NCBI GenBank assembly: GCA_021613535.1 | Contig: CP075496.1 | Location: 14,260,001 to 14,324,000, forward strand | Reading direction: 5' to 3' | From: Adineta vaga | Lineage: Eukaryota; Animalia; Rotifera | Length of the DNA stretch: 64,000 bases | Shown here: piece by piece, positions 1 through 64,000 of the stretch | Position numbering within the stretch: the first letter of the stretch is position 1 | Layout: each line of letters starts with the position of its first letter | Translations under genes and position numbers: made by a program | The notes under the pieces: generated by a model | Told to the model about the DNA's origin: nothing | The model's database searches: none | What the model saw: only the letters and a program-made list of their open reading frames with translations

Positions 1-228
1 TATGCACATAAAATATTGTCTTGTTCTCTGACTCCTTCGCTTTTGTTCTTATCGATCTCTCTTTTGATGTTAACGCAGCAGCTGAGAAAGAGAAAAGAAC
101 GACAAACCCTATCGTTGTATTAAGAATAACAAGAAAAAACTGCAAGTCATTGCAGACACTACAATTGCCATTGCTCTGCTTTTCTTCTCGTAGCAAGTTT
201 TATAAAATAACACGTTAAGAAAGTAAAC

Positions 229-731
229 ATGGCTGGTGTTGCAAAATTATTCGATGGTCATATTATCAATAGTTCAAATGAAGAAGTTGATCTTAATGAT
301 GAAAAATACAACGGAAAAGTCATTGGTCTCTACTTTAGTGCACATTGGTATGTTTGAAAAAAAAACTAAAATTATTGACTTTTTTCTTTTCGTTTTTTCG
401 TAAAAGGTGTCCACCATGTCGTGGGTTTACTCCAATGTTAGTTGAATTCTATAAAACACATGGAAAAGATAAAAATTTCGAAATTATATTTATTAGTTCT
501 GATCGTGATGAACGAGCATTTAATGAATATTGTAAAGATATGCCTTGGTTAAAATTATTGTACAGTGAACGAAAGAAAAAAGAAGAATTAGGAAAAAAAT
601 TTCAAATCACTGGTATTCCAACATTACTTTTACTTGATGGAGATTCAGCAGATATTATTTGTAAAGATGCAAGAGATAAAATTCAACATCGAGATCCACG
701 TGGAGAATCTTTTCCATGGAGAACATTATAA
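229..731 (+). CDS. Nucleoredoxin/tryparedoxin-like thioredoxin (2 exons)
   Basis: ATG 229 MAGVAKLFDG...GKVIGLYFSAHW; GT-AG intron 348-406; spliced active site WCPPCRGFTP; FEIIFISSDRD and GIPTL motifs; stop 731. Confidence 0.92.
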
Positions 732-1280
732 AATAAAGAGAGAGAAAGAGAGAGGATTTTTAATTCAATTCGAACAACATTTTTGTTTTTTTTCTTCGAC
801 AAAAATAAAAAAAAGTTACAAAACGACATACAGATTCAAGTGATGAACAAGTTTTTTTTTGGATCTTATATTGTTATCTATATGAAAATAAAATTTTGTT
901 TCAAGTTAAAAAAATTATCATAACTTCTTCATAATTATACTATGAAATTAAACAAAACACATGAAAGAAAATAGAGTAGGTATTCATATTCATCATCTAC
1001 TCATTTCCTATAGTTTATTCGATTGATTAACTTCGAAGTTTACGAAACGTATTGCAAATAGAAAACGATATTTCTTTTATTCGATGACAGGCCGTTCGAT
1101 CGTATCGAAAAGTCCAAGTAATTTCATATGACGAAAAGAAAAATTCATGAATTATTCGGCCGCTTCTCGATAAACGATAAGGACGTCAAGATCTTTGTTA
1201 ACTATAATCTATATAAAGAGAAAGAACGATCGATGTATCATTTTATATTTAAAAAGAAAAACGACGTAAAGTAAACAAAA

Positions 1281-2163
1281 ATGTGTTCATATGAATCAAT
1301 TAAAACAAGTATTCGTCTTCTTCTTACATCAGCATCAAATGGTTTAAGCTTAGAACAATTAAATGCTGATTATCAATATTATAATCAATCAGAAAATATT
1401 CCTTTTGCAAATTTTGGTTATACATCATTAGTACGTTGAATTCTTATTTCATTATTGTCTCTTATCGTTGTTTATTTTAGTTAAGTTTTATACAAGATAT
1501 GTCTGATATTGCTCAAATTGATTTTAGTCCATCTCCTCCTATTATTTATGGAATTAAATCAAATCATCGAATGAAACGACAATTAATTGTTATTCAACCA
1601 AATAAACAACGTTCATCAAAAGATCTCAAACGACTTGTTCTTAATAATGTCTTGAAAAATACTCATTCAACTGAACATATTATTAAACAATTAACAAATT
1701 TAAATATGAATCAAAAATATTTATTCGAAACTTCATCAGAAAATTGTTCACTCAATCAAATTTTAATGATTCCAATAAATTCTTCAGATCAATGTCAAAT
1801 AATTCGTTATTCAAATGGAAAATTTTATATTACTTGTTTTGAATTCTCTCGAATATTAAATATTCATGAAGATTATATCAATAAAGAAACAGTAAGATGA
1901 ATATTAATATTTGTTTCTATACGTTTTTGTTGTCATTTAAGATGTTTAGTCGTTTACGTATTTATCAATCAAATAAGTTATTTCAAATGCTTCAAAAAGC
2001 AAATAATAATAATAATAATAATAATTCATGTCAACATATGAAAACTTGTCATCGACCATATTTTTTTCTTCTTTTAATTTCTTCGATTATACCTGTTTTA
2101 AAAATCAATGAAAATATTTATCCAAATTATGATCTTATTCTTGCTTTCGAGCAACTATTATAG
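1281..2163 (+). CDS. LOTUS/OST-HTH domain protein (3 exons)
   Basis: MCSYESIKTSIRLLLTSASNGLSLEQLNADYQYYNQSENIPFANFGYTSL|LSFIQDMSDI matches the LOTUS pattern (IRxLL..GL....L..DY.....IP...GY.SL..F...MPD); introns ~1431-1480 and ~1892-1941; poly-Asn from an (AAT)n tract near 2003-2026. Confidence 0.8.
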
Positions 2164-2786
2164 ACATGTAAATTTATTTATTTAATAATATTACTTTCTT
2201 TTGTTTTCTTTCGTTTTTGGTATGTAAAGAAATATATGAGTTTATTTAATTATGAATTGTGTTTGTTGTTTTTCTTTTTCTTATTTGATTAATATATGAA
2301 ATTACAGATTATTTGATGATGTTCCTATCTAAAAAACATATAATTGTATTCATGAGAATAGAGTGTGGATGTGCTAATTCACTAGTTAAAATTTGAACTG
2401 ATAGTTCTTTCAATAAATTTAACTTGATCAGTCCTTGATTTTTGTGCTGCATGATATTTCATTTGTTTCCTGTTTTTAAATATGTATAGATCCGATCTGA
2501 TAGATGTACATCTACGTTAATAATAATTGCCATTACCTACGATCTAAAACATAATAGTTTCTATGATAGTAAAGAAAAATTAAGCGTTTTAATGTTAATT
2601 CAGTAAAAACATAGAGATTCAATCAGAAGTATTGCATTTGTCAGACTTCATGTTGTCACAGTTGATCGTTCATTATACATACACTTCGAAAGTACTTATC
2701 GGTAAGAAATTTTGAGAATAATTTGATAAACTTAATACATTTTCCTATACATTCAAAATCATTTAGCTTCTATAAAGTTGTTTATC

Positions 2787-4183
2787 TTATATATCAATAA
2801 TCTTTATTTTTGTATCGAATAGAAATTGTTCAATGTAATCATCGTGAACGTCAATCATAATAAGTCTATTAAGATGAGTAAATTCAACTGGCAATAAATT
2901 TTCATTATTTGAATTATTTTTATATTGTGATTTCTCATCAGTAACAGCTAATTGCGTCAAAAACGGAAATGATTTGCAAGCCCGAAGAAATAATTCGTGT
3001 TCAAAAGGACGTTCATCATATAATACCACTCTACGAACATGCGAAAACAAACCACCTGGAAAACTATTTGTAACGTAATCATAAGATTTCGTAAGAGATG
3101 GGTATGAGTAAGCATGACATCGACTATGTCGTGCTTTTGGTAAACGAGTAATAATATTTTCCTTTAGATGATTTCCATCGATAAATCATAAATATACCAC
3201 CCTCAATATGGGCCGAAAAATGCAGATTAAGTTGTTCTATATTTGACATTCGATAAAGGAGGGGGTAGAATTGTTTCATAATAGTCACACATTGTCAAAG
3301 TAACATCCAACGAGAAATAATTTAGATTTAATAAATTACCCTAAAAAAAGGAAAGAAATTTGTTCTATTATCTGATAAGTTCTTTTGAACTCACTTCATT
3401 TTTCGTTCTATGTGGATAATGAACATTACACAGTTTAATATCAAGTATCTCAAGCTGATTGAAACGACCATCAAGAATAACAAGAAAATCATCAAAACAT
3501 TGTAAATTAATATTCAAACTACGAAGTGTAGAAGAACGAATATTAGGAAATAAGTCATCAATAAATAATCGAACACGGTTTTCATACGATGCTTCGCATA
3601 TTCTTAAAGATATCGAACTGGAGAAAGCAGTAAAGATGTAACTGTATATATTGCCCACTGATAGAAACATCTCTTCATCGTCGTCATCCTGATATTCAAT
3701 TGTAATAATAAGTGTTGTAATTTGATTTTTAAAAATACCAGGTGAAAGAATTTCATCTAAACAAATATAAAATATTTATTTCTTGAGAAGAAAATTCGTA
3801 CCTGTGAAAAGATTTCGAGCGGATTGTTCATTAATTTCATAAAGACCAAGGGTATGTAAATGAGGATAATCAGCAGCACGTAGAACATCTTTCATCGACA
3901 ATGTGTGAAGATCAAGCCATTGGATTTTATGATGAAGTTTAGGTAAAATTTGTAAACAGAATCGATCATGTATCGTTTTAGAACTAGTACGATCAGAAAA
4001 ATGATCTGAAAATCATTTCATAAAAGTTAAACGACTTGTACAAATTGGATCATGTACGATTCGACTCAGTCGTTTGTTACCACTGTCTAATGAATAAAGT
4101 ACGTCAATATTGTTCAAGCATTGAAAAATGGTCAGAAGAATTTCATCTGGTAAACTATATAATGTCATAGATGCATATGTCAT
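2787..4183 (-). pseudogene. F-box/LRR-like family pseudogene
   Basis: F-box start MTYASMTLYSLPDEILLTIFQCLNNIDVLYSL; in-frame TGA at 4015-4013; fragmented downstream ORFs with the family motifs PFEHELFL..FPFL and HDDYIEQFL; paralogous to 33787-35485. Confidence 0.8.
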
Positions 4184-6353
4184 TTGTTTATTTATTTCAG
4201 ATTATCTGAATAATTAAGATTAACATGTATATGTACTTTGAAGAACCTCTTCCATTTGATCGACCTCGTCAAGAAAGACAATAGCCTTTTTTTTCGTCGT
4301 CAATCGTGATAATGCGTTTTTTTTCTTTTCATTTGTTCAAGATAATATATGCGAAAAGAAAACAATACGCCGTCCGTCTATTTATTTGAGCATCTCCGAT
4401 ACAATCGTTACAGGTTGAATAAATTACTGGATGAAATCTTTTTCTAAATATTGGGTAAATGAGTTTAAACGTTCAAAGTCAGATTGATGAACTATTCGGA
4501 AAGTGTAGAATGTGTCAATTGATGGTTTCACTAAAGCCGATCGACAAATCGTTCGGCCAAATTATAAACTGCTTCATATTCAGAAACACCATCTTTTATT
4601 TTAAAAAAACTTTTTTTAACTAAGCTCCTTTAATGGCAGCTTTACACCCTCTCAAATTCCCAAGAAATCCTGATTGTCCAACAGAGCCTCTCTCTCTGTA
4701 CACGATGCGCAATCACAGACTAAATACGAAAAACCAAAACATTAATTTAGTCCATAAAGATTGAGCAAAGGTTTACTTTGTGCAGGAAATAGTGGTTGAA
4801 TATTAGATGACCTTGACGAGTTTGTACTAGCAAAGTCTAAATGAGAAAAACGAAACATTCATTCATTTCTTTGCTGCTTTAGATATCCATAGATCTAATA
4901 GATCAGCATCTCTATTTGAAAATTCCTTTTTCTTTAAGATACTTTTTAGAGTACATCTCTGTTCATTGCAATATGAATCTCCAAAATATCTTCAACTTCC
5001 ATATCATTCTCATCATAAAACGATGGTGAATAGATTATCAAAAGTATGCAAATCATTTTACTTACATTCAAGTACAACAATATTGTACAATCATCTTCAT
5101 ATGTAAAACGTTTCAGTATTTCCGTAGAATTTTTATTTAATAGTGTTTGTAAAACACAATATTCTCTGTGATAACCGAAGGAAAACTAATCGCTTTAATA
5201 TTAATTCAATCAAAATATAGATTCTATCACTCGCATTGCATTCGTCAAATCTTAGATATCCTTATTATAAAATGCATTAATTGTTAGATAAAAAAAACTT
5301 GTAGAATTTATGTTTAGAGACTATTCACTGACATGATGCAAGAGAAAGAGGCATTTCGACCAGCTGTTTATCACGATCTCCCGACATATAAAAAAAACAC
5401 ATGGCGTTCAGAATGAAGTAAGGAAGAGACCTAAATAATAAAAGCCAGTCAAAAATAAAGAAGATCATAATGAACAATGATATTTTCTTTGAAGCTTGAG
5501 TTGATAATGATGAAAGCACGGAATAATGTTTAGAAGTATGTGTTCGTCTGTATTCATTTTTGACAAAAGGCAAATGGCTCTCTATAGAGAATGGCTTTGG
5601 TTTTATATTGATAAAGTATACAGGCTTCTATCACAAGAAAAAGAATGAAATCATAATAATCTGCTTGCAATGTCGAAATAAATTTCTTTAAACACATATC
5701 ATTTTCTAACACTAGACCTAGTCCAAGATATCTGATGCGAAACTCACTTGTCCGTAAAAAAACAATAGATACATATTTTGCTGTTATGCAGGATTCATTC
5801 CATTGATACAGACAAATTCAGTGTCGAAGAACAGCATCCTATACAGAGTGAATCGACTAATGAGGCTTTCTCTTTTTACCAAAAATCAATGACCATTTAA
5901 GTAACGAATCGATCGCCGTGCAATGTGCAACTTACAGTCTTCTATTCCCCAGAAGGAGGACGTAGGGGGTAAAGACCACGTTCTCTATTTGATCTCGAAT
6001 GTATTTCACTACGACAGGAGCCGTTTTAACTGCCAGTTTAAATGCAACACGATCACACCTTCATCTTTACATCTTTGGCAATTCATGTTTATTCTCATCC
6101 ATATTATTGTACATGATGCTAAAGCAACAAAATTATAATGATTCTCTCTACTATCTCAAACTATTCTAGGATTTCGGAATAACTCTCTAAAAGGGTTTTT
6201 GAATGGCTCGGAAACCCTAAAAGGGTGTCAGATAGTAATAAATATCTTTTTCCTAAGAGAGTATGGACATAAATAAGATTAGAAATAGTCATAAGATACA
6301 TTTCAACTAAAATAAAAACATCAGATATTCAATTCTTTCAAAACAAATTAAAA

Positions 6354-6539
6354 TTTGCAATTTAAATCAGTAAATGGTATTTGTGTCTGAAATAAAGTGT
6401 CGACGTTTCGTGTAACTATATACACATTTTCAAGACATTGATTTTTCAAGTTAGATTCGATCATCACGTGAAATTTTCATACACGAAACGTCGATACTCA
6501 ATTTCAAACAAAAACACCACTTATTAATTTAAATTGCAT
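6354..6539. repeat. ~60-bp inverted repeat pair (6354-6413 / 6480-6539), Penelope pLTR-like
   Basis: Left tgcaatttaaatcagtaaatggtatttgtgtctgaaataaagtgtcgacgtttcgtgta closely matches the reverse complement of tacacgaaacgtcgatactcaatttcaaacaaaaacaccacttattaatttaaattgca. Confidence 0.8.
6396..6439 (-). ncRNA. Putative minimal type-I hammerhead ribozyme (U3-A8 variant)
   Basis: Minus strand tgtc-TTGAAAA-t-GTGTA-tatagt-TACAC-GAAAC-GTC-gaca: stem I tgtc/gaca, stem II GTGTA/TACAC, palindromic ACGT stem III, GUC cleavage triplet. Confidence 0.55.
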
Positions 6540-6987
6540 ATCATTCGTCGTAAACTTGAAAGTGAATGTTTAAAACAATAAATTTTATCATTTAATTTAT
6601 ATGACGACTAAACTATCTGTGTTCAATCATGGGTTGTCATTGCTCAATTTCATTTTCATTATAGCGCCCTATCTAAAGAAGAACAAAAATATTGTAAAAC
6701 GCGAACGAGGGACCTCTATCGAATATTATCAAACGGATGCAGAACATTTTCAGAACGTGTTGGCCAATCATTCATCTCGGCCTGAAAGTGTCACTGTTCG
6801 TTCATTTTTTCATGTTCATTTGTCTGACTGATCTGTTCAGTCTATTTGTAAACGCATTGTTATCGACTATTACTGTTTGTCATTGGATTACTTGTTATCA
6901 TTCATTACGTCATCGATTATTACTTGCGTTACAATATTATCAATATATTTTGCATTCAATCAAGACTTCGACATTTGCTTTCTTTCT

Positions 6988-8131
6988 ATGGGTTATCTGA
7001 ATTCATCGGTAAGAGAAATATGGAAGAGATCATTTGTACGAGGAATATGTTCTGTATTTGTTTATTTTATTTTAGACAAGCTCAGAAGAGCAGCAAGTTA
7101 CTGAAAGTAGGATTGAAAAAATGCCAAAATTTATATGTAATGAAAGGGCATTTTTTAATGATCATAAAAAAACCGTTGATCAAACCTACACATACATTTA
7201 CGAAGGATCTGATTGTAAAATTTCTTTACCTGAAATTCCGAATGATAATCCAATTATATCATCTTTATTATTTATCAGAAAGTTGGTTCTTCGAATTGGT
7301 GTTCTTTATAAATATAAAGCAATGACAACGATGATGTTTGGAAGTGGAGTTTTGATCACAAATAAACTTGTATTGACATCTGGACATATATTTGATCCAA
7401 TTGATTGGAATGCTGAGAAAGTGTCTTATTCTAATATATTCATAGCATTTAGTGATCCAGCTCCTGAAACTGCTTTTTCGTTACTAAATCCTGATAAATC
7501 AATATTTGCAGCAAAAGTAATTCGTCGTGGTCTTTTACAAGACAAAATAAATGATCATACTCAATATGACAATAATCTTACTGATTTAGCTTTACTTGCA
7601 TTAGATAATGCTGCAGAGATAACAACAGCTGAATATTTCCAACCAACGCTCAATCAGAAATCTTCAACAACATTAAATGTTCCATTAAATTCAAAACTAT
7701 ATCTCATCGGATATAATGGAGAACTACTCACCAACGATGAACTAAAACCATATCGACACTTACATGAATTTGCAAACTTAAATATCGATAAATTAAATCT
7801 TTATCATCATATAAACTACAAGTCGATATGAATTGGAAAATTATTAAGAGAAGGATGTGATAATGATCAATATTTTCTTCACAATTGTAGTACTCTTCCG
7901 GGATCGAGCGGCTCAATCATTCTCAATCATCATGGAAATTTAGCTGGTATTCATGTAGGTGTGAGCGATTTTCGACAAGGAAAAGAAAAAGATATTTTTT
8001 ATAACAAAGAAACATACAATAAATATGTTTCAATAGAATCAAATCAATTTAAAATGTTTATTCGTGAAACAGTTTTGCCAAACGTAGAAAATGAAGAATT
8101 ATATAATGAATGGTTATCCTATTCTCAGTGA
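6988..8131 (+). pseudogene. Trypsin-like (S1, bacterial Trypsin_2 style) serine protease with one in-frame TGA
   Basis: Exon 1 MGYLNSS, intron 7009-7075, then GSGVLI..VLTSGH (His) and TDLALL (Asp); TGA at 7829-7831; the same frame continues HNCSTLPGSSGS (Ser)..AGIHVG to TGA 8131. Confidence 0.8.
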
Positions 8132-8925
8132 AACGTACTTTTGCGTTGATGTTTTCTAATAAAAATAATTTGATTTTTCTTTAACTTGCTATACATATTG
8201 TTTATATTTCGTCCATCTTCTGATTATGTTCATAATCATCTACTGCTTACTGCTGCAATGTCATCTGTTCCTGTTTGAATAAGTGTTGATAAGCTTTGCT
8301 ACAAATGAATTTATTTTATTCTGTAAATCGAAAGTATAGTTCATTCGAATGATTACACATTTCGATTAGCACAAGGTCTATGATAAAACGATTGGTAAAG
8401 AATATTGAGCAGCACGGTTTCGCTAAATATTGATTTATGTTTTTTTATATAATTAAAATAAAAACAGAAGAAGAAATATTCATATTAAACAGTTAAATCA
8501 CGATTATCAATATGAAAGTATTCATTACGCACATTTTGGTTGTTTATAGATCTCCCTCACTATTTCAAAGTCCTTTTATTTTCTTTTAGAGTACATTCTT
8601 TTCCAACAGAGTATTCCTTACAACAAAAAACTTCGACTTTTATATCATTCTCATTATAAATCAACGATAAATAGATTATCAAAACTATATAAATTATACA
8701 TACATCTATATTAATATTGTAAATGCTTCCACATATTTCATCATAGATTTCGACACAAATTCTTTAGAATTGAGAGTTATAAGTGATTTCATTCGTTTTT
8801 TCTGATGTATAATATACTTTTCAACATAATATATTTAATTCCGTACATATTTAAAACTTTCGTTTTCCTCAAAAGTAAAATTATACATTCAAAACAGAAT
8901 TATTGAAGAATTGAACATCGATACT

Positions 8926-9732
8926 TTATTTTTTACCAACAAGACCAACGAGAGCATTGACACCAGCACCAATAGCAACATTTGTAACTTTGTCTTTAAT
9001 TTTACCCCATAAACCACGTTGTACAGGTGTGAGTGATGCGAAGAATAAATCAATTTCTTGATCAACAACATCGCGTTTGCCAACAAGACCAACGAGAGCA
9101 CTGACACCAGCACCGACAGCAGCATTTGTGATTTTATCTTTGATCTTTCCCCATAAACCACGTTGTTCTGGTGTAAGTGATGCTAAAAATAAACCAATTT
9201 CTTGGTCATCAACGGAACGTTTTCCAAGGAGAAGACCTGCAGCTGCGTTAACACCGGCACCAATGGCAGCATTTGTGATTTTATCTTTGATTTTTCCCCA
9301 TAAACCACGTTGTTCAGGTGTGAGTGATGCTAAAAATTCTTGTGTAGCATCAGCATTGCGTTTTCCAAGGAGAAGACCAGCAGCTGCGTTAACACCAGCA
9401 CCGATGGCGACTGAAGTTATTTTATCTTTGATTTTACCCCATAAACCACGTTGTTCTGGTGTAAGTGATGCTAAAAATTCTTGAGTGGCATCAGCATTCA
9501 CATCACGTTTGCCAACAAGACCAACAAGAGCATTGACACCAGCACCAATAGCAACATTTGTAACTTTATCTTTGATTTTTCCCCATAAACCACGTTGTTC
9601 TGGTGTAAGTGATGCTAAAAATTGAATTTCTGCTTGAAGAAGATCATGATTTACAATTGGTTTTGGCATTGATTCTGAATAAACAGAACCAAAGAAAACT
9701 AAGGCGACGACTAAGCCGATAGGTGCGTGCAT
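8926..9732 (-). CDS. Secreted multi-peptide precursor of five amidated cationic amphipathic (antimicrobial-like) peptides
   Basis: Hydrophobic signal peptide, then five units of [acidic spacer ..FLASLTPEQR] + GLWGKIKDK(V/I)T..A(I/V)GAGV.A..GL(V/LL) + G-KR (last unit G-KK-stop); intronless intact ORF of 268 aa. Confidence 0.88.
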   Translation of the reverse strand: MHAPIGLVVALVFFGSVYSESMPKPIVNHDLLQAEIQFLASLTPEQRGLWGKIKDKVTNVAIGAGVNALVGLVGKRDVNADATQEFLASLTPEQRGLWGKIKDKITSVAIGAGVNAAAGLLLGKRNADATQEFLASLTPEQRGLWGKIKDKITNAAIGAGVNAAAGLLLGKRSVDDQEIGLFLASLTPEQRGLWGKIKDKITNAAVGAGVSALVGLVGKRDVVDQEIDLFFASLTPVQRGLWGKIKDKVTNVAIGAGVNALVGLVGKK

Positions 9733-11128
9733 CCTGCAAAATATATGTTGACAATTAAAACAAAGAAAAGCAACTTCACTGATTATTCTAAATCAATGTC
9801 ACCGTTTATATATATTTTTGTAGAACACAATGCTTTTTTTTTGAGAATGATAACATCTGTTGAGAATAATAGTTTTGATCAATGTTTTTCCACAGCTGCA
9901 TTTCTATCTCATAAAAAAATCTGTATTTTGCAATTATACAGTAAGCTTAATGTTTTTCTAAATATAATTATAGATCATGCGACTTTTTTTGAAAGAGACA
10001 GATAACTATTATCAATAAAATCTCAGCTATATGATTAGTTTCTGAGGATAATTCTCCTTCCATACTCAACTTACTTTCTTCCAAAAGTGAAATACAGAAC
10101 AACACAAGTAAAATAATAGAGAATCTGAAGATATTTTCATTCTCGTTGCAAAATCTAACAATAATTTTACAAGCTTTCATTTCTTTCGAATGGTTTTTGT
10201 TTATAATTCCATATTTGATATGACAAGGTTTGGTTCACTATATTCGTATATGTTGCTTCGCTAACGTGTGGATTCTAAAATTCGTAGTAATTGATATCGA
10301 TGATTTCCTTTTCAAATATTTCCAAATAATGATAAATTTTTCGTTACACAATCAATCTATGATAGAACAATTGATTATATATTTCATGTGAATACTTAGC
10401 AAATTTGATTCGAATTTTTTCACATCGGATTAAAAATATTTTATTATTATAATGATTCATATAATGTATAAGTAAAAGCATATAGTATCGATGTTCTCTT
10501 TTAGAATAGATTTCAACTTAGTATATCAGTAAAAGTATCTATTTCTGTCGTTAATAATATATTGGTGAATACTGCTCGGTAAATTTTTGTACTTAACAAC
10601 CTTTAATATTAGTCTCTATCGATAAAATTCTGCGACAAGAGAAGAGATAATGAATAAAAATCTATACTCAATGATTGTTCGATCGTGTGGATATAAATTT
10701 TTTGTTCATAAAAACTTCAATACTCTTTTTCAGATCGTCTGTCACAAAAACCATCGATAACATATTACCCTCGATATACGAGTAATACTATTGATGTTAA
10801 GGGTGATAAATCTATTGAAATTGAAGATTTATTTTAATTACAAAAGCAATGCTAATCACAATTCAACTTATTTTTAAAATCTTCTGCATATTCTAGTCCG
10901 ACAAGATCTTTTATCTCTCAAAGGTATATTCTTTTAAATCTCTGTAAATTTCGAAACTCCTTTCTTCGAGTGAACAATCATGCGTTAACTGAAATATTCT
11001 TTTTTTTGCGAAATCATGCTCCGCAATCATAAATAATTCAATTTCACGATCAATCAAAACTTTATTTTACTTAAAAATGAAAATGTACATTAAAAAGTAA
11101 ACTATCTTTGAATACGAATGTTGACGAT

Positions 11129-11359
11129 TTATTTCTTGCCAACAAGACCAACAAAAGCATTAGCACTAGCATCGATGGCGACTGAAGTTAATTTATCTTT
11201 GATTTTGTTGAACTAATCACGTTGTTGAGGCGTAAGTGAGGCTAAAATTTGAGCTTCAGCTTCAAGAAGATTCTAATTGACGATTGGCCATGACATTGAT
11301 TCTGATTAAACAAAACCAAAGAAAATGAATGCAATGATCAGACCGATAGGTGCTTGCAT
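11129..11359 (-). pseudogene. Single-peptide paralog of the 8926-9732 precursor, pseudogenised
   Basis: MQAPIGLIIAFIFFGFV*SESMSWPIVN*NLLEAEAQILASLTPQQRD*FNKIKDKLTSVAIDASANAFVGLVGKK*; three in-frame stops; ~400 bp of upstream sequence also resembles 9733-10130. Confidence 0.88.
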
Positions 11360-12080
11360 CTTGCAAAATATTTGTTGAAAAGTAATACCAATAAAACTAC
11401 TCCACTGATGCTTTCGCAGAAATCCTATTGTTTACATATGGTTCTGTTTTGAAGAAAGAATTGCTTTTGAGAAAGGTAACATGTGTTGGGTATTCTTTTT
11501 TTGATCAATGTTTTTCAACACCTGTATATGTATCTCATAAGGAGTGTATGTTCGACGACAAGGCATAGACTTACGACATTTTTCTATTTATAGAGACAGT
11601 TCATGCAATCTTTTGAAAAACAAAGATAAGTATTATTGAAATTTCTTTTGCTTAATATGACATAGGTAAAGTGTTAATTATATGATTGATTTTTTGAAGA
11701 TATTTCTCCTTCCATACTCAGTTTATTTTTTTTCCAAAAATGGACTACACGACAACACAAGTAGAATAATAGAGAAGAAAAATAGATATATATAGATGAA
11801 CATAGACACACGTTTGGAAGAACATCATTGGAATGAATAATATCTGAAGAGATGATAATGACGTAGAGTGAAAGAATGAAAGTTATTTACATAAATAAAG
11901 AAAAACAAACAACGAGAAAGAACATATTACTCTGAAGAGTAGGAAAACGAAGAAGAAAAAGTTATCCAATTTGTAGACAGAAGAGAAGGAACAACTGTTC
12001 AAAATAACAGATCATTTTGTACAATTTGTTTTTGAAAGAACACAAATTTGAAAATATTTATAGATATAGAGATTCAAGTT

Positions 12081-13199
12081 TTATGAAAGATTCATCATTG
12101 CTGGTGAAGGTGCTGATGGAATCATAAGTTCCTAAAGAAAAAATTTCTAGAAAATAGAATAAACAGATTTCTAAACTTACTGGAATAAACGAAGGTTGCA
12201 TTGCTGTTTGTTGATAAGGATTATTCCACATCAATGTCGACAATGGCAATACAGCTGAAAATCAGAAAAAGAAAAAAGATTTAAATATGATTTTTATTAT
12301 AATTCAAACCATATTGTTGATGAGGATTGTACATCGGATGAAACATTTGTGGCATTGTTTGCATTGATGGATTAACAATCCAACCACCAAGAGTATTAAC
12401 AAATGTCGGTGATGGTTGACGATATTGTCCATAGGATAATGGCATTGATGTTGGATATAATTGAAGATTTGTTGGTGGTGATGATGACGATGTTGAACAA
12501 ATATTATCTAGAAATAGTAGGATTAAAATAGAAAAAATAGACGCACGTTTTCAAGAAAACATACTTGGACGAAAAGATTTACAATCATTGAAATCACCTT
12601 CATTTGAACCTAAAATTTCTTCACGTTTTAATGCTCGTTTACATTCGATCTAAATAAAAGATTTCAACATTCTATCAACAATATCAAACACAAAAGCCAA
12701 CCTTTCTTCCATGAAGATTAAAAATTCGTGTTGAACAAACGGTTTTTGTTGTTGACATATCAGCAAATGTTACAAAACCAAATCCTACGAATCCAAACTA
12801 AAATTTTCTTTCAAATCAAATTTCTCTTTACCTCGATGTCGACTACTATATCGATCATAAATAATGAAAGCTTCTTCAACCTAAAAAGAAATAAAATCGT
12901 TTTTCATTTTCAAAAATAAAAACGATTTACTTGTCCATAATTTTGAAAAAATTGTGCTAATTCTTCAGGTCCAACTGAAGATGGAACACCACCAACAAAG
13001 ATTTTTCGTTCTTGTCGATATGACTATTCATATAAAATTTTATTTTTCCAAAGAAGAAAAAAAAACAATCATTTCTTACTGAATCAACTCCACTATCTCC
13101 GGAATCACTACTTGTACTTGTTAATCGTCGAATTGGTGTTGATTGTTGAAGAAGAGATGATGGAAGAAAATGACCCAAAATCATTGAATTATTACTCAT
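12081..13199 (-). CDS. Single-RRM Musashi/DAZAP1-like RNA-binding protein (multi-exon)
   Basis: Spliced RKIFVGGVPSSVGPEELAQFFQNYGQ|VEEAFIIYDRYSSRHR|GFGFVTFADMSTTKTVCSTRIFNLHGRK|IECKRA (RNP2 and RNP1), followed by a P/Q/M/Y-rich tail. Confidence 0.85.
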
Positions 13200-13689
13200 T
13201 ATTTTTCTTTCTCTATCTGTGTAGATAAAATAATCTATCACAATATCACAGAAATTAATTGTTTGATTGAATATGTTGTATGGAATAAGATTCTTCGAGG
13301 GAAAAATCAAGACTCTATTATGACTCATCATTATTTATTTTATTGATTAAAAAAAGGAAATTTTGACAAAATGAAAATTTTCTTAAAGAAATCTTTGGAT
13401 TTTTATTCGAATTCTTATATAAAATTCTAAAGTGCATTAATGTGTTAGATGAGAGGTTATAATCTCGTTTATGATTAGTTGCTGAATTTTTAACCAATAG
13501 AAATCAAGTAAATAATCAATAGGTTTCGACGCAGGAATAAAAATACACTTTGTTTTCTTTCTCAAAATAAAATAGAAAGATTAGTTCGAAATAATTTAAT
13601 TAATAATTTTTATTTTAACTATTCTAGATTATCATCCGATAGATATTTATATATAGAGAAGAATTTTTAAACGAATAAACAGAATAAAA

Positions 13690-14776
13690 ATGTCGTTCGT
13701 TGTTAAAGCCAGCGGAATCTTACAACAACCAGCAACGGTTGCTCTTCTCTGGTACGCACAATTGTTTATTTTTTCGGAAAAATTTTCTATTGAAATTTTT
13801 CTTTATTGCAGGAATGTCTCGTCAGTCCGAAATATGGCTACTCTTAAAGACAGTAAGATTCAATTCATACTTATTAGCAAAGATCCTAAAATGTAATTTC
13901 ATATTTTTAGTCAGTCGTCGTTTAAAATCGGTTAAAAGCATTCAAAAAATCACCAAATCAATGAAGATGGTTTCTGCAGCTAAATATGCCAAAGCTGAAA
14001 GAGAATTACGTGCAGCTCGTGTCTATGGAATCGGTGCTAAAGGTATAACTAAATCTTTCCTTATTAAATATATCATTGAATTTGTTACGATAGGTTTTTA
14101 TGACAATTTGGATGTAGAAGCAGTTGAAGGACCACAAAAACATTTATTCATTGCTGCGACATCTGATCGTGGTCTTTGCGGTGCAGCTAATTCATCAATT
14201 GTGAAAAATATTCGTACACAATTAAATGATGGAAAACAAAATGTAGAAGGAACAAAAATTGTTGCTATTGGAGATAAATCACGTACTGGTCTCGCTCGAA
14301 CACATGCATCGAATTTACTTTTATCAGTTAATGAAATTGGTAAACGTTCAGTTGTTTTCAGCGATGCATCAGCAATTGCCCAACAATTAATTAATTCTGG
14401 TTTTGAATATGATTCAGCTGATATTGTTTATAATAAATTCAAATCAGCTATTGCTTATACAACATCTCGTCAAAAGATTTTATCCGGTGATGCTATAGCA
14501 CGCTCAAAATCAATTCAAGTTTATGATTCAACTGATGCTGATGTTCTTCGTTCATTTCAAGAATTTAATTTAGCTTCTGTTCTTTATTATGCAATGAAAG
14601 AAAATGCAACAGCCGAACAATCATCACGTATGACAGCTATGGATAATGCAACGAAAAATGCTGGAGAATTAATCAATAAATTAACAACTTATTATAATAG
14701 AACACGTCAATCTGTTATTACAACTGAACTTATTGAAATTATTTCCGGCGCTGCTGCTTTGGAACAAAAGAATTAA
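13690..14776 (+). CDS. ATP5F1C: Mitochondrial ATP synthase gamma subunit
   Basis: MATLKD|ISRRLKSVKSIQKITKSMKMVSAAK, SDRGLCG, EQSSRMTAMDNA, NRTRQSVITTELIEIISGA; three short introns in the 5' part. Confidence 0.97.
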
Positions 14777-14957
14777 ACGATTTCAAATTGAAAGAACAGA
14801 ACTATTAGTCTCTTCAAATCAGTTTTCTTTTAGTAGTCTATTAACTTCAGAAAAACACACACATATATTTCTTCTCCTCTTAGTTTTCTTTTTCTCTTTT
14901 GGTTTCACAAAATAAAAAAAATCGTCTAGACCTTTCATTCGATTTTGTAGTTTTCAG

Positions 14958-16823
14958 ATGGCCAATGAAGAAAAATCACAAGAGAATAATCAAGCACCAG
15001 TTACACCATGGAATTTAGCAATTTATTATCGACGAATTTTTCCATCTCATCTCTATTGTAAATGGTTAGCTTATGGAGAACGTAAGTTAACGAATGAAAT
15101 CATTGACAAAGATTAAAGTTCAATGAAAGCAAAAAAATCAATTTTATGTTTAGCTGCTGCTTGTCCAAAATTTTCACAACGTGAATTTACTTTTACACTT
15201 GAAAATGATGTTTATCGTCGTTATCTTTCTTTTACTAATCATATTGAATTTGAAAAAGAATTGATTAAAATGTGCCCAGAAAAAATTGATATCGGTGCTG
15301 TTTATTCAGCTAAAGTATTTGAAATGTTTTTTTAGTGTTTTTATCATCATTTGATTTTGATATTGATTTAGCCAAAAGATCATAAGATGCTTTCAGCTGC
15401 ACAATTTTATCCAATTGAACGTGAACTTGTCTTTGATATTGATATGACAGATTATGATGATGTACGATTTTGTTGTCGGTAATAATTTCATAATTACAGA
15501 AGAAAATGAAATGCTTTTCTTTTCTAATATAAAGTGGTGCAGATATTTGCTCAAAATGTTGGACATTGATGAGATTTGCTATGCAAATTCTTGATCGTGT
15601 TTTACATGGTTTGTTTTAATGATGGAAAGAAAAGATGAAATGAAAATTTGTTTATTTTCTGAAGAGGATTTTGGATTTGAACATCGTCTATGGATTTATT
15701 CTGGTCGTCGTGGTGTTCATTGTTGGGTTTGTGATGAAACAGCTCGTGAATTACAATCAAGTATTCGTCAAGCTATTGTTGAACATTTATCTGTTATCTC
15801 TGTATGTTGACTTTCTTTTCAAATTAATAATTCCATTTGATTTATTTAGGGTGGAAAAGATTCATCTAAACGTGTAACACTTTATACACCATTACATCCA
15901 TCACTTCAGTGAGGAAGAGAGCATTGTGTATTTGATAAAATTAAACTTTTTGTATATTTATAGAAAAGCTCGTGAAATAATTTTAACAGAATTCGATGGA
16001 TATGCTTGTTTAGAACAAGATTTTCTTGGAGATGATCAACGAATTGAACGATTTCTTCGTCTGGTTCCTGATGATAATATCCTTTTTCTGATTAGACTGG
16101 ACATATGAAATTTATCATTGAAAAAAAAGATTTTTTCCTTAACTAGATTCTTTTTTTTTTCTTTTTACGTCGACAAACATTACGTGAAATATTTCCACAA
16201 TTAACCACATCAGCTGAACGATGGGCTGCATTTAAACAACATACAGATGCAATGATTCATTCAGTTACATCAACAAACAAAGTAATTTATTTCTTTTCAT
16301 CTTTGTTTCTTCTTTAAAATAATTTTCCTACATTTAAATTTAGTATCGTAAAGCTGCCTATACAACATTAGTTGATGAAATAATGTTTGAATATTGTTAT
16401 CCACGTCTTGATGTTAATGTAACAAAAGGAATGAATCATTTACTTAAATCTCCATTTTCAATTCATCCCAAAACTGGTCGTGTATCAGTACCAATTGCAT
16501 CAGAATCTTTAGCTTATTTCGATCCATGTAAAGAAGGTTGTGTGCCAAATTTGAATGAATTATGTCAACAAGTGGAACAAATACCAAAACAAAATGAAGA
16601 TACAGAAAATACAGGAAAAATCAATTCAAAACAAAAAGATTATAATCAAACAGCTCTAAAACCATTTATTGATGTTTTTACTCGTTTCGTTCAACGTGCA
16701 CAAACGAGCAAACAAGATGAAACTTTAGCGAAAAGTGGTTCGTTGTTTTGAATAGATATTGTTTCTATATTGAAATTTTCTTTTCGTTTAGATTTCAATA
16801 CAATGCTGTCAGGAGAAATTTGA
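14958..16823 (+). CDS. PRIM1: DNA primase small (catalytic) subunit
   Basis: [82 protein letters not shown]; about nine introns including an AT-AC intron at 16077-16168. Confidence 0.96.
16077..16168 (+). other. U12-type (minor spliceosome) AT-AC intron in PRIM1
   Basis: 5' ATATCCTTT, branch site TTCCTTAAC at 16135-16143, ends ...ttttAC; splicing restores [24 protein letters not shown]. Confidence 0.85.
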
Positions 16824-17087
16824 TTAAAAAAATGCAATATCGAAGTCAGAAAACAGATTCATTGCTCAATTGTCAGATAGATTTTCTTATTCTTTATTCT
16901 TTCTTTGTTTATTATAATTAGATATTAAAAATAAAATAAAGTCACAATATCGAATCTCAATACTATGTATTTTGAAATAGATTATAACGTTTTTGCATCA
17001 CAATTTTTTTACGTTGCTATATTCTTTGTTTCTTTCTTCTTATAAATGTATCGTTCACTTTGAATTATGAATCTTTTTTCTATCTAG

Positions 17088-17974
17088 AATAATCTCAATC
17101 ATCTGAAATGTTTTTCATTGACATATGAATCTTTAACGAATCAATATGATAATCAAATTATAACTCTTCTTCGTCGAATGTTGAATCTTCAAGACTTAAC
17201 ATTATATTTTCAAATCAAAAAACGAAATCGAATTGTCGATGGTGTTCAACTTGAAAATGATATTCTTAATCATTTATCAAAACTGCAAAGATTTGTCTTT
17301 TATATAAGTACTGGATTGATTTCTAAACACTCTTTTACTCCTTTATCGAATGATGATGTTCAACGAACTTTTACTAACTTCAAATTTGGAGAAGTCGGCT
17401 GGACGATGAATTATCTCAATAGATGTCTGATCATATATCATATCTTTTCACTTCCATATAAATTTCATTCGATAGGAGCTGTTGGTAATCAATTCACGAA
17501 TACAATTTATGAAATGTTACTTCTGTATGGGTATGTGATGGTATTTCATTTGAACATGAATTCTTCCTTCGATTGACTCGATGTTTTCCATCATTAGAAT
17601 CTTTGAATATTGTACATGGTGAAGCACAACAAAAGGTCTCAGCTGAATCCCAGCATAACAATAATATATTATTTGAGATTGTTGAATTTCCTCATCTTAC
17701 AACACTTGACTTTGGTCGTGTACATATTGATTATGTTGAAGAAATGTTAAATGAATCAAAAACACGATTACCTTGTTTAACAGAACTTTGGGTTTATTTT
17801 GATGATTTGAAGAGTGTAACAAATAATTTTACAAGAGATGCAACAAGAATCAATTGTTTGAATGTGGAAAGTTTGGTTACTCACCACTCCAACAACGATG
17901 ATGATGATGATGTCGACTTCTTGAAAAGGCAATCTCCAGATTTCTATCGTTATTTCCCGTTGTTAAAACTTTAA
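17088..17974 (+). pseudogene. 5'-truncated F-box/LRR-like family fragment with frameshift
   Basis: LRRMLNLQDLTL, IFSLPY, FPSLESL, HIDYVEEML, VTNNFTRDATRINC motifs shared with 33787-34542; frameshift near 17515; no F-box exon upstream. Confidence 0.75.
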
Positions 17975-18504
17975 TGTTTTATGAATATTTAAATGTATGA
18001 AAATAAAATTAAGATGCAGACGAAAGCATATTTCAAACACTTCAATTCTAAAGATCTGTTATACGATATTTGCTCTATTTTTTAAAAGAGAATAGGATTT
18101 CATTTGTTATCTATTGCATTTAGTCATTAGTCATGTGGATTGAGAGTGAACTCGGTATATAATATAATCATAACTTTATTCATAGTAATTCTCGTTGCTA
18201 TAAAAAAAACACAAATATATCTATATCACTTTAGGCAACATATAATTACGCAAGAATTAACAGAAATATAAGGCACGATAGTTTCCGTCTGAGGTAGGAA
18301 AACTCAGGACAAATTGCATAAAAACGGATTGATACCTTTAAGTTTCTCTTACGTAAAACGATAGTTATTAACTATCAACGAATTCTGAATAGGATAATAT
18401 TATTTTGTTTTATCTTCATTAAAATGAAAAGCATATATACATTTGAATAGAATATGAACAGAAAAAAGGTTAAAGTCAATTAATAAAATAATCTTGTTTT
18501 CTTG

Positions 18505-18635
18505 ACACATCACTTGAACAACGCGGACGAGTAAACATTAAACTTTCATTATCGATTTGTTTCTCTTAAAAATAATAAATTAAAGAGGAAACCTCTTCTT
18601 TTATTATATTAAAGATACTTATTGTTGATGAAACT
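18505..18635 (-). repeat. Duplicated fragment of the nuclear-receptor gene exon at ~21550-21680
   Basis: acatcacttgaacaacgcggacgagtaaacattaaactttcattatcgatttgtttc is present identically at ~18507 and ~21551. Confidence 0.85.
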
Positions 18636-19341
18636 GTCATGTGATTGCATCTAATGATGATTTTCTACTAAGAATATCATTAACAATTTTTAGCGATGAA
18701 TTGCTAGCTGAATGCAGATGAAGTAAGTTTAAATTCAATACAGAGATCGTTGGGACAAACATTTTTCTGTCCCGTTCCGTTCCGTCATCAAAATCGTCTG
18801 TCTTACCGATCTCTACTATGTACAAAGAGTGTTATAGAATATTTTAAAGTAATGAAATGAAAAGCAAGTTCTCTTCATACATATTTGTCACATTCTTTCG
18901 CCATATTATTTGCATTATATCATTTTCTATAAACTGTGCCTTTCATACATCATCAATTCTCCTGTATTCTTCCAACGCTAGTCAGAAATATATCACATTG
19001 AAAGATTTTTATTTTATATCATCACTGAAATATGAATGTATATGATAATTTGTACAAACCATTTTCACTTCAACATTTTCATTGCTGATAAAGTTATCAA
19101 CAACATAATATTTGTATTGAACTCTTTTTCGTACATAATTCCTCACATGATAATGACACAATAATCTGGGATGACCGAAGCGAAATGAAGATAAATAATA
19201 CAACCGAAAGCGTATTATCATCATCATCTTATTCGATCATATCACAGAAATAAAGAGAAACAACTTCATATATTAATTGTATTTAAATGCAATGTCTTTA
19301 TTAAGAATAAAAGAAAATGACAAAAAACATTCTACTGGTTT

Positions 19342-20184
19342 TTAATGTCTGTTAAGTACATTGACAAAATACTTATTATAGATCGTATCAAGAATCACTA
19401 ATTCAGGAAAATTAAATGCTTCATAAATGTGTTCTTGCTTCAATAGTGTTGTTAACTTGTTGTCGTTGGTTTTTCTGCTATCGTTGAGAAAATCAAAAAT
19501 AAGCGAATGTTCACTAAAATTTCTTTTCTCTTTATCGATAAGCAAATATAATAAAATATCATATTGGACATTTAAATTCCCACTTAAACTATAAATCAAA
19601 TTTTGAAATAAATGAAGTTTTTCTTCGTCAAATATATTATCTATTTTGAAAATGTTGATGTAAAAATCTTTTGAATTCATATCATTTTTTGTCGAAGAAT
19701 ATAAACATTTAAGTATGTTTACATTATAATAATATCCAGGAATTTGCTCCATCAACATATCTCGAAAAATACTTTTTTTCAATGGAGATAATATTTCTGC
19801 AATCATCTTTAACCGTTTTGAAGCCATTTGGTTTTCCACTAACACATCCACCTTTGCTTCCAAAGTTTTAACATTATCAGTTAATATAATGATTTTTTCT
19901 TGAAATGACTCGATAATTTTAATAATCAAATCTTTCAATTTACTACAGATTTTTCCGATATGTTCTTTTTCTAATGAAGTTAAACTGGTAATAACTGTGA
20001 CTGTTGAATTAATATCATCGATTTTCTCGTGAATTTTGTTAATCAAATCATGTTCATTTGATGATGGTGTAATATTGATTATATAATCGTCATCATCTAA
20101 ATTATTCAAGAAATCCAAAACAGCTTGTGGTGTGGATGACACGGGAATCATTTGCAGAAACTTTTGTTTAACGTTGATTGACAT
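19342..20184 (-). CDS. Uncharacterised intronless coiled-coil protein (~280 aa)
   Basis: Long open frame in very AT-rich DNA; probable start MSINVKQKF; heptad segment EKIIILTDNVKTLEAKVDVLVENQ; no family recognised. Confidence 0.55.
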   Translation of the reverse strand: MSINVKQKFLQMIPVSSTPQAVLDFLNNLDDDDYIINITPSSNEHDLINKIHEKIDDINSTVTVITSLTSLEKEHIGKICSKLKDLIIKIIESFQEKIIILTDNVKTLEAKVDVLVENQMASKRLKMIAEILSPLKKSIFRDMLMEQIPGYYYNVNILKCLYSSTKNDMNSKDFYINIFKIDNIFDEEKLHLFQNLIYSLSGNLNVQYDILLYLLIDKEKRNFSEHSLIFDFLNDSRKTNDNKLTTLLKQEHIYEAFNFPELVILDTIYNKYFVNVLNRH

Positions 20185-20506
20185 GATAATGATAAAAAGT
20201 ACCGAAAACACTGAGAAATTAAAATCTGAACAAGAATAGGAAAATGATTTACAAAAATACAAATCAATTCAATTTGGATTTGATTCTTGAAAAGCAATAT
20301 AGTAAACAATAGACAACTAAGATCGAATTCATAATTCAAAGCGACACCAATACAGTACAGAACGAGTTCAGATAGAGATAGAGACCTTTTAGAACCGTTG
20401 TTCGTTATATAAATGTTTCACCAACTAGAAATTGATTCAATAGATGTCGCATTGTTTCAGGTACTTGATCTTTTCAGATATCACAAATATATCAATCTAC
20501 TTTTAT

Positions 20507-20845
20507 CTAATAAACCTCTGGTGATATGATTTTATAAAAAAAAGTAATAACGATACTCAATGTTTTAACTATAGTCTCTTTGTTAAGTTTTTTTTCATCT
20601 GTTTCTTTATTTAACATAACGTTATGTGCAATTGCTTCATTAAAAACTGGATGAACATGATATGATGTACTTTCTTGATTATGATCAATTTGATCACTAT
20701 CAACGATTGAACGTAATAAATACAAAAGTGAATGAAAACCAAGTTCATCATCTAAATTTAAGATTATTTTTTGAATATTTTTCAAAAAAAAGATTGACTT
20801 ACATGGAATTTGTTTTCCACAATTCACTCTATATATACCCCTGGA
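20507..20845 (-). pseudogene. Fragmentary LOTUS-domain paralog of 26128-27806
   Basis: NCGKQIP|..ELGFHSLLYLLRSI..SYHVHPVFNEAIAH versus NCGKEIP|YVELGFHSFLSLLRSM..SYRVHPVYNETTAH; same intron position; the 5' end is missing. Confidence 0.75.
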
Positions 20846-21150
20846 AATGAAAAGCTGCAGTCAGTATTTTGAGTGTTTTGTCATCATGAAAGAATATTTT
20901 TTAACACCAGTACCGTATTCTGAGAGCCCAAACAGTTCTCTATCACTCTATATATTTCTATTTGACTTGGTATCTATACATTTGCAAAATAAATTGGGTA
21001 CAATGAGAGCATCCTCAAGTCCAGATTCCCACAGACTTGATTTTTTCACTGTCATAAAAAAACTAGTTTTAAAAAGTTTTTTTCATCATTATAGAATTGT
21101 TTTATAAAAAAAAGAAAACTATAGATTCTGATAGAGCGTGAAAATCTCTA

Positions 21151-22090
21151 TCATCCTATATATTTCCTTACTCCCTTATACGAATTTATCCAAGAGAAAA
21201 CTTGAATAGAATCAAAAAATCGTGAATCGACAAGTACCAAAAATACGAAAGTTCTTCTACAACTAAAATTATTTCTTCGTCTAAAATCAATTTTACACTT
21301 AGATTTGTTTTTCAAATCTTCATTCATATCCGAAGTTGAATTAAACATTTACTCTTAGTTTTTGAATGAAATATTGATAGTTACAAATATCTTTTCATGG
21401 AATTTGTTGAGAGAAAATAATAATTTCCGTTTATTCACAATGGAAACTATGAAATATACATATAGAATATAAGAAGAAGAGAAGCTTGAACTTTAATTAA
21501 TGAAATAATCTTTTTTTCTTAATAAATCAGCTTGATAATGAAAATCACTAACATCACTTGAACAACGCGGACGAGTAAACATTAAACTTTCATTATCGAT
21601 TTGTTTCTTTAAAAAAAGAAAAGAAAAGAAAACTCTTATAGCTGATTGTTAAAGATCCTTACTGTTGATGAAACTATTCTTTCATCTGACGAAGATGTTT
21701 TCAAAAGAATATTATTGATATTATTCAATGGTGGAGTACTTGCCGATCGTAATCGAAGGAAATTCTTATCCATTCCAACTGATAAACATTTTTCTAATCG
21801 ACATGCTCGACATGATGATAATGATGAGGAAAAATATCTTCGTATTGCTTCAATATTACATCTTCCATTTTGATTACATTTCAATGTCTAAAAAGGAAAA
21901 AGAATGCTATGTCGTTGTTTGACTTAATTAAAAGTGTTTAACTAACATTAGGTGGAAGAAAAGCATGACGTCGAAAGAAAGATTTACATGGTAAACATAT
22001 TCGAATAGGAGAATTATTTCCATAAACATAAGCACCACAAACTGCACAATCAAATGGAGATGTTGATGATTGTTTGTGTTCTTGCGACAT
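21151..22090 (-). CDS. Divergent nuclear hormone receptor (C4 zinc-finger DBD; LBD truncated or degenerate, possibly a pseudogene)
   Basis: MSQEHKQSSTSPFDCAVCGAYVYGNNSPIRICLPCKSFFRRHA|..CNQNGRCNI..CRACRLEKCLSVGMDK; the reading frame breaks in the exon starting near 21446. Confidence 0.75.
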
Positions 22091-24550
22091 TTGATACAAA
22101 AAAAAGAAATTTTATTTGAAAGATGTTCTTTTCTTTTTAATATTCTTTGTCTATTATTAAATTCCGCTTTTTTTCCTTCAATTAAATGTTATTTTATTCT
22201 CTATTCTTCAAGCTTTTATCATTTAAGCATGATTGCGTTTGTCAACCTAATTAAGAGTTTTCTTCTTCTACGGACGTCGTTTTTTCTTTAGGAAGACAAA
22301 CAAGTTTGTCAAGAAAATTACTTTTGAGAAAATAATTTCGACTTATTTTATCGAATAAAAGACACAAATTCTTTTAATACGATTAAAAATCTTGACGAGC
22401 ATATTTTCACACTTCTACGAATGAAATAGTGTGAACAATACCTTGAATTTAAATGAAAACTTTTTAACTAAACGTTTGGATATATTGTCATTCAGTTTTT
22501 TTGTTTCAAATAAATAATTCAGGAAAATATCCACCAATACTTTGTCGATAAAAAAAGGTATATTCCATTTTGTATGACTAACATGAGTTGCATTCATTCT
22601 TTTTTCTAAATACATTTTGTGTGACAAACTGCCTTTAAGCAGAACTTCATCACATTCAAGTACTTTAAGATAATTATTTCAAAGATTCAATAATGAATGA
22701 TTTAATTAACTACTTTTCAAAGTTACATCAACAAATAAAGTACTAAAACCATATAAGAACTAATCTTTTAGAAGCAATTGAATGCATTGTGTAGTGTTAA
22801 CGCCAGTCGTTGTTACTTCAAATTCTTTCCTGTTGAATGTGTCTCTTTTGATCATCATGTCTTCATCATGATATTCTTCTATTATGTCGTGCTATTGTTT
22901 TCGTCTTTGTCTCTTTCTACCCTTTCTTATAAGGCGCAGGCAAGTCAAACTTTAAGTGAAATTTTTTTTTGGGCTTTTTTTCACATTATTTGATAGGGCG
23001 AGAGCTGCTAATCACCAAAATCTACTTTTTAGCCTTAGCAAATACTTCCTTCCAGTCGAAAAACACGAAATACTCGAGAAGTAGTTTTTCGAGGAAAAAC
23101 ACATTTTTTTCAAAATATGTCTTCTATTTGGGTTCGTGCTTTTTGCGACTTTCTGAAAATATTTTTTTCAGATCCAGTATAAAAAACTGAGGTCAGAAGA
23201 GTTGTTATATCGGCTTAAGACCCCAACATTTTTTCAGAGTGGTACTCCGAATCTCTCTGAATGCAATACGCAGAAGTCGTTTTTGTAAACGTATCAAGTT
23301 TTTCTACGTAAGCGATGAAGCCAAGTATTTTATCTCATTCAACTCAACATACCATCAGCTACAAAATTCCGCATTCTTTTTTTTCTTTTCTTTCCTTTGC
23401 TGAAAAAAATCGTTTTTACTGGTGTCATAGAAAAAGGGGAAGGTCATTTTTCAATAAAAAGCTTATTTTTTAGTCGAATCAAGTGAAACTTGTTTTACAC
23501 AAGTAAAAACTGATGGTAAATCGAATACGTACATTTTCGAGATCTCTAGAGGAGCTTCAGGGGTCTCTAGAAAACTCGCCTAAAAAACCATAGGATAACG
23601 ATGTGTCTAATAAGACATGTTTTTGTTTAAGATACTATAGTTGAGGGTGCGGGTACTGAACGAAGCGGGCATCACCCACATCGACCAACACTCACACCCA
23701 CACTCTAGTTAGTTATTAGATTTGAATAGATACTAGGAATCGAGATCGTTCACATGTTTTATCCCTTACGGCCGGATGTTGCCGAATGACAACAAGCCCA
23801 TTCCTTGTTGTTATCGTATAATGCATAATTCATCGTATTATTACAATAGATTAAGGCTTTAACGAAGAAAAATAATCTGAAGTTAGTCCTGCAGTCAGAC
23901 ATTTAGGCTAGTAGCAAATGCGTCATAACGCCTTGAGAGCTGTTTCAGACATGGTCGAGAGAGTTGACCCTTGACTTCAACAAAAGCCATTTTTTACCAT
24001 CGCAGTGCATAGCTTTGTAGTACAATGCATAAAGGTAATTGTCAGCTTAATTGCAGTGCTATATCTCGTGGCTTTCTGAGAAATTTGTGACTAGTGCTGA
24101 CCAAATGTTGCCAAAAGGTAACGTTCGACCGGAAAGGGTTACGATAACTTTTCTTCATTTCAGCATTGTTAATTCGCTTCATTTAAATTCTCACCCTCAC
24201 TCCTCACACTTACTAGCAGTGTTATTTTGGCTCACTGCTCTTTACGTGAATAGTAACTGATACAAACCAATTTAGAAGACGCATCGACTACAACTGAATA
24301 CTCTTCACCTAGCTATTTTCGTGAATTTGATCGTATGAGAGAGAACATGATAAAAACTTTATCTCTTGTGCTATTCAGTGCAAGAGGAAGCGGCGTCAGT
24401 TCTCGATTTATTCACATTATATGGTATGACATTTATACGATTCAAAGTTCGACTATAGGAAGGAGGAAGAGTGAAACCTTATATTCCTCTTAGTACAAAA
24501 CAATCATTGCGGGCCAGTACGAGAAATCATACCAGTGGGAAGTGGTGTGC

Positions 24551-24560
24551 CTATAAAAGA
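24551..24560 (+). promoter_or_regulatory. TATA box of the defensin-like gene
   Basis: CCTATAAAAG about 160 nt upstream of ATG 24713, in a locally GC-richer context. Confidence 0.5.
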
Positions 24561-24712
24561 GGCTCGAACATCCATTTGATTTCGCAGTAATACATCGATC
24601 TTCAAGTCAAACAATAATTGTTGATTCTCAACGTAGCAATAAACGGTAGGATTTTCGATAGTTTCCTCTTCTTTCCATAGTTGCCAATATTCTTGATTTC
24701 CAAGGATAAGTT

Positions 24713-25026
24713 ATGAAGCTCACTCTCATTCTGGTTACTCTTGTTGTGCTGGTAGTCTGTATGTGGTCGACCGGTAAGTCACTGAATATTGTGCTAGAAA
24801 CACTTTTTGAAATAATTTCATCTGAATAAATTCTCATATATCATTCGCAGAAGCGGCGCCATCGCTCGAAGACGGTAATGATGAAGTAGCCCATGCGCGA
24901 AGCAAGCGCTGGACATGCAATAACTGGACAGGCGATTTTTTGTGCGCTGGATGGCCGGGTTCATGGCGTTGTCGGTGCGGTGCGGCCTGCTATGGTGGAA
25001 CTTGTACGTGCAGACGCTGTGTCTAA
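24713..25026 (+). CDS. Prepro defensin-like 8-cysteine peptide (2 exons, 78 aa)
   Basis: MKLTLILVTLVVLVVCMWST|E (phase-1 GTAAGT..CAG intron 24774-24850) AAPSLEDGNDEVAHARSKR-WTCNNWTGDFLCAGWPGSWRCRCGAACYGGTCTCRRCV*; AATAAA near 25125. Confidence 0.88.
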
Positions 25027-26127
25027 GTGGAGCGAACAAGGCCTTGGCAACTATTCATTCTCCCCATTCACTCTAATTTCCTTTTATTCATGTAACTCGT
25101 AATCTTCCTGCCTGTTAAATCCACTAATAAACATGAAGGCATCAATATACAGGATACAAGTAGAATCGGTGGACTGATTTGTTTATGAAAGAGTACACTG
25201 GAAAAAAAAACAGTAGCATGTAAAACCCAAAAAGGGTATTTGAAAGTGCAACGGATAATAAACCGTAACAAACCGTATTGTAACATCTCCCAAACCCTTT
25301 CGAATATCTTACAAAACCATTATTTTAACCGTATATTATGACAAAAAACCCTGCAGAAGGGTTTATGATATCGTTTATTAAATCTATTTTTTCAATAAAA
25401 AAATCATTCTTCCAGGGTTTCAGATAGGGTATTAAAGTATCATCAACCCTAAAAGGGTATATTATTCGTTGCACTTTCAAAAACTCTTTAAGCGTTTTTA
25501 AACTGTTTGGAATACCCTAAAATACGCTGTGTATTCCTGAAGTAACCATATTTGATAATCACTATTATATGTTCATATACGAATACAATCGTTTTATGAG
25601 TCATTTTTGACGTATGTATATCGTAGCGGGGTATTCAGAAGCATTCATAAAAGAACTTTATACCTGTAATGAGTATTCCAACACCCAGTCAATGGTGATC
25701 CATACCTAATAAGGGTACTTGAAGTTTGACTTGCCTGCACCTTACATATAGAGTTGTTTTTTCTCTTTTTCGCTAGTATTTCTTGTTCTCTTCCCAATAA
25801 ACACAGTCACTTTTATCACTTATCGTTAGATACGATTGTCTTGATTTTTCGTAGTGAGATTTTTCGATATTCTACGATACAAATCTATTGGAGGTTGGAG
25901 ATTCTACCTTTACATTTTCCATAATGAGAACCTTACACTGTATACCATTCATCTTTTTGTCATTATTTCAATTAATATTGATATGTTTCAAATCTTCAGA
26001 AGACAATTTTCTATACGAATTTCACAATTGTTTTTGTTTTAAATACAAACGAGAAAGAAGAAAATACATTTGATTTCTTACAAAGCAAATAAAATAAAGA
26101 CTAAAGTTTCTTTCGGAAAATAAACTG

Positions 26128-27806
26128 TTATTTTAATTTTGTCGTTGTTTTCTTCATTAATTTGTTCATATAATAATAATTTCTTTGTAAATATACATAT
26201 TCATTAAAGATTTGTTCACATAAACAATCATCAATTAAAGTATTTAATTGAATTTCTTTTTCAAATTCTTCGAAATCTTTTTTATATTCATTATAAGCGT
26301 TTGCTTCAAGTTTTGATTTGATTAAATTAATTTCATTGGTCAATGGATAATATCGATAGTGAAATTTTAATTCATATAATCGATAAATATAACGAAAATC
26401 AAGACATCGACGAATTGCATTATTTATTCGATTTATTAATTCACACTTCAAACATCAAATCATATAGAAATCCATCACATACATATTGTTAAATTACCTG
26501 ATCTGAATCGCCATCAATATCTGATTTAGTATTATCAATCAACAGTGAAGTTTCTAAAATGAACAAATGTGAATAATCTTGAAATAGAAGTAATTACCTT
26601 GTTGAACAATGGATGAAGATGATTCTTAAATGAAAAACGAATAATCAACGATGAAAGTAAAAGTTTTATTTTACCATCGATTATTGGTGGTAAAATACTT
26701 TCATCACTTGTCGATAATGATGATGATTCTGTTGTACAGAAAGGAAATAAAACAAATGATTCAATTTTATTTTTACTTAATTGATTTTCTGGATTGTCAG
26801 TTTTAATTTCAAGTGATTCATCTAAACGATAATCATCGAAATTGAAATTAGGAGGACTTTGAATAAATGTATCTGGACTTGAACAAAAATCATGATCAAC
26901 ATTTGAATGAGGAACAACTTTAATATTTAACGGAGTTTGTGGAGTCGAAGGTAAATATGGTTTGAAATGTGATGGAAGAAAGTTTTGTGAAACTAACAAA
27001 AAAGAAAATAAGGATTTAGTTTTCAAAATAATTAATCTTCATGTACTCGTTGATTGTTGAAAGAAACGATGATTATTACGATATGATGGATGTATCTAAA
27101 ATATACAATATGAAAATTCATTTTATTAATAGAAAAGATGTTACTATACCATTTGATTAGTTCGGATATGATTATTGGTATCTATTGATTAGAATAACAG
27201 ATTAGAATTAACTTAAGAGAATAAACTTACAATGATCAAATGAATATTGTTCATATTGATGCACTAAAAGAAAAACAAAATGAAGAATTTTCTTAATAAA
27301 AATGACGAAATACAATTGAAATGATTGATTTGTTGAATTTGATTGCAATGCCAATTTTGATTGTATGACTAGAAGCATAAATTCTTTCATCTATCTATAA
27401 ATATCTCTTAAATAATATACGTGATTTTCATATTGATATTTATCTCGTTGTTCTAAAACCATTTTTTGAATATGTGCTGTTGTTTCATTATAAACAGGAT
27501 GAACACGATATGACATAGAATTTGGTTTTGTTTCAATTTGAACAACATCAGGCATTGAACGTAATAAAGATAAAAATGAATGAAAACCAAGTTCAACATC
27601 TAAATTTAAAATAAGATTTCTTTGTTTCTGAAAAATGAGAAGAATAACTTACATGGAATTTCTTTTCCACAATTTAATTCTTTATAATCATGATATAATG
27701 ATGAACCTGTCAAACCTCCATATTTTGTTTTTGGTGAACTAATTAATAATGAACGTATTTCTTGTTTAATATTTTCATAAACTTTCGTTTTCTTATCATC
27801 TCGCAT
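26128..27806 (-). CDS. LOTUS/OST-HTH domain protein (multi-exon)
   Basis: MRDDKKTKVYENIKQEIRSLLISSPKTKYGGLTGSSLYHDYKELNCGKEIP|YVELGFHSFLSLLRSMPDVV..TAHIQKMVLEQR (extended-LOTUS-like helix), low-complexity middle, helical C-terminal exon. Confidence 0.85.
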
Positions 27807-28000
27807 TGCTCGTTTCTGGAAACAAAATAGATGAGAAATATTCAATCTGATATCGAGTTTATTCTCAGTTAGTTCTTCTCTTTTTTTTTGTATAAAACAA
27901 GAAATAATAATATATAATACAAAGACAAACAAAAATAACGAAATAAAAAATTGTTTCTTCTTCAGGATTTCAAATACAATATAAAAACAAAACAAAATAA

Positions 28001-29270
28001 TTAACAAATTTTAAACAAATAAATACCAAGAAAAATAAAAGAAATAACAACAGTGAAAAGAAAAATATAAGCATCGACAATATGAAATGAATATGTCTTC
28101 GATAAAGATGTTGTTGATGTACTTATCGAACGATTTAATCGACCTGATGAATATTTTATTAATGAACCATCCTATAATGAAAATCAATTGAATCTTTTAT
28201 ATTCTATTAAATGAATAATATTACTCTAATAAAAGAACGTTTATTTTCATCATAATCATTATCTTGTGGAATAATTCTTCGTTGAAGTTGATTTTCACAT
28301 TTGATAAATGATGAAGATGAATTATCGTTAATATCCTAAAAAAAAGAAACAATAATTTTGATTTCAATTAGATTTTCATGTTTGTTGTTTTTTCTACCAA
28401 TGAATGACGAACAGTTGGTAATGGTAAAAATGGATTTGATACGAATTGAATTGTTTCTTCATTATTTCTCTCCTCGGAATTGATTTGTTTATCTAATTGT
28501 GGTGTTTGCTAAAAATATATTCAAATTATGATTTGTTTTCTTTTAGAAATTCAAAAATTTACCCAAACATTGGGATCAAAACGATCACGATTTATTGGTG
28601 TTAATGGACGTTCATTTTGTGTATTAAGTAATGGTTCATGTTCATCAGATGATTCAATATTTTGTTGTTGTTCTTCATTTAATGGTACATGATGATCCTT
28701 GATTTAAAGAAAGAATTGTTTAGATAATAGAATTCTTTTTTTCTTACGAAAAAGATATAATCAGGTGGTGTTCCTTGTTGTTCATCATCAATTGTATTTG
28801 TTGAATGATGTTGACGAGAAAAACTTGTACTACTTTCTATTAGATAAAAGTTCTTATTAACATAATAAGAAGAGATAATATGAGATAAAAACATACGTCC
28901 TCGTTCTCGTTTTTGTTGTCGAAGCTAAATTTGAGAAAAAAAGTAAAGAAAAGATTTGAATAAATTTTTTTTAAAATGATTTTACTTTCACTGCTGAATA
29001 AACATAAGCTGGTTCACGACGTAAATCAATGGCAAAAAGACGTTTATCACTACTTAGTAAATCAAGTAGTGATCGATAACCTAATAAACGGTAAGGTATT
29101 TCTGCATTTTCATGTCGTTGTCGATAATAACGAAAAAGTTCAGCTTGTGTTAAATAACCACGTTTACAAGTTGTGATGTATGAATGAAGTTCATTCATTG
29201 TTTCACAATAGATACGTGGATCAATTGGTATTAAATGAGTTGGAGAAGTCGAAGAAGAAGAAACAGACAT
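28001..29270 (-). CDS. LOTUS-domain protein with C-terminal transmembrane (tail) anchor
   Basis: ELHSYITTCKRGYLTQAELFRYYRQRHENAEIPYRLLGYRSLLDLLSS; last exon ...FHIVDAYIFLFTVVISFIFLGIYLFKIC*. Confidence 0.78.
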
Positions 29271-29959
29271 GAGGAGAGAAGTTTTCTTTTACTTTTTAAT
29301 GAGAAAACAGTTCGATGGAATTGTAATGAACGATGGAAATATGTGCCAAGTAGATATTTGGTACAAGTTGGATATTTAATGAATTTTACCTCTATTAGAA
29401 TTCTCCTCTATGCTAATAAACACATTAAAATATTAATTCAACAAGATTTTCTAGAATAAATTCTGTCTAATTTAAATCAAATAAATAATTAAATAAATGC
29501 AATTGTGCGCCATCTATGTCAGAATATGGAAATCAACTCTAATCAACAACTGAATGATCCTGTGGTTTAACGTCGGTTTAAAATTTCTAAAAAGAGTGAT
29601 CCGGATTTGTAGAGTTAACTTGTCGTAGAAGTCCAGTTCTTCTTAAAAGAGCTTCTTATTTCATTTCACGGAGTTTATGAACTTGAGTTCATCGACTATA
29701 AGCAGAAGAATAAATGATAATTTGATGTTTCATCTTCAATAGAAGTTTCTAAACGACGGAATACTACTATAGGATAGATATGAATTTTCAAAGAATCTCT
29801 TCCTCTTCAGAACCCTATAGTCTGATGGTTTTTTTATATAATGAATGTCTTTGTATGGTGACGATAGAATAATAATCATGAGCTTTGATTATCATTCTCT
29901 TTTAACTAAATTATTGTTTTATGTTCATATTACTCGATCTTGGTAACATTAGATAGAAA

Positions 29960-32170
29960 ATGATTAAGTATAGACTAAAATCTTATTCGTTGTTATTGAT
30001 TTTCTTTAGATGATATTGAACAATATTCGAATAATTCATTGATTTCTTTCAAATTCAATTCAATCATGCAACATCTTATCTCTTCTCAACAATACAATCA
30101 AGCTCTCGACTTGTTCGATACAGAACATAAACATTATAACTACAAAACTAACTGCTTATCAAAATGGAATTCGTATTCATCAACAATTATCATAGAAATC
30201 ATTAGAAGATCCATTTCTTCAGTAAATATTATCTAAGGAAAAAATGATTTTTGATAAAATCAAACTTCTTCTTTCGTTCTTTGTCAGTGAAATGTCATCG
30301 AATTGATGAAGCTTTTCAAATATTTTCAAATGTTAAGAAAAAAATGATATTCATGTATGGTGCTATATGCTTAAAGGTTTGTCGATTTCTTCTTCTTCTA
30401 CGGAATTTCAATCATCACCATTTGATAATTGTAGGTTATCTTTCGAATAATATGCCAGAAAAGGTTATTGAATTATATGAAAAAATTTCTATCAAAGTTG
30501 ATGAAATGATCACGACTTTGTTATTTAATGCTTGTGCTAAACTTTCGAATGAGTATTCAATTCGAATTGGAAATCATGTTTTAAATCGATTACCGAAATC
30601 TTTTCTTCAACATCGAAACCTTCTTCATTGAACTATTGATATGTTGATGAAATTTGGGCAAGTTGAAGATGCCGAAGATTTCTTTAGACAAGTTAAAACA
30701 TTCGATTCAACTATCTATGGAACAATAATGAATGGTTATAAAATAAATAATCAACCATTTGAATGTTTGTCAATCTTTGAAGAAGTAAAGAAAAAGAATG
30801 TTGAAATTAATATACCTATAGCATTAGCATTAATTGGCGCATGTGCTCATTTACAAAATAATCTTCGATTAAAATCATCATTAATTGATATGTGAGTATC
30901 TTTAATTTAGTTTTATGTAAAAAAAAACAATTTATCATTTTAAAATTTCATAGGGGAAGTCAGGTGATATAAATCAAGCTAAACAAATATTTCAATCAAT
31001 TTCTCAACCGGATATTGTAATTTATTACTCGATGAGTAATTATTTCGTACAATTTATTTCGATTTGAACTTTTAGTTGTTTTTTTTTAGTAAATGTTTAT
31101 GCACGGAATGGAATGGGATATGAAGCAATTGATTTATATAAACAAATACCAGATAATATTCGTAATACAAAATCACATGTATGTGTTTTGAGCGCATGTT
31201 CTCATTCAACTCTGATTGATCAAACTCGAACTATTATCAATGAAATTAACAATAAAACAGAAGATGTTTTTATTACAATGGTTTGTTTATTTTATATCAA
31301 AATGTCTTTTATTCTTCATCATTTAGATCAATTGTCTTAGTCGTGTAGGAACATTTACTGAAGTACAAGACTTAATTCATATCTATGAAAAATTTCATTC
31401 ACCTTCTGTTATGTATGGTTAGTTATTTATTTATTGAACAGAAATAAATATGAAAATTTGTTTCTATTAATTCTAGTCGCCATTCTATCAGGTACTCGAA
31501 ATCATCATCAAGTTGATCTTTCAAAAGATTTATATATCGAATGATTAATTTATTTCCCGAACAAAAATCAACATTAATTGCTGCTTCTGTTCTTCTATCG
31601 AATATTCATTCATCGATAGGAGATAATTAACAAACACAAGAAATACGATTAAATCGAATAAAACGATTTGGAACACAAATGAAAATTGGATTATCATGGA
31701 CTGAAGTTAATGGTGAAATTATGGTAAGAAATATTACAAATGCATATGAATGTAAAATGTTTGTATAGAAATTTATAGCTCATGATCGATCTCATCCTCG
31801 ATCAAAGGAAATCTATGATGAACTTAGTCGACTATCGAAGAAATTAAAAGAACACGGTCATGAATATGATTCAAGATGGTGAAAGTATCGAATCAATCTT
31901 ATGTGGTCATAGTGAAAAGCTTGCTATTGCATTTAACTTTATTCAACAACCTCGACCATCATTTATTCAAATTACAAAAAACCTTCGTGTTTGTGGAGAT
32001 TGTCGTAAGTGAAAAAGTCAATTTATGAAACTATTAGTAATTTTCTTTCTATAGATCGTGCAACAAAGATGATCGCTAAGATTCGACAATGTGAAATTGT
32101 AGTACGTGATGCCAATCGTATTCATCATTTCTCAAGCCATGGACAATGTTCTTGTCAGGACCATTTCTAG
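29960..32170 (+). pseudogene. PLS/DYW-type PPR protein pseudogene (copy A)
   Basis: PPR repeats, GLSWTEV, AHDRSHPRS, CGHSEKLA, KNLRVCGDC|H, IVVRDANRIHHF..CSCQDHF*; stops at 30629-30631 and 30893-30895; 23-nt deletion near 31875. Confidence 0.9.
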
Positions 32171-32440
32171 TTTTTTGTTGATTTGATCATTGATTAATGA
32201 AGAAAGAAGGGCGAGGATGTGGGTGAGATTTATGCGTAAATATTTTACCCTTACTTTCACATTCTCACGCATCCATCAAGTATGTTTTGTCACTGTTTTC
32301 TTTCATGACTGTTCATTTGCTTGAGAAAGATGGATTAAAATCTTGCTCAACTTTATTTTCATGATCACATTCATTTGTTGAGAATGATTTACAAAAGCGA
32401 AAAGATATCCAGTGATATATTAATATGAAAAAATAAAATT

Positions 32441-33760
32441 TTATTCCGGAATAGGAACTAGTTCATTTATTGTTGGTGTATTGTCGTTTGAAGGATCTGT
32501 ATGAGAAGTGCGCAATTTTAGTTTGATTGGTTCTCCACTATTTTGAATAATATTTGTTAATTCTTCCATTAGTTCGTTTGTAACATCATGCATTGATGTA
32601 TTATCATCATGAATTGAAATAATAAATCGAACATGAGACGATGCATTATTGAATTTTGAATATTTTATAGAATTTGTTAATGATAAGTTTGTTTGTGTTG
32701 GTACTATTGGTAAAATGAGTCCACCTGTTAAAGTTCTTCTACTTGCACTTAATCTTTTATTGATAAAATCTTGCTTTTCATCTTGTTCAGTGGTTGAAGA
32801 GTCAATTGCTGATAAAATTTGTTCAGGAAAGAATTGCTTTCGATTATAAACACGTTGATAACGATCAACAAGAACAGAAACTAGCATACCACTCATGGCA
32901 ACACCACAAAAAGCACATGCACATGCAAGAATTCGACCAATTACTGTTACAGGATACATATCACCATATCTAATATATAATGAAAAACAATATCAGTGAA
33001 ATAGTTATACAATGAATTTACCCAACTGTTGTAATAGTTAAAATTCCCCAATAAGTTGCTTTTGGTATTGAATCAAAAACGTTTGAATCAACATCTTGTT
33101 CAACAAAATAAACTGTAGCACCAAAAAGAAATCCCATTAAAGTTAATATAACAATCATAATAATAAAATCAATAAATGATTCTTTCAATGTTGAACTAAG
33201 TACACGTAATGTTTTTAATCGTTTAAATATTAAATAAACTTTAAATACACGTAGAAATCTCAGGATTCGAAATACTCTCAAACCAACAAAACCATTTCCA
33301 CTTAAATCTGATGTTTTATGAACTAATGCTAAACTTAAAAATACAAAATAAGGTACAATAGCACCTAAGTCAATCCAATTAAATATTGATAAAAGGAATC
33401 GATAATAGGATGGTGTACTTATCAAACGTAAAAGAAATTCAACTGTAAAATATGATACACAAATTGTTTGTATAATAAAAAATGGTGAAGAAAACATTGT
33501 TGAACAAATTGGTATATCACCTCCGATTACTGATCGATTTTCTTCTTTTTCACATAATGTATTCCATTTATTATTATATTCAGGAATTGTTTCAACAGCT
33601 AATTCAATACATGATAAAACAGTTAATGTCATTGAGATAAAATGAAGAATTTTAGCAAACATAGAATGTTGAGGATATTCTAAATAGAACCAAATATATC
33701 GACGCCATAATAAAGTTGGTAAATGAATATATTTTACAATAGAAACATTTTCCAGTTTAT
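32441..33760 (-). pseudogene. 5'-truncated voltage-gated K+ channel (copy A; lacks T1 domain)
   Basis: Nearly identical to 42022-43342 but cut at the duplication breakpoint 33761. Confidence 0.88.
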
Positions 33761-33786
33761 TGGGATAATGTACTTAAGATTAATAT

Positions 33787-35485
33787 TCACAACAAAGGAA
33801 AATATGAATAAAAATTTTGTGTACAAGCAAGCGTTCGATACGTAATTAATGATTTTATTTTCTGACAAGTGAAACGTGTCGCATCATTTGTAAAATTATT
33901 TGTCACAGTTAATAATGTTTTATGATCAATTTTAAGTTTTGTTAAATGGGGTAAAAAAGTGATTGTATCAGAAAGAAATTGTATGACATAATCAGGATGT
34001 ACATGCGTAATATCGAGTTCAAATAGATGATTAAATGTAATTATGGTGGATGATTCATATTGTTTATTTTTTTGTGATATATCATTTGATATAGTTAATT
34101 TTTCAAGAAAAGGAAAATCTTGAGAAATAATTTTAAATAATCTATGTTCAAATGGAAGTCTATCATCATCCATTAATAAGAATCGTACTTTATCAAACCT
34201 TCTACTTTGAAAACAGGTATTCAGAAATAAGAAATTCTTAAATTGATATGGAAGAGAATAGACATGACAATTGGCTATATCTTTTAGAAATTTATCATCG
34301 GCACATGTATCAATTGATTGGAATCCGAATCTAATGAAACTATTTCGAATGTCTGAAGTTGATTGAAGATCTATTCTTTTTTTACTATATTGGGTCGTAA
34401 TTTTAGTATGTATATTGAAGATAAATCTGCTTAACCATGGCATATAATTAAGAACTTTATCGTATAATTCATTACCATCAATATATGGTGATTTAGTTCT
34501 TAATACAAAAAGAAATAATGTTAGTTCTTCAAGATTGAACATTCGTTGAAGTAATGGAACAATTTGTTCATCATAATAAGATGTATAGAATTCTGTTGAT
34601 AATGAAAAACATTTTAATTGACAAATTTTTTTCTAAAAAGAATTAGATAAATAATTAATTTTAACAATTAGAGTTATATTTACTGTATTATGTATTAGTA
34701 ATGATGAACGATGAAATTCATGGATATAAATAATCAATGTTGATAAAGACTGAAGAGATCCATTAAGAAGATAAAGACAATCATCAAAAGTATTAACATC
34801 TATTTTCAATTTAGTGAGAGATGAAGATAAATATTTTCTATTTGAAATAGTTATAGATGGACTTTGTAGACATAATCTTAAAGATTTATGAAATGTCAAA
34901 TGATTTAAACATTTACTATGTAATAATATGAATTCAAAGATATTTGCTTCATTTTCACCAAGAATCTCTGTATCTTTTTTATCGATATCCACAATCATAT
35001 TTGTTATTCGACTGATAAGATGTAACATAGTTTGATCTTAAATGTAAAAATAAAAAGTCTCATTAATTCTTCAAATCAGATTAATGAAAATATATACCTG
35101 TTAAATGTTGTAAGAGTATTTGTCGTTGAAAATTGACAAATGATAATGAATGAAGCTGAGGATAATCAACAGCAGTAAGAACACGTTGTATAGAAAGCGG
35201 TTCGACAATGAGTTCAGTTACTTTCTCATTAATTTTAGATAAAATTTCCGAACAAATTCTATCAAGAATGTAAATATACATCGAAGAACCATAAATATTG
35301 GATGACTCAATCGAAAAATCCAGATGATGAGTAAAGAGAGAATCAAGCGTTAATCGATTAAATCGTTTATTTACATATGTTAGTGAATACAGCATATCGA
35401 CCATATTTAATTTATTGAAAATAAATTGTAATATTTCATCTGGTAAATGAAGTATATTAGTATTGTTGCTATTTGAAATATCCAT
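33787..35485 (-). CDS. F-box/LRR-like protein (3 exons, apparently intact)
   Basis: LHLPDEILQFIFNKLNMVDMLYSLTYVNKRFNRL F-box; FDDCLYLLNG, HVYSLPY, PFEHRLF..FPFL, VTNNFTNDATR. Confidence 0.85.
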
Positions 35486-35954
35486 GAGTAAAAATTATAC
35501 TTCACTTTGATCGTTTCTCCTCTTTTTTTTTCAATCTATATATATACAACGTATTGTGTTCTTGTTCCCGTCTGTCAGAATGATATTCATATCGTCATGC
35601 TATTTGTTAATGAATGCCTGATGTTATTTTTCTTTTTCTGCAAAATTTTTCATTGATAAAGGGTAAAAATGTACATCGTCAAACTATGAATAGACTGAAA
35701 AGTGGATCAACATTCAGTTCGAATTAAGCAACGTGATTGGCACACAATGGTTCTAATTGTTTGAACTTTAATGTTAATTTAAAAAATGATATGCTACTTA
35801 GACGAAGTTGAAATAAAACAGTTGAATTGTTTCCAATATATTTTGAACTTGGTTTTTTTTTCAAATCAATGATGTTACAAAAACATTTAGTTTTTTGATG
35901 AAACGAGAATGATATTAATAAAAAAAAATGAAAAGGAAATAATTCAGTTTTATT

Positions 35955-37110
35955 TTAATGACAATCATCACCACCAACAATTAAAATTCCACAGTTTATC
36001 ATCAAATCAATATAATTCTTAGCTTGCTCACGATCCATTGCACGGAATGCATCATGTAGTCGACGAAGATCTCTTGATTGAATAGATTCCAAAATAGACT
36101 AAGAATTAAGAATAAAAAATAAAAGGATAATAATAATTCCTGCTTTTTACCAATGGTAATTCTTTCAATCCTTGAATAATATTTGATATATTCTTTTTTT
36201 CCTAGGAAAGAATTATGATTGTTGTATATTGTAGTTGAACAAAACTCACTAAATTATCATCATGTAAATCTTGTCCTTCGGCTTCATCACGGATAGAATC
36301 TCTCAAAGAATTAAATTGTTCAAGAAATTTTCTTTTATGAGATCCATCATCACAATCAGTTATTCTAAATAAATTGAATGTCTATTTTTATATTTTAAAT
36401 GGAAGAAAAAAAAATTAGATAGACTTGTCAAAGAATGATTCAACACTTTCGTAATTATTTAATTTCTCATCAAGCATTAAATTATTAATACATTGGATGA
36501 TAGTGCACTGGTGAACTACTCGTTCCATTTCAATAAATTGCTAAAGATAATTAGTTTTTAATGTGTTTTTAACGAAGATCAAATCTTACATTTTCGATCT
36601 CGAGATCGATTGACCATTCTTTTAAATAATTGAGTGTCCTCGGACATATAATATGAATATTTTCTTCCAAAAATTTTTTAGATTGATCAAAATCAATTAA
36701 TGAACCATACTTATTGATTAATGGATCTTGAAATTTCTGATTTACCTGATTTTAAAATCAATCAAGATGAATCATACGAATTAAAGTAAGATATACTTTT
36801 TCTTTTTTTTCTTCATCAGCATTACATTGAACAAATTCTAAAGAAAAATAGAGTTCAAATGATAATAAATTATCTTCAATTTACCATAATTTCGATATTT
36901 GTGCTGGTATAAATTCTCTGCTTGATTGTTAATAAATGCCGAAACCATTTTCTGCTTCTCCTGTTCATGTAATGCACCTAATGCTGTTTCCAATAGTCGC
37001 CCAAATCTAATCTGAATGTAATAAATTTAATAGAATTTTAGAAAAAATTTCTATGTAAATTTTACTTTTTCGAATAAAATTTTGTAATCTGAAGAACCAG
37101 ATAATGCCAT
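35955..37110 (-). CDS. CDC37-like Hsp90 co-chaperone paralog lacking the canonical N-terminus
   Basis: Spliced INKYGSLIDFDQSKKFLEENIHIICPRTLNYLKEWSIDLEIEN|QFIEMERVVHQCTIIQ..ELPL|SILESIQSRDLRRLHDAFRAMDREQAKNYIDLMINCGIL resembles the CDC37 middle and C domains. Confidence 0.78.
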
Positions 37111-37528
37111 TTATTATCTTAAATAATAAAAAACCTAGCATTCACTTATCACTTCTTGAAATTAAATATATGATGATCAATTTCATTATTATATCAGACA
37201 GAAGAAAGTTTTCAATTGAAATAAACATACACTGTTTCTATCAATCAAATTCATGTTTCAAAATCTTTATAACTTTTCGTTCGTATTAATTATTGGTTTA
37301 GCAGTGATTGAAGTGGTTCTTTTATTAAATACATGGGTTCTGTTTACTGCAAACAAGATAGATCGAATAAAAATATAAATATCGAGTTTATTCTCAGTTA
37401 GTTCTTCTCTTTTTTTTGTATAAAACAAGAAATAATAATATATAATACAAAGACAAACAAAAATAACGAAATAAAAAATTGTTTCTTCTTCAGGATTTCA
37501 AATACAATATAAAAACAAAACAAAATAT

Positions 37529-38693
37529 TTAACAAATTTTAAACAAATAAATACCAAGAAAAATAAAAGAAATAACAACAGTGAAAAGAAAAATATAAGC
37601 ATCGACAATATGAAATGAATATGTCTTCGATAAAGATGTTGTTGATGTACTTATCGAACGATTTAATCGACCTGATGAATATTTTATTAATGAACCATCT
37701 TGAGAATGAAATAGAATTCTTTGTTGAAGTGATTGATATTGATTTTCACAATTGATGGAATTTGATGAAGATGAATTATCATTAAGATCTTGCAAGAGAA
37801 AATTCTAACACAAAATAAAACTTTCGTCTGAATGAGATTTACCAATGAATGACGAACAGTTGGTAATGGTAAAAATGGATTTGATACGAATTGAATTGTT
37901 TCTTCATTATTTCTCTCCTCAGAAGGCATTTGCTTATTTAATTGTGGTGTTTGCTAAAAAAAGGTTTTCATCAAATGATTTCTTTTTTTTTTGTTTCAAA
38001 GAATTTGAAAGAATTACCCAAACATTGGTATCAAAACGATCACGATTTCTTCGTGTTAATGGTTCATGTTCATCAGATGATTCAATATTTTGTTGTTCTT
38101 GTTCATTTAATAGTACATGATGATCCTAAAAGATTGATTTTCATAACAAAATCAATAAATAGTTTTGATTTTTACAAAGAAGATATAATCAGGTGGTATT
38201 CATTGTTGTTCATCATCAATTGTATTTGTTGAATGATGTTGACGAGAAAAACTTGTACAACCACCTTCTATTAGATAAAAGTTCTTATTAACATAATAAG
38301 AAGAGATAATATGAGATAAAAACATACGTCCTCGTTCTCGTTTTTGTTGTCGAAGCTAAAATATAAAATAGAACAAAAGTATTGATGAAATTTTTCTTGA
38401 AAGTCTGATTTTACTTTTTTATAAACATAAGCTGGTTCTCGATGTAAATCAATGGCAAAAAGATGTTTATCACTACTTAGTAAATCAAGTAGTGATCGAT
38501 AACCTAATAACCGATAAGGAATTTCTGGATTATCATGTCATTGTCGATAATAACGAAAAAGTTCAGCTTGTGTTAAATAACCACGTTTACAAGTTGTGAT
38601 GTATGAATGAAGTTCATTCATTGTTTCACAATAGATACGTGGATCGATTGGTATTAAATGAGTTGGAGAAGTCGAAGAAGAAGAAACAGACAT
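37529..38693 (-). pseudogene. LOTUS-TM paralog with premature stop (copy B)
   Basis: YYRQ*HDNPEIPY: CGA>TGA at 38540-38538 relative to copy A. Confidence 0.8.
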
Positions 38694-39410
38694 GAGGAGA
38701 GAAGTTTTCTTTTACTTTTTAATGAGAAAACAGTTCGATGAAATTGTAATGAACGATGGAAATATGTGCCAAGTAGATATTTGGTACAAGTTGGATCTTT
38801 AATAAATCTTACCTCTATTAGAATTCTTCTCTATGCTAATAAATACAGTAAAAGATTAATTCAACAAGATTTTCTAAAATAAATTCTGTCTAATTTAAAT
38901 CGAATAAATAATTAAATAAATGCAATTGTGCGACATCTATCTCAGAATATATAAATCAAGTTTAATCGACAACAACTGACTGATTCTATGGTTTAACATC
39001 GCTTTAAAATGTCTAGAATCATCTCTATAGTTCTAAAAAAGAGTGATAGGGATTCGTAGAGCTAACTTGTCGTAGCCGTCCACTTCTTCTGAAAAGATAT
39101 TCTTATTTCATTTCACGGAGTTGATGAACTTGAGTTGATGAACTTGAGTTGATCGACTATAAAAGCAGAAGAACAAACGATAATTTGATGTTTCATCTTT
39201 AGAAGTTTCTAAACGACGGAATACTATAGAATAGATACGAATTTTCAACGAATCCCTTCCTCTTCGGAACCCTAGTCTGATGGTTTGTTTCTATTACGAA
39301 TGTCTTTGTATGGTGACGAGAATAATAAACCATGAGCTTTGATTATCATTGTCTATTAAATGAATAGTTTTATATACATATTATTCGATCTTGGCAACAT
39401 TGGATAGAAA

Positions 39411-41751
39411 ATGATTAAGTATGGACTAAAATCTTATTCGTTGTTATTGATTTTCTTTAGATGATATTGAACAATATTCGAATAATTCATTGATTTCTTT
39501 CAAATTCAATTCAATCATGCAACATCTATAATCTCTTCTCAACAATACAATCAAGCTCTCGATTTGTTCGATAAAGAACAAACATTAGCTATAAAATTAA
39601 TTGATTATCAACGTGGTATTCGTATTCATCAACAATTATCATCGAAATCATTAGAAGATCCATTTCTTTTAACATCATTAATTCATTTCTTTAGTAAATA
39701 TTATCCAAGGGAAAAATGATTTCTGACAAAATCAAACTTCTTCTTTCGTTCTTTGTCAATGTAATGTCATCGAATTGATGAAGCTTATCAAATATTTTCA
39801 ACTGTTGAGAGAGAAAATCTCTTTACATATGGTGCAATGCTCAAAGGTAAACATTTAATCTGGCTTTTTCTGTGAATAATTTTATCAATATTGAATTATT
39901 CTTAAGGTTATCTTTCGAATAATATGCCAGAAAAGGTTATTGAATTATATGAAAAAATTTCTATCAAAGTTGATGAAGTGATCACGACTTTGTTATTTAA
40001 TGCTTGTGCTAAACTTTCGAATGAGTATTCAATTCGAATTGGAAATCATGTTTTAAATCGATTACCGAAATCTTTTCTTCAATATCGAAATCTTCTTCAT
40101 TTAACTATTGATATGTTGATGAAATTTGGGCAAGTTGAAGATGCCGAAGATTTCTTTAGACAAGTTAAAACATTCGATTCAACTATCTATGGAATAATAA
40201 TGAATGGTTATAAAATAAATAATCAACCATTTGAATGTTTATCAATCTTTGAAGAAGTAAAGAAAAAGAATGTTGAAATTAATATACCTATGGCATTAGC
40301 ATTAATTGGCGCATGTGGTCAACTTGGCATGCGTTCTACTTCGAAAAAGATTATCCAATATATTTCACATTTACAGAATAATCATTCAGTAAAAGTTACT
40401 TGGATCGATATGTGGGTAAGAATTTTGTTCTAAATTGTTTAAGTTCTCTAATGATTATGTCTTGTTTCATTTTTTTCGACAGGGTAAATCAGGTAATATC
40501 AATGAAGCTGAAAAAATCTTTCAATCCATTTTGCAGCCTGAGCTTTTCAGTTATACTGCCATGAGTAATAAGAAACGAAGTGGTTTCTTTTCATTAAATA
40601 ATTTGTCATTGTTTAGTAAATGCATATGCACGAAATGGAATGGGATATGAAGCCATCAAAATATTTGAACAAATGCCGGAGAATATTCATGATTCAACAA
40701 CATATATATGCGTTTTGAATGCATGTTCACATTCAGGACTCGTTGATCAAGCTCGCAATATCTTCAAGAAAATTCCAAGAAAAACAGATTCTATTGTTAC
40801 TGCAATGGTTTGTTAATTGATTATGACTGAAACAAAATATTATTTAGGAAGAATTTAGGTCGATTGTGTTAGCCGCATGGGAATGTTTGATGAAGCACAA
40901 GAATTAATTAATGAATATGAAAACTCCAATGCTCCATCTTGGGCCATGTACAGTAAGTTATGACTTTGTTCAACACTAAGTAAAAGGCTAAATATCATTG
41001 TATTCTTATGTTTTTAAAAGTGGCCATATGATCAGGTGCTCGAAATCATCATCAAATCATTCTTGCAGAAAAAGTGTATAAGTGAATGAAAATTTTATTT
41101 CCTGAGAGAGATGAAGATTTTATTTCTGCGTCTATTCTTATATCTAATACTTATTCTTCTGTGGGAGATTCTCAATCAGCTCAAGAAGAACGAATGAAAC
41201 GCACCAAACAATTTGGTAATAATGTCCAAATTGGATTATCATGGACTGAAGTTAATGTTGAAATTGTGGTAACAAAATATTTGATGCTAATTTCAAATAT
41301 GTATGAATATCCTTCTTCTTTTTAAGAGATTTAAAGCTCATGATCGATCTCATCCTCGATCAAAGGAAATCTATGATGAACTTGAGCGAATATCGAAGGA
41401 ATTAAAAGAACATGGCTATGAATATGATTCAAGTTGGATTACTCGTCCAATTCAAGATGGTGAAAGTGTCGAATCAATCTTATGTGGTCATAGTGAAAAG
41501 CTTGCCATTGCATTTAACTTTATTCAACAACCTCGACCATCATTTATTCAAATTACAAAAAATCTTCGCGTTTGTGGAGATTGTCGTAAGTGATAAAGTC
41601 AATTTATGAAATTATTAGTCATTTTCTTTCTATAGATCGTGCAACAAAGATGATCGCTAAGATTCGACAATGTGAAATTGTAGTACGTGATGCCAATCGA
41701 CTACATCACTTTTATACAAATGGACAATGTTCTTGTCAGGACCATTTCTAG
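39411..41751 (+). pseudogene. PLS/DYW-type PPR protein pseudogene (copy B)
   Basis: Intact DYW-like domain (HSEKLA, CGDCH, CSCQDHF) but in-frame TGAs near 41029 and 41083 and an altered acceptor near 39758. Confidence 0.88.
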
Positions 41752-42021
41752 TTTTTTGTTGATTTGATCATTGGTTAATGAAGAAAGAAGGGCAAGGATG
41801 TGGGTGAGATTGATGTGCAGACATGTTACCCTTACTCTCACATTCTCACGCATCCATCAAGTATGTTTTTTTACTGTTTTCTTTCATGACTGTTCATTTG
41901 CTTGAAAAAGATGGTTTAAAATCTTCCTCAACTTTATTTTCATGATCACATTCCTTTGTTGACAATGATTTACAAAAACGAAACGATATTTATTGATATA
42001 TGAATATGAAAAAATAAAATT

Positions 42022-43966
42022 TTATTCCGGAATAGGAACTAGTTCGTTTATTGTTGGTGTATTGTCGTCTGAAAGATCTGTATAAGAAGTGCGCAATTTT
42101 AGTTCGATTGGTTCTCCACTATTTTGAATAATATTTGTTAATTCTTTCATTAGTTCGTTTGTAACATCATGCATTGATGTATGATGATCATGAATTGAAA
42201 TAATAAATCGAACATGAGACGATGAATTATTGAATTTTGAATATTTTATAGAATTTGTCGATGATAATTTTGTTTGTGTTGGTACTATTGGTAAAATGAG
42301 TCCACCTGTTAGAGTTCTTCTACTTGCACTTAATCTTTTATTGATAAAATCTTGCTTTTCATCTTGTTCAGTGGTTGAAGAGTCAATTGCTGATAAAATT
42401 TGTTCAGGAAAAAATTGTTTTCGATTATAAACACGTTGATAACGATCAACAAGAACAGAAACTAGCATACCACTTATGGCAACACCACAAAAAGCACATG
42501 CACATGCAAGAATTCGACCAATTACTGTTACAGGATACATATCACCATATCTAATATATAATGAAAAACAATATCAGTGAAATAGTTATACAATGAATTT
42601 ACCCAACTGTTGTAATAGTTAAAATTCCCCAATAAGTTGCTTTTGGTATTGAATCAAAGACGTTTGAATCAACATCTTGTTCAACAAAATAAACTGTAGC
42701 ACCAAAAAGAAATCCCATTAAAGTTAATATAACAATCATAATAATAAAATCAATAAATGATTCTTTCAATGTTGAACTAAGTACACGTAATGTTTTTAAT
42801 CGTTTAAATATTAAATAAACTTTAAATACACGTAAAAATCTCAAGATTCGAAATACTCTCAAACCAACAAAACCATTTCCACTTAAATCTGATGTTTTAT
42901 GAACTAATGCTAAACTTAAAAATACAAAATAAGGTACAATAGCACCTAAGTCAATCCAATTAAATATTGATAAAAGGAATCGATAATAGGATGGTGTACT
43001 TATCAAACGTAGAAGGAATTCAACTGTAAAATATGATACACAAATTGTTTGTATAATAAAAAATGGTGAAGAAAACATTGTTGAACATATTGGTATATCA
43101 CCTCCGATTACTGATCGATTTTCTTCTTTTTCACATAATTTATTCCATTTATTATTATATTCAGGAATTGTTTCAACAGCTAATTCAATACATGATAAAA
43201 CAGTTAATGTCATTGAGATAAAATGAAGAATTTTAGCAAACATAGAATGTTGAGGATATTCTAAATAGAACCAAATATATCGACGCCATAATAAAGTTGG
43301 TAAATGAATATATTTTACAATAGAAACATTTTCCAGTTTATTTATTTGTGATAAAGCATTAGGTCCTAAATCAAAAAATGAAACTTCTTCTAAAAATGTA
43401 TCTAATGGAACATAATCTGGTCGACGAAGACGTCCACTTGATTGATAATAATAAAGTATTGCTTCAAAACATGCTCGATGACGATCAAAGAAATATTCCT
43501 TTTCTTCGCTATTCCAATAATATTCTCGTTTTTGTTCATTACCCAATAATGTATTTGGATAATTTTCAAGTGTAGATAAATGTGTTTGATAACGATTACC
43601 ACTGACATTAATAGTGACGATATTGTGTTGTTTATCATTTTCAATTTGTTTGAATTGTGAATGATGATCATGTGCTGGTACATGAATTAAACTATCACCG
43701 TCACGAGCCAGGAAATTTCTATAGACAAAAATAATCATTTAAAGTTTTCATTAGAAATTGTATTACTTGAAAATACTCCGTTGATGTGTTATTGGAAGTG
43801 CTAAACTACGTCGTTTTTTAGTAACGTTTTGTTTTAAACTAAAATAATATATTGAATAGAATAATTTATAAATTTTACTTTGTTTTTTCTTTTCAACGAA
43901 CCGAATAAATTTCCGTTGTGCACTAGTTTCGTTTGAATATGAAGATTGACGCTTTTGATTATTCAT
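42022..43966 (-). CDS. Shaker (Kv1)-family voltage-gated potassium channel
   Basis: T1 domain (VTINVSG..FFDRHR..FEAILYYYQS.GRLRRP), S4 LRVFRILRFLRVFK, pore TTVG|YGD; S6 lacks PVP. Confidence 0.93.
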
Positions 43967-44706
43967 CTTCAACGATTGATTCAAATGATTATGCGTATTT
44001 TATGACACTCGTTATGCATATAGATTTCACACGAGTATGGATAGAGAGAACGAAAGAGAACTAAGCTTAATCAATAGTCAACCAAATGTACTAAGCGATT
44101 AAGTAATGTATGAATAGGTAGAATCAACATGAAGAAAAAAAGAGTCATTGTATTGTGTTCTATCGAAAAACTATCGAAATCATCAGCTCATGGAAAAAAA
44201 AATATTAATTCAAGTGTCAACACCAAGCAATTTAGTAGTACGATAGTGATATGATGTCGAGATTGTAAGTATGGAATTCAACTATTCAAATTAGTTCATT
44301 ACCTTGCGATACACAGATATCACGTTAATGTAAGGTGTCACACTATTCTAACAATTGAGAAACAAATGATGTTCATTGAGAGAAATTTACTTTAGCACAA
44401 GTCGCTACTCAACTAAGAGAGCAGTTCAAACACATAATTTGATGTTTTTATAAGAAGAAATTTTGTATTTGTTTTTGCTTTATCCCTCTGCATCTAAATC
44501 TAGAGTAAGAAGTATCACATATCTATAGCATGAATTATCTTATAATTATAACGTAGCAATATCATATACGATCTATTGTGAAATGATCAAATACAACAAG
44601 TTTTATTTCGAAAAACATTTATCTATATTCAGCCACACACAATAGTTACAATAATTGATGAGAAATGTCAGTTTCTGCGAATATGTATACTGAGTTTTTA
44701 TATGTA

Positions 44707-46362
44707 TTAAATGAGTGAAAAACGCCACACTCTATTATATTGTAATTCACTGACGAATATATAAGTATTATTAATATTGATTCGAATATCCATAGGTCCT
44801 AGCAATGATGTTGAAGCATTACTAGTTGATGCGCCATTTCCTGCAATAGTTACTCCACTTGTTGCACCCAAATACCACCGCTGTATTCGTTGATTGCCTG
44901 GATCGGCAATATAAATTATATTTTTTATTTCTGAGATGCATATTGAATACGGATTACTCAACTGATTACTTCCAGATCCTGCACCATTTCCACCAGCTAT
45001 TGTAGTTCCATTGGTAGAAACACCTACATGAAAACGTTGAATTCGGTTGTTACCTGAATCAGCAACATAAACATATGAGTGTACTTCATCATAGTAAATA
45101 CCATAGGGTGTATTGAGTTGATTACTTCCTGAACCTATTAAACCAGTACCTCCAAGAATTACACCAATGGTATTATTTGGCGAGAATTTCATCACACGAT
45201 GGTGGTTTGAGTCACAAAGATAAATATATCCTTGAGAATCAACAAATATTCCAGCTACGGTACCAAAATCACTAAGCGAGGTGCCAGATGCGCCGGTTCC
45301 AGCAACTTTAATTCCAACTGACGAATTTTTTTTCCACAACATAATTCGATAGTTCCTACTATCTGCTACATAAACATTCGATGAGACATCAACATGAATA
45401 CCCGTGGGTCCATCCAGTTGATTGAAACTATTACCTGGAAATCCGGTACCAGCAACAAGTGAACCGTTCGCAGAACCTTCGGGAAACTTAATGACTCGAT
45501 GATTTCCATAATCGGCTACGTAAAGTGCATTATCAATCCCTAGTGTCAAACCTGTTGGAGAGTACAACATATATGAAGTACTTCCAGGTGAGCCATTAGC
45601 ATTTCCTGCAGTAATATCTGCAGTTTGCATCGATGACACTATAAAATAAAATAACTTTTTGTCACTATTCTTATGTTATAATCAAATAGAAATGTTTAAT
45701 ACTACGAAAATACATATTCTAATTATTTGTAAAATATAGAACTTGAATAATATTCATTTTTTCATATTCTTCTTTATTAGAGAGAGAAATTAATAATACT
45801 TACGACCACACTGTTGACGTGCTAAGCAAGTATAATTTAAATCCTGTCGACATTCCGTTGTGTTATAACATATAGCTCCAAGTAATTTTTGACTTTGACA
45901 TATTGATCCATCAAAATATGTATTTATTTGACATTGACATGTATTATTGAGACATCTTAAGTATCGACTACCTTGACAAAATGAACATGGTTGACCACGA
46001 TTAATAAATTGTTGTTGATGAATTTTCAATGATCCAACACGAGATTGAGGAGATGCAGAATTAATAAACGAACCCATTGTTGCAATATCGCCTTCAAAAA
46101 GACGACAATATTGTGCTTGTCCATCATAATCAAATATACGACAACGACTTGTAGAATGACAAGTACGAGTACATGAAAACAAGGATTTACTTGTAAGTTC
46201 AATCAAAACGAGAGCTTGATAATTAACAGGTGAGAATTGATAACCAATATCAGATAGATTTGTTGATGATTGCCAATCAAATGAAATGCTTTTAACTTGT
46301 GTTGGCATTAACATATATGGAATCAACAGGAAAAAGTTTAAACGAAAACATAATATTATCAT
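44707..46362 (-). CDS. Secreted Apple/PAN + Cys-rich (EB-like) + NHL beta-propeller protein
   Basis: Hydrophobic N-terminus, CTRTCH..CRIFDYD..CRLFE, Cys-rich module, then repeated LxxPxGI..YVADxxNxRI NHL repeats; one intron at ~45640-45800. Confidence 0.9.
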
Positions 46363-47140
46363 TATTATTCTAAAAAAAGAAATAAAGTTTTATACTTCTA
46401 GGTTTAAAACTGATCAGTATATTCCTATCTCATAATTACTTATTTGCATTTAAATTATATTCATTTCATTGAAATGATTATATATAAGTAAACTGAAATT
46501 GTATTCACCTTGATTCTCTTTTTTTTTAACACTTCAGATGTATATTGTTTCATATAAATTTTATACTTAAGAACTCTACTCTACAACATACCTTGTCATT
46601 ACTATAGAATGTTTAATAAAAGTATATAATGGATCACTTCAAAGAAAGAATGTTTATTTACATGATTTATTCTGTGTATACACAAAATTCAGTTTATGGG
46701 TCAATTCTTTTGTTCACTATTTCTATTATCGACATCACTCCGATTCAAAATGAATTTCTATCAAACAAATATGATGATTTCAGTTCATTGCTGTATCAAA
46801 ATTCGTAAACAATAATAATGCGCTTTTCTCATAATAATATATACGATGTAAACAACAACTTTCTCACTATGTACTCAAAGAAGTTTTTCAAATCTAGATC
46901 GAGTATAAATATATTCAATATAAATATGAAATAAAAGCAAAAAAATGAATTAGAATAAAGAGTTCAACTTGAATAGCTACTCTCTTATGAGAAGTAGTTG
47001 AAAGCTTCCATTTCCTGACCTATTAAATAATCACAGAGAATCTTCAAGTTAAAATAATGCACACATCTCATAGTGACACTGAATTTGGATAGGAAAAAAC
47101 CCAAATTGATTGTTAAACAATGAATGCACAATCTTTTATG

Positions 47141-47610
47141 TTTCATCCTTAATCATGATTATTTTTTCAGAAGATAGCTAGTGCAATTTTCTACAAAAAC
47201 CCATTGAAACGAGTTCTCGAAATGAATAACCGGAAAGTCGTATTCGCACACCGGTACTGAAGTACCAAGAGACCCACTTTCAAATGTCGTCTTTTCCCAA
47301 CACTAATTATTTCTCTTCCTTTGGCTATGTAAATTTCAACTCATTTTAGAGCAAGTTTCTGGTATTTTCATGTCTACTCTTTCTAACAGAACTCAAAAGA
47401 AGATCCTTAGATACACTGCGGAGGCTCATAGTAGTCAATTTTCATAATAAACAAATTTGAACGAGCAATGGTGCCCTTTGGCCGAACCAGATATCGGCTC
47501 GGCTGGTAGAACTTTTCATAGGCGACAAAATGGTTTGAAAGTGGGTGCTTTTCGACTAGAATATTGCACGAGCTGTCTTCTGTAAAAATAATTATTACTA
47601 AGCATGAAGA
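47141..47610. repeat. Degenerate inverted-repeat element (MITE/foldback remnant)
   Basis: ttcatccttaatcatgattattttttcagaagatagctagtgcaattttcta (47142-47193) resembles the reverse complement of 47557-47609. Confidence 0.55.
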
Positions 47611-48757
47611 TTTTAGAGAGATATTCGCCAAATACTGAAAGGGCCATTTATTCTGGCGTACCCGTTATGTGACATTACTGTTTAAAATATAATGAAGAGT
47701 ATTTTAATAGTTAACAGTATAGAGATAACGTTTTTGTAATAATATCAATGATCAGATGACGATCTGTTAACTATTTCTCAGAACTGACTTATATTTATTA
47801 AAAAACAAAACTTTTCGGTTTCTACGATGAAAACAAACGAAATATTAAAACTTTCATTAATTCAACATTTGTATTACACGACTATCTGATCTGAACTATA
47901 AGAACAAATATCATTTCATGATATATTATAAAAATTCATCTATTTAAAACAACAAAGAAGTTGTTGAAAAGCATTTACTACTTGAAAATACCGATTTCAT
48001 GCTGTCCATGTCTAGTAAAAGCTCTTTTACCTATGATTTGTCAAATATTTTTCTTGTTCAAAGAGTAAAAAACAATAACGAAATAAAGTTTTCCAAAGCA
48101 TAGTTTGTACTTAGAATAAATATAGAATTCTAACAGCAAAAGAACTTCTATGTTTATCTTCAATATATAAAATATCTAATATAATGTGTCATTCTATGAT
48201 TGAATGTAAAGAGATCAAGTTCATAAACATGGATTTGTTGAAAGAATGATTTTAATGGGTATTTTAACTATGTGATTGAATACGACATCTATTAAGATTA
48301 CGAAAAATAAAGATATTTCTTTGTTCGTTATCAACATTAACCATTTATAATTATTCTAAAATAATTAATAAATTTACACTTCTCAATTGTGATTTAATAT
48401 CAAATTAAATTCGTTTTCTTATTATTCTTTCAATTCTGTAGTTTTTTTCTCATTAGTGTATAGATTGATAATCAATATACAAAGTAAATGAAGAGATGAT
48501 CATGCATTATTTCTATTCAAAGTACAGAGTTCAAGTTTTGCTAAGTGTGTTATAATTTGTCGAATCATGTAGTTGATATTTATCTTGCAATTATATTCAG
48601 AAATATTTGTGCTGCAATAAGAAAGAAAAGAAAGAAAAAGTGCATAACATGATGACGATGCATATTTTTCTATCGATGTATATAAAGACAACGAAGAGAT
48701 TTTATTGCGATACTATTTTGACTAAGTTGGATAAGATATTTTAGATTGATATTAATA

Positions 48758-49643
48758 ATGACAAGTGCTCCGAAACATTTGAAATCAGGTATGTGTATAA
48801 GTATCTCATTCTTAAATATATATATATATATATATATTGATCTTTTCATTAGGTTCGGAATGTCCACAATTGAAAGAAAATCAATTACGATTATATGGTA
48901 TGCGTTTTTGTCCATATGTTCAACGAGCTAAACTTGTTTTAGCTGCTAAAAATATTCCGTAAGTTTATTTTCATAATTTGTTTATTTATTAAATTGAAAT
49001 TATTTATTAGATATGAAGAAATTAATGTCAATCTCGTTGAAAAACCCGAATGGTATTTAGAAAAAAATCCACCTGGTCAAGTTCCAAGTTTAGAATGGAT
49101 TGATCGTGATTCAAAAGAAACACGTTTTATTCCTGAATCATTGATTGTTTGTGATTATCTTGATGAAACAAATTCACAAAATCGTTTACATCCAACTGAT
49201 CCATATCTTAAAACAAAACAACGTGTTTTAATTGATAGATTTAGCAATGTAAGTGATCAAATTCTTCTTTCAATATAATTCTTTTTCTATTCTTTTAGGT
49301 TGTTTCGGCTTTTTATAAAACTTTTCGAGGAGATGCAAAACAAGGTATCGAAGATTTAAATAAAAACTTAGCAATCTATGAAGAAATACTTCAAGATACA
49401 TTTTTTGGTGGATCAAAACCAGCAATGGTTGATTATATGATTTGGCCATGGTTTGAACGTTTTCCACTTTTAAGTGAAGTAGGTTTTGAATTTAATGCTG
49501 ATGGAAAATTACCAAAACTTGCTGCATGGATTAAATCTATGGAAGCAAATGAAAATGTTCAAAAAATCAAAGTTCCTACTGAAACAGTGAAAAGATTTAT
49601 GGAAGGTTATAAAAATGGCAAACCAGAATATGATATTGAATAG
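48758..49643 (+). CDS. GSTO1: Glutathione S-transferase omega
   Basis: LRLYGMRFCPYVQRAKLVL, INVNLVEKPEWY, GQVPSLE, ESLIVCDYLDE, MVDYMIWPWFER; three introns. Confidence 0.93.
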
Positions 49644-50740
49644 ATTATTATAAAGTTTACACGTGATTTTAAATCGATTGAATTTTTAGACTTTTTTTTA
49701 TATCGACTTTTGTGTCTAAAAATAAAAATAAAAAGTAAATTCATACTAAGAATTGTTCATTTTGTCTTTATGATTTCGAGTATTTATCAATTCCAAATTG
49801 AAGGTATTGAATTGTATTTCTACGGATATTTCTTCTATTTCACATTTGAACGAATATGTTTTTAAATAGTATTGAATTTTTATTTCTGATTATTCTTTTA
49901 GACATAATATAAAGTTCATGAGAATTCAACACGATCAATATCTCTTGGCTGGTGAATTTTGTCATCACATAAAATTAATTTATGTTCATAATTGTGGCTA
50001 GATACGTATGTGATTTTACTGTTGTCTACTTCAAAGCATTATCTACTCATAGCTATAGGAGAGAATGAAGGACTATGATATTAGCTCGGAAATCTTTATA
50101 TTTAAAGTTTTGCTGAGCATTTGGAAATATCTCTGTAAAAATTAGTCTTTTATACTCTATTTTTCTAATAGGTCGGCAGAAAATTAAAAATTTCGAGTCG
50201 GTTATGATACGATGATGATTTTCTTCTTCTCCTCTTTTTTTCCTATTGTTTCTAGACGTGTAGATGAAGTATGTATAATAAGCATAAATATAGGCAACAA
50301 GAAGATCGATGATAACTAGAATATTTTGACCTTAATTGTATCTCATTACATTGTTCATTCACTGAACATCAATGGCGGATCTAGAATTTTGGAAAGAGAA
50401 TGAGCAATTTCGGCTAAAGATCATCTTTTGAGGCCAGTTGAAGTAGTGTCAATCAGAGGTGATCACAGGATTTCGTGCTAGCTTTATGGTGCTAGCTACA
50501 CATCGATTTATAGGAACTATCTTCAGATGAAAAATGTAATATATTCTTAATGTATTTTCTATTATTAAGCATAACTTTAATTTATAAACATTCTATTGAT
50601 AATATTACTAAAAATATTTCTATGAATACATCTATTTTTAACAAAAGAATTTATATGATGTAAAAACATCTGATGATAATAAATTTTGTAGTTTATATTG
50701 ATGAGATAAAAGATCATTTTTTTTCTATTGTCTTTATCAA

Positions 50741-52253
50741 TCAAATAACAAGATGAATGAACGATTCATCAATTTCAGCTTGTCTTTTGCATTTGTCACT
50801 TGTAGAGCGAATATCTTCATTAAATGTCTTTTCATTAATTTCGGCGCATTTCACTTGACCCTTTGCAATGATAGTTGTTTGATGAGCTGTTGAAAAATAC
50901 AAGCCAGTTATACAAATGACGTCTCCTTTTTGCAATTCACATTTTGTAATAACATCTTTATGTTGAAGATCACGTACGATGGCGGCACTTAAATTCAATA
51001 GTTATATAACAAAAGAATTGTTTTTTCTTTCACCTTCATAAATGATCTTATCCATTCAACAATCCTGGCCAGATTTTTCTGTGTACTATCACTAAATTGA
51101 TTTAAAATATTGGCTTCCTTTGAAAGATCTCCCGTTTTACCCCATTTCTGTGAAGAAGAATGGTAGATACATTAGACAAAATAATGCTATGTACTGTTGA
51201 CAATGATTGAAAAGCTTCATTCATGTCATCATCATCTTCTGCTGCAGCTGCTGCTCCTCCCCTTTCTTCTTCTTTATTTTCATCTTTATGTATGATGTTC
51301 GTTGAATCTAAATGATAAAAATATAATCGGTGTGAAGCTTCACACTGATGTGTATAATATAGTCAATAGCTTGTACAAAAAAATAAATTGGACCAACCTA
51401 GGATGATGATTTCTGAAGCGGTATTCCGTGATTTTCCGGCTGAAACCTTCAGGAAACGCACGAGTTTCAGTCGGAACCCGCAGGTAAATGCAAGAAAATA
51501 GACGCAGGAATCCGATGGTCCTATATTCGATAGCCAGATTTTTCAGGTTCCTGTCAGTTCCGTCTGGAACCTGATAAAACCTACCACAGGAGCTGTTCAC
51601 GGGATTGCTGCTTCCATGAAAACTCCAGAATTATCCTACTTGGGAATTGTTGGACAAGAGAAAATAATGAACATCATGATTCGTTTATGAACTCTGTAAA
51701 TGAAAGAGTTTAATTTCTTTATATAAAATAATCAATATACAGACTGATTTGTTTTCTCCAAATCCATTTCAAATAAAATAATAATAGTAACAAATGCTGA
51801 AATAATTTTTTCATTCATTCGTAACAATAAATCAAAATTTATGTATGGTCAAGACAGTAGTTCCTGCATGCGGATCCCACCAGATCCTAGAGGAAAGAAG
51901 CTAGAAAAACATCGGATTCTGTGGGAAGACGCCAGAAATTAGCTGGATGTGGAAGCAGTATTCCAACCAGAAATTTGTTCCGGTAGATTCCAATGAGTTT
52001 TCGACAGAAACCGATCAGGAATCATCTGGAAAGGGTCGAAAAGCTTCTAATTGGAATACTGCTTTCATACTCCAGTGATTTCCGGTGTTTTTCTGCCAGA
52101 AACGGCCCGTAATGTTTGGCATGAGTGTTGATGAATTATGGTATAAGTTCATATCTACTTTCATCATAACCAGGGCAAGTTCCATATTCATTTAAATGAT
52201 ATCCTGATGATAAACGAGTTACAGCTTCATTTTTCTCTACTAGCGCCAGTCAT
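50741..52253 (-). pseudogene. Degraded gene with a cNMP-binding-like C-terminus, interrupted by repeats
   Basis: ELQKGDVICITGL..TTIIAKGQVKCAEINEKTF loosely resembles a cyclic-nucleotide-binding fold; upstream exons carry stops and frameshifts. Confidence 0.4.
51395..52127. repeat. Two GC-richer related interspersed repeat copies (~51395-51645 and ~51845-52127)
   Basis: Shared ggaatactgcttcc-like and ccggaa-rich motifs with short internal inverted repeats. Confidence 0.55.
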
Positions 52254-52962
52254 TTTATTTATTTGATAAATGTTAAAAAACACAAAAACGATCAGTTATA
52301 TTATTGTATCACAGGCACAGACAGATCGCGAACAAATAAAAGATAAACGACAACTTATTCAAAAAGGAATGAATCAATTCCTAGTTAAGATTTGGTACAA
52401 AATTTAATAAAATTGTTTTGAATATATACTTCTTTCTATTTATTTAGATAAAACAAATGATTGTTTAATGCGACATCTATTTTATTTTTCTGAAATAGTT
52501 GATAATTGTTGAGGGGCAGATGGATGTAAGAGTTAAATTGAGAGACCATCCACACCCTCAATAATATAAAGTTCGAATGGTTTAAGGACCCAGTCATGAC
52601 TGGCAATGGTGCATCGCTACTACAAGCTGATATCTTTCCAAAAATTAGTAGACATGAACTATGAGAGAAGTGAATTAAAATTAAACTGTCAAACAATACA
52701 GTATGTCCGAAGAAATTTACCTCAGACTGAATAAACGAGTACATAAATTTCGTTCAGTATATATATATTTATTATATTGAGTAGAATTTTACGGAGTCAA
52801 ATAAATCTGCCAGATATCATATAAATATGAAGAAATCTGTCAAATAATTTCTTTTTTCTTCGTCAAGTGAACTATTTGTCAAACGTTGATTAATTTTAAG
52901 GCAGATTACAAAAACAAGTGAAAGAACAGAAACCAAACCAAAATAGATGAAAAGCTATAGTT

Positions 52963-55900
52963 TCAATAATTATAAGGTCGACTTCGTTTAGGAAATCGAT
53001 TATATCCACCACCACGACCACTACGACCACCACGATTATTGTTAGTCCATCCAGGTTGATAAGACGTTGTCGACGGTGTTGATGGATAGAATGCATTATC
53101 AAATTGTCTTTTATTAGTGAACGACGGTGAAGGATTTCCCGAGATAGGAGGCGACATCTCTGATGAATCAGATGAGAAACTAAAAGCAGTACTAGTACCA
53201 CTTGCACTAGAAGGAAAAGAGATCATCATTCTGAAATTGTTTGATTTTTTTTCTTACGTATTCGTTGGTTGATATGGTTGTTGATATGTATTATTACCTC
53301 GATAATTAAATCTACTAAACGAACGATTACGTCCACCACCATAAAACGATCTTTGTTGATATCCTCGATTTGGTTGATAGTTAATTGATGATTCACTAAA
53401 TCATTTTTCATTTTGAAATAGAATAATTAATACGAAAAGAAATGATATTGTTTACTTAGAATTTGAATTTGTAGTTTGTGGTATTTCATCATTTTCAATA
53501 ACTTTTTCACATAAAACATGTTCAAGTTGTTGATCAGATAACAAACGAATTAAATTACATAATTGATCAATAGATGGTGGATGATTTATAATCTCATTTG
53601 GATCTTGTGTACATCGTATAATTAAAGCTTCAATTGCTGGACGAATCGATACAATTTTCGAAGCTAAATCGATATCCATATTCAATAAAATCCTAAATAT
53701 AATTTCCAATAAAATTCTTTTATCAAATTTCTCAAAATACAAACCAATTATCAAGACAAACAAGATTTGATTCCGTCACATCAACTTGATCAGAAGCAAA
53801 TAATAATAATTGAACTGGAGTTGATATTGACATTTGTTTCGCTGATACAGCACGAGTTTTTATCTTAATTTACAAATGAATTGATTTCATTCAAATTTCA
53901 ATATTTATCATTACTTTTTCTGTAAAAACAAAAAATGGTGATGGAAATATTGGAATTTCTCGTCCACAATTAACTGAATTCTTATGTATTAAAGCTTCTT
54001 TTCCTTCTGTTGTTAATAATTTTCTTTTTGATACATGAAAACAAACATTTGGATAAAGTGCATAACAAAGAAGTGATATTACCTAAAGATTAAATAGAGC
54101 AATTTCAATAAAAATTCGTAGAAAGAGAGTTATTTATACAATATCTAATCGCGAATGTGATTGTTCAACATCAAACCATTGAGATGAAAAACATTCTTCA
54201 GGAAAACCTGACATTATCATTATATCTCGAAGTTGATTCTACAAGAAAAAAAATAAATTATTTGAAAACAAAAACTCGACAATAACGGATACCCGTGCTT
54301 CATAAGTCATTCGCATTGTTGATAAATTCAAACATTTTCGTTCACAAAATTCCATTTCTGCTCGTTCACCATTTCGATTTCTAAAAGCAAATTTCTCTTT
54401 CAAAAACCTGTTCGAAATAAAACTAACTTTTCTCTTTCGAATTGTTGAAATGCATTGAGTAAAGCGACATGATCTGAAAAACGATTTCCTGCAAGATTTC
54501 GATGCATATGTCGCAAATGTTTTCCATCATGTAAAAATGGTTCGGGAAAACTTGTTGCCGATGCGATTATACATGCTGCATCACCGACACTAAAATATTT
54601 TCAAGGACAAATATTTTTTATTAATTCACAGAACGAAACAAAATTTCATTCGTTTTTTTCTTTTTTCATTTCTTTCAAAAAACAAACAGATTTCAACAAT
54701 GCCAAATTTTCGTATTTGTTTTCTTTATGGAAGTTATCATCCTGTAACAATCGATGAACCTGTAATAACATTAGAAATCTTACGTAAAGAAATCGAATGT
54801 CGTCTTCCAAAATATCGTGCATTAAAAGATTTTACATGTACAATTAGTGGTAAACCTCCTCATAAACTTGATTTAAATAATGAAGAAGAATTTAATAAAC
54901 ATCGAACATTAATCACCGATGGATGTTATATATGGTTAAAATTTAATTTTTAATTTACCTGAAAATACAACCTAAAATAATCATTTTACCAATCTTTGGA
55001 TCAATTGGTAATCGAGCTAAGATCTTTCCAAGTGGTGTTAATTCATTATTATCATCAATGGCTTGCATTTCTAAATATTAATAAATAATTTCTTGTTTTT
55101 CCTTTTTCAAATTCAAATAAATTTTCATACGTTTAAGTGTAAATTCTGCTTCAGCAACTGCATCCATTGGTGGTTGTTCAATAGCTTTCGATAAAAATGC
55201 TTTAATATCACCTAATTTTAATAATTTAATCGCTAAAGCAAGTTCATGTAAAGGTGTTCGAAAGATTTCAGGTAATAAATAATTATCTAAAGCTTGATAA
55301 CGTGCTTTTGAACATAAATAGAAACAACATCCGGATCTTGTTCGACCAGCTCGGCCACGTCGTTGTGTTAAATTTGTTTTCGATGCCCAAATAGTGACAT
55401 AATTTGTCATATTATTGCGTGATGAAAATAATTTTTGTTTAACTTTACAACAATCAATAACATAAACAATATCATCAATAGTTACACTTGATTCAGCAAT
55501 ATTTGTTGAAAGAATGATTTTCTTTATACCAGTTGGTACACGTTCGAATACACGATGTTGTTCATCACGTGGTAATTGAGAATGTAAGGGAAGAAATCGA
55601 AAACCAGCAGAACCTGAAGAAATATTTTCGAAAGTAAAGATCGTTTTATTGAATCAAAGAAAATTACTAAATCGTGGATGTTGTTGGAAATATTTGAGTA
55701 ATGCTTGAATTAAATTCCATCCAGGAAGAAATACTAAAATAGCACCGTCATCACCCAAACTACATATATAGGATATTAATGCCTAAAAAAGATTAGACAA
55801 ATTTTATTTTGATTTCACTTCTTAGGAAAACGTTTTACTTCAATTAATTCAAATGAAAGAGTTTTTTCACTTAATTGACTCATTACTGATGCTGTTTGTG

Positions 55901-58668
55901 GAGAATATTGTTGATCACAAATTGTATTGTAATTGATATCCTTAATAATAAGAAGAAATGAAATACTTATTCAAAATTAATTCAATTGAAATACTTCGAT
56001 ATCATCAGTTTGAGAATCTTCATAACCTAAATCTTCATCATCATCTTGAATTTGTCGATTTTGTTTTCGATTTGTTGATGTGGAATTGATTGATTGAAAA
56101 TTTAATAATTGAATAATATCTTCGAGAAAATATTCTCGAACATCAAATACACGTCCTTCAATTTCAATAATTGAACAATTAAAAAAATAATCACGAAATA
56201 AAGTTACATCAATTGTTGCTAAAATAGATTTTATTCTTTTTGTATTTATTTTGAAAAATTATTCTTTCGAATATACCAGACATAAGTATTACTTTCATTT
56301 GAGGATAAGCATTGAGCATATCACGTAATAAAACTAATAAAAAATCTGTATTGATATCACGTTCATCTAGAAGAATAAAATCTTGAGATTCAATTGAATA
56401 ATTTTGTATTTACTTACGAATTTCATCAACAATAACATGAGATATTCCTCGTAAACCACTTTCTAATTTACGTAAAAGAACACCAACTGTACAAAAAAGT
56501 ATTGAACCATAAGGACGAGGAAGAATGGATTCAAAACGAACACTATAACCACATGAACTACCTAATTCTTCACATCGTTCTAAGACAGAAAAAAAATATA
56601 AAGTAATTTCATTTCATCAAATTAAAATTTACCCCAAGCAACACGCTCAGCAATAGAAATTGCACTGATCCGTCGTGGTTGAGTAACAACAATATTACAA
56701 AAAGCACCTTGATTATGTTCAATAGCATCATCGATAATATATTGAGGAATCTAATGGAATTTATTTGGTTAAAACTAAGAAGCAAAAGGGTTTTTATTGA
56801 TGAATTTACTTGTGTAGTTTTTCCACAACCGGTTGCACCACGGATAAGAATAACATTATGTCGTTTGATCTGTTCAAGAATTTGTTGTCGATAGGAGAAG
56901 ACTGGTAAATTTTGACGTTCTTGAAGACGAAATTTTAATTCATTTTCGGTTTTATATTGTTCTGAGCGTTGTAAATCTTCACTAATTGATTCCATTGTTG
57001 CTGTTGATAATGGTCCTTCATCAATATTTGATGCTATCCAAGGATTCCAGTTTGGTATTGGTGGAACCCATTGAATAATTGATGATGTTGTACGACGTTC
57101 ACTTAAAGGAAAATGTTCTAAAACTTGTCGATTTAATAAAGATTTTTCTGATTGTTGTTCATTGATCTAATTACAAAGATATTTCAAGATTTTTCAAATC
57201 TTCAAAACATTCGATTCCTTTTACCACAACTGGTTGAATATTAAATAATTGAATAACACGATCAAGTTCTTCAATAATTTCCTGACTAACATTAACACGA
57301 AATGGTGTTGTCTATTAAAAAAAATAGATTTCTTTTTCCTTCACTTTTACTATTAAATTAAATTTACTTTTTCAATTTGTTTTTTCTTCTTTTCACCCGT
57401 AAATGTTTCAATAAGATTTAAATGAAATAATTGTCGAACAAGTGCAAGTGCGCAACTTTTCGATGCAATTTGTTTTGTTGATCCATTTTCTCTTGCATGA
57501 ATTGCTAAAGAAAAAAGAAAAAGTAAAAGATCTTATTCTTGAGATTTTGTTTTCTTAATTACTTTGATTTCGTTCTCGAATATAAACAGATAATTCAGCA
57601 AAAAATGTTCTAGAATATGTACGATCATTGAAAACATTCTATAAATGAACAAGGAAAAGAAATGACCAATGCCAAATCTTCATTTTATTTGTCTTTTTAG
57701 AATTTACGATCAATCAATCTCGACTAAAATATAAAATCAAGATTGATTGATCTTTTGTTAGTGAGAAATTATCGAAGTAATGGCATTGATCATTTTTCCT
57801 CGTGACAAGTTTTTCACTGAAATGAAAATGAAAACAAACCGAAGATTATCTGGTCCACTAGCGGTGTATTTATATTCTTGAGGAAGATTATTCTTTTGTA
57901 AATATTGATGTAAACGTCCTTTAGCATTTTCAATTGTCCAATTTCCATGAATTGATGCATTTGTATCTGTTTCTTCTTGCTTTAAAAACAATAATTCAAT
58001 CAAAGAATATTGATCAATCAATCATCAACAAACCTCTTCGAGCATTCTACGACCCGAATGAATTTGTTCAAGATAAGTACTAGGTGGTCCTGGTCGGTAT
58101 GGAAGGAGAACAGATGATGAATCATTCGTATCTATAGAATAAAGATTATAGTAAAAACAATGAATATATTTATATAATTCACTTTTTGTGGTTGTATGTT
58201 CAAGCATATGTGGTGGCATAAGACCACCAGGTAATGTTCCAAGTGTTTGAGTCGTTAGAACAGATGAATTTTTTGATGGCTAGAATATACTTGACAAAAT
58301 AATAAACTGAATTTATTAAAAGATAAATAATTTACTAAATACGGTTCAAGTTCATTTTGTGGCATTTTCCCTTCGCGAACTAAATATTGACAAAAATCAA
58401 TAGCTGCATTTGTTTGAGCATCTTTTTTGTTCGTCGAATTTCCTACAGCGGTATATGAATATGTCACTACAGTTAACTAAATTATTAATAGATAGAAAAG
58501 ATATTTTATTCTAATGTAAAGACTTACTTCACATTTAAATCGAATTCTTTGTTTGGTACCTTGTTGAGAAATGTCATAGGATGGAAGTTTATTTTGTTTA
58601 CCTAACCATGCGTAGAGAAAACCTTTTATATCTCCAAAATTTCCACCAACAGAAGTTGATGAAGTCAT
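52963..58668 (-). CDS. DHX9: ATP-dependent RNA helicase A (DHX9/maleless), multi-exon
   Basis: dsRBD1 [12 protein letters not shown], dsRBD2 [39 protein letters not shown]|[32 protein letters not shown] tail. Confidence 0.96.
54699..54953 (+). CDS. Nested antisense 84-aa gene inside a DHX9 intron (possible ubiquitin-like fold)
   Basis: ATG in aacaATG context and gene-like codon usage; fills intron 54590-54958, which is 369 nt against ~55 nt for most DHX9 introns. Confidence 0.7.
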   Translation: MPNFRICFLYGSYHPVTIDEPVITLEILRKEIECRLPKYRALKDFTCTISGKPPHKLDLNNEEEFNKHRTLITDGCYIWLKFNF

Positions 58669-59409
58669 GATTGATTAAACAAAAGGTTATTTTGAAAAAG
58701 AATCAACGTTGATCATCAATATTATAAATTTAACTCAAACTCAACCAAGTGAAACTATTATTAGTCATTCGATTCAGTTCGTTGGTTAATATACAGACAA
58801 ATCTAAAAGATAATAAAAGCTTATGTTAAGAAAAATCAGTGACATCTATTCGATTGGTTACACATCATGTAATTTAGAGTAACAAATATGTTCTCAATTA
58901 CTTTCCAGAAGATTTCGACCGTTTTGTTACGTTATCATCCTCGATGGGTTTATTATACCTTTCATACATACATAATCGAATAGTAATCAGAGCATTTTTT
59001 ATTTGTGAAACAACTCTCATCTACAATAAGATATAGGGGCATAGTAGAACTTCGAGAAATTAATATTGCAATCACAAGAATGAGCTTCTGTCAAAGGAAT
59101 CTTTTCACTAGATCAAAGATTACAGTGACCCTTGTTGAAAAGAAAAACATAGACATGATAAAAATAGATCGAATGTCTTCAAGTTAATTTCCGTTACAAC
59201 AGTGCGGGTGTTTTTTTCACCCTCACCCTCAAGGTCAAACAATCCAACATCAGATTCGGATACATGAAAAAATGTTTTTGTATATTACATATGAGACATT
59301 TTCTTATGTTAAGGACCAAAGAATTATCTCTAATCTTTTATGTATAGAAATATAGCAATATAAATAATGATTATAATTGATTAAAAGAAAGCAAGAAAAA
59401 ACAGTAGAA

Positions 59410-60033
59410 TTAAAGTTTAGCAAACGCTTTCGCAAGTTTTTGATTATCTATAGCATATTCTTGTTCCCATTGAGAAACATATGTTTTGTAAATAGTACCA
59501 TCATCATCATCGACATCTGTTTCTGCTACCATTTCTAAAACTTTTCGTTGACATGATTTAAACTTTTCCAGATCATTTCGTTCACAATAATAAGCATTTA
59601 ATTCATCTTTTGAACAAATCATTTTCATTTGATTTTTCCAAACTTTGATTCGATTATAACGATTTGTTTGATTTCCCAAAATATCAAAATATCGTTTATA
59701 AATTGGTTCTTTTGTTAATTGAATTAATTGATGAAGAGTAGACATACATGTTGATGAATGAGATGATCGAGAGATTTTTGTTCCATTACCTAAACATTTT
59801 TCATTGAAATGATTTTCACTAAGTAATGTATAAAGATTCTCTTCTTCATCTGGACAACATTCAGCTATAGCCCGACATCGAAATTCATAAGCTTGACGAG
59901 ATGGTCCAATAGGTGATCGATCAAGAAATTCTTTATGTAATCTCACTAATTCATTTAGATCAGTTTCGATCGTTGATGGAAGAATAGAACCAGTAGCTAA
60001 AGACAAAAGTATAGGAAAAATTCGAATAAACAT
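59410..60033 (-). CDS. Secreted Cys-containing helical protein of unknown function (207 aa)
   Basis: Signal peptide MFIRIFPILLSLATG; CRAIAECCP and several further Cys; intronless ORF. Confidence 0.75.
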   Translation of the reverse strand: MFIRIFPILLSLATGSILPSTIETDLNELVRLHKEFLDRSPIGPSRQAYEFRCRAIAECCPDEEENLYTLLSENHFNEKCLGNGTKISRSSHSSTCMSTLHQLIQLTKEPIYKRYFDILGNQTNRYNRIKVWKNQMKMICSKDELNAYYCERNDLEKFKSCQRKVLEMVAETDVDDDDGTIYKTYVSQWEQEYAIDNQKLAKAFAKL

Positions 60034-60329
60034 TGTCGTAAATGAACAATTGTTCGAATGATAAATTACAATCCTTTAGATTATAGAAGGAGAACAGAGG
60101 GAGGAAGAAAAGAAATTTGTATACGACACACTCTTAATCCTTAAAACGAAGTATGACATTGATTATACATACGTGCATTTCAAATGAAGACGAGATAATT
60201 ACTAAGGTTATCAAATGAAAATTAGTCAAGACATAATTTATAAAAATAGAAATATTTCAGCGCAAATTCTTAAATAAAATTACAATCGTCTTTTTTTTGT
60301 CGATATAATATTTCATTTTTAATGTTCAA

Positions 60330-60832
60330 ATGAATTATATTCTCTCACTTATACCAAGATTAAAAAAGATCCGAACAAAAACTAAAATATCTTCAATTGT
60401 TCGAGAAAATGAAAATAAAATATCAAACAACAACAGCAATAATAATTATAATCTTTCCAACAATGACGAATTTCATTTAATCACATATGAAAACTTTTCT
60501 TCCAGTCACATATGTAATCGTGATGTAAATTTTATCTTCATATTAATTCATTTGAAATACTTTCTCTTTAGATACGTAATATACCATTATCAAAACCATA
60601 TGATACTGATTTTGATCGTCTTCGTTCATGTTCTATGTTGACAATGTCAGATTTAATCGGACGATATCTAATTCATAAAACACCAGAAGACTTTCGAGAA
60701 TTTTTAATCAAAAAAATTCATTGTAGTCAATTATTTGTTAACGAAATTATACAATTAATTGAAATCTGGATATTACATAATTTACAAATTGGACGAGGCA
60801 CACGAACACAAACACTTCAACAATATTTATAA
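60330..60832 (+). CDS. Divergent barrier-to-autointegration factor (BAF)-like protein
   Basis: Intron 60525-60571; YENFSSSHICNRD|IRNIPLSKPYDTDFDRLRSCSMLTMSDLIGRYLIHKTPEDFREFL..EIIQLIEIWILHNL follows the BAF pattern (LGQFL...F.EWL...L.EW...L). Confidence 0.65.
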
Positions 60833-61246
60833 ATATTCATAGAAATATAATTCTCTTTTGTTTTTTACATATAAACTTCGACTCTTTCTCATTAATCCGA
60901 TATGATTTTTTCAAAGTTCATTCAGGACATAAATTTGAAATAGATTTCTCAAAGTTTATTTAAATCAATATACTTAAAAGCTAGGTGTCGCACGTAAACA
61001 AAGATAAAATTGAATTTTTTTTACATAAAACATTGCCTTAAATATCATTGCAAATAAAATCTTGATATTTTTTTAAATTGTTTTCATAAAGATTTGTTTA
61101 ATTGAAGAATAAGAATAGGATTGGTTAAATAACATTCGATAAGTCGTTTTCTTCAATTCAAATAGTTCTCTGTTCAAATCATTGCACAACAAGATTGTAA
61201 TACTTCATTTTCTTAACTTTTACATTCATTTTTCGAGAAAATAATC

Positions 61247-64000
61247 ATGGATGAAAGTGAGTTTCGTGCGGAATATGCTAAATCTGATCGATCAACATGT
61301 AAAGGATGTCGATCAACAATTAATAAAGATTCATTACGATTAGCAATTATGGTTCAATCACCGAATTTCGATGGAAAAGTCAGATTGATTGAAAATAAAT
61401 CTATTTAATAACCGTAAACGAATATTTTTGTTTAGATTCCAACATGGTATCATACAAGTTGTTTTTTTAAAAAAGTTAAACCAGTTGCTGCAGAAATCAT
61501 CAAAGGTTTTGAAGATCTTCGTTGGGATGATCAAGAAAAACTTCGTGAAAAAGTCGAAGGAAAAACTTCAAAAGATTCAAGTAGAAAAAATCTTTTCTTT
61601 TTCATAAGAAATTATTGAATTCTCTTTTCTTCTCTAGGTGGAAAATCTAACAATACAGACGATCATTCCAGTACATTTAGTGTTGAATATGCTCGATCAA
61701 ATCGAAGTACATGTCATGGTTGTAATGAGAAAATCGACAAAGATACTGTTCGTTTATCCAGAAAAGTTTTATCATCACATACTGTTGTTCCAACTGATCA
61801 ATGGTATCATATTGATTGTTTTAAAGAACAAAAAGATGAACTTCTTTTTGATGGAAATGCTGAAACGTTTGTATTTGATTTCTTCGGATTCATTTGTTTA
61901 TTTATATGAAATTAATTTAGATTCGTTGGATTTAATAATTTGAATAAAGAAGATCAAACAGAATTAAAAAAGAAATTTGGATCGGCAAATGTAAATAGAA
62001 AACGTAAAGGAGAAAAAGTATTGAGTATAATTGGAGATAATGATGAAGCACCAAAAGTAAAACAATCAAAATTAGAAGAAAATACCAATTCAACATCTGA
62101 ACAAGATGAAATTCGTTTGAAAAAAGTTTGTTATTGTCTTTTCTAAACAAACATTTCACTCTTTCTTCATAGGAACAAAGTGAATTACTTTGGAAATATA
62201 AAGATGCATTAAGAAAAGAAGTACCAAATGATGTTTTAAAAGAATTACTTGAACATAATCAACAAAAAATTGCAACTGGTGAATCTCATGTAAGAAACAT
62301 TGCTTATTCTATCTTTCATTTCATTATATTTATATTTCTAGTTAATCGATACTGTTGCTGATTGTATGGCATTCGGTACATTAGAACATTGTCCGGAATG
62401 TGGAGGATTTCTTGTATTTGGGTAAATCAGATCATTTTTCTCGAAAAAATATTCATTGTTCTCAATGTGTTATGTTTAGTTACACATGTTATCGTTGTAC
62501 AGGTGATGTAACTGAATGGACAAAATGTTCTTATACAACAACAACACCAACACGAAAAGCATTTGATATTCCAAGTGACATTAAAACAGAATATGATGCT
62601 TTTAAATCATATAAATATAAAAAACGTGATCGAATCTTGGCGAAAGTCGTGGAAAACCAAGTCACAATCGAAAAAACACCAGAAGTTCCACGAGTTATTA
62701 AAGAGTAAAAATTTTTCGATTTTGTTATAGAGTAATTGTTCGTTTCATTTTAGACCAACATATGATTCAAATTTACCATTATCTGGTTATATTGTCGCAT
62801 CAGCTGGTCGATTATCAAGTTCAGTTGCAACAATACAAAAGGAAGTTGAACGTTTAGGTGGAACATTTTCATCTAAAATTGATGAAACTGTTGGAATTGT
62901 TATTAGTTCACAAGGTATTTCATTTTCTAACAATTTAATCTTTGTTTCATTTTCTGTCTTTGTTCTTTTAGATGAAATTCAAAAGAAGAGTAAAAAACTT
63001 CAAGAAGCTGAATCATTAAATATTCATATTGTATCGGAAGAATTTCTAAAAGAAATTCGAAATGATCGTCCATCAATAATTATGGAAAAATGTAAAATCT
63101 CAACATGGGGAATTTTACCTCATATTCGACAACAAACATCAGCAGATCTGGAAGCAAAAAAGAAATCTGGACGACAAACATTTTCAACAGCATCTGCGAA
63201 ATCTGATGGTAAATTTTTTCGATCATCATCATCGAGATCAATCAATATTTTCCTATTTTCATTTAGCACGATTAAATAAATCAGTACCTGATAAAGTCAA
63301 ATTAAAATTGAAAGATGGAGCTGCAGTTGATCCCGATTCAGGTTTAGAAGATACATGTCATGTTTTAAAAGATACACAAACCAATGGAATCTTTGCTGCT
63401 GTTCTTGGTCTTGTTGATATCACCCGTGGAACAAATTCTTATTATAAATTACAATTATTAGAATCAGATAATGGTCGACAATGGTTTGTCTTTCGAGCAT
63501 GATAAGTTTTATCAATTGATTTCATTCAAAATGTTTTAATTTCTTTTCTTTTTCTACGGGTCGAACAGGTACAATCTATGGTGGAACTAAAGTTGATGAA
63601 TATAGTCGAAAGACAGATGCAATTGATGCATTTCATACGGTCTTTCTTGATAAAACAGGAAATCAATGGACTGAAAGAGACAATTTTCAAAAATTACCAA
63701 ATAAACATTATCCTTTGGAAATCGATTATGGTCAACATGGTGATAATGATCAAATGCAAAAATTACTTGATAGTGCTAATTTAAATATTCAATCAAAATT
63801 ACCTAGTCCTGTTCAAGATCTTGTTAAAATGATTTTTAATGTTGAAACAATGAAACAAGCTTTATTATCATTTGAAATTGATTTAACAAAAATGCCACTC
63901 GGTAAATTATCAAAAAATCAATTAGATAAAGCTTATAAAGTTTTAACTGAATTACAAACATTAATTACAAGTGGTATAACAACATCCAAAACAGCTATTA
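61247..64000 (+). CDS. PARP1: Poly(ADP-ribose) polymerase 1 (partial, continues beyond the window)
   Basis: [14 protein letters not shown] (ZnF1), [14 protein letters not shown] (ZnF2), [15 protein letters not shown] (ZnF3), [36 protein letters not shown]. Confidence 0.97.
63502..63557 (+). other. AT-AC intron with U2-like signals in PARP1
   Basis: TG|ATAAGT...ttcttttctttttctAC|GGGTCGA restores FRAWGRTGT of the WGR domain. Confidence 0.85.

Follow-up and report, generated by a model that had tools for sequence, protein, structure and literature searches.

Layout, transcription and constraint of the gene

The window, a 64,000-nucleotide stretch of the Adineta vaga genome (assembly GCA_021613535.1, contig CP075496.1, positions 14,260,001 to 14,324,000), carries on its minus strand an ATG open reading frame (ORF) of 268 amino acids at 8926-9732. 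The encoded order is a signal peptide followed by five repeats of an acidic spacer ending in P-x-Q-R, a peptide of 26 to 27 residues, and G-KR or G-KK (Table 1). An initial annotation, made from the letters of the sequence, had described five such peptides with four distinct sequences, the first and the last being identical, each with (E/V)QR ahead of it and G-KR or G-KK behind it; once the residues were located in the ORF this description proved exact, and both flanking signals are present in all five units. All peptides share the start GLWGKIKDK, and the spacer end reads T-P-E-Q-R in four units and T-P-V-Q-R in unit 5. Tandem Repeats Finder reported a period of 144 with 4.8 copies. The signal peptide, for which the cleavage position in Table 1 is a putative one, forms the highest 19-residue hydropathy peak of the protein (1.66). 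A TATA-like box lies at the same distance from the ATG in a paralogue elsewhere in the genome (the C3 paralogue) and at the locus of a relative, P0001.

Table 1. Features of the peptide precursor gene and its neighborhood (window coordinates; masses are predicted values)
Feature	Position	Strand	Protein residues	Observations
TATA-like box, ~72 nt 5' of ATG	9805..9815	-		Read from sequence; function putative
Start codon and predicted signal peptide	9676..9732	-	1-19	Hydrophobic core, small residues at -1/-3
N-terminal acidic propiece	9592..9675	-	20-47	Ends S-L-T-P-E-Q-R; from ORF and unit alignment
Peptide 1, 26 aa	9514..9591	-	48-73	G-K-R at 9505-9513; +3 if amidated; 2590.53 Da monoisotopic
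Spacer 2, 19 aa	9448..9504	-		Computed net charge -3
Peptide 2, 27 aa	9367..9447	-	96-122	G-K-R at 9358-9366; 2634.56 Da
Spacer 3, 17 aa	9307..9357	-		Computed net charge -2
Peptide 3, 27 aa	9226..9306	-	143-169	G-K-R at 9217-9225; 2633.54 Da
Spacer 4, 19 aa	9160..9216	-		Computed net charge -3
Peptide 4, 26 aa	9082..9159	-	192-217	G-K-R at 9073-9081; 2535.49 Da
Spacer 5, 19 aa	9016..9072	-		Computed net charge -3; ends P-V-Q-R
Peptide 5, 26 aa	8938..9015	-	240-265	Amino acids as in peptide 1; G-K-K at 8929-8937; stop at 8926-8928
3' UTR to poly(A) site	8787..8925	-		RNA-like contigs reach 8787-8792
Decayed one-unit tandem paralogue	11129..11359	-		Three in-frame stops; 48 bits to unit profile

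The ORF is a real, transcribed gene under purifying selection. Contigs from four RNA-like runs placed on 8300-11800 cover only ~8787-9735 and leave both flanks empty; the runs were classed as RNA by an automatic guess, and the gene-shaped coverage is consistent with RNA. Eight loose T before 8787 on one contig (run X5) are a poly(A) trace of a minus-strand transcript, and over the same 8300-11800 interval no RNA-like contig lies on the decayed copy. At the GC content of the window (~29%), a long ORF is improbable by chance. Among the five units, pS is ~0.48 and pN is ~0.08, with a dN/dS of ~0.17 in the spacer tail (last ten residues) and in the peptide alike, and the peptides of units 1 and 5 are separated by ~4 synonymous and no nonsynonymous differences.

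Of the contigs listed, one alone (run X1) extends to the 5' end; it terminates at 9735, at the AG of a ttttgcag that immediately precedes the ATG, and the TATA-like box predicts ~40 nt more of 5' UTR than this contig end. Positions 9733-9740 (minus strand) could be a spliced-leader acceptor; no spliced-leader letters were seen at the 5' end of the run X1 contig. One contig of run X6 lacks exactly 144 nt, or one unit (9391-9536), reflecting an allele or strain variant with four units or else a collapse of the repeat in assembly. Run X11, which bears the label of another organism, contains a divergent copy in which the units are ordered differently.

Distribution of the family

Searched with the unit profile, the genome (six contigs, 100.8 Mb) gave matches in just three places, namely, the window gene, the C3 paralogue, and the decayed copy. 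The C3 paralogue lies at C3:18888608-18889400, encodes 263 amino acids with five units, is ~37% identical, and has peptides of the SLWT-x-IRD type. No synteny was found between the window and either the region of the C3 paralogue (40 kb) or the P0001 contig. A separate coding stretch of the window (~44750-46270), which represents a multicopy gene family, has several counterparts, at 27 to 47% amino acid identity, in the 40 kb surrounding the C3 paralogue.

The same profile matched 21 of 1.84 billion representative proteins, and 16 of the matches were judged to be family members; the window protein and the C3 paralogue are themselves absent from this collection. Relatives with a species name carry the labels “unnamed” or “uncharacterized” and belong to Adineta steineri, A. 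ricciae, Rotaria socialis, and R. magnacalcarata; the remaining members come from ENA, JGI, and Logan assemblies. P0012, P0013, P0016, P0017, and P0021 were rejected as false profile matches, being short partial matches to the repeated spacer. A protein search with residues 20-62 only returned no match, a third one with alignment A3 returned no new family member, and the single match of a metagenome scan was unrelated on inspection.

Two members bear on how far the family extends. P0010, which is not obviously bdelloid, comes from JGI sample 3300018985, presumably a marine metatranscriptome judging by the JGI numbering. P0020 is a hypothetical protein annotated for the gastropod Batillaria attramentaria (profile E-value, 8e-4), with a peptide that shares 58% identity with one of P0001 across 26 residues; its snail origin is as annotated and is known from the protein record alone, and contamination of the assembly is possible. 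The family is apparently undescribed and is found across bdelloids, possibly beyond. The suggestion in the initial annotation that the system was apparently new is borne out by the searches: peptide sequence words had no relevant match in the literature, and no described family matches. Nor did the literature search turn up a paper linking rotifers to amidated antimicrobial peptides.

The family has a fast turnover, as seen in the pseudogene, the range of two to five units per gene, and the fusions to a six-cysteine domain. These fusions occur in P0009, P0018, P0019, and P0022 (R. socialis and A. steineri), in which two family-type units without Gly-basic ends are followed by a C-terminal domain of the pattern C-x3-C-x6-C-x8/9-C-x-C-x4-C. 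The domain matched no Pfam family, and the family pro-region may act as a cassette for a Cys-rich peptide. The Rotaria relatives have peptides of 40 to 42 amino acids that are almost uncharged and very hydrophobic. P0006 (L022, Logan SRR14005099) alternates two peptide types that end in G-RRKR or G-RKKR and have a net charge near zero; the stored gene translation for this member differs from the recorded protein.

Predicted processing of the precursor and comparison with known polyproteins

In an alignment of 13 units from three genes, four residues of the spacer tail (S, P, Q, and R) never vary, giving S-x-x-P-x-Q-R as the invariant motif ahead of the peptide. Trp3, Asp8, and both Gly residues are likewise invariant, and each of the 13 units closes with a Gly, after which come KR, KK, K, or a stop. 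The proposal of cleavage and amidation had been drawn from Gly plus a dibasic pair, a signature that is present in all five units here and in nearly all units of the relatives. At the other end of the peptide, the Arg is found in 13 of 13 aligned units and before every bdelloid peptide listed. In P0010 the spacer motif is lost and the Arg belongs to a KR or RR pair that immediately precedes SWWT. In P0020 the peptide starts where the signal peptide ends, in a layout of signal peptide, peptide, GKR, and short tail. From the invariant Arg, the KR or RR of P0010, and the signal peptide end of P0020, we infer that the mature N terminus lies directly after S-x-x-P-x-Q-R. The P-x-Q-R site has no basic residue at P4, P6, or P8 and is therefore not a canonical convertase site, and in P0006 a Leu takes the place of the Arg, with no basic residue upstream. 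The invariant site points to a processing protease that recognizes it.

The initial annotation had also presumed convertase cleavage and amidation by PAM, and genes for peptidylglycine alpha-hydroxylating monooxygenase (PHM) and for convertases are present in the genome. A PHM exon at C6:11965570-11965938 (L031:2071-2439, minus strand), reached through the PF03712 profile, matches rat PHM (1opm) with an E-value of 3e-20 for the exon alone, and the convertase P-domain (P_proprotein) has 11 matches. Matches to PF01082 were rejected as PHM, as they fell in DBH-like genes, most with DOMON-type exons. At least seven loci (L025-L030 and L005; C1, C3, C5, and C6) encode copper type II monooxygenases, mostly DBH/MOXD-like, and the C6 exon is the single clear PHM exon among the loci of this class.

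The reading of the gene as a polyprotein of five amidated peptides is well supported by sequence comparison. The secreted polyprotein would first lose its signal peptide, and each unit would then be cut after the invariant Arg and at the Gly-Lys-Arg behind the peptide. Trimming of the basic residues would expose the Gly, which PHM/PAL would convert to a C-terminal amide, and the predicted end products are five amidated peptides of 26 to 27 residues with four sequences.

If the precursor were cut at dibasic sites only, the products would be amidated peptides of 44 to 46 residues (~4505 to 4764 Da; net charge, 0 to +1), shaped as an acidic helix, an L-T-P kink, and a basic/hydrophobic helix, with a role in either defense or signaling. 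This alternative mainly concerns the cutting of the precursor, and we consider it quite unlikely. KR is the sole canonical site, the spacer tail is conserved as much as the peptide, and in P0006 the peptide is not preceded by a basic residue. In addition, an AF2 model of one unit, built from the 13-row alignment, is a helix-kink-helix, in which the spacer is helical, the chain breaks at L-T-P, and the peptide forms a long helix (mean pLDDT, 77.8). Against it stand the invariance of the Arg ahead of the peptide and the two outlying relatives, in which this Arg is dibasic (P0010) or at the signal peptide end (P0020), indicating that the peptide exists without the acidic part.

A further alternative, which seems very improbable, is a repeat protein that is never processed, which could cross the membrane several times or be secreted as a structural or stress protein composed of amphipathic helices. 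The peptide tails reach 19-residue hydropathy values of 1.33 to 1.64, near the usual limit of 1.6 for a membrane span, and bdelloids do have unusual secreted stress proteins. However, four of the five tails fall below that limit and contain Asn and several Gly, and such a protein would leave without explanation the Gly plus basic residues after each unit, the Gly or G-K at each C terminus, and the relatives with a single peptide.

Among known precursors, those of spiders had been taken as the model for the processing code, in which the quadruplet motif is x-x-x-Arg with a Glu. In that form, this part of the initial annotation was not supported. The quadruplet at the linker end is PEQR in four of the five units and PVQR in the fifth, and in the relatives it is mostly PQQR, PLQR, or AQQR, without Glu; the linkers follow G-K-R instead of opening with an Arg-led inverted quadruplet motif with Glu. 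Spider complex precursors consist of a signal peptide, an anionic propeptide, and cationic peptides between anionic linkers, with release at Arg and amidation from a C-terminal Gly (PMC7889660). The window gene resembles the cupiennin and latarcin precursors in its spacers of -2 to -3 between peptides of +3 (if amidated), in the putative release after an Arg, and in the Gly as a predicted amidation signal. Unlike those of spiders, its product is not a venom, and the protein scores 15.2 bits (E = 0.026) against Pfam Latarcin (PF10279), for which the cut-off is 25.

Bombinin precursors likewise hold several copies of Gly-rich, amidated, helical peptides with acidic spacers, and magainin is another amphibian antimicrobial peptide with a multicopy precursor. 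When language-model features were compared with the Atlas, Bombinin was the nearest cluster with 0.82, and Moricin scored 0.81; neither value reaches 0.9, and they serve as leads only. The window protein has no Pfam Bombinin match and no sequence homology to bombinins, and precursors of the bombinin and magainin type may be regarded as functional analogues only.

Like the window gene, multicopy precursors of amidated neuropeptides in protostomes begin with a signal peptide, carry their peptides as tandem copies with Gly plus dibasic ends, and depend on PHM. They differ in that the window peptides are long and hydrophobic, with a conserved N terminus and a variable C terminus, and in that the site upstream of each peptide is monobasic and noncanonical. 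The Pfam scan of the window protein, run at E-values up to 10, listed 19 families, none of them a neuropeptide family. The matches above the cut-off (DUF3693, LTXXQ, and GA module) were dismissed as artefacts, being sums of partial matches of 17 to 38 residues to the spacer, which contains L-T-x-x-Q. The gene would work like known multicopy precursors of linear peptides and belongs to none of them.

Peptide properties and candidate modes of action

In the window peptides, all charge lies within residues 5-9, and the tail is uncharged, rich in Ala, Gly, and Val, and of a hydrophobicity of ~0.7. The helical moment is 0.39 to 0.41 over residues 1-14 and 0.12 to 0.14 over the whole peptide, and the Boman index is ~-0.6; a low or negative Boman index is typical of peptides that partition into lipid. 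The net charge of family peptides ranges from 0 to +3, so cationicity is not a family-defining property.

The resemblance to frog dermaseptins that the initial annotation had emphasized stands for the first seven residues, a GLW-x-KIK start with Trp at position 3: dermaseptin B2 starts with GLWSKIK and all five window peptides start with GLWGKIK. A length of ~25 to 33 residues, Ala/Gly richness, and an acidic propiece are further points in common. The frog prepro region (PF03032) is not among the 19 Pfam families listed for the window protein, and with Lys confined to residues 5-9, an uncharged tail, and a low whole-peptide moment, the window peptides lack the Lys-rich amphipathic helix over most of the length that is a feature of the dermaseptin superfamily. 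Dermaseptin precursors contain one peptide, with KR before it, whereas the window precursor contains five. Convergence is the preferred reading of this likeness. Neither the dermaseptin nor the spider label goes beyond a superficial resemblance, and an antimicrobial role is a plausible candidate function.

A more regular property emerged from the 26 distinct family peptides. At positions 4, 8, 12, 16, 20, and 24, 92% of the residues are G, S, T, N, or D and 4% are hydrophobic, and hydrophobic residues make up 87% at positions 4k+2 (2, 6, 10, and so on). Asp8 and a basic residue at position 7 occur without exception, and 24 of the 26 peptides have Trp3. The peptide of the gastropod protein P0020 carries the same tetrad pattern. 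The small or polar residue at each fourth position reads as a glycine zipper-like stripe that is newly noticed here. In terms of sequence, the family is defined by the putative P-x-Q-R release motif, a [G/S]-[L/W]-W start, Asp8, this stripe, and the Gly-basic end. Small-xxx-small stripes have been linked to helix packing, oligomerization, and membrane permeabilization (PMC6175903). In CdzC/D, Tde1, amyloid-beta, and the zippers of cecropin B, they run along a hydrophobic helix, a periodicity tied to membrane insertion, oligomerization, or permeabilization (PMC6175903, PMC5380434, PMC10240207, and PMC3178497), and glycine zippers are known from membrane-permeabilizing peptides and toxins (PMC6175903, PMC5380434, and PMC10240207). 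The window stripe differs from those systems by extending along the peptide from end to end and by including Asp, Asn, Ser, and Thr in addition to Gly.

Little is known about how bdelloid rotifers defend themselves against microbes. The one study that we found credits their antimicrobial defense to horizontally acquired biosynthetic genes (PMC11258130), and in our literature search no gene-encoded antimicrobial peptide was on record for Rotifera. We infer, with a confidence just short of an even chance, that the peptides are membrane-permeabilizing defense peptides of an antimicrobial or cytolytic kind. Residues 1-11, which are Trp anchored, cationic, and amphipathic, would bind the membrane, the zipper tail would insert into it and possibly self-associate, and the acidic spacers would keep the peptides harmless within the precursor. 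Such a role is favored by the stripe together with the hydrophobic, probably amidated tail, by the Trp anchor, and by the N-terminal moment, tail hydrophobicity, charge, and Boman index given above. It is also favored by the compensation of peptide charge by spacer charge in the window gene, by the long and nearly uncharged Rotaria peptides, which suit membranes better than receptors, and by the fast turnover of the family with its Cys-rich fusions. A complex prediction with four copies of peptide 2 plus GKR scored 0.02 and is uninformative either way.

Other features do not fit a defense role as well. The positive charge is not conserved in the family, the amphipathicity of the whole peptide is low, and the Bombinin and Moricin look-alikes lie below the level at which they would count. 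The site ahead of the peptide is not a canonical convertase site, and P0006 has no basic residue there. In the best-studied families of linear antimicrobial peptides, the prepro region is conserved and the mature part is variable; here the mature N terminus is the best conserved part and is kept in the mollusk and marine metatranscriptome proteins, which is the pattern of a signaling peptide.

The precursor could instead be that of a neuropeptide or peptide hormone, with the same processing and five amidated peptides acting on a receptor and not on membranes, an alternative that the initial annotation had itself named. This is the main rival reading, and we regard it as rather unlikely. Its layout of signal peptide, repeated peptide, and Gly plus dibasic ends is the classic multicopy one, and P0020 has a simple hormone-like arrangement. 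The first eight peptide residues are the most conserved and survive in P0020 and P0010, where the spacer motif is lost, and the lack of a conserved charge also agrees with a ligand. Passages of a rotifer neuropeptide survey (preprint 10.1101/2024.07.20.604414) predict many amidated neuropeptides for bdelloids and report only known arthropod-type families. However, the C-terminal half, a part on which amidated ligands usually depend, ranges in length from 9 to 34 residues and is hydrophobic in every case. The Boman index of the window peptides is negative, and so strict a tetrad of small residues suggests that the helices pack in lipid. Gene turnover, fusion to a Cys-rich domain, the noncanonical N-terminal site, and the lack of a match to any known neuropeptide Pfam family argue against a ligand as well. 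Should the peptides be ligands after all, they would represent a new peptide-signaling system common to rotifers and at least one mollusk.

Returning to the membrane-active defense role, we tentatively raise a broader scenario, itself on the unlikely side, in which the peptides belong to an old spiralian family of gene-encoded, amidated, glycine zipper helices acting as channel or pore formers in membranes, a ribosomally made analogue of peptaibol-like channel formers. Bdelloids would have expanded this family into polyproteins, fused it to Cys-rich domains, and processed it with a protease specific for S-x-x-P-x-Q-R. If true, these would be the first gene-encoded linear defense peptides described for Rotifera.

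The family offers short, easily synthesized candidate peptides with exact predicted masses, and in either role the strict four-residue small/polar stripe would make it a clean natural model for the effects of such stripes on helices in membranes. Against the Gly-zipper families of Pfam (Gly-zipper_Omp, YMGG, and OmpA), the window protein scores 20.1 bits versus a cut-off of 25, and P0006 reaches 28.9 against a cut-off of 28.9 for YMGG.

Follow-up and report, generated by a model that had tools for sequence, protein, structure and literature searches.

An intact, transcribed gene for a putatively secreted eight-cysteine peptide within a TA-flanked inverted-repeat element of Adineta vaga

The window considered here, namely the whole stretch of 64,000 nucleotides of Adineta vaga DNA that was analysed, belongs to chromosome 4, and the insertion that it contains lies approximately 0.9 Mb from the chromosome end. 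The features of the locus are as follows (window positions, with the strand where one is assigned).

22823..22929, unstranded: left part of a host dispersed repeat; copies elsewhere are 76-93% identical and in at least five it runs straight into the right part
22930..22931, unstranded: TA, left copy of the target-site duplication; a single TA in the paralogous repeat copies
22932..22957, + strand: left 26-bp terminal inverted repeat (TIR), with the GCAAGTCAAAC variant common only to the right TIR
22932..23576, + strand: left arm of some 650 bp belonging to the transposon family, 35% GC, with 66-83% identity to at least 10 genome copies starting TAAGGTGC
23577..24551, + strand: unique non-coding cargo 5' of the gene, about 38.5% GC, with no second genome copy
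24552..24559, + strand: TATA box TATAAAAG, read from the sequence
24713..24773, + strand: coding part of exon 1 (ATG at 24713), predicted signal peptide MKLTLILVTLVVLVVCMWST and one further base, giving a phase-1 boundary; 24704-24772/3 is represented in the RNA contig
24774..24850, + strand: intron, 77 nt, GT..AG, 29% GC, skipped exactly in the RNA contig (run X13)
24851..25026, + strand: coding part of exon 2, predicted propeptide ending in KR, 38-aa mature peptide with eight Cys, all kept in the family, and stop
25126..25131, + strand: AATAAA polyadenylation signal, read from the sequence; the RNA contig extends to 25101
25194..25499, unstranded: nested MITE-like repeat with arms at 25222-25264 and 25456-25498; chromosome 1 copies are about 69% identical
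25500..25716, unstranded: unique right sub-terminal DNA without family homology, matching only itself in the genome
25717..25742, - strand: right 26-bp TIR, from the inverted-repeat search, the shuffles and the shared variant
25743..25744, unstranded: TA, right copy of the target-site duplication, from the paralogous single-TA sites
25745..25869, unstranded: right part of the host dispersed repeat, contiguous with the left part in paralogous copies

The inverted repeats at 22930-22957 and 25717-25744 comprise 28 nt including the TA (93% complementary), and 24 of the 26 positions of the TIR proper are complementary, confirming the original prediction of TA-flanked 26-bp repeats with two mismatches. 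No such pair arose in 100 shuffles of the sequence, and a TIR search of the 64-kb window allowing three mismatches returned two sites only, both of them ends of the element, whose termini read TAAGGTGC..GCAA. The GCAAGTCAAAC variant is found in the left and right TIR and nowhere else in the genome, and the similarity between the two ends stops after 28 nt. Both flanks belong to a short repeat that is dispersed in the genome; at least five of its paralogous copies run unbroken through the site and read ..TTA-TA-CATATAGAG, with one TA, where the window has TA-element-TA. These uninterrupted paralogues show the 2,811 bp to be a single TIR-bounded insertion, and not two MITEs, with a TA target-site duplication of the Tc1/mariner kind. 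The base preceding the TA is variable in 10 other copies of the family.

As originally noted, the 2.8 kb contain no transposase: the longest open reading frame is of 73 aa, and tblastn of the element with the family transposase gave a best E value of 1.2. A genome-wide count gave 42 occurrences of the terminal motif versus 6 for a reversed control, and pairs of it bound elements with TIRs of 448-690 nt that are 98-99.7% alike. Among the larger family members, L072 and L073 encode a DDE_3 protein (PF13358; for that of L072, 35.3 bits versus a cut-off of 28.6) and have in common with the element the first ~20 nt of the terminus. The LNPIE motif of the L072 protein aligns with Sleeping Beauty, and its relatives in other bdelloids carry the name Tc1-like transposase. 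At C2:193767-194807 there is a transposase match with a TIR identical to the L004 type 0.8 kb away; the candidate autonomous element there is placed at C2:192970. Another group member, L074, encloses 8 kb within 448-nt TIRs and likewise lacks a transposase. The related transposase is of about 550-600 aa, with an apparent spacer of ~116 aa between the second D and the E, far from the DD34E/D pattern of Tc1/mariner enzymes. Judged by sequence, these data support the membership of the element termini in a family linked to Tc1-like DDE_3 transposases, and the element is probably a non-autonomous member of a bdelloid group of the Tc1/mariner (IS630-Tc1-mariner) type, an assignment made as part of the overall explanation given below. 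The earlier placement in the Tc1/mariner superfamily stands as far as the TA duplication and TIRs common to a repeat family are concerned, but an autonomous partner with the element's own TIR variant was not found in the genome, where the nearest family arms are those 66-83% identical to the left arm.

The gene enclosed by the element is intact, transcribed and spliced. The complete expression unit that had been read from the letters (TATA box, two exons and AATAAA) was borne out by the RNA contig of run X13, in which exon 1 is joined to exon 2 across the predicted 77-nt intron. The N-terminus is hydrophobic, and the KR and eight Cys residues are invariant in the family, as expected of a precursor that is secreted and releases a small, disulfide-rich mature peptide from its C-terminus. 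A paralogue on chromosome 1, at 7.76 Mb, has an intron at the same position and phase; the two proteins are 70% identical (pS 0.73, dN ~0.2, dS saturated), and a weak tree places the cargo peptide outside a clade that contains this paralogue and the Rotaria sequences. With tblastx of the 64-kb window versus 80 kb around the chromosome-1 paralogue the peptide exon was the sole match and a homoeologous block was not located, and no close paralogues of three neighbouring genes were found. Rfam and tandem-repeat searches returned nothing. A 14-nt motif (CATTYGATTTCGCA) 3' of the TATA box in both paralogues was discarded as not significant, 16 of 300 shuffles scoring equally.

The base composition sets the element apart from its surroundings, with 37.6% GC versus 28.1% and 24.8% in the equal-length flanks, a GC jump that coincides with the TIR boundaries and a start at 22901 of the 2.8-kb GC maximum of the window. 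The non-coding cargo has 38.5% GC versus 25-28% in the flanks, exon 2 reaches 57%, and the GC3 of the cargo gene, calculated on 78 codons only, is 0.50-0.60 versus 0.09-0.27 in nine nearby open reading frames, in agreement with the initial statement that the gene is GC-richer than host genes. In the chromosome-1 paralogue GC3 is 0.21-0.23 in the mature and propeptide parts and 0.50 over the 22-codon exon 1. Other elements of the family have 33-38% GC, and metagenomic homologues of the peptide have GC3 values of up to ~0.45 in AT-rich contigs. The amino acid composition of the peptide itself forces GC-rich codons.

The cysteine spacing of the peptide is C-x8-C-x8-C-x-C-x3-C-x4-C-x-C-x2-C. With exon 1 and exon 2 translated and searched separately, neither the Pfam nor the PDB sequence search gave a match at E <= 10. 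The AF2 model of the 57-aa exon-2 product (4 sequences, pLDDT 46) was replaced by that of the 38-aa peptide (23 sequences, pLDDT 79.9), with predicted helices at residues 10-13 and 16-20 and strands at 25-28 and 31-34. The best fold matches of this predicted model are weak and consist of scorpion toxins and insect defensins (TM 0.5-0.6, E >= 2, Z 2.1-2.6); all 24 of the Foldseek matches have the CS-alpha/beta fold, and the neighbours in the protein atlas are toxin-like, also at weak scores (0.76-0.77). Distant nematode relatives from Diploscapter carry the PROSITE-based name 'Invertebrate defensins family profile'. Neither of the two A. vaga members of the family was recovered in the protein searches. 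The predicted fold resembles that of CS-alpha/beta peptides only weakly, with which the A. vaga peptide has in common eight Cys residues with a C-terminal CxCxxC, a predicted helix and a two-stranded hairpin; however, its cysteine spacing does not fit the canonical CxxxC...CxC framework. The order of signal peptide, propeptide and short C-terminal mature peptide is also that of mussel MGD-1, nematode ASABF/ABF and scorpion K+ channel toxins. On the explanation favoured below, the peptide would probably have an antimicrobial or toxin-like role. Of the initial label 'defensin-like', the secreted eight-Cys precursor is retained, whereas the link to defensins consists of the weak fold matches and of the name given to distant relatives.

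The element and its cargo are single-copy in the genome, and the cargo region (23580-25200) is without a nucleotide-level parental gene. Each of the three DNA data sets (X1, X9 and X10) spans the two junctions, with the element at the same site and at two-copy depth, and no presence/absence polymorphism was shown across them. Apparent empty alleles in X1 and X10 (22901, 22906 or 22918 joined to 25743/25744) were rejected, since the inserted letters match paralogous repeats at C1:0.759 Mb and C1:1.0166 Mb. The empty single-TA allelic site and the further copies with the same cargo that the original prediction led one to look for were not found; nor, within the reach of these searches, did the gene turn up without TIRs at the syntenic site, a finding that would have told against it. 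Scans of metagenomes gave 0 matches to the exact TIR variant and, for the peptide, one uninformative 1.3-kb contig and no other copy of the cargo; family TIRs are absent from the contigs that encode P0001 and P0002, and the searches, metagenome scans included, returned no donor genome for the cargo. With element and cargo present only once, there is no second insertion to prove movement of the cargo, and the envisaged amplification of the peptide gene was not observed.

The explanation that we favour, and hold to be the probable one, is that a Pack-type-like element of the Tc1/mariner type carried the peptide gene into the TA site of chromosome 4. The left end keeps ~650 bp of family DNA and the right end only the terminal 26 bp, with ~2.1 kb of unrelated DNA between them, in which the whole peptide gene lies together with a promoter, an intron and a polyadenylation signal of its own. 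The foreign DNA would already have been located between the TIRs before the insertion, having been captured through template switching in gap repair or through the joint use of the outer ends of a composite. A family transposase acting in trans would then have cut at both TIRs, and the excised unit would have been pasted into a TA within a copy of the dispersed repeat, with duplication of the TA. Transcription and splicing of the gene would lead to a secreted precursor, cleaved after KR to yield the 38-residue peptide with four probable disulfides and a predicted helix and beta-hairpin. That a minimal right TIR has been kept is consistent with selection for mobility, and the lack in the right arm of the long sub-terminal repeat typical of the family might impair transposition. 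The mobile immune-effector cassette originally proposed is therefore retained as one TIR-bounded insertion with a transcribed gene, but with neither a second copy nor an insertion polymorphism.

It is most improbable that two independent, related MITEs or a chance inverted repeat surround a resident gene. TA flanks are obligatory for every insertion of the Tc1/mariner superfamily and do not, alone, tie the two ends together; however, in at least five paralogous repeat copies the two flanks directly adjoin each other across one TA, both TIRs carry the same unique variant, the right end is a bare 26-bp TIR and not a MITE, and the shuffles gave no comparable pair. The two-MITE reading, recognized from the outset as one that would undo the prediction, is already refuted by the empty-site alignment. 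A less probable alternative is that an ordinary family member occupied this TA and that its interior and right arm were later replaced by gene-bearing foreign DNA, so that the gene never transposed. The replacement would have come about through template switching in an abortive gap repair that followed excision, or through the repair of double-strand breaks, a frequent event in desiccation-tolerant bdelloids. All that the paralogous empty sites demonstrate is that the DNA between the TAs is extra; its arrival in a single step does not follow from them. The element is fixed and present once, it did receive a secondary insertion (the nested MITE), and its right arm has been cut down to 26 bp. 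Nevertheless, such a replacement must have left precisely the minimal right TIR untouched, no further copy of the donor DNA exists in the genome, the composition of the cargo is unlike that of the local sequence, and the cargo is not bounded by a TSD or TIR of any second element.

Carriage by the transposon includes a special case, on balance unlikely, in which the cargo-bearing element was built in a higher-GC genome, perhaps that of another bdelloid, and reached A. vaga in one piece. It would account for the differences in GC3 between the cargo and both the chromosome-1 paralogue and the neighbouring genes and for the GC content of the non-coding cargo, and it agrees with the lack of a parental copy or close transposon relative in the genome, with the position of the peptide in the weak tree and with the many foreign genes near the chromosome ends of A. 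vaga (PMC8494291). However, the intron position and phase are common to the resident paralogue, the GC content of other family elements is similar, the GC-rich codons are forced by the peptide composition, with metagenomic homologues at ~0.45 GC3 in AT-rich contigs, no donor was found, and the codon sample is small.

Under the favoured explanation, namely transport of the gene by the element, the closest known systems are the Pack-MULEs and Pack-CACTA elements (see also PMC5861414), which are likewise TIR-bounded, transposase-less, transcribed and GC-richer than their surroundings, with host-type gene sequence inside. They differ in being Mutator or CACTA types of plants rather than a Tc1/mariner type of an animal, in usually containing gene fragments rather than one whole intron-containing gene with its own promoter, and in occurring in many copies with recognizable parental genes, whereas the A. 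vaga element is single-copy without a parental copy. The Pack-type comparison made at the start is accordingly valid for a gene within a transposase-less TIR element, but not for a parental gene or for cargo at a second site. With Tc1/mariner and Stowaway-like MITEs the element has in common the TA duplication, short terminal repeats, presumed mobilization in trans and relatives with a DDE_3 transposase and LNPIE; unlike MITEs, which are short and without cargo, it carries a gene, and unlike Tc1/mariner elements it has asymmetric ends (a 650-bp arm versus 26 bp). Bacterial composite transposons, Ac/Ds macrotransposons, Mavericks and Starships (for Starships, see PMC13004909) also move host genes between two flanking transposon ends. 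Composites and macrotransposons have a second full element, absent here, whereas nematode Mavericks and fungal Starships are far larger and use a different transposition chemistry. L075, also in the A. vaga genome, looks like a composite state.

In plants there are many well-studied instances of cut-and-paste transposons that have captured genes, mostly as fragments; in animals it is rare to find a clear case of a Tc1/mariner-type element around a complete gene that is expressed and under purifying selection. Bdelloids are asexual and known for the uptake of foreign genes through vehicles that are largely unknown, and a TIR element of which the ends are exact, the insertion site is proven and the passenger gene is live is a concrete, testable candidate for such a vehicle. 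If horizontal arrival were true, the locus would represent the horizontal transfer of a transposon with a functional, host-type passenger gene, providing an asexual animal with a ready-made secreted peptide, and the transposon group of L074 and L075 might act in this way repeatedly; if the peptide is antimicrobial, it would tie mobile DNA to the turnover of immune effectors. The analysis also uncovered a small family of predicted secreted eight-Cys peptides common to bdelloids and nematodes, the genes of which are also present outside transposons.

The DNA immediately outside both terminal inverted repeats (TIRs) of the element was found to be a short dispersed repeat when compared with the A. 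vaga genome (100.8 Mb, six contigs), and its left and right flanks are directly joined in at least five other repeat copies (C1:0.759 Mb, C1:1.0166 Mb, C1:2.749 Mb, C5:2.55 Mb and C3:20.16 Mb, where C denotes the chromosome). At the insertion point the sequence is ..TTA-TA-CATATAGAG.. in four of these five, the fifth having AA there, while the window reads ..TTA-TA-[element]-TA-CATATAGAG.. at the same position. The uninterrupted copies are a classical paralogous empty site, and they show that 22932-25742 is additional DNA, inserted at a TA with duplication of the TA. The paralogous empty site, with flanks contiguous in at least five copies, also rules out a resident gene enclosed by two independent MITE insertions, the alternative that had been set against the original prediction. 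The predicted TA-flanked TIRs were recovered by repeat finding as inverted arms of 28 nt including the TA (22930-22957 and 25717-25744; 93% complementary), and the TIR pattern, with up to three mismatches, occurs at two sites only in the 64-kb window and in none of 100 shuffles. The likeness of the left and right ends stops directly after the 28 nt, and the TIR variant GCAAGTCAAAC, common to both, is present nowhere else in the genome. The insertion-target repeat (22823-22929 plus 25745-25869) is approximately 250-330 bp long, with copies on chromosomes 1, 3, 4, 5 and 6 and five copies approximately 20-25 kb apart at C3:20.12-20.25 Mb.

Features of the element (22930-25744, including the TAs)
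Left end: TA, 26-bp TIR, approximately 620 bp of further family arm
Between family arm and gene: approximately 1.0 kb of unique non-coding DNA
24552-25131: peptide gene
24713-24773: exon 1, encoding MKLTLILVTLVVLVVCMWST plus one base
24851-25026: exon 2, encoding a 19-residue acidic propeptide ending in KR, then WTCNNWTGDFLCAGWPGSWRCRCGAACYGGTCTCRRCV
25194-25499: nested MITE-like repeat
Right end: 217 bp of unique DNA, then the 26-bp TIR and TA

In each of three DNA runs, drawn from two studies, contigs bridge both junctions, the depth over the element in one of them (X1) is 70.9, namely the two-copy level (heterozygous bubbles, approx. 41), and the copies of the element differ from the reference and from one another at 0.2-0.5% of sites; thus, the insertion is fixed and not very recent. 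The exon 2 variants among the copies are one F>Y and two synonymous changes. Apparent empty-site joints in the reads were rejected as alleles lacking the element, the joints being paralogous repeats. An X1 contig joining 22838 to 26735 (3,896 nt skipped; depth, 73.7; shorter side, 22 nt) probably reflects neighbouring repeats at another place in the genome; the bin 26719-26915 has approximately three times the usual depth.

Expression of the cargo was seen in the RNA run X13, in which a 322-nt contig covers 24704-24772/3 and then 24850/1-25101, leaving out 77 nt bounded by GT..AG. A neighbouring minus-strand gene is also found as spliced contigs and the remainder of the element is not covered in X13, indicating that the run is indeed RNA and that the peptide gene is its own transcription unit. 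The predicted intact two-exon gene is therefore borne out, its intron being spliced.

Exons 1 and 2 were translated and searched separately. The only paralog in A. vaga lies at 7.765 Mb of chromosome 1 (locus L022:1336-1641; 70% protein identity). There, too, a phase-1 intron follows the signal peptide and the gene has a TATA box of its own; no family TIR lies within 80 kb of it. In both paralogs CATTYGATTTCGCA lies 15-25 nt downstream of the TATA box (window 24573-24586; L022:1310-1323), but as a shared promoter-proximal motif it is not significant (16 of 300 shuffles score equally). In comparison with the chromosome-1 paralog, the saturated synonymous sites (pS, 0.73) together with a dN of approximately 0.2 show that the copy is old and constrained. 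Word-based and exhaustive searches yielded 19 relatives, including sequences from Rotaria sordida, R. magnacalcarata, metagenomic bdelloid-like contigs and the nematodes Panagrolaimus, Meloidogyne, Diploscapter, Ditylenchus and Aphelenchus; the conserved positions comprise all eight cysteines, N4, T7-G8-D9 and the dibasic site. In a weakly resolved tree the element's peptide falls outside a clade (86/88 support) of the paralog and the Rotaria sequences. The Panagrolaimus davidi member (UniRef A0A914QWZ4), with a bdelloid-type mature peptide NNWTGDFLCAGWPG, is much nearer to the rotifer sequences than are the other nematode members, which may reflect rotifer contamination of the assembly, or transfer. 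The proteins that the searches retrieved include neither A. vaga family member (24713-25026; L022:1336-1641), and both genes may be missing from public annotation.

The label 'defensin-like' appears reasonable at the fold level only, since the peptide has no Pfam or PDB sequence match and the fold matches are weak. The AF2 model built for the mature peptide (pLDDT, 79.9) shows a hairpin together with two short helices. Foldseek gave 24 matches, every one a CS-alpha/beta peptide (scorpion K+ channel toxins and insect defensins), with E of at least 2, TM 0.5-0.6 and Z 2.1-2.6. In UniProt, two of the Diploscapter relatives are named 'Invertebrate defensins family profile domain-containing protein'.

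The GC content of the element is 37.6% (28.1% and 24.8% in the equal-length flanks), a difference to be read against the 33-38% of other elements of the family, and no 2.8-kb stretch of the window is richer in GC than the one beginning at 22901. That the gene is more GC-rich than host genes holds for GC3 (exon 1, 0.60; propeptide, 0.53; mature peptide, 0.50) in comparison with the paralog propeptide and mature parts (0.21-0.23) and nine nearby ORFs (0.09-0.27), with the proviso that mature-part homologs in AT-rich metagenomic contigs reach approximately 0.45.

The left arm (22932-23576, approx. 650 bp) shares 66-83% identity with at least 10 other loci, all of which start TAAGGTGC..GCAA, with differing bases preceding the TA. 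The genome contains 42 occurrences of the terminal 20-mer pattern (six for the reversed control), and inverted pairs of the pattern bound three whole elements:

L072: 3,625 bp; 690-nt TIRs, 98.5% alike
L073: 3,562 bp; 592-nt TIRs, 99.7% alike
L074 (A. vaga genome, C2:63554-72516): 8,963 bp; 448-nt TIRs, 98% complementary

L072 contains a 341-aa ORF with a DDE_3 domain (PF13358, E = 1.2e-8, over the curated cut-off), in which ..ELNPIEGLW.. lines up with the DLNPIENLW of Sleeping Beauty; a copy with 48-56% identity is present in L073. The genome contains about seven transposase loci of this kind, one of which lies 0.8 kb from a TIR belonging to the subfamily nearest to the element's left arm. 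Relatives, 545-592 aa in length, were found in Adineta ricciae, A. steineri, Rotaria spp. and Didymodactylos, and several of them bear the name 'Tc1-like transposase DDE domain-containing protein'. The TA duplication and this DDE_3/Tc1-like transposase evidence would place the element in the IS630-Tc1-mariner superfamily. The transposase motifs of L072 (835-2669, minus strand) are GHDEST, VVVDNAR and NPIEGLW; by these motifs the second D and the E are approximately 116 residues apart, far above DD34E/D. Its 270-aa N-terminal part has no Pfam match, and the two ORFs in different frames suggest an intron or a frameshift. As originally predicted, no transposase was found inside the element, nor any remnant, and no autonomous copy with its own TIR variant was found in the genome.

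L074 lacks a DDE_3 transposase, its interior ORFs having FLYWCH (PF04500) and hAT dimerisation (PF05699) domains, and is a second large carrier without transposase. At L075 (C6:8331567-8338410) a solo 68-nt family end (local 95-162) and the distal end of a complete 1.5-kb long-TIR element (local 5233-6745) form a pair at 90%, and the intervening 5 kb contain an OTT_1508-like deaminase ORF (local 1874-2347, minus strand; PF14441, E = 3.5e-10); this locus may be a composite transposon.

In the most economical account, a non-autonomous element would have acquired foreign DNA between its ends, and the gene-bearing element would then have been pasted into the present TA by transposase acting in trans. 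The account fits because the right end keeps exactly the terminal 26 bp, because the foreign composition begins and ends at the TIRs, and because the group includes other large transposase-less members (L074) and a composite-looking locus (L075) exists. Replacement of the interior of an ordinary element by gene-bearing DNA at the present locus seems unlikely, while having in its favour that the element is single-copy (neither 23580-25200 nor the right 245 bp has a genome match other than itself) and is without a parental gene or polymorphism. Arrival of the gene-bearing element from another genome is still less probable: a donor was looked for and none was found.

The published assembly comprises six chromosomes, 1-3 being homoeologous to 4-6, with few transposable elements, mostly low-copy TIR elements, and with chromosome ends enriched in transposable elements and foreign genes (PMC8494291). 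The window covers C4:14260001-14324000, and the element lies approximately 0.9 Mb from the end of chromosome 4. In the same window the ATP synthase gamma ORF (13700-14776) is identical to A. vaga I4U23_021684 at 270 of 271 positions, the next best matches being from other bdelloids. This gene is nearly intronless, its one 51-nt intron being in frame and open, so that a simple ORF prediction includes it as 17 additional residues.

Follow-up and report, generated by a model that had tools for sequence, protein, structure and literature searches.

The gene described here lies on the forward strand of a 64,000-nt stretch of Adineta vaga DNA (contig CP075496.1, positions 14,260,001 to 14,324,000), hereafter the window. 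Its coding region runs from an ATG at 24713 to a TAA ending at 25026, and the gene as a whole consists of three exons. The window is AT-rich (GC 0.292) and has short introns; its ordinary animal-type genes code for the gamma subunit of ATP synthase, for a Kv channel, and for proteins of the NHL, PPR, helicase, and BRCT kinds. The base composition, introns of 59-77 nt, and expanded LRR, NHL, and PPR gene types suit a bdelloid rotifer, and 19 of the 20 runs that contain the stretch share one organism code. On the reverse strand, positions 8926-9792 hold a single long ORF with a hydrophobic leader and five tandem units, each pairing an acidic spacer with a peptide that is rich in Lys, Gly, and Ala and likely amphipathic. 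These peptide units end in G-K-R or G-K-K, which we take to be an amidation/cleavage-type signal. The ORF resembles a multi-copy precursor of linear antimicrobial peptides, its Pfam matches being driven by the repeats only, and a shorter paralogue on the same strand (11130-11400; 77 % over 261 nt) has an in-frame stop where the peptide unit starts. Further along, 27882-33773 and 37410-43738 are the two halves of a tandem duplication, at a spacing of approximately 9.5 kb, of a Kv-type channel gene plus PPR-like sequence, 75-100 % identical piecewise.

A TATA-box-like sequence (24552-24559, forward strand) stands approximately 32 nt 5′ of the likely transcript start. It is followed on the same strand by a 5′ UTR exon of approximate start (24584-24645), present in RNA contigs and with no upstream ATG, and by a 59-nt intron of the 5′ UTR with GT..AG ends (24646-24704). 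The first coding part (24713-24773) is separated from the remainder by a second GT..AG intron, of 77 nt and in phase 1 (24774-24850). An AATAAA is found at 25126-25131, and the two longest RNA contigs stop at 25151 and 25162. At the other end, run X17 has a loose adapter-like end just before 24584, and two other contigs begin at 24520 and 24552. The TATA-like box, the end before 24584, and the AATAAA bracket a complete transcript of approximately 450-500 nt.

The gene is spliced and transcribed. Contigs from all four RNA-type runs, drawn from three studies and labelled 'RNA' by an automatic guess, lack the 77-nt intron, which is also skipped in one 151-nt soil metatranscriptome record. The contigs of all three DNA runs retain both introns, with no gap across the 77-nt intron. 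The 59-nt intron is spliced out in three of the four RNA-type runs, the contig from the fourth beginning 3′ of it. An earlier, sequence-only reading of this DNA had placed a phase-1 intron at 24774-24850, and when the junction was checked the spliced contigs confirmed it. That reading had also remarked that the ORF track misses the gene and, without splicing, the reading frame does hit a stop within this intron. Since a spliced transcript exists and no close identity to a described non-defensive peptide family was found, the reading stands on both points. The 5′ UTR intron and an inverted-repeat element that encloses the gene are additions to it. At the locus there were no Rfam matches, and a search for enrichment of kappaB sites found none.

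Some variation was seen between runs. At 24936-24940, DNA runs X2 and X3 carry three substitutions within five bases, two silent and one that replaces an aromatic residue conservatively at position 10 of the mature part; of these, just the two silent ones are present in the RNA record from soil. DNA run X1 has 11 differences across a contig of 2,477 nt, none of them listed in the coding part.

The predicted product is a prepropeptide. A signal peptide, as first proposed, is predicted from the first coding part; judged solely by hydropathy, its best 11-residue mean is 3.6, and the values for 12 of 12 homologues are 2.3-4.0. It would route the precursor into the secretory path. The predicted propeptide (24851-24909) ends in the furin-type site RSKR (24898-24909), after which, to go by the motif, a furin-type protease would cleave. 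It had been described as acidic, and acidic it is, although mildly so, with four D/E and with all three K/R inside the cleavage site. The predicted mature peptide of 38 aa (24910-25023, with the stop codon to 25026) contains the eight Cys, four Trp, and four Arg already noted, has a net charge of +3, and has a Cys spacing of 8-8-1-3-4-1-2. The window has one instance of a basic site with, after it, 25-50 residues that include eight or more Cys and then a stop; 40 block shuffles produced none. Four disulfides would be expected to form, predicted as I-V, II-VI, III-VII, and IV-VIII after the mollusc and nematode defensins.

The whole gene is inside a non-autonomous terminal inverted repeat (TIR) element of 2,811 bp (22932-25742; GC 0.376), recognised from its TIRs, TA flanks, GC, and depth; approximately 1.6 kb of it precede the gene start and 0.6 kb follow the gene end. 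The left TIR of 26 bp (22932-22957, forward) matches the right TIR (25717-25742, reverse) at 24 of 26 positions. A TA adjoins each end (22930-22931 and 25743-25744), likely a target-site duplication as related repeat copies in the DNA runs join their flanks by a single TA. In the TIR control, there were two matches in the window and none of 100 shuffles had two; a weaker control by block shuffling gave a best value of 25 against 26 for the real pair, over 30 shuffles. Short TIRs with a TA on both sides make the element Tc1/mariner-like, such TIRs and a TA duplication being the marks of TcMariner elements in the available text of PMC8277862. A further mark of the type is a DDE transposase, or else an autonomous partner that has the same ends; none of the 27 ORFs of at least 40 aa within or overlapping the element contains a transposase domain.

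The element is the GC-richest block of its size in the window (at most 0.334 elsewhere), the fitted GC change points fall at 22780 and 25910, and its unique upstream part, with a GC of 0.386, is richer than any of the 38 windows that lie outside it and have no ORF (at most 0.366). Contigs from the DNA runs bridge both junctions, and the summed contig depth is approximately 2-3x near both ends and approximately 1x, the level of the flanks, inside, so that by contig depth the ends appear multi-copy and the interior single-copy. In all three DNA runs there are also contigs that join both flanks across a single TA, without the element. With just 20-23 letters on the short side, a likeness of 80, and a sequence unlike the window flank, these contigs are taken to be related uninterrupted repeat copies and not a proven empty allele. 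Within the element, 25222-25498 is a nested, MITE-like inverted repeat (43-nt arms, 84 %), multi-copy according to contig joints and raised depth. Approximately 210 nt at 23063-23281 are skipped by other contigs in all three DNA runs, which hints at either an insert nested there or copies of the left arm that differ. The element is itself nested in a further multi-copy repeat, which is divergent and has an elevated GC (22780-22929 and 25745-25910), with an intact ORF in neither flank. The gene may have been captured by the element or, alternatively, have inserted into a resident one. We infer that capture, together with the promoter, by a non-autonomous Tc1/mariner-type element of the Pack-TIR type is likely; the enclosing element could then copy or move the gene.

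Searches for relatives identified 25 additional mature domains, two of which are near-duplicates, making 26 with the window peptide. These came from word-index searches in successive rounds, which yielded 2, 10, and 13 clusters in turn, from scanning 1.84 billion representatives with a profile (20 matches at E up to 0.001), and from a metagenome scan (three loci, L001-L003, out of 112 candidates). The counts leave out P0036 (a spurious repeat), P0040 and P0041 (incomplete Cys sets), P0023 (a fused model), P0029 (an outgroup defensin), and redundant or partial records from Rotaria and other clusters. Where a source is named, it is a bdelloid rotifer (Rotaria sordida, Rotaria sp. Silwood1, or Adineta steineri), the spider mite Tetranychus urticae, or a nematode (Aphelenchus avenae, Panagrolaimus davidi, or Meloidogyne enterolobii); Rotaria sordida has several near-identical records. 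Against the seven named members, the window mature peptide has identities of 66-78 %, the value being 76 % for the T. urticae member, which carries the automatic UniRef name 'Invertebrate defensins family profile domain-containing protein'. No TIR-like pair surrounds the gene at the three metagenome loci, two of which start at the gene itself. An intronless member with a 7-residue loop is present in L002 (1066-1359), where there is also a perfect 26-nt hairpin at 2458-2514. P0023 is a kinase-like model fused to a second Aphelenchus copy, likely a gene-model error that masks a tandem paralogue. A prokaryotic origin was rejected, the three loci on prokaryotic contigs being out-of-frame chance matches over unrelated genes, and none of 42 candidates on viral contigs is a family member.

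All eight Cys are invariant across the 26 mature domains. In the core set (16 relatives, 118 pairs), the mean identity of the mature part is 73 % (65 % without Cys), against 17 % for the prepro part. The gap between Cys2 and Cys3 is 8 in 22 of the 26, 7 in one, 4 in one, and 3 in two, and in a second subfamily the loop is rich in Phe and Pro and Cys4 is followed by a gap of 4. R-x-x-R is found immediately before the mature part in 17 of the 25 relatives; the three named bdelloid relatives are without a dibasic site. This is a real, expressed member of an unnamed eight-Cys peptide family common to rotifers, mites, and nematodes, three phyla in which it lies outside the coverage of Pfam and of the CS-alpha-beta reference array. 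A new scaffold had been put forward, and it remains a candidate; the spacing is missing from that array, but as one member of a cross-phylum family the peptide is no lone novelty. In the open-access text searched, no description of the family was found by motif, accession, or topic. Nor does the family appear in the available text of nematode and springtail antimicrobial peptide surveys, or any account of it in the accessible parts of PMC10506718, PMC13525654, PMC10051947, PMC6431247, and PMC5718144, and the main text of a bdelloid infection study (PMC11258130) contains neither 'defensin' nor 'cysteine'. In the portion seen of its annotation paper, T. urticae is a species for which defensins were searched and the authors 'failed to identify' them (PMC5474072); it nonetheless encodes a member of this family.

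The CS-alpha-beta superfamily's CSH motif is a C-x3-C (C3 and C4 of the array) paired with a downstream C-x-C (C8 and C9), according to the available text of PMC5116183. The window peptide has C-x8-C in place of C-x3-C, no core member out of 16 contains the motif, and CxxxC is present in two of the 26 members of the wider set. The last four gaps in the family (3-4, 4, 1, 2) fall inside the range of mollusc and nematode defensins, and the tail that defines this subgroup is present (eight Cys, an end of C-x-C-x2-C, and preceding gaps of 3-5 and 4-12), in agreement with the original comparison of the CxCxxC tail to four-disulfide CS-alpha-beta peptides. The full spacing is absent from every row of the Tarr array, in which MGD1 is 5-3-6-3-7-1-2 and the sponge and tardigrade rows contain 4-1-2, and the family-invariant gap of one residue between Cys3 and Cys4 is found in none of its mollusc or nematode rows (PMC5116183). 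An apparent match to MGD1 in the span from Cys2 to Cys4 was discarded, as this span varies within the family. Comparison with profiles of the CS-alpha-beta families had been recommended at the outset and did not bear out the assignment; no Pfam defensin family was matched at E up to 10 (15 members) or at E up to 0.1 (newer members), and there was no match in Pfam or PDB for single members or for profiles. An EGF-like or LDL-a module was also rejected (PDB matches at just E 0.23-9.9 and 2.3, and a misfit in the number of Cys before the hairpin).

Among the 20 profile matches, the sole protein of a curated family with a real alignment is P0029, an arthropod-type defensin (8-3-9-4-1). It aligns colinearly and, against the all-member profile, outscores 982 of 1000 Cys-fixed shuffles (18 of 1000 score as high). 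The link is weak at 7.9 bits, being equalled by 181 of 1000 shuffles with the long-loop-only profile and by 136 of 1000 with the short-loop-only profile, and the E-value (4e-20) is too favourable, since five tandem copies and the prepro columns contribute to it. P0029 has five defensin precursors head-to-tail and is possibly an assembly concatemer. The first reading, of a defensin-like peptide with the helix CxxxC replaced, gains from the relatives, whose gaps of 3, 4, 7, and 8 between Cys2 and Cys3 lead back to CxxxC. This series and the members that have CxxxC point to a remodelled CS-alpha-beta defensin as the likeliest origin. The CxxxC helix segment would, in most members, be widened by approximately five residues into a Trp/Gly/Pro loop, and these natural variants allow the proposed disappearance of the defensin helix to be tested directly. 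The window peptide is not filed as a CS-alpha-beta member, although from its sequence an origin there is favoured.

The same precursor, probably still defensive, might instead fold as a knottin/hevein-type cystine knot (I-IV, II-V, III-VI, plus VII-VIII), its defensin-like tail being convergent; this has some appeal but is unlikely. The consensus of the inhibitor cystine knot (ICK), C-X2-7-C-X3-11-C-X0-7-C-X1-17-C-X1-19-C in the accessible part of PMC10779620, is fitted by the first six Cys in 16 of 16 members tested once a loop 1 of 8 is permitted (the maximum is 7), although in its strict form it is fitted by none of the 16, and it is very loose. A freely variable loop between Cys2 and Cys3 would suit a knot, as would the lack of a helix in two AlphaFold models, which are of low confidence (pLDDT 48.9 and 51.1) and differ from each other in their hairpins; the CS-alpha-beta fold has an alpha-helix and two antiparallel strands. 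Foldseek and VIA-align returned nothing for the second, low-confidence model and are uninformative. With the mite member as query, the top ESM Atlas neighbours are spider knottins (ICK toxins) at 0.75-0.81, a lead only, as this is below the 0.9 bar and no higher than is reached by a third of shuffled proteins. The toxin alternative raised by the sequence-only reading has this below-threshold language-model resemblance as its sole specific pointer. Eight-Cys heveins of 38-39 aa do combine a knot with a C-terminal VII-VIII bond (PMC9127739, as far as its text was available), but the family has C-x-C rather than CC at III-IV and is without the S-x-aromatic-G-aromatic chitin site. The two CxxxC relatives and the colinear P0029 point to a defensin and not to a knottin, and therefore, despite the near fit to the ICK, a remodelled CS-alpha-beta origin is favoured. 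They also weigh against a fold unrelated to either group, in which all of the likenesses would be chance traits of Cys-rich peptides. The missing Pfam and PDB matches and the unlisted spacing would be consistent with such a fold; the graded series towards CxxxC and the colinear defensin alignment make it very improbable.

On balance, it is somewhat more probable than otherwise that the gene in the TA-flanked inverted-repeat element encodes a prepropeptide, predicted to be secreted, whose product likely serves innate defence and likely derives from the four-disulfide CS-alpha-beta defensins. An antimicrobial role is likely. The low net charge of the family (0 to +4) and its near-invariant T-G-D, Gly, and aromatic positions suggest that the mature peptide would bind a constant molecule of the microbial surface (a precursor of the wall, a lipid, or a glycan) and not act through charge-driven lysis. 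Conservation this strong is unusual among antimicrobial peptides, which counts against a role in defence. A secreted signalling or receptor/channel-binding peptide (a hormone, pheromone, or toxin-like ligand), held constant by its animal target, would account for the very high cross-phylum conservation and the low charge. R-x-K-R processing is prohormone-like, and spacing of the Cys alone cannot tell defensins from channel toxins (PMC5116183, in the text available). Signalling is nevertheless improbable, since the named members are scattered (three bdelloids, one mite, three nematodes), no named match came from insects, Caenorhabditis, or molluscs, and the near-identical Rotaria sordida records and carriage by a mobile element would better suit defence genes.

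The distribution of the family suggests horizontal spread. In a tree of 17 mature domains (38 columns), the mite and Panagrolaimus members group together with support of 95/88. The GC3s of the window gene is 0.49, against 0.08-0.25 in nine neighbouring ORFs and a maximum of 0.286 over 171 stretches of the host. Scattered named hosts, a foreign base composition, and the one mite-nematode branch are thus suggestive of transfer, to judge from these sequence comparisons. Against this, three metagenome homologues have a GC3s of 0.38-0.49, one of them adjoining a gene at 0.11; as they share it, the family as a whole may tend towards high GC3. In addition, genes this small frequently go unannotated. 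Constraint tests did not reject the bdelloids and the window gene together (p-AU 0.30) or the nematodes together (p-AU 0.17), and because groupings consistent with the species are not rejected, we only infer horizontal transfer. The boldest form of the hypothesis is that of a defence family with a remodelled, helix-free defensin fold, passed horizontally among soil and freshwater rotifers, mites, and nematodes, with the copy here still inside the DNA transposon that carried it; this is tentative and rather doubtful. If true, it would be a mobile immunity cassette in animals, and the spider mite, reported to lack defensins, would have a hidden one.

Several known groups of peptides are similar in part. 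MGD-1, the myticins, and ASABF (PMC5116183) are likewise small peptides, secreted as the window peptide is predicted to be, with eight Cys, a C-x-C-x2-C tail, and preceding gaps of 3-4 and 4; the window peptide differs in its Cys2-Cys3 gap of 8, Cys3-Cys4 gap of 1, lack of a profile match, and N-terminal acidic pro part with a furin site. The six-Cys arthropod defensins (Pfam Defensin_2, here P0029) share the signal, pro part, R-x-K-R, aromatic-T-C start, first gap of 8, and C-x4-C-x-C hairpin, whereas the family has two extra Cys and a displaced helix Cys, and the similarity is marginally above that of Cys-fixed shuffles. ICK peptides, Alo peptides, and eight-Cys heveins are alike in size, in Gly/Cys richness, in the near fit to the ICK, and in a possible VII-VIII tail bond; the window peptide departs from them in its loop 1 of 8 and in lacking both a CC pair and the chitin-binding motif of heveins. 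Drosomycin-type antifungal peptides and diapausins are also Cys-rich defence peptides of patchy occurrence over the invertebrate phyla, with Cys arrays that differ from that of the window peptide. Horizontal transfer has been argued for the drosomycin type (PMC9751787, available text); for the window family, in contrast, no non-animal donor was found.

For the element, the closest comparison is with the Pack-TIRs, in which host-type sequence between the TIRs of a TA-flanked element is transcribed, as it is here. In the available text of PMC8277862, where rotifers are unmentioned, Pack-TIR cargo has a median of 224 bp and is mostly expressed in chimeras with flanking sequence. Pack-TIRs are recognised by an identifiable parental copy of the captured sequence and by the same element lacking its cargo; at the present locus, contig depth gives ends that appear multi-copy around an interior that appears single-copy. 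The cargo in the window, unlike that of Pack-TIRs, is a complete three-exon gene with a likely promoter of its own and a poly(A) signal. An entire peptide gene, expressed and enclosed by a TIR element, gives defence genes a concrete route to duplication or to transfer between animals.
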